Source: Bugula neritina
Lineage: Eukaryota; Animalia; Bryozoa
Length of the DNA stretch: 64,000 nt
Assembly: GCA_964035545.1 (NCBI GenBank)
Contig: OZ037767.1
Location: 22,026,628 to 22,090,627, forward strand
Direction of reading: 5' to 3'
The position numbers and the translations under genes were made by a program. Positions 1 to 64,000 of the stretch are shown piece after piece (position 1 is the first letter of the stretch; each line of letters starts with the position of its first letter). The notes beneath the pieces are model-generated. The model had not been told where the DNA came from, searched no databases, and was given only the letters and a program-made list of their open reading frames with translations.

Positions 1-228
1 TTACTTGTTGTGACAGATAGAGCCACTTAATTTTTTAGATAAGCTGCTATAAAAGTGCGTGAAAGTTTGTATTCATAAATTCACAATTATTCAGTAATTT
101 TTATTAACATTAATAAAAAAGCATTTCATTTACCATTCCTAATTGATACACTCAATAGCTTAACTGTTTATTTTATATATTTATCTACAAATATTATATT
201 GAGGACTAATAAGGTGTTTTGCTTACTA

Positions 229-399
229 ATACGCAGTGGGTAGGGTACTGTACCCGGCTAATCTGGCTCTTTGATGTTGCTTGTTAATAATTTTTGTTTG
301 TTTTTCAGCTCGAGCTGATTCTGACAGTTGGGCTGTGATGGCCACAGGAGCAGACTCTGCATCCAATGACGACTTGGAGCTGGAATTCTCTAAGTAAGT
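229..399 (-). CDS. Possible internal exon of a gene continuing beyond the left edge of the window
   Basis: On the minus strand: TATGCAG acceptor, an open frame (TYLENSSSKSS...STLPTAY), then GTAAGC donor. No recognisable domain, and no upstream partner exon found. Confidence 0.25.
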
Positions 400-2331
400 C
401 TGCATATGAAATAGAGTGATGAATGAATGAGTCATTAACCAATCGCGTTACATAGCGTATGGCCTGGCAGCCTTTTTAAGAGTCTTACTTTACTTTGATG
501 TTCTACCTACTGTTTTAATTCTTAATTTCAATTTCACTAGTCAAAAGCTAGATGTTTTTTCAAATAGCATATGCATCGAACACTGGAACAGTCTATTTTT
601 ATGCCTTTTATTCTTATATAACATCATCGCATTAAAACAAATTAAGTAAAAAAGAAGCTTTTGATTATTGTTCAGAGTTTGGTAATTGTTGTAAACTCAG
701 CACACGTGACAATTGAGTAGCATGTACTGGTTTATGAAGCTGTGGTCTCTAGCTAATAGAAATCTGCGACTAGCTAAGTTGCATAGTAGTAGTAAGAGAC
801 TACAGCTAGAGCTGTTCAAACTCAAAGAGGGGAAAATTTGAAAAATTGTATTTTTCTATAAAAAGAAGTTTCGTTATGCAAACATATTTTATATAGCCAT
901 AAATATTTTCTTCAAAAAAATTTGTCTTAAAATGAAACATTTAAATGTTTGTAAAAATTTGCACTGAAATCAGTTTCTTTAAAAATTTGGTTCATGAATA
1001 ATTTGATCCTTTATAATTCGTTTCCAATTTTCAAATAAAATGTCCACTTATATATTTGCCAGACTCCGAGCTATTTAGTATACATATAATTGACATGTTA
1101 TGTCATTCAGTGGTTGACTAAAATTTAATATTATTGAGAAACTAAGTACATTCAAATCAAGATACATATCAACTACTCAACTTGAATTAAATTCTTACTT
1201 AACTTGAAGCAAGTCTTTACACTAGTTTCCCATTTATGAAACAATACTTGAGGTTTAACATATAAGCAAAGTTATCTTTCAGTCTATAGCTGCTCTTACA
1301 AGTCTATCATTATGTTGTCCATGGCTATAAAGGCAGTACATTTTTTACAGCTTTGCAAGGTCAAGAAGTACAACCAACTTGGCTGATCTTCACACATCAG
1401 TGCATTCAGCATGGGACATTTGAAGAATGAAGTCAAATGCGTGTCGATCTCAAAGTTGGACTAGATTCCAGGCAATGGGATGCCTATTGACAGCAATGTT
1501 ACATTTAAATGAATTATAGATTTAACATATTTCAGATCAAATGAGATCATTATAATATGAATATCAATTTGATATGATGTTGAGCATTATTAAATTAGCA
1601 TACCATTATGGTATGTGGAGTTGTGTATAAAAGGTTAGTGAAATGCAAATGTGCAAATTAATACTAATACTGAAATAGTTTATGTAGTTTCATTGCAACA
1701 GATTATCAAATATGAGATGATCAATTAAATGATTACTGTCTTTTATAGTAATATAATATATTGTAGTGTTTGTCATATAACATATTACATCTTATAATAT
1801 TATGATATATTTCATATAACTACTCAATCTCTACATATGCAATGTTATAATATATTATTTTGCATATAATGTAATCAATTCTAGCCTGTATATTCTTTTC
1901 TCATGAGCAGAAACACAGGTTTTAAGTTACATACAGATGACAACTAAGGTGATTACATAACAGATATTAAGTTTTCTACAATATCAGATCTGCATTGAAA
2001 ATAGGGAGTCAAATAGAGAGCTCAATCAGACCTTTCACAATATTATGTTAAAGAATATTTATTAGTAGAACATGGCACAAAATAAATGAACCAATGATAC
2101 AAAAGAGAGATTATTATAAATTAAATATTTATGAGGTAAATATTCGAGCAATATTGTTGTGTAACTAAATGTCATAAAAATATACACTTCCTTATTAAAA
2201 TACAACCCTCAACAGTAATAATAAAGATATCGTATTATTTTAATAAAACCTATAAAAAATAGCACTGCTGAAATCCTTTTTGACTGAATGGTGACTTTAA
2301 TACAAAATATCAATTATAGAATATTTCTTAA

Positions 2332-5300
2332 CTAAAACTGATAGGTTCTGGTGGGTCGGCAGCAAACACAGACGCTGCAGCTCACAAAACTCAGTACTAA
2401 CTCAATGAATCCAAGAGAAAGACCGGCTATAGGGAACGTGAGGATCCATGGGTAATGAGTGTTGTTGAGGTCAAAATTACTAAAGAGAAATTGCGAGTCC
2501 TGTAACAAATAAGAACATGTGATCATGTGACTTTGCTAATATACAGTACATGTGACTTCTTGAAAAAGTGTAACTTTGGAATTGTCTCCCATTTTCAGAT
2601 GCTCCCAAACTCTTATTTTTATAAACATTGTGCATAATATATGTTAAAATAAAACACCACTTTGTTGAAATTTTACCTTTGTTTACATTTACTAGATTTT
2701 ACTATATAACAAAAGTCGAATAATTTTACCAAGTATCTCCAGATATAGTGTCGCATTTACAGTTTGTGTTTAGCACCAGCAAAAATAATATACATATACA
2801 AAGAAGGCTCTATTATTTAAGCATTACTTACTGGATATGCAGAGTATATGAAACTCATTGACTGCAGCTTATCAACGTCATTGACTGTAGCCACATTGAA
2901 GAACAGCTCAATAGACAAGATAATAGCTGCAGGAGCGAATATTAGCAGTGATGTGGTGTTCATAAAGAGAAACAGACCCTCCTATAATAAAATAGTGTAC
3001 CATAATGTATTTGTGTAGCATAATATATCATAGTGTAGCATTATGTATTTCATATGCAGTGGGTACACTAATTCCCTCCACTGTATAATCAATAATCTAA
3101 TACTAAATACCCAGGGAGAGTAAACAACTCCCAAAGTCATATGTAGGCCTACTTCGTACCAATTATTACCAAGAGGAACATTGTTAACTTTATAAAGTAA
3201 ATGTTTTTAAACTTGATTGGGCACTCTGTAGCACTGTGTGAAAGTATTTTAGGTATTGCTTACAAATTCATCAAAATAACCCTGCAAAAACACTTATTAA
3301 TGTTCAGAAACAAATTTTCATTACTAACAAAGTTCTGTAATATTCTATCTAAAACACTATTCTTTAGTCTTTAAATCGACTAAAAAACATTATAAGTAAG
3401 TAGAGTCAGAAAAAATTGAGTAGATATTTCTCCGATGTTGGCCAATGTATGTATGATCTTCACACAAACATAGTGAATGAGTGAGACTTACCAAGCAGCC
3501 CTTGTCTTTGACGCACATGGCAAAACATCCCGACAGCATAATCTATAGAAAGACATAAAATAAACTTATAATAATGAACATGTTTTAAAATGAATTTGGT
3601 TTATAAGACCAAACATGGACTTGTCATTTGGTGAGAAACTATTAAAGAAAGCATGGGGAGCTTAACCAAAGGTTAGAGCAATTGCTTTGTAAACACGAAG
3701 TCATCGGTTCGAACCCTGACAAAGGCTATTGGTAATGTTAGGAAGAGCATCCAATCATAATTTTGTCTGTGCCACATATGAAGAAGTCCTTAGCCCACTT
3801 AAAAAACTCTTTTCCACCACGGGTTTCTCACAGGGATGGTTACTATAAACTTGCATGAGTTTTTATTAAAGAGAGCATGGAAAACATCAATAAATAATCA
3901 ATATCAAAATATAATACTTATATGCAACACCCACCCTCTTCCCCCCCCCCCCATGTACCCATATGAAAGGTTGTGTTTTGTGATAATAACACAGTTCATT
4001 AGATGTCTAAGTACTGGGCGTAAGTACTGGACGCAAAAGCTTTTGAAAATAAATGTACTGCTTAATGGATAATATCAGTAACCATGGAGAAACTTTTTTA
4101 TGAGCAAATGATAAGTAATAAAAAATTAAAAGTGGCTTAAAGATTTTAAGTAGATTTAGTTATAGTTGAAAAAAGTCTTTCTAAGTGTGATTAAAGAACA
4201 CTGGAACACAGTTGGAACCGAGCTATGTAACACTTTTCAAACTATTTAGCAGATTAAACTATTATGGATTTTACGATAAGGCTGTGGCTGTTTTTTTTAT
4301 AAATTTATAAAAATATTCTATATAGCTGACGTTATTCCAATAACTGATGCCTTCAACAAGTAAACTAGAAAGTTACTTTATTGTTCCGCATGGGTTTCAT
4401 TATCGACAACGATTACGTTTATCTAAACTCTACACAGCTTTTTATAAGATAGTTCTCACAACTTCATTGTTTCTATTTGGTAGAAAACTTTAATTCGTTT
4501 AAATAAATTTGAATAAAATATGTATTTCTAATGGCTCACTTATACCAAAATATCAGAAGAAACTATAAAGAAAATTAACATATAATACTATACTTGGGTG
4601 AAACAAGAACAATGGTATACAAGTAGACCCAAGCATATTATATTTAGCATTAACATGCTTAAATAATTCATGGTTGCAAAAAAAGCTAAATTTACCTTTT
4701 ATAAATGTGTGTATTATCATCTTATGCAGTAAATATAAAATAAAATATTCTAATATTTGTACCTAATATGATAATATATTATAATATTTGCACATAATAG
4801 AATAATATATTCCTATATTTACTTAATTTAGCACTAAAAATTTAGTGAACGGCATAATTAGCCAAAAAATTGAAATAATTAGCAAGCGGTGCTGGCTGTT
4901 AATATTGATTAATTGTACCACATTACTACCACCACCTGGAGATTTTAACTACACACCCTCCATGCACACAGTGCATATATCTGCACGGTAACCATTCCAC
5001 AAATCTCTAGGATTAGTTACTAGCAACTAAATAGGAATGTATATGCACTAAACACTAGCATGTCATACTCATGTGAGTGCTAGAGAGTGTTACCATATCT
5101 GGGTGACAAATAAACTCAGCTAACTTGATCTAAGCAGAAATTATACTTTTACAATCACGTATGCAGATATATTTTAATAATTCGTGTTACTGAAAAAAGT
5201 TGAATTTCATGATTGGTGATTTCTCAACAAAAAAAGAGACCATTTAAAACAAATGGAACTGAATTAGAAAAATCGTTTCTTCATCGATGAAAACCCGGAG

Positions 5301-8300
5301 ACAAATAAAATAAACTTTTAGCAACGACAGGTTGCGCATTTATTAGAGTAGAAATACTTATTAGTGGAATTATATAATGTAGCGGAAGAATCACCCTATA
5401 ATACATATGGAGGAAGTATATATGATCTATGAGTTATAGAAGGCAATGGCCATGTAGATTATAGAACAAAAGCCAATAATTTCATGCATTGATTATACAT
5501 GTTTTGATGCATAACAACTAATAGCACTTGATGACTCTGTCCCTAAACAATCTGTTGCCAAAGCAATGCACTCTGTGAATATGGGGGCTTCACTAAGCAT
5601 GGCATATAATGTGATGCGGCCACTACAGAAAATAGTGTATTATCTGGGAGTTGTCTTGCCTAGCAAATAATGTGCCTTGATGCACTATGCCAAAGCTGAC
5701 AATTTGATTTACTTGAAGCTCAGATTAGCCTAGCTTGGGTTGATACCACAAATTTTAAGAAACTGGCTTACCATTGTTTTAAAGTTTTGTATTACAAGGA
5801 GTCTACACTGATGACAAATAACAACATACCTTAATTCAAATGAGAGAAATGTATTTTAAGAATTTCCCTTCAAAGTGATCGATTGCAGCAGGAGTTAAAT
5901 TTGAAAATTCACATTAGATGACCTACCTACCTGTATTCACAGGTAATATTATAACAATAATTAATTTATAATGACAAAATAATGACATTGCAACATCATT
6001 ACTTCATACCACATATATATTGTAGATATGTGCAGTATGATTTACTGGTGAAATAGTGGCACTCAGAGCCTATATTCTACAGTATATTGCTGATACACTC
6101 TCGACTCAGCAAAGTGGTGAATAATGAGATTAGTATAAACTGCTAATCCCCCTTCTACACTCAGCAAGACACTTCAACTCTTCATCTATATGCAATTATA
6201 GCATTGCTTTATTTCTTATATTGGATTTGCATCTCTTTGTTTGAGAGGGAGTTTGACCAGCCACTTTTTTAAACCAAAAATAGATGTAAAATATTAGGCA
6301 CTATAGCTCCACCTGCACACACCTGCGAGTTTGGTGTTAGTCAGATCCAGCAGAGGCTAACTTCTAACTTACAGCAGGACAGAAACATAATCAAGAACTT
6401 CCACATTATACTAGCATAGCGTCGACTTGCACAGTCAACATTTTTACCTTTATAGGATTAAAGAATATAATAATATATAATATACTATAATAGGATATAA
6501 TATATAATAATGCTTCATACATAGATGAGAATGAGACAACGTTCTAGCTCTCGAAATGATGGGGATTTAAAAATGCACTGAATAAAAGCTACAGAAATGG
6601 AAAATAGGTCAACATAACCCTAATGCATTCATACAAGAAGAATTTCAATAAAACATGACTTTATCAAACATGCCAGAAATAAACGATAAATCATTTTATC
6701 TCTTCCAATTTTATGCCATAAATAACTGAAATAGTCATGGCTGACTGACTAAACTAATATTTATAAATAACAAAAACTAGCAGCCAAGTCAGTAAATTTA
6801 CTGGTAGGTACCTCTGATGTTAAGTAACCAACACCGCCTCCACCTTTAACTACCATAATGTAGAACTAAATCTAAAGTTTTTATATGTAAAAAACGGTAA
6901 TAAAATTGATGTGTTTTGCTTCATCACCAATGTTTTTTTCAAATTGCTGAATAATACAGTAAAAAAGAAAATCTACTTATCAACTCCAAGCACCTTTAAT
7001 GATACTGATTATATATTTTTACCTGCTGGGTATATAAAAACTAAAATTGAAACTATCCAGTATTATGCAAACAACTGGAAATCATACCATGTGTATAACA
7101 TATAACTAGAAGTCCTACCAGCTAACATGCTGGCTCTCTCATCATATGCTGGATATGCGTTGAGGTGGCAAAACTGATTGTATTATAGCATACAAAATGT
7201 TTGTCTGTCACAGGGTGTGTGTGAATCATCAGAATTCTAAGTGTCACAAGCAAAGAATACGGAATATGAAGTTGATGAGGGTAGAATATGAAGATGGTGG
7301 TAGAAGTTATGAGAAAGTTGAGGGAGTAATGCATACCACAATGGAAATGAACTTCAACTATCAGTAGTAAAGTATGTCACCTCAGAACAAACCTTCATTA
7401 GCAATAAGTGAGGGTACTCTTTCAACATAAAGTCATATATTATGTGTAACTATGGCATTGATTTATTACTAGCTAGATATTAGATTTAAGCTCATCTTGT
7501 GGTTTCAGGTTGGACAAGCAGATTTTGAAAACAACTAAGTTCTAGTTAGCTAGTAAGAATCCTGTAAAACTTTCAGCCCAGCTTGCAAGACCTGCATAAA
7601 AATTTTGAAATTAGAAAAGCAAACTACATATAAATGATATTGACTGCATAGCATACTAAAACCATTGAAAAAGGAAGTGGCACTGGAAGAACCTGCTACC
7701 ATAAGAATGTACTGATGATGGATAAGTGGTTGCAAGGTTCTCAGCAATTGGCAAGAAATTTGAAATAATATCATTTGATGCAGTAACCATCGGAAAGAGA
7801 GATTTTCGTTTGAAAAAGAAAGCTTAGCTTAGTTCTATTGTTGGAGGTATGTGCAAGTTTGGCAATTTTAGGAGGTTAATTCAAGCCCCACCCCAAACCA
7901 GGAGATATAAAAAACAAATCTGCACTAAAATTAAATACAAATGTTTTTTTTTCAACAAAGATACCATCACTATACAAGCTTTTATAAATACTTGCAAAGA
8001 CTGTATATTACAGGTTGGTGAATATCTATACCTTCAGTAATAATGGATATTGCTAAGGCAACTGTTTAAAATGCTCAATTCATAACTAAAATCAGGTATA
8101 GCTTCAAGTATAGGCAACATTTAAGACCTAATAATATAAAGGCACCACACAAACAATAAATGATAGATAAAACGCATGACTGATTTTCAGCTGTGGTGTG
8201 AAGGGATGAGATGTAAAGAGAAAACTAGGCAAGGTAACAGAACCAGTGGACTACAATATCCTAAAAATAATATGTCGTCTGGCAAAATTCCTTCAGGATA

Positions 8301-11300
8301 CATTTAGAAGCATGATTATTTCCAAGTGTAAGATGAGACTGCAGAGTTGTCCCGACATTTCAATAGTATAAGTCTAACCCCTGATTCACACTTACCGTAC
8401 CGTAAACCGTTACAGCAAATATCAGCCATTTTTACAAATGTCTGAGCTTCCTGTACGGTGTTGCGGTACGGTAGGGTCAAGCACTGCTTGATTAAAAAAT
8501 GTTGTGGCGGACTTCAATTGGACAGAAAAACTTTTGCGTTAACTCATTGAATATAATTGTCCAATGACGTGTCATAGATCGTACCTAATAGCAGACTTTG
8601 AAAACTTCAGCCCCGACACATTAAAAATGGCTGATATTTTACGGGTAAGTGTGAATGAGGAGTACTAGCTCCATAGGCCTGCTTTGCTTTCTATTTCAAT
8701 AATAACAGTCGAGTGAAACTAATTGAAGCAGCTCATTCAAATTAGCTGCATTTAAACAATTATTGCAGATCCAACAGGATGGTTGATTATTTGCAGTATA
8801 GAAGACTGGGTCAGCTTATGTTATTTGTATATTTATTCATTGTCTATATGGCTATGCTGCCACTACAGTCTACAGAAGTGTGTATACTACGGATGTAGGG
8901 TACAATAATAAAGAAGTTTTATAGCAGGTCAAACTAGTCTCTTGAACTTTGCAGATAGAATCATAAATGTTAGCTGTTACCAGTTTTATGAAGAGAAGTA
9001 ATTGAGGTTCACAACAAAAGTGACCTGCCACAAGAGTGTGCTATCACCTACGAGCTACATACAGATTTTATCAACAGCACCTTATTATTTTTCACAATAT
9101 TAAATGCAAATGATGATCTACGTAGTTTTTACTCTTTCAGTCAAGGAAATACTCTTTTTCCTTCTTTACAAACCATTTCAGTAACTTTAATTATTTTCCA
9201 ATGATAAAAAAAACATGTCGTAACTCCCAACTATGAGATTAAATGCAAATGTTGGTGAGAGAGTGCTTAGGTGAAACCATGGTTTTGTCTATGAATCACA
9301 AATAGCAAACGTAATAACAAAAATAACTTTACGCAAGACAAGCCTACAAGTCCACTATGCTTGACTAAGTTATTACTGAATGATGCATCCACAGAATGGG
9401 ATTCAGCTTCAAATTTTTCCTCATAGAAATAGATTATTCAGTGACTTCCCAGAACTATAGAGAATTCATTACAAACATTCAGCAACAGACATGACTATCT
9501 TAATGCAACCTTACAGATCCTAATACTCTGAAGGAACAGTGAAGCAAACTGAAGTTTTTAAACTCCAGCACTGGTGTTAGGAAATTTAAGAGCTTTCTCT
9601 TCTACATGAATACAAAGAATAAGGAAAGCAATTAATTGACCATTTGATTAATGATTCACAAAGCAAGTGTAGAGGAAATATAGCTAATGATGAGTGATCA
9701 AAGAGGGCATAACTTAACTGAACTGAAAAGCCTAATTACCTGATTATATCATTGAAATACCACATAGAATATTCATGATGCTAGTATACTCTTAGGTTAT
9801 AAACTGCACTACATCATTCTAGTAACGTCAAATGTTACAGCACTCGTCAAATGTTACAGCACTCGACAAGAAACTTGTAATAGTTGAGGCATTTCCTAAT
9901 ATTCACAGTGCAGCTGCTAAAATGACAGTCACTCATTGATTCAGTAATAACTTATCCCATTATTCTATCCCGTGTGTGTTATATGTTTTACCACCCAAGG
10001 CCCAGCAGAACTTGTCAACTCATGTCACCTTATTGACATGCTGTAGCAGGTGTAACAAGGATTTGATATGCTTGCCTACAACTCTCAGAGTTGCTGTATT
10101 CATTATCTAATATGAAGTAGTATATTATCATGATGCTCAAAGACCCCAAGTCGAATACACAGTTTGGTGAAATGGACAACAAAATTACTTTAAATAACTG
10201 TTTTGAGAATAACATGTTGCTGACTTAATATTATGTTTTCAAAGTTTATTAAGTCTCGATCTTTGCCAGTTTTGTCCATTTTAATAATTCGAGCTAGCTA
10301 GTACTAGTCAATGATTATCGCATATTGTTAAAGAGTAAGTTTTGTGAGTGTAAGTAGGGGACTAAAAGTTTAGTTATCATATATTATAATAAGATCTTAC
10401 ATAATTCAATCAATGCATTAGAAAAAAGTTATATTACTGAACACTAGCAATGTATCACATTTATTCCTTCCTTAATTTACCCCATCTACTAACCTACTTC
10501 TCATTCCTTCGGTTTTTGCACTTAAAACTGGCTGGTTTAGCCAACTAACTTCATACATTGCACAGTCAATGAGGCCAATATCTTCCAGGAAGCAAGGAGC
10601 TGTAAAGCACTAGGCTAGGCACAGCAATATGGGCTGAATACAAACAGCCCTTATTTGGAAAGGTACATCCATTTTGAGCACATTTGTGAACTCTAAGCTA
10701 GATAAGCGTTTACACTTTGGGCCCTAGTATGAATAACATGATGTCCATCATTAATGCTGCAGTTTAATGTAATTTACAAGAGTGAGTTAAGCTAAGCTCA
10801 TGCTGTGAAAGACTGGCTCATTTACAGCTCCCATAGAAATCACATAGATGGATTCACGCTACGAATATTAGATTATGCTCCTTTTACAAGTATATATCTT
10901 ATATGTATTGCAAGTCTTTCAACAAGCATTGAGTTACATGAATTATAAAAGCTTTTCTTAAAAAAATATTATTATAGAATAATTGCATTTGCTTTTCTCT
11001 GTTACTTGACATACTTGTAAATGTACAGTTTTTTGTTCAAGGTTATTCAGAGCATATCTAAGTTCAGAGGTCAATAATGACTGCCCCTTTATTCTGGAAT
11101 CTTATCTATAAATTGGTTAGTGTTTATATGTGACAGTAAGTTTTGATTATAAATTGAATTTTTGCCATAAAAACAGCTTATTGTGAGCATATAATACATT
11201 TTTACGCCCTGCACTGCATGAATTCCAGATTAAATGGTCTAGCTGTTAAAAAATTATTGCGGCATTGCTGCAGCATGCTGATGATGATGAATAGAGAGGG

Positions 11301-11827
11301 TGTAAGAGAGTTAAAAGAAATGTTTACTTTGTTTGAAGAGTTGAGAGTATTCGATTTCAATAACAAAATAACAAAAACAATAAGTGATTAAAAAGTTGAA
11401 GTGCTTAAATTGCCACGAGTTTAAGTATTAGTATCAGTTTTTGGTTACGAAATGACAAAATAATAAATAATCTGATGCTTAGAAGCCAATTATTCCAACT
11501 TGACAGGAAATGAAAAAACCTATCTACCGACTTATTGAAATAATAATAATATACAGCAAAACAGAAGGATAGTGCACTGCTTACCCAAAATCCAGTCCAA
11601 ATCTGGACAGTATAAACCAGCCAGCACCAAACCTGATGCTGTATCGGAAACTTTGACCATGGATCTGCTGCTTGCCAACTTACAGATTCATCTCCTCCTG
11701 CCTTCATTGATGGCCAATAAAATATGGTCAACAGCAGCCAAGTTAGCCCACAGCCACACAGCAGAAACCCAATTATCATGTGAAAGAAGCCAACTAATAA
11801 ATATGGCCGTCTAGTAAGTGAACCCAT
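2332..11827 (-). CDS. MS4A/CD20-like four-transmembrane protein (~203 aa, 4 exons)
   Basis: Exons 11827-11585, 3542-3492, 2981-2832, 2499-2332; all GT-AG and phase 0. Four hydrophobic segments, MS4A-like motif QIWTGFW|IMLSGCFAMC, and a Cys-rich tail after TM4 (SCSVCVCC). First intron is about 8 kb. Confidence 0.75.
3655..3855 (+). mobile_element. tRNA-derived SINE, copy 1
   Basis: tRNA-like head with B-box GGTTCGAACCC (3706-3716). Body GGAAGAGCATCCAATCATAA...TGTGCCAC...CTCACAGGGATGGT is shared with copies at ~48.2 kb and ~50.0 kb. Confidence 0.75.
8377..8662. mobile_element. MITE with imperfect terminal and subterminal inverted repeats (PIF/Harbinger-like termini, tentative)
   Basis: Left CCTGATTCACACTTACC...AAATATCAGCCATTTTT versus right AAAAATGGCTGATATTT...GGTAAGTGTGAATGAGG. 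Non-coding; lies in intron 1 of the MS4A-like gene. Confidence 0.65.
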
Positions 11828-14207
11828 TTTGTTATAATTATTCCTCTTTGAATTCGCGAGTTTCAATGGAGATAGACCTTAGCGATGCTATGTATAACTG
11901 TTGTCTGCTAGATACCAGATTCACAAGTTACGTACGAACTAACAATAGACAAGCGTGCGCACTTGTGCGTGCGGTATTCTAACTCGTAGCTGATTGGATT
12001 TTAAATGCAGGAAACAAGTACCGCCCTGCATGTGATCTCATTAACTCATCAAAACAACCATTAGTCATTACAACTGGAAAGGTGGTAGTTAAAATGGCTT
12101 TGTAATACAATAGCAGTTGTGCAACGGTCATTGCACCGTTAACATTGCATAAATAGAAAACTAAATCCATTTTCATGCTCAATTTTTGGAAAGATTATGA
12201 AAATTAATGAAAGAGTTGCCTAGTCTAATTAATGCTATAGTAACACCAGTAGCAATCTAGGATCTAAGTAAAGCTGTCTGAGTTCCAGTGTAGTTGAACT
12301 GTCTAAGTATGCCCACAAACCTGCTGAGTGGCTATATCTTCCGGCTATATTACTCATGTCTAGCTCAATTATGAAAAAACTTTTCAACTGCAATAAAAAT
12401 AATCATTTTTATAAGTATTATGGAAAAATTAATTCATGATGTCAAGCTTGACTAGAAATTTTTCATATCATATCTTTAAAGTAAATATCATACTTGGGTA
12501 TTTTTTACAACTATATCAATAACTGTGGGGAAAAGGTTTAAATATATATTATTATTGCATAAAATATATAAGCCACATATTATAAATTTAAGTAATGCAT
12601 GAAAGCTGCATTTAGTTATTAAAAGCCATACATCTGCAACTTAATTTGTGCATTCATAATACTATACAACAAATTCACAATTATATTTTGTTGAAAAGTC
12701 AATTAAACAATATAAGATTTCTACGTATTAAAATATCATAAATATGACAAATCCTTGCAGCTCACAAAAGATCAGCCAAACTGTAAAAATGGCTTTATTT
12801 TCGCATGCAACAGCAGCTCTAATAGTATAATGTACCAGCCATTAGAATATTTTTAATACATATGAAAATGTTAGGTCCATACTCTATTCTGCATGTGTAT
12901 AAACTACTAAGCAGAGTAGAAGCAAGCTAGTAACATGGGTTTATGTTGTATATAGATTTGAACTCAGGCTTTAGAGTTTAGAAAATCCTATTCAAAAACT
13001 TCTGTATTGTAATATGCTATCATAACATGAAAGCTGCATTGATCCGATATGAGAAATGGGTTTATTTTTCAAGTATGCCAGGATTAGTTTATAATTGAAT
13101 CAAGTTAATATTCTGTTAGAAGCAGCACCAAGTTGAAGGTGACTATCTATATACACATCATTGTCCAAACCTCAAGCCCCCAACCAATGCACTCAATGAC
13201 CACCAGCTTGGTGCTGCTTCAATCGATTTTTGATATATTTCATATGCAGGAACAATTTAAATAAACATCTAGATCCTAGCATATTATTATGAACGCAGGG
13301 AAGAGATGAAATTAATTTACAATCAATAAGCAAAAACTGATCATGTCAATAATTATATAATGTACATGTATTACATTAATAGTTATATAGCTTTGTACAA
13401 GTTACTGCAAAATCTAATTTCACAAGCTGCTATTCTTATGCCTTTCAATATTTTGACAAATGACAGTTCTAAACAAAATGCTGTTAGACTGTCAATATCA
13501 TGAAGCTGGAGAATTTCCAAAATGTGAAGTTTTTGATTCTAATAATCTGATTTTCTCAGGTGTTGTTGGCTATTCATATATTTTAATAAGAATGGTCAGC
13601 AATAAGCTGTACAGATAATCTGCCTCTACACTTTCAGGGTACACATTTAGCTAAAAACCCAGCAATAATAGAAAATTAGTGTAACAGAACAAATTCATTT
13701 CTTAATTTCACTTTAACATTAATTACTTAAAGTATGTTGACATTCTACTAATGACACTGAGATAGAACATGATTCTTAAAGCACAGTTAAAGATAGAAAA
13801 CTTGAAAATAATATTCTGGTATTGACATCAAATACACAGCAGTGAGTGAGTTTAAAATAAATTAAAACAATGAGTTGTCAAATTTGAGCATTATTAAAAA
13901 GTAAATATTGTAGTAAAACTTCTAAAACTGAATTGCTTCAATTGTGTTGAGCCATAAATCTGGGAGTACTAAAAGGATGCTGATATACCAGCTGTACATA
14001 TATAAATGTTGGATAAAACAACATCAAGTGATTGTTTAAATGCAAAGGAAGTTTTTCACTGTGGTTAAGAATAAAAAATGAATCTCATAAAACTTTAAAT
14101 AATATATTACAGAGTAATTCTAGAAACAGGCCTTCGTAAGAGAAGACAATTACAGCTGGGAAACTACAGGCATGCAATTAGACGTTTTCTTCAATACAAG
14201 GTGACCA

Positions 14208-17200
14208 CTAGATGCCGTATATAAACTTGGTGTTCTCCCTAGCATATTCTAGGATGGTGTCTATAGGTGTTCCCCTCAATACGCTGACCTCTGCTGCCAC
14301 AGTTATAGCCATTCCTGGATGACTCAGAGAGACTTGGTCTTTTGGAACCTGTTTGAAAGTTAGGTCAGCTATGTAAGAATACTACAAACCAACTAGAAAA
14401 ATAGGAGCTTGCAGAAGTTATAATATTATATAAAATAACAGACAGTAATATGAGACTATGAGGGTTGTTCAAGAATATTCTGATCTACTTAAACAGGAGT
14501 TGTCTCATCAACCTCTGTGAACTATAATTATTTCTCAAAAGAATTTCTCCGAACATCAACACATTTCTGCAAACACTCCATAAACTTACTAAACCACTGG
14601 ATTACAACCTACCCTTAAGAAAGTATGGTTCAATTGTATCACAATATTTTGTGGTAGCATCCGTAACCATGTGTAGTTTCTAAGTCAGGAAGAAGAGTAA
14701 GAAGGAGTACCCCCCTCCCCCTTTCTAAACAATTTCAACATTCACAGTATAGAAGAAACTGATTTATAGGAGAAACCCCTGACATAATAACAAAGTAATT
14801 GGTGATTGGGATTTCCATCACATACCCTATGACTAGGAGTTCAGCAACAAGAAGCAATGGTAGCTACTGGGTTTGATTGGAGACCAACTGAAGGTGAGTG
14901 AGACTAGCAATGAGTGACTTCAAGGATGAGTGAGATACTGATACTCACAAACTATGAGTGACTCTAGGTGCGAGTGAGAGAGTGATACTCACAATGGGTG
15001 ACACTAGGAGTGAGTAAGACTAGTGATACTCAGTAACAAAGAGTGACCAAAAGTGACACTAGAAGAAAGTGAACTAGAAAACATACCCCTCTAGGAATGA
15101 AGTATGGTGAGTCCGTCTCCAAAAGGAGCTTATCTAACGGAACTCGTCGGGCAACATCGTGGGTGTTCTTGGCGGAGGGGAAGGTCACCAAAGGAGTCAG
15201 TCCAATCTTGAGATTGGGGAAAACAGAGAACCATCTCTGAGCCACCGTGAAACTCTCAGTGAAACAGTGAAGGTGAATCTTGTGCCCCCGGGGAACCATC
15301 TAGAACAATTTGTAATTATATTATACTGAAGTGCAATTTACATAACCAAGTATCATGCTTAGAAGAGCATTAGGTGTACAGAACACATAAGGGACATGTA
15401 GAGTGTATTACCATACACTCTACATGTCCCTTATAGCAAGTAAACTATTTGTGGAACAGATTCATAGATAACTGTTGCGCTAATATAAGAAACACAGTAC
15501 GTACACAACATGAATGTAGTATACGTAATAAATATAATTTACAAAATAAATTTATACTATATACATAATTAATATAATATACTTGATAAATACAACATAC
15601 ATAAACATATAATATACATAATAAATGCCATATAAAATAAAAATACAGAATAAATGCAACATGTATAGCAAGTGTAATATATTATATAATACTAAACTAT
15701 TTATTCCAAGTAGTAATACAATTTAGTTGTCATTGTTGTCTATCTTTTTGTTATTATTGCTTTTTGAAAAAGAACCATGTCTCTATTGGCACAAATAAAT
15801 AAAACAATCAATTAAAACACTTCTATTACAGTATTCCATTACTAAACTACTTGATGAGTATGTAGAGATACATTGTAAGGGTGTAAATACTCTTACATTG
15901 GTCATGATATCCCAACAATCTTCAGTAGCGTCTCGACAATGTATAACCAAAGGTAGCTTAAACTCCAAGGCTATTTCCAACTGCTGCTTCAATGCTTCTT
16001 TCTGTTTTTCTTTAAAAATGTCTGAACTGAAAACGTATAATTAGTCAACAATAATATCCTCATGGAACTGTACAGTTTACGAATAGAAGCAAATAGTGAC
16101 ATTAAATTATATTTTATATGTTGAAGGTAATCCATGGTCATATTTCACTGGCACTGAGCCACTATTCAACTCTATACTCTATGAATGTAACATACCGTGG
16201 CTATTACACAGAATAACATATGTAATATAATAGCCTTATCTAATAATATTCTTATATAAATAATATAATATTACACGAATACACACGCACGCACACATAT
16301 ACTCACTATATATACATGCATATATAATACTATTCACATATACAACAATCTTCACACAAAAAAACCATGCTTCATCTCACACTGCCAGTTCAAATCACAA
16401 ACCCTTTAGAGTAATCCAAGCCAATCTCTCCGAGAGCTCTAACCTTCTTGTGTCTCAAAACAGACCTCAACATAGCCTCAGTTTCCTTATTCCACAACTC
16501 CGCCGACCGGGGATGAACCCCAAACGATCCCCAAACATTATCTTCACTGAGCATTGCTTTCCACGACCGCTCTGCAGAAAATATTAGGAGATGATAAATT
16601 TGTCCTGACCTGTAAGCAGCCGTGATGGCAAAAACTACTTAATGAAGCATGAAGTATTATGTATTGAAAAATAAATTAATGTAGGAAAATATACAATTAA
16701 TACACAGATATATTGCTACAGCTGTTGGGGGAAAGAGTAGGGAACTGAAAAAATAGTATACTGCAGGCCATGCACTAACACATTTCTGTGATGGCATATA
16801 ATAAAGAGTTATCTTTCCGGAAAAGGTGTTCCAGTATTATTGATAATACAATCACAGTATCATAATAATATGCACATATAACTGTGTGGCCCTGATGCTA
16901 CTTCTATTCCTAGAAAGCACAGCATACAGCTTCACTGGGTTAAGCTAACTAAAGTTATGTAGAAATATGAAATTTGGGTAACTATTATGCCAATATATGG
17001 TCCACCAGGTAGATATACTCGTATCTCACCCTGTTTCCAGAAAGCTGGATCACAGAAGACAGCGACACAGCCAGCAAAGTTATCCGGCAGCGTATGGGTG
17101 GTGACAGCATCCGAGTGATGTAGGTAGGAGAACAGGGAGCCCCGGTGCCTCTTTCTCGTGAACAGGAAGTCCAGATGGCAGTGACTATCAATGAACGGCA

Positions 17201-20200
17201 CTTTACTGAGCATGTGCTTACTTCGATAGAGAGCAATCCACCTGTAGCAGACTCATGCCATGTTAACAGCAGAGATCTCAGAATATATTCCATTATGCTG
17301 ACACGCTACACCTGCTCTCATGTGCAAAACATAACCGGTTACTTGCTTTACAAACAGTTATATACGCATTTTGCAGAAAATTTTGTAACATGATTAGTAA
17401 TATTCTCGCACAATCTGTGAAAACAAAGACAAAAGTTAGCAACCCTTCAGCCACAACAACTTTCAGTATTCTTCGGCTTGCCAAAAATGACTACAACATA
17501 CAATTCTATAGAATTATCTTGTAGTTATTATTCCCATAGAACTAGATTGTTGAGATGGAAACATTTTTGACAAAAAGCTACAGTTTAGAACTATGCAAGC
17601 AAAATGAACAACCGCTTACCTGTCATTATTGCGCAAGTAAGGAGAGGTTCTGTTAGGAGTTGTCCCGTGTTCTGGCAAACTCCGTCTCCTACATATACAA
17701 AGCAACTCAATGAGTAGGAGAGTTAATACTGCAGCTACTCTGAAAAATACTAAACCCGTAAGTTGATATACCCAGGAAGTTGGTAGGTAAAAGCAACTTG
17801 GCAATTAATCTAATTTTCAAAAAATGAAGCTATTTCAAACGGCGAGGATGCTTCACGAAGACAAGTTTAGCAGATACTTAAATAACTATTTGCACGGAAA
17901 TCAGTTGATGTTTGTATATTTGATGGTAGCTTGTGATATTAAGAATTTCAAGCTTTGACTGAGAATCTAAAATGCCATAAAAGCAGAAGCTTGAGAGAAA
18001 GTTTGAGAAGAACGGAGAGACAAGTAACCTAGGTCAGATGCTGTTCTTCACGTTTTCCCCAATCTGCCTACGTCATTACCATATAACGCAGGAAGTGCAA
18101 TTTTTTTTCAATCAAGTTGAATAATTCATTGCAATGTTTGAAAGAATGATTATAAAGATTTTAGCAAAATCTGCAATAATATTTATTCCAATAACAATAT
18201 AACTCAGCAAGTGACATCATCACTTGCTTTTTGCAGCAAAACAACATCTAAAACAGTTACCTAAACTTTCCTAGCATTTTTGTTATGTGTTAGCATACTA
18301 ACTCTGAAGAAAACAAACTGAAATCAAACAAAAAAAACATTTATTTCTCTAATTGGCAGTTCAACTACAAATGACTAATTGTTGAAGTTGATAGTACTTA
18401 TTATAAGTGTGGCACTTTGCCAACATCTTAACAACACATCCAAAAAGAATTGACATACAAGCAGTCAGCCTGACCAATGGCAAAAGAGCATTGAATGACC
18501 TATAATATCATTAAACTACGTACCCACGCTGCGCTATTTCAGGAGAATATAAAGTGGACCTCTTCGCTGAATAACTACCCATGGAGAATCTGGAGTTGTT
18601 TCTGTATGACCTACGGTCGGGAGTTGTCATACCCATCTACAAAACAGTCCAACAAATTCGATAGTGTCGACTTCAAGTACGCTATAATTTGCATATTCAA
18701 TAGTATCACAGAGGATGACCTACAAACAGGTGAACTATGGAGGTGCGCCAGGGAAGGGAGAGCTCTTACCTCTGTACTATTCATAGACCACGTGGCTCTG
18801 TGCCTACCATGAGGGGAGTCCACAAAAGATGACTCGCGATACCCTGGGGATTTGTCTTCTGCTGATGAGAACTGCTGACTCATGCCTCTGGTCCAGCTGC
18901 TGCTGCCGGGTGTGTTGATTCTGATACCCTCAACATTAGTTGTGAAGGTGCGGAGAGGAGTGGAACAGGACTGGTTAGTGTCTCTATATGACTCGCTGTC
19001 ACATGTACGACTAGATGTAGAAAATGTTTGGTCCAGTCGGGTTCGTTTAGAAGGAGTACTAGACGAGTCGGTGACGGTGTTTTCCCTCAGATACTTCTTA
19101 TTCTCTTTGTGGGAGGGCATATAGGAACCCCCTTCCTTGTGCAAGCCCTCTGTGAACAGAAATAGCTATGCAAACGTCTTGATTCAATTGAATATAAACT
19201 GATGAATCAGAAAAAGTTTACATTACCACACTGTGATGGTGACACAAAATTATACTGATTTCTCAGCTCAATCAAATAATTGTATGCTAGTCAGCAGGGG
19301 CATTGCTGATGTCAGCAAGAGCATTCAATCAAAATTAATGTTGGCAGCAACATTTGCACTTCTTAGCCTACCATACTAACATTTTCCAGAGAGCTTACTA
19401 TTTAAAGGCAATTCAAAGACTGAAGGTTGACTGCTACAAGACTGGGTGGGGTTGTGGTCAGTGGCTGATTTCTTTACATTATTTGGCTAAAACAGTTTAA
19501 ATGTCTTATCATCAAAACAATAAAAACATGCAGATCTGATTCCAGATTAATATTGATACAAAAGGTAGATAGTTAACAGTGCAGGGCTTTCAATAACTAA
19601 ATAATTATTTTGCTAAATCATCCTATTGCTGACCGCTATTTATATAGAAGTTTTATAGACTAGTACATACTCAGTTACCCCAGCAAATTATGCTGTGTTT
19701 CAGAAAAAAATCTAAATATAGTGTATACCATAACATGCTTGATAGATACAAAGTTACTTTATAGCTACTGCATACAATAAGTACCAAATCAAATGAAGGC
19801 TACAAGACACAAAGCTTTGTAAAAAAGTGGGACAGCAGTTCAATTTGTTATTTCAACATGAACATTGATTCATATAAATGGAAACCAACACAGCTTAGTT
19901 ATTTGAAGGTAACAGAAATTCTACATATGAGAGAGATAACTCCGATTTGAGGATTCTCACACGCAGCCGTTTGGTAGGAGATGCAGAATCGGATGAATCA
20001 GATTCCCACTTGTAGTACTTGTAGTTGAGATCATCTTGACTGTAAATCCTAATCAGATTGCTACTTCCTTCCTATCATACAAATCATAAACACCACGATA
20101 GAGGAGTTATCTACTCTGAAAGGGAGCATATGATTGAAGCAATATGCCTTGCTCACTATCTCTCACTGTAACCATTTTAACTCTAGCTGCATGCCTTACT

Positions 20201-20477
20201 GCTAGCTATTTAATATTGTTTACTTGAGAAGGTAAACTGCTTCAACACTTTTCAAAAAGACTAATTCTATGTAACCATTTTCTTCAAAAACTCAATGCAT
20301 AACGACATTTTTTGTGTGCAATAATATAATGTTTGAATCAATAGTTTATATCAGTATTCATGAAACTAAATTTACATTCTTTGTAAAGGTATGTTTTCAA
20401 CATATGTTTATTAGCAAAGAAATGCTCACACTAACAAACAAATTAAGTTTTCTAACCTCTTGATCGGAATCACCCAT
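14208..20477 (-). CDS. TATDN2: TatD DNase domain-containing protein 2 (Ser/Arg-rich N-terminal extension + TatD domain)
   Basis: Exons 20477-20457, 20071-~19962, 19149-18770, 18636-18524, 17688-17620, 17241-17030, 16571-16403, 16026-15897, 15299-15087, 14348-14208. Motifs FIDSHCHLD, FCDP, VWGSFGVHP, LGEIGLDYS, PLVIHCRDA, KIHLHCFT, LLETDSPYFIPR, HPGMA, RENTKFIYGI* match TATDN2. The exon 2 donor is ambiguous (19961 vs 19963). Confidence 0.9.
15387..15434. repeat. Perfect 22-bp inverted repeat with 4-nt loop (intronic)
   Basis: ATAAGGGACATGTAGAGTGTAT-TACC-ATACACTCTACATGTCCCTTAT. Confidence 0.95.
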
Positions 20478-22109
20478 TGCGTACAAGTCAAGATGCCTTT
20501 TAGCTATCAACACAGAGAATATAAAACTTCAGCCAAATCCATAAGTTCTAAAACAATACAACTAGATTTGATTAGATGTTAATGATTGCAGTAGCTGTAA
20601 TCTTTTAATAGAATATAGCATGAGTTTTCTGCCAAATAAGACTTGTTTATATTATTATCAAGCATGAAACTTGGAAATATCAATCAGCATAACATACATT
20701 GTGAATATATATTTCATGATGAAAAAATGTGCGAAAGTATAATCTAGCCTTACATAATACTTTCGTAGCCTACGGCCCAATATATTACACTGAAATTTAT
20801 TTTCTAATGCACATATGATGCTAGAAGAAGCTATGCTTTCCTGGGCTTGTGTTACAAATTACAATGTGCTGATATGTTGTAGGACTTAGCTGATAAATGT
20901 AAAACAAATGACTAAACACATTCCGAGTCTAAAAAGCAAAAGTGTTAGCCATTCTAGAGACTAGTTGGAGTTAATGTTAGCCCATCCTGATAAACCAAAG
21001 AGTGGTCCTGCTCATTGAATATCTTCAAGGCAAAAAGTAACATTTCATACTTTTATGTAATTGATGACAAGATTGTTAACTCATCAAAAACTGCAACAGA
21101 TACTCATTTCAATAGTCGCAGAAAGCTCAGGTCAGTATATTGCCTATTCTAGAATATAGTGTATCCCACAACAAAAATAACACTTGATAGAAGAGTACTA
21201 TCAGGTGGCAATCAATATTAAACAGTTTAGCCATATAACACTTCAGCACAGTCTTTGGAACTTGAGACACTTCACATTTACAAGAATATAGAATATACAA
21301 ACTTTATACATAAGGATTTAGACATAAAAAGAGTACTGTTGCCACTAGTATTACCAGTCTGAGGTTAATGGGAAGACTAACAGTTTATTCTTTTTAATTT
21401 ATATACGTGATGAGACCACTATTACAACTGTGCCATATATTTATGCTTTAGTCAACGAGTTTTATAAAATCCATTTTATATATTTATTAACAATGCCCAA
21501 TGGTGTATTAGATGAACCTGTGTAGTATATACACAGTGACACATTGACCTTAGCCAGGTTATAGTGTTACTAAAAGTAATAACAAGTCATAACTTAAAGT
21601 AAGTTTCAATGTTGATAATTAATATTTATATAATATATTTAATTATGTAAGTTAAAGTATTACATTTACGATTAGTATTTCTCTGTCTATTGTAGTTGTA
21701 TTAACTTTAGGTACTGGGCCAGTAGCTTATGGTTTGCTCATTATTATTATAAATCAAGTTGAAGTTGAAGTACTGATTGGACTAACTTTGCCGGTAGAGA
21801 CTGTTTAAGTTTTGGATAACGTTGCTTACAGTTAGTGTTACCTTATACTTACTTATAATTATTCACTTACACTATGGCTATCACTATCAGTATGACTATG
21901 AGTGTCACTGTTACTGTACGAGATGATTATGAGTGCGTCACTATTCATTATCATTGTGACTATAAGTATCTGCAATTCTTAATCTAAAATTAGTCATAGA
22001 GGTTGAGATTCAGATTGCCTCTTTCTAAAAGTTTTAGAAAATCACAATGAATAAATGATAATATTATTATCAATAGTCTTATAACTTATAATTTAAACTT
22101 AATGTTATA

Positions 22110-24061
22110 CTTATTACCTCTTAATTACCTCTGATGAGGTAGAACGCCCTTGACCATCATATGACGTTAGTAGAGCGCCTCATGTGTGTGACAGTGAGTG
22201 TTCCGTTGCTGTTTTTTAGTGCTTCCGCATTACCGCTGATATTATTCAATTTAGATAGTGATATTTAAAAGGGAAATTGATAGGTAAGCTAGGTAAATCC
22301 TCTCATGTTGCGTATCGTTCTTGGTAAGAAACTTTGGTGGTAACAGCTAGAGCGAGAAGAAATGGAGTTAGGTAAACCTTGGGTTGCTGATCTTGTAGTT
22401 ACGGACATGAGAGAGCGATTTTCCACAACCTCATCATAGTCTGATGAAAGTGTACTGTGTGTGGCTTCAGACTGTAGAATACGTGTCAATAGTGTGAGTC
22501 TATGATTTTTACGCCTCGTTTGTAATGGTAGTAGACCCAGTTCGCCTCGAGCGTCACTAACACTCTCTCGCCCCTTGAGACCTGATATGAACCTCACAGC
22601 ACGTTCTGAACCATTTCTATATCATGTATGGTGGTTTTTAAATAAGGATCCCAGAAGGTATCTGCATACTCCAACAATGGACGGCAGAGGCTAGTGTAAG
22701 CCAAGAGTTTGCTATTTTTTGGAGCATCATGGAGAGCAAACTTTATCGCTCCCAGGACTCTGCTAGCTTTTTGTGATTTCAGCACAATGTGTTTGTCAAA
22801 TTTAAGGTTACTCTGCATGGTCACACCGAGATACTTGGTCTCTTCAGTCCATTGGACAGGTGTACTCCCAGGCTTATAAGATGGAAGGCCTGTTTGGCTA
22901 CCAAATGATATATCATGGCATTTACTTTCATTAAAAGGCATCTTCCATTGTTGGGGCCAGTTATATACTGCATCGATATTGACCTGGAAGTCTGCAGCAT
23001 CTGCTTCTGAGTTTACTCTTTGGTACAACAGGGTGTCATCTGCATAAAGACTGACACAACAATTGACACAACTTGGTAAATCGTTAATATAAACCAGGAA
23101 TAGTGTGGGTCCTAGTACAGATCCTTGGGGGACGCCCGATGTTACTGGGAGCTCAGTTGAGCATGAGCCTTTGATTACAACTCTCTGTTTTCTGTTGGTG
23201 ATGAAATCTTGAATCAAATTTATAATCTGTGGGTTAACTTCTGGAATGCGACGTAGTTTCAGTAGCAGTAGGGAATGGGGGACTTTGTCAAATGCTTTTT
23301 TGAAGTCTAGAGCAATTGCATGTGTGTCTTGTGATTGGTCGTTTGCTTTGGCAATGTCATGGTACGTTGAGCACAGCTGAGTATCGCATGACATTCCCTT
23401 CCGAAAACCATGCTGCCTGTTGTGAAGTATATTGTCCAGGGTTGCATTCAGGTAGTGCAAGATTATGTGCTCAAGCATTTTGCACGAAATGCTTGTGAGG
23501 GAGATAGGCCTATAATTCTGTGGTGATTCCTTGCTTCCTCCTTTATGTATTGGGGTTACATTAGCAAGTTTCCACTTTCTTGGTAGTTTTCCAGATTTAA
23601 GTGAGGCATGGTATATGTGCTGAAAACAAGTGGCATTTATTTCAGTATTAACTAATAGGTCTGGTTTTCTTATGCCGTCTGGCCCTGGTGATTTACCTCT
23701 AATAACTGACTCAAGTCCCTTGATGGATATGCATATGCTATGAGTATCACTGCTATTTGGATATTGTGACACCTGGTGATCTTGGCAGAACTGACTATAA
23801 AAATAACTGTTCAAGATCTCAGCGCATCTCAGTGAGTTGTCAGTTAGTTGATTAGTATCAGGGTCAGTAAAAGACATGGAAAAATTATCTTGACCAGTTT
23901 TTTGCCTCAGGTGTTTGAAAAAAAGGCCTGGAATTTCCCCTCTCTAATGGTTTACATACTTTCTCAACTAAATAGTTCCTTTTGTTGTGACGAAGCAATT
24001 TTTTGCAAGATTTTCGCTTTGTTTTATACTTCTCCAAGGAAAACACATCCCTTGTTTTTTT
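22110..24061 (-). mobile_element. 5'-truncated, frameshifted non-LTR retrotransposon (LINE RT, CR1/L2-group-like)
   Basis: RT motifs KSPGPDGI, NYRPISLTS, QHGFR, LDFKKAFD, SGVPQGSVLGP, YADD, KYLGV, and C-terminal SFLPRTIR. Frameshifts at ~23920 (A7 run) and ~22600; no endonuclease domain. 3' UTR ends in a repeated AGAGGTAAT motif. Confidence 0.9.
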
Positions 24062-24109
24062 ATATAGTTATAGTTAACGGTTTCGGACTCAAGTTAAACC
24101 CTTTGGTTA

Positions 24110-24195
24110 ATACTAATACTAATTGAGTAATACTAATACTAATAGAGTAATACTAATACTAATAGAGTAATACTAATAGTAATAGACTAATAGTT
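24110..24195. repeat. 20-bp tandem repeat (TAATACTAATACTAATAGAG, ~4 copies)
   Basis: Directly visible next to the 5' truncation point of the LINE. Confidence 0.85.
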
Positions 24196-24944
24196 ACACT
24201 TATACTTATAGTTATAGTAATGCACTTACTTAGACTTACAAGTAGTGAGTTAGTTTTACAGTGTTCCCAAGTTTATTAATAACACCGATAACTTTGGTAA
24301 GTATAACTTAGTAAGCATACGAGACTTTTAATGATACTAGTACAATTTACACGTATTTATCTATTTTAACTTTTACAGTAAATCACTAAATGGCTGTTGC
24401 ACTAAATACAAAAGCTGCACACTCAAAGGTTGAAGTGAAACTAGGTAAGAGTGTCATGAAACACGCCGTAACATTGGTAAGAAATGTATAAATTGGTTTC
24501 GTAATATTAGCTTTCGCGTCCACATTCCTATTACTTCACATTCAGTGAAAGTAGAACGAGTAATCATCGATATTTTAGTATGAAGTTCAAAGCAGAAAAC
24601 ATATTATTAGATTTTGGGTTAAGCCATCTTGGAAATTCCTGTATTTTAATTTAGTCATCCTGTTGAAACTTGAAAGGCTGAAGGTGCAGTTTACACCAGC
24701 CTGATTTGCTTGAGTGTATGTTTTAGTTATAGGTATGTGCTTGGGATGATATTAACTGATCGCATAACAACTGGCGTACTCCAACTTCAAAATCTAATAA
24801 GTAAATCGAACTGATTAAAATTAAACTAAAACTCAAAAAGCAAATCATTAATCAAAATGGAGCCAATATGAATATGAATATCAAAATGAATATAATAATA
24901 AATATTTGACGCCACACGGCTCTAAGTCTAATTCATCTCTAGTT

Positions 24945-25340
24945 TTACTACTACTACTAGTAGTAGTAATACTAATAGTAATACGGTTACTACTAGTGGT
25001 AGTGCCACTGATACTGCTATTACTACTATTACTAATGCTGCTACTTGAGTACTACTAGTAGTAGTAGTAGACGTAGTAGTAGTAGTAGTAGTACTAGTAG
25101 TAGTAGTACTAGTAGTAGTAGTACTAGTAGTAGTAGTACTAGTAGTAGTAGTACTAGTAGTACTGCGTACTGCTGATACTACTACTCACTACTAGTACAG
25201 TAGCAGTACTATTTGTAGTGGTACTGTTAGCGTTAGTGCTGCTACTACTACTACTGCTACTACTACTAGTACTTCTACTAGTACTGCTACTGGAGTAGTA
25301 CTGCTACTAGTACTAGTGGTGCTACTACTACTAAATTACT
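24945..25340. repeat. Mixed (TAG)n/(CTA)n microsatellite with a 15-bp higher-order unit
   Basis: AGTAGTAGTAGTACT x5 at 25081-25155, flanked by CTA-rich tracts of opposite orientation. Confidence 0.9.
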
Positions 25341-25769
25341 AACTCACTAGTTTTTATTGTCAAAGTTTTGGTTTTAAATTTAATTTACTTTTAGATGTAT
25401 ATGTATGAGTATCAGTATGTTAAAGCTTGACACTTACTCTTAGATAGTAATACTTTGACTTTAAGTTTTATTCTTTGAAATAATTTTTATCCTATAGCTG
25501 TTAATATAATTATCAATGTAAATAATAATATGGCAGTTGTGTATATAGAGTTAGTATATAAGATTAGGTATTATAATAATAATTGACATTAAAGCAGATG
25601 ACAAGTTAAAATCGATGTATTTTTAATCATGTTATGACTTTTGGTTTTTAATGATGACAGTTAGTAGTTACCAATACTAATATGATCAAGTTACTGCTAT
25701 CATAATGATGTTGACAACTATAGCTCATAGAGCTTAATTTTTAAATAAAAATCATCATGATAACCTTAC

Positions 25770-25974
25770 CTAATCCAATTACTTATTAGCTTCAACTCTA
25801 GTAACTGTCGCAAATTGGAATTGATATCTTTTCCCTAAACATTGTTAGATCACTGGACAGTGGTTGACTGCCATTGTGTAAGCTTTTTGCTACAAAGGCA
25901 ATATTTAGGATTGCTCCATTATGCAATTGAAAATGAACATTAAGACATTTATTTTGTGCTAAGCCGCTATGTAG
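25770..25974. promoter_or_regulatory. Putative bidirectional promoter / 5' UTR exons of TATDN2 and DFFB
   Basis: Minus-strand donor AG|GTAAGG at 25770/25769 and plus-strand donor AG|GTATTA at 25974/25975. Both genes have a splice acceptor just upstream of their ATG, so both need an upstream non-coding exon. Confidence 0.4.
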
Positions 25975-26229
25975 GTATTATAGTTAGTTTTGAGATGTAG
26001 TGCTACTAGGTTTCTATTTTGAAGCATCTTTTCATACAAATTTTGGCAAGAGATAAAAATGTTAGTAGGTTATTATGTAATCATTAATTTGTAAAACTAA
26101 AGCGTTTGATAAATTGTTCTATTTTAGTTGTGTGAATTTGCTTGATTAATTATTACTGACATATTTGCTCTTCTTTGTGAATAAGTGGAGTGGTGATTTT
26201 AATATCAGGCTTTTTGACAGGTTTGAAAT

Positions 26230-29200
26230 ATGACAAAGCCTATGAAAGTACGTAAGAAATCTGAATTACATTCTCGTTATGGAATTGTCTGCGCAAACTT
26301 GAGACAATGTCAAACTAAAGGATGTAAAAAACTTGGGGTAAGCTTGCTTCGCTCTGGTAAATCTCATGTCTAAACTTAAAAATCAACATTCTTGTTAGCC
26401 AAATTATCAACTAGCAAGTTGAGTTGGCAAACCTTGTCATCAGTCAGTGTGACATCAGTTTTCATAGTAAGTTCATTTGTCTTGCATTTCATCTTATGAA
26501 ATTGGACTTGACTCAACGTTTATGCTGTCATAGTGTTTTAAGTAACTTGCCATTTTAGGTTGTTGTCTCTTGGGGTTTAATTTTTGCTATTAGGACCTAA
26601 CCCCCTAGTTATTTCTTCAAGTGCAATATGATAAGAATTTTTAAACGAAGGCAACTTTAATGCAAGCATAGTTTTCTATTATATTTACATATTATATATG
26701 CATAATGATTATAAAGCATAATGGCATATTTATAATATTTACAAAACAATTATATGTGTTCGTGAGTGCATGTATGTGCATTTACAGTCCATTGTTTTAT
26801 GCAGTTCATCTTGCTATTGTTCAGGTACAAGAAGAAGAGTTAAGCTGCATAACTCTCCAAGATGGTACTGAGGTTGATGAAGAATATTTTCAAACGCTTC
26901 CCAATAACACTGTTTTAGTATTTAAAACTCTTTCAGATACGCCTGGTACGTGTTGTTTTACTTGAAGAATGTAATAATTTTTATTGGTTTGTAGAAATAG
27001 GTTTAGTTATTGGAGTTAGTCTCAACTAATGCGTCTCTTTCCTACAGACAATATGGCTGAGCAAGTTTCAAAGATTCTCTCTGCTGTCACCATGGACAAA
27101 GACATTGCCAATCTTTTGATTGAGAAAGCCAAACATATACCCCCCAGTACATTGAAGACTCTACTACTCACCGTAGCACAGTGTTCTAAAAGCAAACATG
27201 CTGCAGATCTAGAGCTAAAGTCTGAGGATTTCTCTTGGTTCAAAGGTAAGATAATTTTGTTCAGTTTTGCCAGCTTACACTAAGCGCTTGAAAGGGTTTT
27301 ACCATATGGCTCTGTATGCTAGACTTGGTAGATGATAGTCTGCCATTAACATCAGTTGTAGTGATAGAGAATTATTACACCTTCTGTAATTTAAGTTATT
27401 TCTAACAACTCTTCCTTAGTATTTACTAGAGCTGAGTCTAAGTCACTCTGACTTAAGTGCTTGCTGACTTGAGTACTTGAGATTTCTCGGCAAAAACCAA
27501 ATTACCAAAGTACTACTTTGACCTAAAATCTTTTGCCTAATCAATCAATTTGAACTGAAACTTTGATTTGGAGTTTTCTGCAGCTGTAAATTTAGTTTGA
27601 AGTCATAGTAATAGATAATTTGGTAATTGCAGAGTAATGTAGTTTTGGCGGAAACTTATAGTTGAAGTTTGTTATATGCTGTTTGATAGCTGCGCTGTTT
27701 TTTTGTAAACTTGCATTTCCAGTCTTCCTATTTTCAAATGTGCCGGTTTTTTATTGCTACACTTTATCACTGAAAATGATTTGATTAAAATTATCTAAAT
27801 TCACATTGCAGGAATGCACCCTCGTTTTACGTGTAAGTCTAAATGGATGGAGTTTAGCGCAATGAATAGGGTGAGGTCCTATTTCAAAGAGGTAAATAAT
27901 ATTAACAGTTGCAGCTAATAAATTTGAAATGGTATGATTTTAATTGTGTTTTTAATTGGGGATTTGTAAATCAATGTTGCTAGTTTCAATGAAATTATAT
28001 CAAAATCCCCAACAACTATCAATTTCAATATTACGTAACACATGATATGCAAATATTGTCAATATCACAAAAAGGTTGTTCATTTTTTTGGTAATATTTC
28101 ATACCTTGTGATATGAAAGAAATGAACAGTTAATTTTAGCCTGTTTTACAGGCTAAAGATGCGTGGAGCAGAGCAGGTTTCAACACTTCCCAGCGTAAAG
28201 CTGTAAATGAAATAAGACTATTGTGGGAAAGGAAACTTAAGGAAAAAGAATTTTTGAAATATTATTTCTCTAGAACAAATCAACAAGACTACACATTCTG
28301 CGATAAATACGGATGGTTCGAATGTGAAGGGGTAAATTAAGTTTTTTATGCTATATGTCTACTTTGGCAGCCAACATGAGTTGCGTGTACAATGGTGTAA
28401 ATACAGCAGGTGTAAACATACAAGCTTCAAGTATATTGTTCATTATATCTATATGAATTTGTCACATGGCATAACTTCTCTGCATTTCAGAATGTAACTA
28501 TTATTCATTTTAACTGCTTCATGTCTTAACTTGTCAGTTTGTAAAATAGTTTGTAGTCGATTGAGAGCATTGTCAGTAGTCAGGATGAGTAACAGTTACT
28601 AGTGCATAGTCAGTTCTATGGTATTAGTTGTTAGTATGAAAAATAGTTAATAGTATCAGTTGTTAGTATGAAAAATAGTTACTAGTATCAGTTGTTAGTA
28701 TGAACAATAGTTAATAGTATCAGTTGTTAGTATGAAAAATAGTTACTAGTATCAGTTATTACTTTGAACAATAGTTACCAGTACCAGTTATTAGCATAAA
28801 CTATCTAGTTAGCTCATTGATATTTTCAGTAATCACTTTCATATGATTATTTTTCTGATCACATAAATGTTTTACTTATATAGTTATTTTACTGATTATA
28901 TAAATGTTCTCTTTATACAAACAGTTATTATTTTATGGCACTATGTTGTTTATATGGCATTGCCACACAGTTAAAGCCCATTTGTGTGTTTCCGCTCATT
29001 TTGGTCCTTTTTTAACCACAGTGTTGAAAACTTACTAAAAAGCTGTGTTACGCTAAGGCGTTTTCGTGTTGAGGTTTTCCTACAATGAGTAATTCTTAGC
29101 TATTCTTTGTTTATTTTATGAGTTTGTTTGTAGGAGTATTCACGAACTAATTGCCCTGAAAAACATTTCATCAACCCCTATGCCTCTTACCAAGAGAGAG

Positions 29201-30015
29201 CTGTGTTTAGTACATGGAACATGGATCACCAGTGAGTACTAAATCTTCTGTTATCAATACCCATCTGCATACAGCAGCTGTTTTAGGATTTGTCCCCTCG
29301 CTAACACTGAACAGAGCAATATGGATTCTACCTTTCTCAATTATACGAAACTATATCTCCAGTAAATACTATGGAATATTTTGTGCATTTTAGTGAGTGT
29401 CCAATTCTCACGAGTTATATTCTAGAGGACACAACTTCTTATAAAATGATAACGGTTTGAAATTTATAGTATATAGCTGCCTATCACCACAATAAAAAGG
29501 TTTACTACTAGAAGTTGCTTTCGATTTTAACTTATAACCAAAAATATTGGTAAAATTAATTGATATAATAAATAGCAAATTAAATAGTGACTGTTCCTGT
29601 TATCGAATTTAAACATTGCATTTTAATTTTTTTTAAATGATTTCAATAAACATTTTAATTTACACAAAAACTGTTTTTCAAATATAATATTGCAGATTAT
29701 ACTATAAGTATGATAACTATAGTATTATAACATATACAATAAGTATGTTTGGTAATATAAGGTATGTTGTGCTAGTTTTTGCAATTTCTGATATTGTATA
29801 GGATAGAAAAGGCGAGAACTGTTTTGCCAAAGATGGTTAATCTTATAAAGTCTGGACGAGATGGTGAAGTCCGGTGGGACTACTTTTTCGAGCTTCTATT
29901 TACACGGGATAATCTACGTCTGGTGCACATTGCTTGCCACGATAAGAAAGAGCACACTAGTGCTCTGCTTGATGAAACGAAATATCTTAAAAATGGTCTA
30001 ATGACTCTTAGCTAA
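26230..30015 (+). CDS. DFFB: DNA fragmentation factor subunit beta (caspase-activated DNase, CAD/DFF40), ~332 aa
   Basis: Exons 26230-26337, 26825-26945, 27048-27245, 27812-27891, 28152-28331, 29134-29231, 29802-30015; phases consistent, 999 nt in total. CIDE-N (DGTEVDEEYFQTLPNNTVLV) plus nuclease motifs GWFECEG, CPEKHFINPY, FSTWNMDHQIEK, WDYFFELLFTRDNLRLVHIACHDKKEH. Confidence 0.95.
28625..28795. repeat. 32-bp minisatellite in DFFB intron 5 (~5 copies)
   Basis: Unit GTTAGTATGAAAAATAGTTAATAGTATCAGTT. Confidence 0.9.
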
Positions 30016-31014
30016 TTGTTGAAGTTGATGAAGGATTTAACTGCTTCAAAAATAGTTTTATATTATTTTATATTTTTTTCTGTAATGAAATTGTATTTTG
30101 TGGCTATTTGTACCATTTGAGGATTGTACACTATATTATCAGCACGTTCTATGCTTGTTTTTACATTATAATAAGTTGAAGCAATTTTAAATTTGAATGC
30201 ATTCCCTATCATTTCCAAAGGGTGTCAACTTGAAATTTATCAAAATATTAAAATATAGCATATCATTTGCTATTTTTGAAATTACACATTTTATCAATTT
30301 TTATAACAAATATGAATGTCCCAAGTTTTTTAAACATAGCTATTTTGCAATCAGAAAGTTTTATTTTTGTAAGTTGTATTAACTAATTACATATTTTTAT
30401 ATAAATTGCAATTCATATCATAATAAAACCATTTAGTTTAAATATAGTTTATTATTGTACTCAGATTACTGTAAATAAGTATTGTGAAATGAAACGTTCA
30501 ACATTCATTTTGGCTTCTCACAGAATTCACATCGGTTTCATTGTCACACACAGTAGGTCAGTGAATTACAAGCTATTGAGTGCAATTGGTAGGATTATTC
30601 ATAGTTGCAAAAGCGTGCAGACATGCTGAGGTGTTTTCAAAATAATCATAATATAGCATAAATATTTAAGATTATAAGTAAATATATATATAATTAAACC
30701 ATAAAAATTATCATTTAAAAGCATCATTTTCTATTCACTCCTGACTGAGAATAAGAAGTTAAAAAAAGTTAGAGCAAAAATAATGTGCAAATTGGGTGTT
30801 TATTACATTATTAAATCACATTAATAGTAGTGGTTGTACTACACTTTCACTGCTATGAAGATATATGTTCAAAATAAGTATAGCTGTTTGATAATTTCAG
30901 TAATACCATCAATTACATTTTCCAGTAGAGTTCTCCTATACCATATTATTATACACGATGTGCCTAATTTCTGAGTTGATGTAAAGCGATGAGCTTAGGT
31001 GAAGATCTACTTGT

Positions 31015-33802
31015 TTATTCAATAACCTCTACTATTAGAGGAGCTTCATATTGAGTATGGCGGATTCCAAAGCTGTAAGATGGTGCAGCTGTCTTGATTC
31101 GACCAGGTACCTGTAGAATCAACAATCAGTGTTTAAATTTTATACAGTTTGAGTTGTTTTTTTTTGCTGTAGCGTTTGTATTGCACTTTCCAGAATCTAA
31201 TTTTACAAATTAAATAGCTTGAATTTCAAATATACATTGTAACTAATATTTATCACTGCTAAATGTTATTGTCATGGCTCGCAGCTCACAAGTTTTGTTA
31301 ATTTTTATTTGGGATCTATGATAATAACCAGTCTATATTATCAATATAAATACAATTTTGTTGTAATTTACTAAATTCATGGCACTGTTTGAAAGCAATT
31401 TCTCAACAGCTTGTATTAGGATTACAAATAGTGGAGAAAGCAAATACGTAGTTCGAATTCATTACTTTAACAGAAGATTTGTGTTGTTTTCAAATATCAC
31501 AACCTGTATAGCTAGACTTTCCCATAAAACATAATTGCTAAACCACAAATAGTAATTTTAGATATGAAAATATGACATTGATATCCAGTGAGCATAAAAG
31601 AAATTCAATAGACTCGGAACTTGACTTACACATATAGTATGAGCTCCAGGTCCAGGCTTTTGAGTTGTGTCCCCTGGCATAGGATTTCTGCTGACCATAC
31701 TGTATTGTGGGCTTTTGTCTTTATAAGTGCTTGGGGCTGTAGTGTTGTAAGCTCCCGGGCCGGGGGTCTGAAAGAGCAAACACATATAAGACATCCGTAT
31801 TAAACAGCTGTAAGAGTTTAGTTGTACAGTATAATATTGTAAAATGGCCATAATCCTATTATATTGCTTATTAGGCTAATGGCGCTCCCTTTCCCTCTTC
31901 CTGAGCTCTTCCTAATCTAACAGTAATTCTCTCATGCTTTTTCTTCCAATAACCATTACATTTCTCTCAAACATGCAGTTATTAACATTTATAGCCTTCT
32001 TTTTCTGCACCTTCTTGATATGACATTGAATAAAGCCTCACCCCACCCTGCTAAGTAAGTTGGTATTGCACAGGTCTAAACCTCACTCAAATCATGATAC
32101 TTTATTTATGTCTACACGTTAGTTTTATTACAGAGATTTGTTTTGATTAAGAGCTAGTAACAGTTCTCCCGTATTTTCTCCTTCTAACAATTTACCATTG
32201 TGTAAGCTGCTTCTATCTCAAAATTTCATCTGGTAACATTTTGGGATAAATGTTAGAACAGCTGCTTGCTGTACAATACAAAAGACATCAGCCTGTTATG
32301 TCAGTATAATTACAATACAATTAATATGTGTATTATTAAAGAAGTGTATTGTGTGCTCACTCGTTTAAGGTCTTCATGGAAGCTGCCAATCTTGCTTCTT
32401 CCAACCATAGAGTAGCAGGGTGCCTGAGGTTTGCCTGATTGCTTAGTCTTCATCAACATGGCTGGCAAGGTATAGCTGCAACACATGATTAATGTGTCAA
32501 AAATAACTTTTAAAATGGAGCATGCGTTTGCAACAAGTTTGTTATAAAGTAACTACCAAGTCGCTGCTATAAAATAATCAATAATAAAAGTACTTTGAAT
32601 ATTCAAGTATTAATGACTGTGCAATAAAACTAGCTTGTACGAGCTCTAAATAAATCTATTTTAGATAAAAATGGCACAGGTAATAATGGCACGGGTAATA
32701 ATTAACTTTTCATATTAAATGGTAGGTAAAAAAAAGCAGACAAAAATCAACCTGTTGTATTAGATGGTACGACTTACGCATTTGCTGCTGGGACATGGTC
32801 ACTTCTCCGCTGCCGATGTCTAGTGCCGAAGGAGTATGCGGGATGTCTAAAGTAGGCTTGCTGGCCAATACTCTCAGGAGCGTATGCCCCTGGTCCAGGT
32901 ACCACTAAACTGTTGTATGCAAGGAATATCTTTATTATATTGTAAGTTATGTATGCATGAATAGACTAGCATATTAAAGTAGTGCAACTGATTGTAGAGC
33001 AACAGACCAGAATATCCAGTATGCTCACTAGACTGTGTTACTGTCCTTCAATTTAGTAAGGAATAATGGTAATATAATATGCTAACAAACATATACTAGG
33101 GTAAGTAAGAATTAGCAGTTTTAGAACAGCATTCTAAAGAAATTAACTTTTAAGGATGCAAATTTTAATTTAATATGAGTTTGAAGTATTATTCTTCAAA
33201 AAGTAAAGCGTTATATACATATATAAAAATGAAAACTTCAAATGAAGTTCAATTATCTTATATTGTTTATGAAGTTCTTTAAACTTTAAATTTAAAATGT
33301 GCTTTAATTTCTTTTTATTAGATTTGTCCACCATATTTATATTGCAGGTTGTAATTTAAAGAATTTACATTCTTGTAGTTGGCAAGAATAACTTCATTCA
33401 GTTTGATTGAGTAGAGTGGTAGTTAAAGTCTATTTTTAACCGAATCCTAAGTTATTACCATGGTTTGCAACTAAAATAGTATATTCTTAAAAAAGATTAT
33501 ATTATTTCAATAGCAATCTACCTCTTTGGCACTCTATGCCTGCTAGAGAGGGAATAATGCGGGGTACCATCTTTACCATCTCGAAATGTTTTAGCATCTG
33601 GTTTATGGGCGGGTCCTGGGCTACAGTCATCTGTAAACTTGGCTCTCTTCAGCCCGAATGGATATGCTGGACCTCTATAGTGCACACTTCTAATGTCATG
33701 ATTGTTCTGACCAATGAGACCTGGCAGACCATAACATGGTCCAGGACTAGAATACTCTGCTGCTATTGGTCCTCTCCTCTTTGTAGGCTGCCAGGTTGCC
33801 AT
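31015..33802 (-). CDS. ODF3: Outer dense fiber protein 3 / SHIPPO1 / CIMAP1 (PGP-repeat ciliary protein), ~253 aa
   Basis: Exons 33802-33522, 32909-32778, 32475-32361, 31767-31630, 31110-31015 (762 nt, in frame). Motifs RGPIAAEYSSPGPCYGLP, PAYPFG, repeated PGPGAY, and C-terminal APSYSFGIRHTQY. Confidence 0.92.
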
Positions 33803-36800
33803 AGTTACCTATCAACACATCCAAGACTCATGTGGCCTCGTTGGGTTATTGTTTATTGCTAGCATGCATTCTGAGAGTAATGATATTTTCATTCTCACTG
33901 ATAGCTACTAGTAAATTCATGTTAGTTATAGTGTTATGTAGGCACTGTGTACAACACGTAGCTGTTTTAATAAGCTCCGTTTGCAAAAGAATACAAAATC
34001 ACATAAGTTTGAAATAATGAGTCAAAGTTAACCCCACATATAAAAGTATTAGGTATTGAACAATTCACTAAAAAGGGGAGCCATCCTTTTACACATAGTC
34101 ATACTATTACTACAAATACTACGTCTCTATGTGTTGTATTATATGAATGGGTTTTTTATTTGATGCCTAGAGACAGTGTCAATTGAATAAAGCCGCAACC
34201 ATAGCTTCATTTAGGAGCAGTAGTGGAGAAATTGACATAGCCTAAGTTTTTTATTTTCTATTAAATTTTGAGTTGGGACACAGTTGAAAAGGTTGAGAGA
34301 GCTGACTCTCTAATTTTGCTACATTTCTAATCCAGAGCACAAGCGTTTTTAACTTTTCCATTACTGTACCTATCTTAGCATAAGTAAATGCAAACTGCAA
34401 CCATAAATCCATCTTTATGAGCATTCCTATGAATCCATTCGAAAAGCATACGTGAATGTCATAATACAGTCATATTATCCTAAAAAGTAGCTCATTTGTT
34501 TTTATATTGTCAGTATTATCAATACGTTTACAGGACGGGCTATGAACTATAGTATAATTATCCAACACTGTGTTGGTGTTCATAGGCTCCTACTGGGTTC
34601 ATTAGTCTACATGGCTTCTTTGTATAAAAACAACAATGTGAATCTGTCCAAGGTTGTGCACTGGATTAACTGGTTATGCAATAACATTATAATGAGCTTG
34701 CAACTTCAAATTCATCACAGCAAAACCTTCGGACATTTTATTTCACTACTTTTTGAAAGTTCTGTATTAAATTTATTGTCAACTGAAAACTATTTTATTG
34801 TCATGGTAATTATTTATTGTTGCTGAGGGCTCCAGGAAGGAAAATATATTGCCTCAATCACTGCTGCAACAGAGTTTCAAAGGGTTATACATTTTCCTGA
34901 ATGCCACATCACTCTTTTTTATGTTCACATGTGGCCAGCTAATGAGGTTTACTTTGCCAGTTTCAAAATTGGTTTTTCAATATAGAAAGTACTGAAAATA
35001 TTGTTTAATTTCTACCTAGAAAAAAAGCGCTTCAGGTGTACCTGTAGCATAAGTCGTCAGTTAAATAGATTTTCTAACCTAACATTGTAGTTCAGCCTCA
35101 ACAGAGAGCTAAGATTTATAAAACCCATTTATGAAGTAATTAAAATTGATTTGAAATATGATAGTTGACCTGGAGAGAAATAAAATTAGTATGAAGCCTA
35201 GATCTCTGCCCTAGTATTTACTAAGGTGATTGTAGCTTTATGTAGCTATTCTTAAATGTTTCGTGTCGAACGTGTTTTTAGTCACTAGTGGGACCGTACA
35301 AATAAACTTAGATGATTCAACTTTTAGTTTCTATAGTGCTATACTCAAATATAATTATTTTTTTATATCCCTAATGTATTATTAAGTCTAAACAACACAA
35401 AATCTCAGCTTCTAGATAAACATTTTTACAAAATCAAGAGAGCGCAATCTTAGTTTTATGAATATGAATTATTTTTTATAGAAAGACTTACCAAAATGCT
35501 CACTGCTTGTTAATGTCAGCTAAACTCTATTTTTCTAGCAATATCCACTTTTCAGTGCTGGTTTGTTTTGAGCAAACTGCCTGTATCTATGCACAGTACG
35601 GGATTTGCCAATTCTGAACTAACTAAACTATCAAAATAGAGACCATTCAGCAATTTAAGGTAATTAAGTCCTAAAGAAACAGCCCTTCTTTGTAGCTCTT
35701 GTTTATTTTTTAATACAAATTTCAACTCTGATAAACAATGTTACAAATGCAATATCTTTCTAATAACCATGTTTCTATTGTATTGAGTACGGGCTTTGAC
35801 TATGAGCCTCAGTAGTGACAAATGAACAACTTTAGTTTAGGAATTTGATAAATTAGAAAATTTCAAGAGTAATGTAAATAGCAACGACTGCGCTGTATTG
35901 AAATTATGACTATTGTTGTAACCTAATTTGAGCTAATCATTCAGGCTTCATTTGCACTTGACAATTCCTTGTAACCAATAGCAGACAATTAATAACTACA
36001 ATCACGCTAGATAAGCAGTGCTAACACAACGGGGAGGCAAACACTACTCAAGACTTATGCATTTGCAGCAATAAAAATTAATTATAGATACTTGTATTTG
36101 CTTACTGACACATTTGTTCTGAATGTTCCATATGCTGTGATTAACACATGGTATTAGCTTGCAAAACTAAAATTATTTTCAAATGATTCCCAAATTATCA
36201 TATGAACATTGGTTTTCGAAGTATTTGCTAGACTTGCAATTAACACTTGCTTAATATCAAGTAATTGCAACTTGGTAATTTCGTAACCATGGTAACAACA
36301 GACCTTTCTTGTGCCATTCAATAACATAGGCGGCACTGTACTAACAATGTTATTCATTGTATTTAATGTAAGCTAAGCTCTGAAAACCTGTGAATGGTAA
36401 AACACGCTCTGATCTTTACCGACTATGATAAGGTAATAAAGACTTGTAAAGTTAATTATATTATTGTTGTAATATAAGCTGTTACAAAAGGCATTTTGAG
36501 GTATGTAGTGCCATCACTGCATGGCCTAACCCACACCTGGTTGTATAGTAATCCATATGAATTATTAATCATTTGCATGTTCCAACTTCAGCAAAACATA
36601 GCTATGATCAGTCATGACCTGTCCATGAAATGCCATCACTCTAGTATACAGATAAATAGCAATCAATTGGTTGTTGGTTAACAATGATATACTGAACAAC
36701 TACAGTAAACTACAAACACAATGAGTATTTGAAACAGTTTTGTAATCTTATTATTTAAATACACGATATATTTTTATTTTTAACATGCTCATGCATATAC

Positions 36801-37137
36801 TTGTATATATCTCATCATATTTAAAAACTAATAATGATACTGTAACTCACTTATAAGATAACACTCATTATAAAGCTACATACTGTATAAGTATAATACT
36901 ATGTATCAACCACCAGAAATAGTTGTGTGATAAACACAACTCACTATAATAAATTGGCTCAGTAAAGCAAATAAATAAAATATATTATTTCGAAGTTCAC
37001 AAGTTACATATACGAAATAGAACTGCTGTTACACAAGTTTAAATCTCAACTTGGGTAAAAAAATCATCTTTTCTGGATTTTCACACTCTACTAAAAGTAT
37101 CAACTGCATGTCTGGTGTGTATATAAAACAGCATTTT

Positions 37138-38710
37138 CTATGTTATGTATTTCAAAAGACCTGGATTGGTAGCTATATATCTATCTAAGTAACCACCTGC
37201 GAAGGATGTCAGCTGTCCGTCAGGAACTTCCGCTGCAGCAGGCGGCTCAACAGGAGGCTTCCTTGCAGCAGACGACTTAACAGGTGGTTTTCTTGCAGTA
37301 GGCAGCTTGCCACCAACTTTCATTGCAGCAGGTGGTTTAACAGGAGGTTTTCCTGCAGCAGGTAGCTTAGCAGGAACATTCATTGTGGCAGGGGGTTTAA
37401 CAGGGATTTTCAATTTAGCGGACGACTTTACAGGAGAGTTGTCAAAGTGATGGTGCTCTGTAACAGGTTGAGTGAAAGAATCAGCTGTAGTCACATCAGT
37501 AGGAGTTGTCATACTAGTAGTTGTAGAAGAAGTGACATCTAGTTTTATTTTCCTCGGCGTTTTATTTCTGTTCACCTTTTTATGTTTTCGCTTGTTAGAA
37601 AATTTTTTGTTGGATTTGTGGCGAGGATTTCTTTTAATTTTTCTTTTTTGAGGTTTTGATCTGTGTCGTTGTGCATCTTGCCTTGTTGACTTTTTTATGT
37701 TTTTGTTTTGCTTTCGATGCTTTACTGGCTTAATTTTAGTCAACTTAGTTTTCTTTATTCTAGGTTTAACATTTTTTGAAAAGCTGTTATCAAAATTTGG
37801 TGGAGAAATTTCGTTTTTGAAACTTTCAAAATCAGGAGATACCACTTCAACTGGAAAGTTGTTGATGCCCTCCTCAAATGTAGAGTCATCAAAGCTATTT
37901 TCATCAAAACCTACATCATTCATATTTGACATGAAATCCGTAGCCTCCAATTCGTTTTGCAGGTTATTTGAAAATTCTGCATCATTGAATTGATCTCCAT
38001 CTTTAACATTAATGTTGGTTGTCTCAATCACTCTTCGTTCTATAAAACGACAAAAACAATTCTCACACAAATAAACCATTTTAAATAAAAAATTTATCTA
38101 CTACTTCAAATAAATTATAGCATACATTATTTAACAGAATAATTATACTAATTTATAATAATTGAATTGTATAAAATGACTTAGCTAAATTTTCACCATG
38201 TATTTGTGTAATTTTTGAAGAAGAGTCATCTACTCCTGAAGATCTGCCTTGTACGGACCTTCCATTTCCCAGTCCCTTAACTTTACCCTAGCCAAAAAAC
38301 ATATAGAAGACATACAAAGAACACCTAGAGAACAATGGATAAGATATTATAATATTATAGATTAAATATTATACACATAGAGAGCATATAGTTAACCTAA
38401 TATATAGAGAACATATAAAATTAAAATATAGAGAACATAATATTTTTAAAAAAAATGCGCATAAAAACCACTATTTGTCAAAAAACAAACATATCAATTA
38501 GTTTTAAAGATTTATTACATACAATAAAGCAGGCAAAAGGTTTAACAGAATTACTTTTGCTTTATATGAATTTCCAGATGTGAGTGCTGAGTGGATAATA
38601 TTAGTAGCCGCCCCCAGTATGTCACCAACCTGATGCTTCCTATTAGTTCTCTTCGATGCAGTGTCAGCAACCAAACCAACTAGCAGAATCAACCAGATTT
38701 GTACTTTCAT
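37138..38710 (-). CDS. Secreted low-complexity orphan protein A (~382 aa: acidic, Lys/Arg-rich, Thr-rich and Pro/Ala/Lys-repeat blocks)
   Basis: Exons 38710-38555, 38287-38197, 38039-37138 (phases 0, 1). Signal peptide MKVQIWLILLVGLVADTAS; 10-aa repeats such as KPPVKPPAAM. 5' UTR exon donor CAG|GTGAGT at 39780. Confidence 0.75.
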
Positions 38711-40357
38711 CCTTATTCTATAATAAAATGTTAATAAACACTCTTTAGTCACCAAGGTTTTGTTTTCAAGCATGTTGGGGTTATTTTTCAAATTATAGTG
38801 AAGGAAGGTATAAAAATTCAATTAGCTATGCATAATGCACCGATGATATAAGAAATATCAAAATGCAGATTACAATTTCTCAGCATATAATATTATTTTA
38901 TTTACCAATTTTAATTTTAATTTGTTTGAAAACCTCCTGCTTAAGCAAATTACTTTTAAATTGTATAATTTTTATTTTGTGTATCATTTTTTAAATAGTT
39001 TGATTAAATTTTTTTTACACAAAAATGTAAAGTTTCAGACGTGCAGTTATATGCTTTAAGTTTTAAATGAAACAGTTCTCTATTCTAGCACTATAAAAAT
39101 TGTATTTCTATTACCAGCATTACCAGTTCCATGCAGGTATAGACATATTTGCAATTGTAATCTATGCCACCTAGAGATTGCTTACGTTATTTGAAAATTT
39201 TGGTGGCAGAAATATAATTTTTGTAGCAGATAAAAAACATAAGACACACAATTGCAGCCAATGATGTTAATTTAAAGACTTGTTTTGCAGCTATATAATT
39301 GCATTGCTTTGTTGTGATAAATTGGGCTCATTAATATTTAGTTTTTTTTCAAAAATTAGCTTTTATTAAAATTATTACAAAATATATCAGTACTATTTTT
39401 ACAATTTTAGTTGGTTTATAAAATGATGTTTTTACCATTTTGAAATATATTAATTATGTAGTGAAAACTGAATAGATTATTATTCATATAGAAATTATAA
39501 CAGACAGAAAATAATGTAGGGTACAGTTTTATAGTTACAGAGTGTCATATTATTAAAGTTTGAATTAAACTTTAAGTAAAAGAGCCTTTTTCCTTTGTGT
39601 GCTTCATTGGCAGATCTATTAGCAAAGTTTTAATTATATAAGGTACTGTGAAAGCAGCAAAGTAACTAATACAAGGTTTACCAAATTTGAGGTAAGTCTT
39701 TAGGCTACACATAGCCTATATATTTAAAACTTGTTTGCACAATGCCCCTTGATGATATTTGATAAACTTATCAACTCACCTGTTTCAGTCTGCTCTGCAA
39801 GCAAAGTATCAGATATACTAAATATGCATTTAGAGACTAATAATTTCCAGGTAATTGTACATATAGCTAATTGATGTGATTGAACCAATATTAGGTGCTC
39901 TATTACATTTATATCAAATCCTAAGTATCAGATTAAAGACTTAAAAATGAGAGATAGTTATGCATGTAACTACAGCATTAGGCATTTATAGAACAAGTGG
40001 ATTATTTAAACATGATTGAAATAATTACTGTGCTTGACTGCAGCTACAGGTAGCACCTGCTTTAAAGTGACACCCTGCTCTATGATGACAGTCATGTAGC
40101 TCAACCAAACTATCGGAGCACCTGTTGCAACACTTCAACTGTTAAGCTATTTATCACAGCTTTAATCCTATATTACCCAGTGCTGGTTACATAAAGGTAT
40201 AGTATTTGATGTTAAAACGAAGTTAATCCAATTAGTTTACAGCACTGCAACTTTTTCGTTGCAATAGTCTAAGCTAAAACACTCAGTAACACAATAAATA
40301 AAAGACCAAAATTGAAACTGTAAACATGATGATTTATTGTATTTATTATGTTAATAT

Positions 40358-40662
40358 TGTTATAGTTTTCAGATTTAGGGTTGATGTGTCACCAAGAGAG
40401 TCTATTTAACACTAGAGAAACTTCACCAGTTAAGTCGAGTAGATATCGTTATATTTAATACAAGAATACATAATAAAAATCCAATGTACAACAGTAATGA
40501 TACGCACGTCTATTTAGTTTACAGCACTATCCTCAACTGAGCTAGTAGCGCGAAGCGGCTACTGTTACTTATCAAACAGCTTAGCTAATTGGCTAATACA
40601 TTGTTCCGGGTCAATACGCAACCTTGCGTATTGTGTTGCTGGTAGCTCCACGAGCCACCACA
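40358..40662 (-). repeat. 3' LTR
   Basis: Identical to 47504-47808 except one base (40564 G vs 47710 A) by manual comparison. Confidence 0.97.
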
Positions 40663-40675
40663 CTGCCCCCTCCAG
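40663..40675 (-). promoter_or_regulatory. Polypurine tract (PPT)
   Basis: Minus strand GGAGGGGGCAG immediately precedes the TG of the 3' LTR. Confidence 0.85.
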
Positions 40676-40935
40676 CAGAAAGCCCACTTTCTGATAAAAT
40701 AAGATTCACATAAAAAAAACGTATACTTCGTTGTGGGGGGTAAGAGAACAGTATAAAAGTATATACAAAAAAAAAAAACAACAACTGGTAAAAAATATAC
40801 AGGTATATATAACGTGCACTAAGTAATAAGCAAGAGAAGATCCTATCTACATGTAGAGTACAGGCCACCATTACGGTAGGGAATGCCACAGAGAGGTAGG
40901 GGAATGAGTAGTAGGGAGTAGTAGGTAGACTCGAG

Positions 40936-42009
40936 TTAACTGCGGGCCGCACGCTTCATGCGTTTAATAGACTCCTGTAAGTATTTGAGTTCACTGGATG
41001 CTGCCTGTACCCGTGGGGCCAGCCTGTACACTTCTTGCTCCAAGTCATGCGCCCTAGCTTCTACCTCACGTAGGTTACGGGCCCAGGGGGACGAGCGAGA
41101 GGAAGTTGGCTGCCTGTGTCTTTTCCGCTCTGAGGATGGAAGGGGAGGAGGGAGTGTATACGCATTTGTGTCTACTCTCTGTAGTACGACACGAGGAAAG
41201 GTATGCGGCATGCGTATAGGACTGTGAGGTGGAGAGTTAGTAGACTGTGTAGGTTTATCTGCGGCTTTAGAGATGATGGGTCGCGGGGAAGGGAAGCCTT
41301 GCTCCAGGCGAGATAGCCGAGCTGAGTCAGTGATGAGTGGTTTGATGGCGTTGAGAAAGGCAGGATAGGATGATTCGTCTACTTCATAGACATGCCCTTG
41401 ATAACACTGCATAGTACGTTGGTGCCGCAACAGGTAATCACGATTGTAGCTATATTCTCCGCAAGGGCAGAAAGTGGTGATGTAGTGTTGCGGCAAGTGT
41501 ACTTTTAGTCTGCGGTGGGTCGTGAATCGCTGCTGGCAGAGGTTGCATTCACGATTACCCTCACCTCCTTGATGGGTCCTGATCTCTCTCTCTGTGGCAG
41601 GGGTAATCCAGTTGGAGGTTGCTTCCAACTGGGGTGGCAGTTTCCTGGTGGTAGAAGTTGTTGGGGCCGGCTCTGAGTCCCACGCCATCTCTAGAGAAGG
41701 CATGCCCGGAGAGACGGGCACGAGTGTGTCTACAAAAGTAGAATTAGTGTTAGATCGCGGTGGATCTTTACAACCTAATTCTAGTGACTGTCGACCGTTG
41801 CTAGCCTGAGAGTCACTGCTTTTGGAATGCACTCGAGGAACTGATGAATCATGTGTGGACTGACCAAGAACAGTGTCTAGCTCCAGGTCTAACAGACCAT
41901 CGGCCATTACAGTGTCTTCATCGTCATTCACATGAAACGTGGTTCCCAGTAATTCTGATTCAATCTGCTGAATTAGTTCAGAATCTACTGGCATCGAGCC
42001 CGTTTCCAT
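40936..42009 (-). CDS. Retrotransposon ORF3: C2H2 zinc-finger / PxVxL / coiled-coil accessory protein (not Env)
   Basis: 357-aa intact ORF starting 17 nt after the pol stop. CNLC-x3-F-x5-L-x2-H-x3-H (aa155-175), CPC-x12-H-x5-C (aa181-202), PRVVL (aa272-276), ERKRHR, heptad-like C-terminus. No signal peptide or TM segment. Confidence 0.85.
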   Translation of the reverse strand: METGSMPVDSELIQQIESELLGTTFHVNDDEDTVMADGLLDLELDTVLGQSTHDSSVPRVHSKSSDSQASNGRQSLELGCKDPPRSNTNSTFVDTLVPVSPGMPSLEMAWDSEPAPTTSTTRKLPPQLEATSNWITPATEREIRTHQGGEGNRECNLCQQRFTTHRRLKVHLPQHYITTFCPCGEYSYNRDYLLRHQRTMQCYQGHVYEVDESSYPAFLNAIKPLITDSARLSRLEQGFPSPRPIISKAADKPTQSTNSPPHSPIRMPHTFPRVVLQRVDTNAYTLPPPLPSSERKRHRQPTSSRSSPWARNLREVEARAHDLEQEVYRLAPRVQAASSELKYLQESIKRMKRAARS

Positions 42010-42026
42010 GAATAGGAATACAAGAC

Positions 42027-45000
42027 TTATACTGGCTTACCTGGGAACTCGGTATTAATGTCCATACTCAACGTTCTTGGTAAGGTTGGAGCTGGTTGTG
42101 AGATACGTCTGCCTTTGGCGATGTCAGCATAAGAAAAGGCTGAGCATCGTTTCTGAGGCACGAGGTCGGAACTATTTGCTTTACGCGCATTAATTCCTCC
42201 CACTATTCCGCCCTCGCAAAAGTTGATATTTGCGTGGGGTTCACAACTCCAACATTTTATCGTACGGTTTTCCCCTAGACTTTCATGTGCGCCGCTTCTA
42301 ATGCAGTCACATATGAAGTCTTTCAAATACGGTGGGGGCTTCCTCGTACGCTGTCCCCTCTCTAGGGGGGGTGACACACTTGTCGGTTCGTTAGTAGGGG
42401 CCTCTAATGGCGTCTCTACTTCACCGTTAGTGGTCACCTCTTCTTGTTCTCCGGATGGAGCCCCTCCCTCCGTGGGGGTTTGCACTTCCGGAACCGGCTC
42501 GGTTTCTGGAAGTGATGGAATTAGACTTGGCGGTGGCGGACACGCTTCTGTTGACAAAAGCTGCCGCTCCTCTCTCACCAAGTTTTCCTCCCGCGGTATG
42601 ACCACTTCGTATTCAGGTCCATGCCGCCGTCGCCCGCGCGTCGTTGTCTGCCTCCTGGGCTCTAACAATGGGGGGGCTTCTCCCACTCCGTCAGGGCTAG
42701 CCCAATACGGTTTCAAGCGAGACTCATTCTGGATAGACACCTGTCCTGAGCGCTCAATCTTGTACGTATGATTGGGCATAGCCTCGACGACCACGTAGGG
42801 GCCTACGAACTTAGGCTTCAGCTTATCAGCCTGTCCGCGGCGCCTACGGTAATTGACCATCCACACCTTATCTCCTCTTTGATAGAGGGGTGGTTCATCG
42901 GAATCTTCGTGCCGCACCTTCCACTGCTGTTGACGCAGTATCTCGTGTGCGGCCTTCATCCGTTCCACTAGTTCACTGGCATACTCATGGACTGAGTTAT
43001 CCTGCTCTGGAACGTGATAGGTGAGATGGTCAGGGACACGAGTCTCTCTCCCGAGCATCAAGAGGTTTGGGGTCTCACCAGTACTGGTGTGTGGGGTGCT
43101 ACGGTATGCACGCATGACTTGCGGCAACACCGTATCCCATTCCTCTTGACCTCGTCCAAGGAGGAGACTCCGGAGCGCATCACCTAGCATCCGGTTGTTG
43201 CGCTCCACCACCCCGTTACCTTGAGGGTGGTAGGGGGTGGTCCTGCTCTGATTTACTCCCCAGAGGTGGCAAAGGTCGCTCATCAGTTGAGACTGGAATT
43301 GAGCGCCTTGATCAGAGTGTATCTGTTCGGGAAGCCCAAAATAACAGAATACATGTTGGTCTAGTGCCCTGGCCACTGTTGGGGCTGATGCATCTGGGAT
43401 AGCCAGAGCATCCGCCCACCTAGTAAAGTGGTCGGTTAGTACTAGGATCCAATTATTGCCTCTGGGGGTCAGGGGCATGGGTCCGACCAGGTCTACAGCG
43501 ACCACTTGCCAGGGCCTACCAGCATATAGCCTCCGCCGTCCTGCTTCACCAGGGGGGCGGCTATGCTTACTGGCCTGGCAGATCTCACACTGTTTGACTC
43601 TGAGCCGGACGTCACGCTCCATCTGCGGCCAATACCACCGGAGTCGTAATTTGGATATCACTCGCTTGACCCCTGCGTGAGCCTGCTTGTGAGTATCCCA
43701 AATCAACTCACGGCGGATGGCTGTGGGGCAGACTACCCTCTTCCTTTCCGGGTGTCTGCCGCTGGCAGCTAGAGAGATGGTTAGCAACCCATCCTGCCCG
43801 ATCCGCAGCGAGTCCCAACGCTGACAGTATAGCCGGAACTCGGCGCATCCCTGTCGTATGCGTTCCTCGCTGGGTCGTCGCCCTTCCCTTTTGGCCCGGT
43901 AGATGTCTGCCACGACTCCCGGCAGCTCTTCTTGGAGCTTCTTCAGCTCTCGAACATTACCGGCCAGTACAGGGTTGGCGCGGAGGTTTTGTACATCCTT
44001 CGGGGACTCATCAACTCTTTGCCTGAGTTGACCTTGATCCCAGTCAAACGGTGCTCCGTGATGAGCCAGCGTCTCCAACTCGCATCGTGGGGGACCTCCA
44101 TCCCTCCTCTCGATGTTGAGACACTGTTTGCAACCTCCGTCAGGTCGGCGACTCAACCCATCTGCATTGCTGTGTCTCTTGCCCGGTCGGTGTTCGATCC
44201 GGTACGAGAACTCAGCTAGGATTTCGAGCCACCGGGCGACCTGACTGGAGGGCTCTGCTCTCCTGCACAACCAGATCAGCGAGGCATGATCCGTACGCAG
44301 CCGGAACTTCCTGCCATATAGGTATGGTCTGAAGTGCTTCACTGACTTGATTACTGCCAGCAGCTCCTTGCGGGTAGTGCAGTAATTTCGTTCAGCGGGA
44401 GAGAGAGACTTGCTGTAGTAGGCTACTACTACTTCTCGGCCTTCCTGCACTTGCGACAGCACAGCGCCAACATTCTGGTCACTGGCGTCTGTGTCTAGGA
44501 TGTACTCCAGAGTGGGGTCTGGGTAGGCCAAGATGGGCGCCGTTAGGAGGCAGCCCTTGAGGCGGTCGAACGCTTCTTGTTCGACTGGAGTCCACTGCCA
44601 CGTCACTCCCTTTCCGGTAAGCCGGTTTAACGGCTGGGCTATGCCCGCAAAGTTTGGTATGTATTGCCTGTAATACCCTACCAGCCCCAAGAAAGCCCGG
44701 AGTCCGGTCAAGTCTTGGGGGGTGACCCAGTCTTCTACTGCCCGTACCTTTTCGGGATCCGTTGCCACGCCGTTTCGACCGACAACGTGCCCCAGGTACT
44801 TGACCTCCGGCTGCAATAGAGCGCACTTGGAAGGTTTGAGCTTAAGACCGGCACCTCGGAGTCTCTCGAAAACCTCCTGCAGACGACTGACATGTGTCTC
44901 GAAGTCTGGAGAGATTACGATGACATCATCGAGGTAGACCAGCAGTGTCTTCCAATGGAGTCCGCTAAGGACTTGTTCCATCAGCCTCTGGAAGGTGGCT

Positions 45001-46655
45001 GGGGCGGAGGTTAACCCGAAGGGCAGCACCTTCCACTTCCACAAACCGTCCCGTGTGATAAACGCCGCTTTCTCCTGGGCGTCGGGACTCAGAGGAACCT
45101 GCCAATAGCCGCTTAGCAAGTCTAACGTACTGAAGTACTTGCTGCCGGCTAGGGCGTCCAATGACTCGTCAATACGAGGTAGAGGGTAGGCGTCCTGTAT
45201 GGTTACGCTATTGAGTTTGCGGTAGTCCACACAGAACCGCCAACTGCCGTCTTTCTTCCGGACCAGTACGACTGGCGAGCTCCACGCACTATGGGCGGGC
45301 TCTATCAGTCCCCGGTCCAGAAGATCCCGTACTTGTCGGCTAACCTCCTTCTCTTTCTCCGGCCCCAGCCTGCGCGTGGGCTGCCGGACAGGGACTGTCC
45401 CTGCAGTCAGCGGTATTTCGTGTCTGACAATTCCAGTCAGTCCCACGTCATTCTCCCCGCTGCTGAACACATCACCGTAGTCGCGTAGTAACTTGGCCAT
45501 AGCTTGGCGTTCTCTGTTACTTGCGCAGCCGCCACTGGCTGTTTCGTATAACTCCCGGAGATGTGTCGGGACTGCCCCTCGTCCCTGAATAGGGTGTCGA
45601 GGGGGTGCCTCCGTCGCGTCACCCAGCGACGGGCCCACGTCCTCTTCCTGGACGGAATGGAACCGGCCCAGCATTGACCCAGCTGGGAGCTCAATGGACT
45701 CGGTAAAGGGGTTGACGCACTGCACTAAGACCTCCCCTCGCTCAGTTAGTCGGTTTAAACTACTGGCGAGTTGGATCTTTTCGTGCGCGCTTTCAACGAC
45801 CCCGAGCCTGGCTATCCGGTTGCTGTTCACTCGGCAGTGGATAGTAGCTCTGGAGCGTCCGGGTACGGTGCAGTTCCGAACTACCTGAACACCGCCCACC
45901 AGAGGACGCCCAAACTTATCCACACAGGCGAGTTCTCGCCCGCCCATCAGCACCACCGACTTACTAAAATCTATTCGGCACTGGTGTTGCTTCAAGAAGG
46001 GCATGCCGAGGATAGCATCTTCCTCCAGTTGACCTATGATAAAGGTCTCCTGTACAGCCTGATCTCGAACACGCCCAGGGAGCTCGATAATACCATAAAA
46101 GGGGATACATGACCCGTCTGCCAGGGTGCCATGTTCTCCAGTATACGGTCGTACTCTATCCCTGTCCCGGCGGGGCAGTGCCTCAAAGACTCTACGGCTG
46201 AGAAGGTTGGTAGTACAACCGGAGTCGAGCAGGAAAGTGACGGCGTTGCCGGCCACCTTTCCGGGTAGGAAATAGCTCTCTCCATGTGGTTGTACTTTCA
46301 CCCCCCCCCCCGCATGTGCTGTCCTGGTTTGACAGGACGGCGGGGGTTCCACCCGTGGTTTACGGGGCTTCCGGCGGCGAGGTTGGTGCCGGCGGGGTTT
46401 GGGCCTCTCCACTGGGCCTTCTGGCTCCATTTCAGTGGCGGGCTCCTCCTCCCGAGGTAACCGGTGAAACCGGTTAGCGAGTGGCAGGGAAAAGGTACTG
46501 GGCCGTTGTGCGGGCCTACTAGTCCTGCGTGGTACCTGCCACTCGGGTAGAATGTTCCGCCGGGTCCGTACGGACAGACGACGGCGTGTTCCACCATACT
46601 CCTTTAGTTGCGGCCCGCGGGGAGGGAGAGTGTCCGCGGGCCGTGACAGTTTAAC
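42027..46655 (-). CDS. pol: Pol polyprotein (protease, RT, RNase H, integrase), probably expressed by -1 frameshift from gag
   Basis: LLDSGCTT protease; LPFGL and YLDD RT; DASD/ELLAV/TDH RNase H; H-x3-H...C-x2-C and D,D(35)E integrase; KFVGPY motif. The frame is open upstream of the annotated ATG (46430) to ~46697 and overlaps the end of gag. Confidence 0.97.
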   Translation of the reverse strand, partial: VKLSRPADTLPPRGPQLKEYGGTRRRLSVRTRRNILPEWQVPRRTSRPAQRPSTFSLPLANRFHRLPREEEPATEMEPEGPVERPKPRRHQPRRRKPRKPRVEPPPSCQTRTAHAGGGVKVQPHGESYFLPGKVAGNAVTFLLDSGCTTNLLSRRVFEALPRRDRDRVRPYTGEHGTLADGSCIPFYGIIELPGRVRDQAVQETFIIGQLEEDAILGMPFLKQHQCRIDFSKSVVLMGGRELACVDKFGRPLVGGVQVVRNCTVPGRSRATIHCRVNSNRIARLGVVESAHEKIQLASSLNRLTERGEVLVQCVNPFTESIELPAGSMLGRFHSVQEEDVGPSLGDATEAPPRHPIQGRGAVPTHLRELYETASGGCASNRERQAMAKLLRDYGDVFSSGENDVGLTGIVRHEIPLTAGTVPVRQPTRRLGPEKEKEVSRQVRDLLDRGLIEPAHSAWSSPVVLVRKKDGSWRFCVDYRKLNSVTIQDAYPLPRIDESLDALAGSKYFSTLDLLSGYWQVPLSPDAQEKAAFITRDGLWKWKVLPFGLTSAPATFQRLMEQVLSGLHWKTLLVYLDDVIVISPDFETHVSRLQEVFERLRGAGLKLKPSKCALLQPEVKYLGHVVGRNGVATDPEKVRAVEDWVTPQDLTGLRAFLGLVGYYRQYIPNFAGIAQPLNRLTGKGVTWQWTPVEQEAFDRLKGCLLTAPILAYPDPTLEYILDTDASDQNVGAVLSQVQEGREVVVAYYSKSLSPAERNYCTTRKELLAVIKSVKHFRPYLYGRKFRLRTDHASLIWLCRRAEPSSQVARWLEILAEFSYRIEHRPGKRHSNADGLSRRPDGGCKQCLNIERRDGGPPRCELETLAHHGAPFDWDQGQLRQRVDESPKDVQNLRANPVLAGNVRELKKLQEELPGVVADIYRAKREGRRPSEERIRQGCAEFRLYCQRWDSLRIGQDGLLTISLAASGRHPERKRVVCPTAIRRELIWDTHKQAHAGVKRVISKLRLRWYWPQMERDVRLRVKQCEICQASKHSRPPGEAGRRRLYAGRPWQVVAVDLVGPMPLTPRGNNWILVLTDHFTRWADALAIPDASAPTVARALDQHVFCYFGLPEQIHSDQGAQFQSQLMSDLCHLWGVNQSRTTPYHPQGNGVVERNNRMLGDALRSLLLGRGQEEWDTVLPQVMRAYRSTPHTSTGETPNLLMLGRETRVPDHLTYHVPEQDNSVHEYASELVERMKAAHEILRQQQWKVRHEDSDEPPLYQRGDKVWMVNYRRRRGQADKLKPKFVGPYVVVEAMPNHTYKIERSGQVSIQNESRLKPYWASPDGVGEAPPLLEPRRQTTTRGRRRHGPEYEVVIPREENLVREERQLLSTEACPPPPSLIPSLPETEPVPEVQTPTEGGAPSGEQEEVTTNGEVETPLEAPTNEPTSVSPPLERGQRTRKPPPYLKDFICDCIRSGAHESLGENRTIKCWSCEPHANINFCEGGIVGGINARKANSSDLVPQKRCSAFSYADIAKGRRISQPAPTLPRTLSMDINTEFPGKPV

Positions 46656-47470
46656 GCCCCCTGGTATTGGGGTCGTCCTTTCTGTCCCTGGTCCTGATCA
46701 GTGCTACTCCAGCCTTGCCCCACAGGTGTTGGGGGCATCCGCAAGGCCTGCCCGGGGCCAGCACCGGCCAGAATGGTCACCAATTGTCCCAGCATCTCTA
46801 CCATACGGTCCACTTCGGCTTCCAGCGGGAGGGCTTCGGAGCTTGTCGTAGCCCGAGCAGCGCTGACTCCAACTACTGGTGGGTTCCGTTGTGCTCGATG
46901 CATTTGGGTAGCCAACAGGTAAGCTTCTCCAGCCTTCAGGGCATCCTCTATTCTGGTTATCCCTTTAGCTCGTAGGTGATGGTCTAGGCCCAGGTCGTTT
47001 AGGGACTGGACAAAGGCGTCATAGGTGTAACGCTCTTGGTGTTGTGCTGGCAGATCGCTATATGCAATCTGCGCCAGCTTCTTTACCGTCGCGGCATGTT
47101 CTTGTAGCGAGGTCCGCGGGGTGCGGCACAATCTCTCCAGCTTGGTCCTGGCGTCTATGACGGAGGTGCCAAAACGGGCCCGCAGCGCAGCCAGTATGCC
47201 GTCTACGTCCGTTCCCACTCCGTACGGCTTGGCTTGCTCCGTCACCGCCCTCCGCAATTTGATAAGGGCCACTCTATGCGGCCATTGAGCAACTTCCATT
47301 ACCTCTCTAAATTCTTGTATAAATTGTTCGACATCTTCCGACCCAGTAAAGGTGGGAGCTTTCAAGCAATGTCTATAAGCTTCTTCTCCTTCACGATTCA
47401 CAGGATTAACAGCATTTCTACGCTCACCTTCTACTGGGGGTGGTTGCATTCTAGCATGTTCAGTCTCCAT
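46604..47470 (-). CDS. gag: Gag (capsid), no CCHC knuckle
   Basis: 288-aa ORF starting 14 nt after the PBS. Capsid-like pattern PTFTGSEDVEQFIQEF...W...LRARFG...DAFVQSL. Confidence 0.9.
   Translation of the reverse strand: METEHARMQPPPVEGERRNAVNPVNREGEEAYRHCLKAPTFTGSEDVEQFIQEFREVMEVAQWPHRVALIKLRRAVTEQAKPYGVGTDVDGILAALRARFGTSVIDARTKLERLCRTPRTSLQEHAATVKKLAQIAYSDLPAQHQERYTYDAFVQSLNDLGLDHHLRAKGITRIEDALKAGEAYLLATQMHRAQRNPPVVGVSAARATTSSEALPLEAEVDRMVEMLGQLVTILAGAGPGQALRMPPTPVGQGWSSTDQDQGQKGRPQYQGALNCHGPRTLSLPAGRN
46611..46655 (-). promoter_or_regulatory. -1 programmed ribosomal frameshift signal
   Basis: G_TTA_AAC in the gag frame (46655-46649), 5-nt spacer, then a perfect 10-bp GC stem CGGCCCGCGG/CCGCGGGCCG with a 13-nt loop. 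pol is in the -1 frame. Confidence 0.8.
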
Positions 47471-47484
47471 CTTTGATATACACT

Positions 47485-47502
47485 ATCCCACCGCTGCCAC
47501 CA
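47485..47502 (-). promoter_or_regulatory. Primer binding site complementary to tRNA-Leu
   Basis: TGGTGGCAGCGGTGGGAT, 1 nt from the 5' LTR, is the complement of the metazoan tRNA-Leu 3' end ATCCCACCGCTGCCACCA. Confidence 0.9.
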
Positions 47503-47503
47503 C

Positions 47504-47808
47504 TGTTATAGTTTTCAGATTTAGGGTTGATGTGTCACCAAGAGAGTCTATTTAACACTAGAGAAACTTCACCAGTTAAGTCGAGTAGATATCGTTATAT
47601 TTAATACAAGAATACATAATAAAAATCCAATGTACAACAGTAATGATACGCACGTCTATTTAGTTTACAGCACTATCCTCAACTGAGCTAGTAGCGCGAA
47701 GCGGCTACTATTACTTATCAAACAGCTTAGCTAATTGGCTAATACATTGTTCCGGGTCAATACGCAACCTTGCGTATTGTGTTGCTGGTAGCTCCACGAG
47801 CCACCACA
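47504..47808 (-). repeat. 5' LTR
   Basis: 305 bp, TG...CA termini, adjacent to the PBS. Confidence 0.97.
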
Positions 47809-48189
47809 ATATACCCCTGGCAACTAAACCGATGTTGCTGAGGCTAATTAGTAAAGTATTCTCAGAGACAGCTTGCAGATTTCAGACAACATACTATAAC
47901 ATTACGTTTACCCCATCATTTCAGTTGGCAAGGTGTCGCAACTTATTGCATACCAGTAATTAGTCATTACTGAGTATTACCACACACAACTGTTTCTTCA
48001 GGCAGAGTATTAGCAATATATATAATATTACCCTTATGTTATTATATATGTATATAGACTGAAGTTGGCACGAATTCGTTATTGTGACATGTTTTATTAT
48101 ATTATTACAGTAATGCGGAACTGCAATATGTTCAATTATCAATTTTCTAGAACATATGTTATAGTACAAATTTAGCAATTGCATTTTAC

Positions 48190-48400
48190 TTACACAGGTT
48201 AATAGTCACCATCCTTGTGAGAAAACACTTGATGGAGGATGTTTTTGTTAAATCAGGCTTTAAGGACTTATTCAAATGGGGCACAGGAGCAATTATGACT
48301 GGGTGCTCTTCCTAACATCACCAATGACCTTTGTCGGGTTCGAACCCATGACTTTGTGCTTACTAGGCAAACACTCTAGCCCCTAGGGCCTAGAGACCTA
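48190..48400 (-). mobile_element. tRNA-derived SINE, copy 2
   Basis: Reverse-complement match to 3655-3855, including the GGTTCGAACCC B-box and GGAAGAGCACCCAGTCATAA body. Confidence 0.75.
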
Positions 48401-50009
48401 GACCGTAGCTGCATGCTGCCTATAATCACATTTTACTACATATAATTGTTTTATTACAAGCTCCAGAAGTAAATCATATCATTGTTTATTTTTATATAAT
48501 AGATATATTATTATTCTTAAAACACAAGGAGTTTGCAAGATTATAATATATCAGTCATACGCTAACACAGCTTGAGTATCTTATATTGAACTTAGCTTTT
48601 CTGAACCTTGACCTAGTTAATAAGAACTACCATTGCTGTGTTACAGGAGAGGAGAAAAAGTGAAAAAAAATTTATAATATGTATCAAGCATTTGTAAAAC
48701 AATTAAGAAACATTACTAATGCCAGCACATTCATGCGTGTATCTAAAACATTTCTATACTTATTTAGGTAACTAAAACCAAACTTCTTTGCATATTTTCT
48801 TGATATTCACAGACAGGGCAGCTTCTTGTTTTGCTTTCACATCAGATCATTAATTTCTATATGCATTCAACCACACATTGATTCTAAGTGTTGTTTTCAT
48901 GGGAGAAATCTAACTAGTAAATTAATTCTCTATTGCAAATCTTTAGAAATAAATACACATATCACAGTGGAAACCATCTACTTTATTGTTAAAGGTTATT
49001 CTAATCATTGGATGAATTTAATATTAATGTAGTTTAATTATAATATACAAATTTCATTATAGTGCTTTTCTTCTTTTCTTTTTTCTTGAAAGTAAATATA
49101 AACTATAAAAATGATGCCTTCTAATATTATGAATTAGTAATGTGCAGATGAAGTGTGAGAGTGAAATAAAGTCCAGTGTACACTGAAAAGACAACTCTGG
49201 AATGTCTACAGGGTCCAATAGTATCCATAGCTAATTGCTGTTGTTATTTAGTGCATGTGTACTACATAGTACAGTTGTGCTTAAGAATGGAACAATTTTT
49301 ACACGCAAGGTTTGCAAATGAAAAGCAACTTTGTACCTCATTAATTACAGTGGTAAATTGAGAGTTGTATTCCCACTCGATAGAAATATCGTTACCAGTC
49401 CATAAAGCAATAGTAATTGATATACTTATTGCAGCACTATTTAACTGTCAAAAAACTGCAAAATCTAAAAATCCTGTAAATTTTAAAAAGCTTTGCGATA
49501 ATTAAATGTTTACTATGAACACAACAAATGTTGCTATGTTATGCATATTATGTCATGGATCATGCATATATCCATATGTTGTATACCATGTATATTACGC
49601 TATGCATTGTTTATACTTTATAGTATGATATTATATATCGAAAATATTATGTTACTTATAATTTATGATATTATGTTATTTATCATTTATGATATCACGT
49701 TATTTGTTTGACGTTCTATATTATATAATATGCCATTTCAATTTTTCTCCCCTATTTTCACCCACTCTATACCTATCTCTGCTTTGTCTTGTTTTGATGA
49801 TGACAATAAATTCATATTTATACATACAGATATAATATTTGCAAATATCACACTAGACAACCATAATACTATAGTGAGCTAATAAAATACAATAATTATT
49901 TTAGAAAATAAACTATGTATATGTTTGTGCTTTTCTTATTTAAATTGATCATAAAATTATTTCTCTGCCTAGTTTTTAGATACTGCATGCATTGTCATGG
50001 TCAACTGTG

Positions 50010-50160
50010 TTGTTGCAGTGGTTAAAGCACTGGCCTAGTAAACACTAGGTTCAAGGGAGAGCATCCAGTCATAATTTTTCCTGTGCCACATTAAAAAGAA
50101 ATTAGCCTGTTTAAATAGCCTTCCCATCAAGATTTCTTACAGGGATATTGACAATAAACT
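50010..50160 (+). mobile_element. tRNA-derived SINE, copy 3 (internally deleted)
   Basis: GCAGTGGTTAAAGCA A-box-like head, then GAGAGCATCCAGTCATAA...TGTGCCAC...CTTACAGGGAT. Confidence 0.65.
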
Positions 50161-51204
50161 CTTCTACTAAGTATATCACTGAAACTATACATAGGCTTTT
50201 TAATATTACCATGCATATATCACAGTTATATAGCTAATAGTTAATTATTGTTTATATAACTACAGATAAAATTATGATTTATAATTTACCAAGTTTGAAA
50301 ACTTTAGGCATTTTATTGTAACAATTAAATTCACAATAATTATTGTTATTTGTACTTATAATGAATATGATCATTGTTTTTGAACATATCAATATGCAAC
50401 ATGACATATATGCAGCATATTGAAAAAGAGTAGCACGCATATTTCATATCAAGTTTTGTTGTAGCAATAGTTATTGTTTGTACAAAGAAATTACCAAGGA
50501 TATAAGCAAGTTTTTCAAAGTTTTATTGTAATAAATATCGAAATAAATGGATGTTGAAAACTTACAAAATTTCTTTCAAAAACGCAGAAATACTGCATGC
50601 AGCAGTTTAATGACATGCTTCTATTTGAGATAACAATACACATCAAACACAGATATAACTCTCAGAGTAGTAATCTACCGTGAAATCTACGACATATTTA
50701 TTTTAGTCACCACTATTACATGTAAACCCCATCCATTTTAAAATATGAAGTATAATAAAAAAAGATATTTGATAACATTAAAAACTTGACTTTAAATTTT
50801 TTGTAAAAGTCTATAACTTTAACTTGAATAAATAACACTTTGTGAAATATTAAGAAGATATTGATACTTCTAAATATTATATACAAACATATTCTTGTCA
50901 CAGAATAAAATACCACCAAAATAATACATATACAGCAATGCCTACACCTAAAAACTAATCTTAAGCAGTGATTCAACATTGGCCTGATCGGTTTAACATG
51001 AACCACCTTACTGTGGGTGTCCCAAGAGTATGACAAAAAGTTGTTATCTGAAAAAATAATGCAAAATATTTTGCTGTTGCAAACATAAGAATTTATGTTC
51101 CCAAATGCCAATTCTTTTGCTCTAATTGATTGAGCTAAAAGTTTCATAATGAAAACACAAAGTGATAATTCGAACTGACCAATAGATTTTTAGTTTCTGC
51201 TATT

Positions 51205-54200
51205 TTATTGGGGGTTCCGCCTACGGCCCTGTGATGACTTGCGTCTATTTGAAGCAAGTCTTGGTCCAGTCAAAGATGGGCCCTCAAACTGAACTCTCTT
51301 TGGACCTTGAAACTTCACAGAGTTTGGACCTTGAAGCTCAGTAGCTTTAGGACCTTCGAAGGGCAACACATCTGGCCCTTGATATTGGGCTTTGTTGGGT
51401 AAGCTGAAACTTGGCTCAGCCATAGTGTCATCAGGTTCTGGTTGATCAGCTCTTTCAAAAGTTGGTTTCATTGTAGACACAACTGGTGCCACTGCAACTT
51501 GCCTGAATCTGGCAGGTTCCATGTTTGCCTGCACAGTTGGGAGAGTGCCCACAGGATATCTTATCATTTTTGGAACTTGAGTTGTAAACCTGCTGTTATC
51601 AATATTGCCAGTGTCAATTTCAATTTGTTGAAACTGTGGCCGGGGAGGAGTGCGCACTGCCGGGGGAGACAGGCTTGTTCTCACAACTTCTGGGACAGAA
51701 AATTCTTGATGAACTGGAATTTCAGGCTCCAAAACTTTTTCTCCGTTAAAAGTAGGGTCTGCATTGTTGACATCAGTCTCCATCATTGAAAAGTCTACAT
51801 TCAAATCACTAAATGGAGCTTCGGTGACCAAAGGTTCATTGAACTGAACAAAATCATCAAAGTTTTCTATTTGAAATTCTGTAAACTTTCCTTTTGCTGG
51901 TCTACGCTTTCTACCAGTTGGCAAAGGCTCAATTTTTTCTTTTCCACTTTTTAAAGGGCCGCTCACAACCTCCCCGTCTTTTATGCTCGTACCGTAAACT
52001 GATTCTGAGTAAGACTGAGTTTCCCATTGATCTGATAAAACAATTAAACATGTTGCTATACCTGGGATTATTTTTTAAAGTTTTTTTCTCAGATAAAAAT
52101 GATTAAATAATTTAACGATAAAAAGAGAATCATTTACTCGGCACATTAAAAAGACATTATGTTTAAATCCAAGTTAATTACTATAGTCATGGGTTAAGTG
52201 TCTAGCTAAGATTTATAGCTTTTCGTTGAGCTGAAGGAAAAGAGCACTGCAAAGCAGAAAAATTAGTACTCCAGAAATAAGATGATATTGTACAAGCCCA
52301 ATTATAGAGGTTATAAGACGTTGAGAAAAACCCATGTTCTAAATGAAAAAAATGTAAGAAAAAAAATTATGTTATTCTCGAGAGAATTTCAACCTTCACC
52401 ACAAACCAAAGGTTAATAACAAAATTAAAGAATTTAGGCTATCTCAGTTTATTCATAGCTGCTCCAATCTGCAATTTTGTGTTACAATAATAAACCACAT
52501 GTTCAGAGCTAAACAGATTTGCTCAGATTAAATCTCAGATTTTCGTTGTTTGGGCCATAAAACACCATATCGATTTATATTTGACAATCTCACCTGAGAA
52601 CTTAATATCCAGAGGTTCATTTCTTCTCACTCCTCTGTTTGCCACAACCATAGACCCACCATCTGCTGGACTACCACCACCTCTGGTCCTAGGGCCTCTA
52701 CTTCTTGACCCCTAGACAAGAGAGACTTAGAACTGTATCATGACATCATACTACTATTGTATATATATATGAATGCATAAATGATTTCAACACCATTAGA
52801 TCAGTATTATGGGTGCTTTTAGATTCCCTACACAAAGTGAATTTTCTATACTAATGTGAAGATAATTTAAACATGTTCAAATTATTGAATAGGTCTATGA
52901 GAATAAGGGGAGGAGGAGGGATGAATGGTGCTATACAACAAGCAACAATCAATGATACTCTGTTTTTGCAATTTAAGGTTAAATTTGTTAGACTAACTCC
53001 AGCTACTCAGCATATTTTTTACTGTTGGCAATCAATAGTTACTACTTACTTTTAGGAGTTATCTACTTTTCACAGTTGTGACTAAATTGGAAAGTTGGAA
53101 TATTACAGAGAGAAGTGATTTGTTACATGTATCAATGTATGTAACTTGATTCAATGAACTTTACCAAAGATTCAGCAATAAGGGACTTAGTCAATAGAAA
53201 GTTGATAACTTCCTATTAGTACAAATGTGTTGTTCTTTAAGAATTCCAATAGCTGAGGTTATGCTTAAGACTGAATTTAGGCCTTTAAAGGATTGCTCTA
53301 TCTTGTCTAATAAATGGCCATTTAGGTCAAACACACATAATATTGTGTTTTTCTAAGCATGCATTGACAAAAAGCATTTGACCAAAAGTAGAAAAAGTTA
53401 GTTGAAGTTGAGGGTGTAGATTGGTAACAGCCAAAACGCCGATTTTGAAATGAGCTGGGAAATGTGACGTAACAGCGCCAGCATTCCTGCTGGTCACGTG
53501 ACTATACAAATGAATAACTATAGAAATATGACTGTGAGATGTGATCGTTCAGCTCGTAATTTGTATATTTATAGAAGTGCAAATGTGAATTATCTCAATC
53601 TATAGTTTTTTGACATGTTAAATAACATGTATGTGATAACATTAGGCCATATTTTGCTTGTAAACATAGAAAAAAGCATTGCAAAAACATGCATTCTTTA
53701 GGATGAATGCCTGCGATCGATCTAAACTAGGTCAGATTGTGCAATATTACGGGCGCACCAAAGCCGACCTATATAGCGCACTGTAACTGCTTGAGCGTTA
53801 TTGGTTGATGTTGTGCTCAGCAACCTTGAATACTAGCGTTATAGTTAGCACGTGCAGCATAGTTACTGGCGTTCACACGTCACGTATTAGGCTATTCTTT
53901 TTCATGGCTGAAAATTTTACCTCCCTCAAAATTGGAATTTTGAAAAGCTGTTTTCTAGGCATATATCCCTTTGCAAAGTCACAATTGTTTGCATACACAT
54001 TAGATTATAGTTCATAATTATAATGTGATTGTAATAAACTAAGATAGAGCAATCCTTTAAGTGTTCTTCTAATTATTTCTCAGGTTGTACATTTTGCTAA
54101 CAAATATTAATCTTAAAATTTGTTCAGTATGCAAATGTAACTGAAGAGCTTGTTTCGGATTATGTCAATAATGCAACATGGGCACATGGTTGACTATAAC

Positions 54201-54569
54201 CAGTCTGAAAATATGAAAAATTCTACTTGCTTAAGCCTGCATTTATAAAAGCCAGTAGAGTGCATTAATGGGACAAAAAAGATCTATATTATAAGTTTGC
54301 ATTTAACTGTTAATTTCTGTTTGCAAGGCAAGCTGCAGCTTTTATTAAACTCCTGTAAGAAATCAGCTTAGCCAGTATAAATACTGTTGCATTCAAAGCA
54401 TTGATAGCTTGTTTATAGAGACAAAACATCGTTACAATATGCTTACCCTAGATCGTCCTTGACCTTGCACCAGGTTACCAGCTGTTTGACCTTGAACCTC
54501 AAACTGTGTTGGGTTATTAGTAAGCACAAAGAAGTAGAACATGAGCTGAAGGGTTAAACAGCAGTCCAT
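51205..54569 (-). CDS. Secreted low-complexity orphan protein B (~355 aa, Pro-rich, [FL][EQ]GP repeats)
   Basis: Exons 54569-54447, 52711-52594, 52031-51205 (phases 0, 1; 1068 nt in frame). Hydrophobic N-terminus MDCCLTLQLMFYFFVL...VQG-Q; Gly/Arg-rich exon 2. Confidence 0.75.
53289..54056. mobile_element. Non-autonomous Kolobok-type DNA transposon
   Basis: Perfect 16-bp TIRs AGGATTGCTCTATCTT / AAGATAGAGCAATCCT flanked by TTAA on both sides. 5'-RR termini with a TTAA TSD are the Kolobok signature. 768 bp, no ORF. Confidence 0.85.
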
Positions 54570-56281
54570 TCCAAACTTAACCTAATTAATATAATAAATA
54601 TGATGGAATGATTAGTTACTTAGTTTAATTTGTTTTTTATTCAATTGTCGAAATGCAGAAAGTGCAGTAACCTAAGTTCTTTAATTGTTTTCATTAGTCT
54701 TAGGTTGGGGTTCCAGCAGAAAATTTTGCAAAAACATAGTTTATTTTGCAATATTTATTGCTTAAAAGGCAGGATTTTTCATTTTCCCCATTGCTGGCAT
54801 CTACATTTTGCACTTGAATCTAATGATAATCCTCCCAGTTTTAACAATCAACACTTGCATTGCTAATAAAGATTTTGAAAATATAATATAATTATACTAG
54901 TTATTAGTAACAAGATGTGTTGTAACGCAAAATGATGCAGTGTACTGTGCCCTGTATGCACAGTAATACAAAATTGTGATTTAAACTGTTAATATATACA
55001 AAGACTTTTGTAATTATACAGCATTTCAATCAATAATTGTAGAACAATAAGGACTGTTATAGCTGACAAAAACTATCAAAATTATATAGCATACACATAA
55101 ATGGTAGAATTTACATTGTAACCTGATTTCCACACAACAGTGCTTTGCAGTATGCCTCGCAGGGTGCACGCCTCTCAGTATGCAATGATTGTTAGTGTTG
55201 TTGTGAACTCACCTCTATTGTGTCAGCACTTTGTTAAAGAAAAACTTTAATTTATAATTCAAAAGTTCAAATACTCTGCAGCGTTCAGCTCGAGTAACAG
55301 CAACTAAGCAAGCTAACAGATTTTGTCTAAATGACTTTAAACTTCCTTTCAGTATGCAAATCCACAAACTATCTCCAGATTATGGATACGTAGAGGTTTC
55401 TATCTTCTAATTTAAGTGTAGGATAATCCCTCAGATTTAATCTGTTAGTATAGCTTAATGAGCATCAGTTTTATTACCAGATGGGCAGATAGCAATGTAA
55501 TGGCTATGTACAGCACTGAAGACATAAATAAATACAGTGTGTAGACAACCCCTACTGCTGTAATTATTGTAATGGTATTTCTAAGAGTCATGGGCTGATA
55601 ACTTCTCCATCTATCTCTGTTATCAAGCTTATAAATGAAGTTTTGTTAGTATTACTTAGTTTTACCGGAAACACCAGTACTTCAACAAAGGTGAAGATAA
55701 TTCCTAGATTCAAAACCAACTTTTAAATGAAACTCTAGTAATAGTATTGTTTAAGCATGCTGCATGCAATAAATTCATGTCATCTGTAAAGATGTTTCCA
55801 TTCGTTGCTCGTGACTAGTTGACTGGCCAGCCAGAGTTGTATAAGATGATTTGCTTGAGTTCATAGTTTCATGCAAGTGTTTGATTAAAAGGGGGAGATG
55901 AAAACTAGCTGCAAGTCTACAGCATGACATAATTATACTTAGTACAGGCTAAGAAAAGTGCACCGGTAATGGTGCTATGACTGGACTAAAAACTAATGCA
56001 CTGTTGGCTTTGTCATATGAAACAAAGGTACTGAAAAGAAAAAACTAAAGTAAACAGTTTCTTTTTATCCAGCTCGCGATACAATGAGCTCAACTATTAC
56101 AACTATTATCGCTTATCATATAGCGAATTATAGCTCATAATTGCATGGACACTAATTAGTCATTAATGGGGTAGCTAGGGCTTCACCCTTACAGAAACTG
56201 CTTAGAAGAGTTTTTTATAATCAAATTACATCGTATCAAGTTTTTATTTATGTAAGCAAGCACATTCTACGTAGTGTAAAA

Positions 56282-59200
56282 ATGGCTGCTCAGCAAAGTA
56301 AAGCTAAGGACAGGATTACCTTAGCCGATCGGATATTTGTAGAACAAAGAATTTATGTTTGTCCTGTTTGCTGTGATGAAGAAGGTCTCAGAAAGTTAAC
56401 TTGTGGTCATATAGAATGTCTGAATTGTCTTGGTAAGGTTTTTATTTTGAAATATTTTTCATTACAATCTACAAAAATAGTAAGTTCTAGTTTTATACTG
56501 CATGTTAACTTAGATATAACAAAATTATCATGCTGCAGATTCTTTGCAAATATAGTTTCCCATGTCATATTTTTTTGGAATATTTTGCAAATATATCATT
56601 TTTATTATTGGATCAAACAGCAACAGTACTAATAAATTTTAATGTTAGTCTACATAATGGGTATAACCTTTAGAAACACATCGTATAAACACTTTTATTA
56701 TACTCTCACTTCCTAATATTGTGGTCTGATATTGAGATACGTTAATCTCATATATTGTATTTTGCTAGTCTTTAAACTTAGTTAATAACCAGAATATATT
56801 TGTAAAAATAATTGTTTTTTCTTGGGCTTTCTATGCATGTAACTAAATTAAACTATGATGACTAGTATACTTAATATAGATATTATAAGAGCTATTTTGA
56901 ATAAGTATATTACATAAAAATTTCTTTCCCATCACTGAAGTAAAACTAAAAGTTATATGTGAATGGTCATTGCTGTGCAGCGTGGTAATAACACATTTTA
57001 GAGTTATTAAAGGAACCAATAGAAAGCAGGTGTTTAATATCACTCATAAATTTTGTGTGATTGAGCAAAATACATATTTCAGAAAGAGATATTGCAAAGG
57101 TAAAAAAAGAAGGAAAGCACTTTTCTTGTCACATTTGCATGAGAGTCTATGCAGGGTGCAAAGCTGAAAGCTTTCCAGTAGCAAGTTTGGAGCTGTCGGC
57201 TAATGATGCGGTTAATGAACAGAGAAAGAAGAATCAAGCCTCAAGTATGTCGGCCATTATTTAATGTACCATAATGTTACTTGGCAAATATAAGAGTGAC
57301 ACAATTATATAATAAGATGTATTATATTGGGATAGCTTTAGTCACATTGTTGTATTAACACAGTTGTATTGGCATAGTACAGTCACATAGTTACAGTTGC
57401 ATAATTATAATCACATATTTATAGTCACATATTTATAGTCACATAGTTATAGTCACATTGTTATAGTCACATAGTTATAGTCACATTGTTATAGTCACAT
57501 TGTTATAGTCACATAGTTATAGTTACATTGTTATAGTCACATAGTTATAGTTACATTGTTATAGCCACATAGTTATAGTTACATTGTTATAGTCACATAG
57601 TTATAGTCACATAGTTATAGCCACATAGTTATTGCCTATAGGAAAATATATGGAATATAATATTGTGAAAAAGGTATATTATAAATTATGAAGTGTAACG
57701 TCAGACTGTTTCAACCATGCATTTATATTATACACTGCATGTTTGTCATAAATAATTATCTAATTTTAAATAACTACAAGTATCTAACAGATACAAGTAT
57801 TGCGTCACTGTGAACAGTATAGTAGGTTTGACCCTTAAAACATACACTTTACTTAAATATCGAGAAATTTTGTATAATACTCGTATTTTACCAGATAAGC
57901 AAAATTTCTGATGAATAATCAGTCATTCAACAATTATTTGATATTGCTTTGTTCAACTTATTGATATATTCAGTACAAAATTGTTTTGACAGCAAACAAA
58001 GCTATTGATGTTGAGGAAACAGTTGAAAGTTGTGAAAAAGAGGTGAACAGTTTAATAAAGAAGAAAAAGAAAGAAATTGAGCAAATAACGGTATGATTTT
58101 GTGAATAATCTATAGAAAATACTGTAGTGAATTTCCTAATTCACTATATTATGTGGGTCTACTTATACAAAGCTACTTCACCAGGTTGTTCACGTTATAT
58201 AAAATTTATTATTTACAAAGATACAATAAATGAAACTACTACTAAACTAATTGCACGATTACATAATACTGAGCACTTTGTACACAACTACTCTATGCCA
58301 AGTCCCAAGCTGCTCTGCCCGGCTAGCTGCTTAGCGTGCTTCCACCACTTGATATCAATTAACAGTCCTTCCTGATTGGCTAGTATTAGTGGTGCCACTG
58401 TCGACCATAAGATGCATGTCGGCTGGGAGTCGATGTAGTCGACCTCCACAATAAGATAACATAGAGTCGACCCTTTCAATATATATAAACTAGATTACTA
58501 ATTGCACTACTAAAACCTATTACAATACAATGTATCCCACATTTTGCTATAATGACATGTACTGCATATAGATGCTTGCACTGTATTGTCTATATGTTTG
58601 ATTTCTGCCAGAAGCATTAAATCAATTTTTTCCCTAAAAGCATTTAAAGGAAAAGATATTTTCTCAATATTCTTATTGAAAAAGTCATCTTTGTAAGTTA
58701 AACTTCTTCACAGATTATTATCTTCTGCTTGTTTGTCATCAGAACTGCTGTAATTTCTATTATATTATCATCTTTTAAATAATTTAGTCATCCGTATTTT
58801 AGGTATTTCTTTTTTCTTTTTACTTTTTGTGCATTTTAACATATCTAGGTAATTTTTTTTCTACACTTTAATTATTGAACTGCTATAAATGAATATTACC
58901 ATAATTATTATAGCAATGAAAATTTATATACACTAAGAGCTGAGAACTAAGCTAGAGGAAGATAAATAATTAAAAAAATTTAAGAAATGCAGATTTTGGC
59001 AAAATATTGAAATGGGCTAAGGAATTTATTAAAAAGATGGGTCTCCTACTGGTTGAGTATTATGTTTCAACTTAGTACCGTGCTCAAAACTTGAGGCTCT
59101 AGTTTTGCTTCTGCTATGCAGTTTTACCACTTCTTAACCCTTACCTCAACCTCTCCACTATAGCTTGTCAATTTTCTTTTAATTTGCCAACCCATATCAT

Positions 59201-59644
59201 TTTAACATTTCAACTTTTGTCTGATATTCTCACCTATTCTCATCTATCTCCGATTTCTCTTTTTCAGGTAGCAGGTAATTTTTTGACTAATATATTAAAA
59301 TTAATTTTATAAAAGAAAAAGTATATTGACAATTTTTAAAAAAATTCCCCAAATTAGAGAATTAATTTAAATTAAGTAAAATGTAAAATAAAAATTAAGC
59401 TTATTCTATCAGTGTTTTTGCCGCCAAAAAATATTGACATTGTCCTCGTTATAAATTCTTTTCTATGTTTTTGTAGGAACCTATTGAAAAAAATGAGGAG
59501 AAGGGTTTTTGGGAATTGATAACAACAGAAGCTAGTTTTATCTTTGCAAAGCTATATAACTGGGCGAAGAACCAGGAGGCAGAGAGAATAATTGGTTGGC
59601 TTGCTGCAATAGCAGAGTGGCTTTCCAAGTACAGCAGTTCTTAG
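56282..59644 (+). CDS. Small RING-HC (C3HC4) + coiled-coil protein 1, ~192 aa
   Basis: Exons 56282-56432, 57083-57244, 57993-58090, 59477-59644 (phases 1, 1, 0). Spliced RING: CPVC..CGHIECLNC..CHIC. Confidence 0.8.
57405..57632. repeat. 14-bp minisatellite (AGTCACATAGTTAT, ~16 copies)
   Basis: Directly visible in intron 2 of RING gene 1. Confidence 0.95.
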
Positions 59645-61617
59645 ATCCTTGCTTTGCTGTGTCAGCATTGTAGGCTGACACACTCTAAGATAACTAACTT
59701 CAATATTGTATTGCGTTTACATAATGAATTGTGCTCATAATTGAAACTATAGGGATGACTGACATAATACAATTTTAAAACTGTCACATTGCATATGCAA
59801 AACAATTTTTCAGTGTATATTCTATAGTAATAAAAAAGTTCTAATAAGTTTATTCAAAAGCTTCTTTATTTTGATCTGGCACCATTTACACTAAGAAACA
59901 TTATCTCATAATGACTCATATAACTATTCTAACTTGCTACATGCTTTTAATAAAGGATATTTTTCTGTTTCAATATTAATAATAAATCATATTATTTGCG
60001 TTTAATTGCGGTAATGCAGATTGAGGTAAAAGTATGTGGCTCCTAATTACCTGAACAATTTAATAATAAACTACAGCAGTGTAGAGACAAATCTAATTTT
60101 ATCTATTCGCATTCTACCCTTAGCAATACTAAATTTAACCTAACGGAAATTACTGTTTGTAACAAGGCACTGTCAAAAGTTGTTGAAAATTTGTAAGATC
60201 TATACACTTTATGCAAATATTTTTCTATCATTATTGCATTGTTCATAGCTATTTATTTCCATGTGCATAAAATAAGTTATTTGAAATCATTTACATTCAC
60301 AAACGGCAGCTATGTTTCAGTATATCAGACCTCAGTACAATTTCAAATTGTCTTCATGGCTCTTGTCTTAAATTAACACACATTGTAAACCTACAATGCT
60401 AAAAACATTAGCTTTTTCTGTTGCAAAGTTGTGGAACGTGCAGTAGTCTGTTTTTTGCTAATGAAAGAGAGATGTGACAAAACCTGAACCAGCTGATGCA
60501 TACAGAATTAAAAAAGAAATATTTATTTCACAGTACACAGTATCAGTCTACATCGTATTTTTTGTACAACAGCTGAATATTGCAATTTATAGGCAAAAAT
60601 TGAATATACATATAATTTAATAGTTTGAGTCTTAGTTGAAGTACGACTTTTAAAATATCGTAGCAAATAACGCTTTCTGTTTAAGCGCTGTAGGTACTAG
60701 AAAAATATATAGATTACAATAAGATTACAAGAATATAAGTTTACAAGAGTTGTCTTCCCGTGATAGCAAGACACCTGACATCACGGCCTGATAAAGTTGC
60801 TCTACTCTATGTTGCAGCATCACTGAGCAAATATGTATTTTTACAATATTTTAATTTTCTTTTGAGGAAAGTTTTTTCTGGTGTTTTCCTAACCTAGTGC
60901 ATTATCCTTCTATCACGAGGAGATAAATGTTGTATTATACATCGTATATATTTACTTCACAATAAAACAATAGTCAACTTGTACGCACCAGTAACTATGA
61001 CTCATGCGGGCCCATAACCAATATAAACTACACAAGCATTAGTCATATAAAATGCTGTTGGTAAAATAATTATACTGTGCCAAACCATTGTAGTTGCAAA
61101 TACAAGCAATAATTATAAATATATATCATATAAAGGTGACATATATTTTATAGATATTGTGCAAAAATGATGTTATTTTTGTCTTTAAACCATTCTTTTT
61201 TCAGCTCTGTAAATAAACAAGCATTGATGTGTGGCAGCTGCATAGTGAAACTACTACTAATATTACTACTATAAGTTGTTTTCTGAGATGAAAAACAGAG
61301 TATTTACTTTGCATGCAGATATTCTATTACTTTAAACAAACTTGATCTTTAACACAATTGAATGCAGTTTTCTTTTATCAATGCTTGTATTAAGCATGTT
61401 ATCTAAGCTATCTATAGGTGATTTGGCAGTTTCTTTCTACTTAATTGGAGATACCTACATACTGTATAGGCACTTCAGTTTCAATGGAAAAACTTAGTAG
61501 AGTGTTTATAAAAGTGTCACAGTATAATTTCAGTTTCACTTTAGCCACACTCACTGTGAAAATTTAGTAGTGTATAAAAGAGGTAGAGGGTGAAAAGGCG
61601 ATCACTTCAACTTCAAC

Positions 61618-63821
61618 ATGGCACAGCGTTTCACAGATGTCAGCTTTTCAGAAACTATTTTTGAGCAAGAACACCTGTACACCTGCATTGTGTGCTTTGA
61701 GGACAAGGACCTGAGACAGCTGCCTTGTGGACACATCGAGTGTGCTTCATGTATAGGTGGGGCTGTATTGATATTCTTCTTGTGCATCAGCAAATACTAT
61801 GAAGAAACATAAGCATTGGCTATGGCGCTACACACTACCAAGCATACATGTATATATATTTTTATAAACTAGCAAATAGATTGCACTATAATACACCCTA
61901 TCAGTTAAAGTTTTAACCTTAGGGCAATTTTTATGTATATGCATTGCTACAATTTAAACACCTTTTGGCATAGTTCCTAGCAAATAAATTATGCACAGAG
62001 GTGGAACTTATATAAAGTTGACACAGACAGCTTGCTTTTGTTAAAGCAACTGCTGCTTTCAACTTAATACCGCTGTTGGAGTGTGCAACGTAAAAATATT
62101 ATTAAGATGGCTGATTATTTATCATTTGATCTCTATTGCAGGTCGACGACTTCTTGAAGCAGAGCAATCAAGGAATGCCTTTGTCTGCAGTTTATGTGGC
62201 AGGCAATGCCCTGGCAGCAGTAGCAGCAGCTTTCCTCCTGCCAGGTCTGCTATGCAAGCCAATCAGCAAGTGTATGCCAGGAGACAGAAGCAGCACAGTG
62301 GTAAGGCAACTTCAGTCCCAAAATTATCGAATATTAGAAAAGTGATGAATTACTGCTTCGAAAAATATTTGTCCTTGTCTTAAACTGCAGATTTGGGTTT
62401 AATGAGGTTCCTAGAATATTAAATTATTTCCAATTCAATACAATCAAGTATCACATTAACCTGGGGGTCATCTCAGTCATTAGTAGTTGCATTATCTATT
62501 ATAAAAAACATAATGCAAATTCTCATCTTATTACTGTGTTATTATTCAGCAACTTTTGTTAGAAAGTAGCTTTTCCCTAGACATCACGTCATTACACATC
62601 TAAATAATATTATGAGCATTCTAAGTGAAACTGACTTTCAATTATACAAAGCAAGTAAATTGTCCAATACAAAATAGAATGAATAGCAAGGGATTATTTA
62701 GTAGTAAAGTTAACAATAAATACATCATCATGAAACTTAACAAATGTTTTAGCAATTGCCATGATCTTAATGATTTCACATTGAACAATATGATTCAGCC
62801 CTTATTAAATAGAACTGTTATTCCAATTTCTCATACATTTAGGACAATATTCTGTATAAAAATTGTATGGTAATATAAAAGAAATACTTTTTCCTTGACT
62901 TAACATACTTTTATAAAATTTAGAAATTTAGTTTTAAAAATGACACACACAATACATTGCATGCACATTTTTACAAACACAAAGCTTTTTTATATTTGTA
63001 AAATTATTTTAAACTGTTATGGCAGCTACAACAAAAAAACACTACCGAGGTATTACTATTTTGGTAAAATAATTGTTCTCAATGGGGTTTGAACCCGATA
63101 CCTCCAGATTGCAAGTAGTTGAGCTAATCATTGCATCACTGGCACTACTGGGTAGACGCCATTCTACATCCCACCCAGTTCTCAAAAACTTCACTGGCCT
63201 CTCTACTACTCCATCAGTTTTCAGGCTCCCCTGGCCACTCAGCTTCCTTGGAGTACTACTGTACTTCACTAAAGGTCGAAATAGCCCCCAATGAGATTCG
63301 CACCCAAGACCTCTGGCTTGCAAGCAAGCATGCTAACCATTACACCACAAGGAATTATGAGTAAATGCAACTACAATTTCGTTAACAAAGCTACATGAAT
63401 TTTTATGTCACATCTCATTGTTACTCTAATGTATTGCAACAAAAAAGTAAAAATGCTTACATTCGTATATGTTCAAAAGGCTGTTATCAATCAGAATGTT
63501 CATAATATTATTTAGATGTGTAATGGCGTGATGCCTAGGAAAAAGCTACTTTCTAATAAAAGTTGCTGAATAATAACACAGTGATAAGATGAGAATTTGC
63601 ATTATGTTTTTTAAAGTAATATTGAATTGATCAAATTTACATTTAAACCATATACTGAACATTTATATTGTTTATAGAGCAGTTTGAAGAAGAACTTTAG
63701 GTTATCTTGTTTATTCACAGATGATCGGGGTGATGACTCAGTCGAGCAATTGACTCGTGATTATGAAAGAGATGCTAGAGAGCTCTTTAGTAAGCACAGC
63801 AGAAGAGTAGAAAAAATTCAA
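61618..63821 (+). CDS. RING-HC + coiled-coil protein 2 (tandem paralog, 3' end beyond the window)
   Basis: Exons 61618-61756, 62142-62300, 63721-63821 (phases 1, 1, 0, as in gene 1). Spliced RING: CIVC..CGHIECASC..CSLC. Confidence 0.8.
62502..63613. mobile_element. Non-autonomous element with ~121-bp terminal inverted repeats and two internal tRNA-like segments
   Basis: 62502-62622 is a near-perfect reverse complement of 63493-63613. Minus-strand tRNA-like segments at ~63080-63145 and ~63285-63352. Confidence 0.75.
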
Positions 63822-64000
63822 GTAGGTTGCACAAACATACTCAATGTTGTACAAATAAGTAGGCTGTGCAGTGTACTCTGTTCATTTACTCCTGGTGTGA
63901 GACATCTAAAACTACAAGATTACTGAGAATAAGTTTTGAGAGTTTGTAAAAGCTACTAGGGCTTTTCTTAAATCTTTGATTTTGAGGTGATGAAAATGCA

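Follow-up and report, generated by a model that had tools for sequence, protein, structure and literature searches.

Introduction

Integrase targeting modules are established in two groups of retroelements. Chromoviruses carry a chromatin-directed module at the C-terminus of integrase (PMC3605345), and the disordered tail of the MLV integrase contains a short β-strand motif that recruits a chromatin reader through its ET domain (10.1101/2020.09.21.306696). Counter-silencing by element-encoded proteins has been established for plant VANDAL transposons, where VANC is a chromatin regulator with a MAIL1-like domain and predicted coiled-coil dimerisation (10.1101/2024.04.02.587720). In the case of Cer1 of C. 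elegans, the element encodes CERV, a nuclear protein with a leucine zipper, a candidate NLS and a Cys-rich loop, which is needed for the export of Cer1 genomic RNA (PMC10309623). The agnoprotein of JC virus, a small polyomavirus accessory protein without fingers, binds the HP1 chromoshadow dimer by a PxVxL-like motif (10.1101/2024.11.04.621823). Finally, bdelloid LTR elements carry non-envelope ORF3s in the env position, of the GDSL esterase, DEDDy exonuclease, TM or coiled-coil types (PMC5408684).

Here we describe an LTR retrotransposon of Bugula neritina, found in a window of 64,000 nucleotides of contig OZ037767.1, whose third open reading frame (ORF3) can be compared with each of these systems. 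With Ty3/Gypsy elements (Metaviridae) it has in common the LTR/PBS/gag/pol/PPT order, a 4-bp target duplication and a predicted −1 gag/pol frameshift, and its clade differs from them by an extra C2H2-type module past integrase. This position, seen in 22 fused relatives, is reminiscent of the chromoviruses, but the clade lacks a chromodomain match, has twin fingers, a short motif and a coil instead, and can encode them as a separate ORF. Compared to the MLV tail, the ORF3 motif fits chromoshadow ligands better and is accompanied by a folded finger module and a coil. ORF3 differs from CERV, a Gag-linked RNA exporter of the C4 type, by its link to Pol, its C2H2 type and its HP1-type motif. VANC belongs to a DNA transposon and was compared with ORF3 by description, no homology being seen. 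HP1 binding was shown for the agnoprotein and is predicted for ORF3, and the bdelloid ORF3 types described in PMC5408684 are unlike the twin-finger ORF3.

Results

A complete Gypsy element with a separate third ORF

Within the 64-kb window, positions 40358-47808 (minus strand) form a complete Gypsy element with the order LTR-PBS-gag-pol-PPT-LTR. Its LTRs are identical at 304 of 305 positions, with one mismatch between the 5′ and 3′ copies, and an ATAT target-site duplication is present on both sides (40354-40357 and 47809-47812), which together indicate a recent insertion. The flanks are AT-rich (mostly 27-36% GC). The features are as follows.

47504-47808, minus strand: 5′ LTR, 305 bp, TG...CA ends (LTR comparison), ATAT outside at 47809-47812
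47758-47779, minus strand: perfect inverted repeat with 10-bp arms and a 2-nt spacer, 30 bp into the LTR; copy at 40612-40633
47485-47502, minus strand: primer-binding site, tRNA-Leu type (PBS 12-mer)
46604-47470, minus strand: gag-position ORF, 288 aa (ORF call), without significant Pfam match
46611-46655, minus strand: predicted −1 frameshift signal in the gag/pol overlap, with a GTTAAAC heptamer (46655-46649) followed by a 10-bp GC stem
42027-46430, minus strand: pol, with protease, RT, RNase H and integrase in Gypsy order and an SH3-like C-terminal part (Pfam)
40936-42009, minus strand: ORF3, 357 aa, intact, with its own ATG 17 nt past the pol stop and in a frame different from pol
41830-42009, minus strand: acidic N-terminus of ORF3 with a net charge of −13 in aa 1-60; an amphipathic helix is predicted at aa 10-21
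41281-41649, minus strand: twin zinc-finger module, aa ~121-243, consisting of an N-terminal W/T helix, finger 1, finger 2, and a strand plus helices
41547-41485, minus strand: finger 1, C-x2-C-x12-H-x3-H, aa 155-175 (sequence pattern)
41469-41404, minus strand: finger 2, C-x-C-x12-H-x5-C, aa 181-202 (sequence pattern)
41173-41196, minus strand: PRVVLQRV motif in a disordered linker, i.e. PxVxL plus two conserved downstream positions
41113-41130, minus strand: basic patch ERKRHR, NLS-like, with K296 in 31/33 and R297 in 27/31 alignment rows
40942-41088, minus strand: long C-terminal helix, probable coiled coil, aa 308-356 (AlphaFold2)
40663-40673, minus strand: polypurine tract (sequence)
40358-40662, minus strand: 3′ LTR (LTR comparison), ATAT at 40354-40357

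In the gag ORF, the Pfam search matched neither a zinc knuckle nor a capsid. The pol frame, which is open from 46697 and −1 relative to gag, overlaps the gag end, and we take GTTAAAC and the 10-bp stem to be the gag/pol −1 frameshift signal. The Pfam matches place protease, RT, RNase H and integrase in the order of Ty3/Gypsy, and up to E = 1 neither Pol nor ORF3 matched a chromo family. The PBS 12-mer is classed as Leu in the supplement of PMC13524379. An inverted repeat like the perfect 10-bp one of the LTR arose in 8 of 1500 dinucleotide shuffles. A second LTR inverted repeat, with 7-bp arms, is located at 47710-47689.

The original prediction had described an intact 357-aa ORF between pol and the polypurine tract that is not Env, and the position, between pol and the PPT and 3′ LTR, and the length were both confirmed. 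ORF3 has no transmembrane segment, the maximum 19-residue Kyte-Doolittle mean being 0.71 in a scan that did not include a dedicated signal-peptide predictor. The traits that define Errantivirus or env genes, a transmembrane anchor and fusogen homology, are absent, and only zinc-finger and coil matches were obtained. Both predicted fingers, the PRVVL pentapeptide (41196-41182, aa 272-276) and the ERKRHR patch were also found in place.

Fold of ORF3

AlphaFold2, which the original prediction had suggested, was run on a 47-row alignment and gave one confident domain (~aa 121-240) and one helix (aa 308-356), both with pLDDT above 90; the remainder was modelled as disordered. Folded alone and without alignment, the module gave no confident fold (pLDDT 41.7), and a homodimer of aa 120-357 with Zn, likewise without alignment, scored 0.24, below the mark of 0.32.

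The predicted C-terminal coiled coil is thus borne out as a confident helix, but not as a regular coil: P332 is conserved in 23/28 rows and the proline-free heptad score is 0, so that the coil is probably kinked. ORF3 itself fails both the strict heptad and the strict acidic-helix pattern. In the case of the two fingers, the conserved Cys/His residues uphold the prediction, whereas the idea of a free pair does not stand, as in the model they are parts of one larger module of ~120 aa. Neither finger reaches the Pfam cut-off (zf-C2H2 match of 15.6 bits vs 25.2).

The module in a large Gypsy clade

To place the module, the best 120 of 7957 Pol matches were examined. The ORF3 profile matched the C-terminal tail in 18 of these 120 relatives (E<1e-5), and by Cys/His pattern the module was found in 22 of them, in frame behind integrase. 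The fused module lies 211-659 aa past the SH3-like integrase part within a single open frame. Among the matches listed, ten clusters held 71 further members, 22 of which combine integrase and module in a single ORF, and 13 of which have the module alone. As judged from these predicted proteins, the module was demonstrated to occur both free-standing and fused behind integrase. The original wording of a gene in the env position holds for the split state of the ORF3 subfamily, whereas elsewhere the module is often an in-frame integrase extension; since the cassette is clade-wide and often Pol-fused, this wording describes only the ORF3 subfamily.

A tree of 117 RT-RNase H sequences, from which 4 of the 120 Pol relatives were left out for short coverage, placed all 22 fused sequences in one clade, which consists of 84 unnamed sequences and the window element (FastTree support 0.96). 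The module is missing from all 32 named sequences in the tree, although their gene models may cut tails, and many of the 62 other clade sequences end before or just past integrase, which hides their module state. The nearest relative, P0054 (81%), is also without the fusion. In RT-RNase H, the closest named Pols reach 39-54% identity, and the named relatives are almost all from animals.

Six Zn ligands do not vary among 25 module sequences at about 25% identity; finger 2 ends on a Cys ligand in the ORF3 subfamily, whereas elsewhere this last position varies and is often His. Using patterns defined after inspection, a C-terminal heptad was detected in 17/22 fused tails (2.8 expected) and an upstream acidic amphipathic motif in 11/22 (0.9 expected). 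The layout of predicted parts demonstrated across the clade therefore comprises an acidic helix, a short β motif, the twin fingers, a basic patch and a C-terminal coil. The transcription-factor-like layout of the original prediction is supported by these data.

No relatives of the locus were detected among the metagenome and viral contigs scanned, and the linkage of module and pol consequently rests on the fused proteins. Searching longer proteins with the module alignment added few relatives and no named element, and the host matches were multi-finger proteins. One member of a cluster of module-bearing elements, P0373, was deposited as the integrase of a cyanobacterial MAG and probably represents eukaryotic DNA that ended up in a metagenome bin.

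Conservation and selection

The original prediction had proposed conservation and selection of ORF3 as a check, and both were observed. Of 1902 candidates in the database search, 46 were homologues, none of them named and none with a Pfam domain; many are fragmentary or decayed, and the median pairwise identity is 62%. Against 1.84 billion representatives, the ORF3 profile matched 263 clusters (50% identity) at E<=0.001, of which 113 reached E<=1e-10.

Contigs of run X1 covered the element in all of its 30 bins. They showed no indel with a share of at least 8% in ORF3 or at its junction with pol, from which it follows that the separate ORF3 is a family trait and not a break in one copy. Sequence variants, i.e. 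the best-supported differences from one copy and not a codon-model dN/dS, were listed for 40 of 61 sites, 25 of them in ORF3. Sixteen of these 25 are synonymous. In the module and coil the proportion rises to 12/14 listed variants (expected fraction 0.24-0.32, p<5e-5), and in the disordered parts it is 4/11. The folded parts of ORF3 are under purifying selection, and ORF3 is almost certainly a functional protein. In the RNA data of run X2, low-depth contigs covered ORF3 at 41009-41284 and 41565-41706, which is too little to count as transcription; runs X3 and X4 gave small shares only.

Possible ligands of the fingers

Finger 1 fits the pattern C-x2-C-x3-F-x5-L-x2-H-x3-H with invariant ligands, and in the PDB the module profile finds DNA-binding arrays of tandem C2H2 fingers. 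The top PDB sequence matches of the close-family profile were the SALL3/4 fingers (E 0.03-0.4), and the model of aa 151-202 superposes weakly on DNA-bound finger pairs. Since the inter-finger linker is hydrophobic and not of the TGEKP type, and the fingers sit within a larger fold with flanking helices, the ligand could also be RNA or protein. Foldseek retrieved nothing at E<=0.001 from the PDB and viral libraries, the ESM Atlas yielded only unnamed or generic C2H2 clusters, and in a wide VIA search the matches were taken up by the C-terminal helix. A likeness of the C-terminus to Jun/bZIP was rejected (weak match, E>5). ORF3 is considered a probable nuclear nucleic-acid binder.

The PxVxL motif

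PxVxL arises in 13% of ORF3 shuffles and is therefore weak evidence when taken alone; support comes from its conservation. In the close family the motif is present in 32/47 sequences, about 40 of which span the site, and in 6/7 clusters at 60% identity. It is the best-retained spaced triplet of the linker (0.85 vs a median of 0.30, in a column count that includes P0047, which actually reads LxVxL). The homologous site reads L-x-V-x-[LVI] in 8 of 15 next relatives picked by hand. Both LxVxL and CxVxL are chromoshadow-binding variants (PMC7465937), and the CAF-1, LBR, SP100 and Agno peptides measured in 10.1101/2024.11.04.621823 resemble the motifs of the ORF3 family. A conserved PxVxL or LxVxL in a disordered region, as expected of an HP1 ligand, is thus found in the ORF3 subfamily and its next relatives.

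This conservation does not extend over the whole clade. In the fused tails, strict PxVxL (4/22 vs 3.9 expected) and [PLC]xVxL (9/22 vs 7.2 expected) are both at chance level, and PxVxL occurs in 6 of 77 further proteins that carry the module, once at the homologous place. The predicted PxVxL motif accordingly stands as a conserved trait of the subfamily and not of the clade. A different pattern, phi-x-phi-x-R-phi, which was chosen post hoc, was found in 13/22 fused tails (4.6 expected, p=0.001), 32-55 aa ahead of the first finger in 9 of the 13; it also occurs in 4/15 module-less control tails and in 14 of the 77 further proteins, many of which are fragments. From these patterns, we take a short β-strand motif able to shift its position to be real. 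In the ORF3 subfamily HP1 would be its likeliest partner, and the balance tips modestly towards actual HP1 binding by the ORF3 motif.

Discussion

Because the layout is transcription-factor-like and the split form shows that integrase can do without the attachment, we favor the reading that ORF3 is an LTR-binding chromatin regulator, whose main role would be transcriptional or anti-silencing rather than targeting (probability of about 0.4). The protein would be made from a spliced or reinitiated message and, in the fused relatives, as a part of Pol that is possibly cut by the protease. Splice-donor-like sites are present at 47428 (early gag) and at 42041, a consensus site 12 nt before the pol stop; no acceptor for ORF3 passed the pattern and no RNA joint was seen in the run contigs. 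A frameshift from pol into ORF3 is unlikely, as 42037-42039 closes the ORF3 frame and no slippery heptamer was seen after this point. The basic patch would then take ORF3 into the nucleus. Dimerisation by the coil would allow binding of a symmetric LTR site, for which the 22-bp palindrome is a candidate, as site of a dimeric binder or else as an RNA hairpin. PRVVLQRV would fill the chromoshadow groove of HP1 and the acidic N-terminus, which looks activation-domain-like, would recruit activators by its helix, similar to VANC or to viral transactivators. With ORF3 on the LTR and HP1 engaged, the element could be kept transcribable within silent chromatin. Tentatively, this would give a large Gypsy clade its own transcription-factor-like protein that binds the LTR and grips HP1, an animal counterpart of VANC and a chromodomain-free route to heterochromatin.

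The module could instead be an integration tether, i.e. a C-terminal targeting extension of integrase toward HP1-marked or other chromatin; in the ORF3 subfamily, the split-off module would bridge cDNA or integrase to chromatin non-covalently. The module is in frame behind integrase in 22 of the best 120 Pol relatives, spread over the clade, and the recurrence of the fusion in 22 of the 71 further cluster members indicates that it is not a one-copy accident. In addition, its position is that of the chromovirus chromodomain (PMC3605345) and of the ET-binding tail of MLV (10.1101/2020.09.21.306696), and the Pol frame in the window stays open until 17 nt ahead of the ORF3 start. Fusion across many lineages fits a tether at least as well as a regulator. 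However, the ORF3 subfamily keeps the gene separate and still strongly selected, and the acidic, activator-like helix would be superfluous for tethering. We rank a tether second, not far below the regulator. Both roles are compatible with each other and not exclusive.

In a variant of either role, the motif would bind another β-groove reader such as a BET ET domain, and the element would seek active chromatin. The motifs of the fused tails P0113, P0107, P0158 and P0159 alternate hydrophobic and basic residues like LKIRL of the MLV integrase (10.1101/2020.09.21.306696) and are likewise placed in the integrase tail, a resemblance that makes a BET ET domain a possible partner. In the ORF3 subfamily, however, the central V is followed by a hydrophobic residue (V in 30/41) and the first motif position toggles between P and L, which fits chromoshadow ligands better and makes an ET partner improbable.

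CERV of Cer1 (PMC10309623) sets a precedent for an RNA factor, similar to Rev, in which the fingers would bind unspliced element RNA and drive its nuclear export or packaging. The gag ORF without a Pfam zinc knuckle and an LTR palindrome that could form an RNA hairpin would be consistent with this. Yet CERV shares the Gag N-terminus and has a C4-type loop, whereas the module is C2H2-type and Pol-linked; the likeness is one of description, no sequence link being found, and a conserved HP1-type motif would be left unexplained. We thus regard an RNA factor as quite improbable. Passive carriage of a captured host zinc-finger fragment, to which the relation of the fingers to host C2H2 proteins would point, is largely refuted by the purifying selection on ORF3 and by ligands invariant at about 25% identity in a layout common to the clade, the host matches being multi-finger proteins, and has next to no probability.

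Regarding novelty, the original prediction knew of no animal Gypsy lineage with this cassette, and no description was found in the literature searched, which included PMC13228809 and 10.64898/2026.10.13.758779; Repbase, GyDB, supplements and subscription journals may hold an annotation. The main texts of PMC13524379, PMC8556966, PMC6238403 and PMC5408684 do not contain ‘zinc finger’ or ‘zinc’, as the case may be, and no Pfam family covers the twin-finger module. Within the subfamily, ORF3 was found to be retained under selection, with PxVxL conserved and no earlier annotation in the literature searched. The module is thus apparently an undescribed, conserved accessory module of a large Gypsy clade, i.e. 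a widespread accessory domain missing from Pfam, and the same literature held no report of an animal LTR retrotransposon with a zinc-finger regulator and an HP1-binding motif. If binding is confirmed, ORF3 would offer a small, cloneable protein for testing how LTR elements resist or use HP1/H3K9me3 chromatin, and the natural fused and split forms would allow targeting to be separated from transcriptional roles.

Other features of the window

Outside the element, a 427-aa ORF of a non-LTR-type reverse transcriptase is located at 22594-23877 on the minus strand (RVT_1, E 4.5e-39); after it come tandem arrays with 20-bp and trinucleotide units (24108-25333). A 313-aa ORF without Pfam match (37138-38079, minus strand) has an acidic N-terminus, a very basic middle and Pro/Ala repeats, and contains a 30-bp tandem at 37234-37404. 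A short ORF on the plus strand (56282-56632) with a weak RING match (E 0.005, below the cut-off) is probably a host exon. At 57339-57632 there is a tandem array of 14 bp with about 21 copies, and two 132-nt inverted arms (62497-62628 and 63487-63618), 92% complementary and 858 nt apart, are MITE-like.
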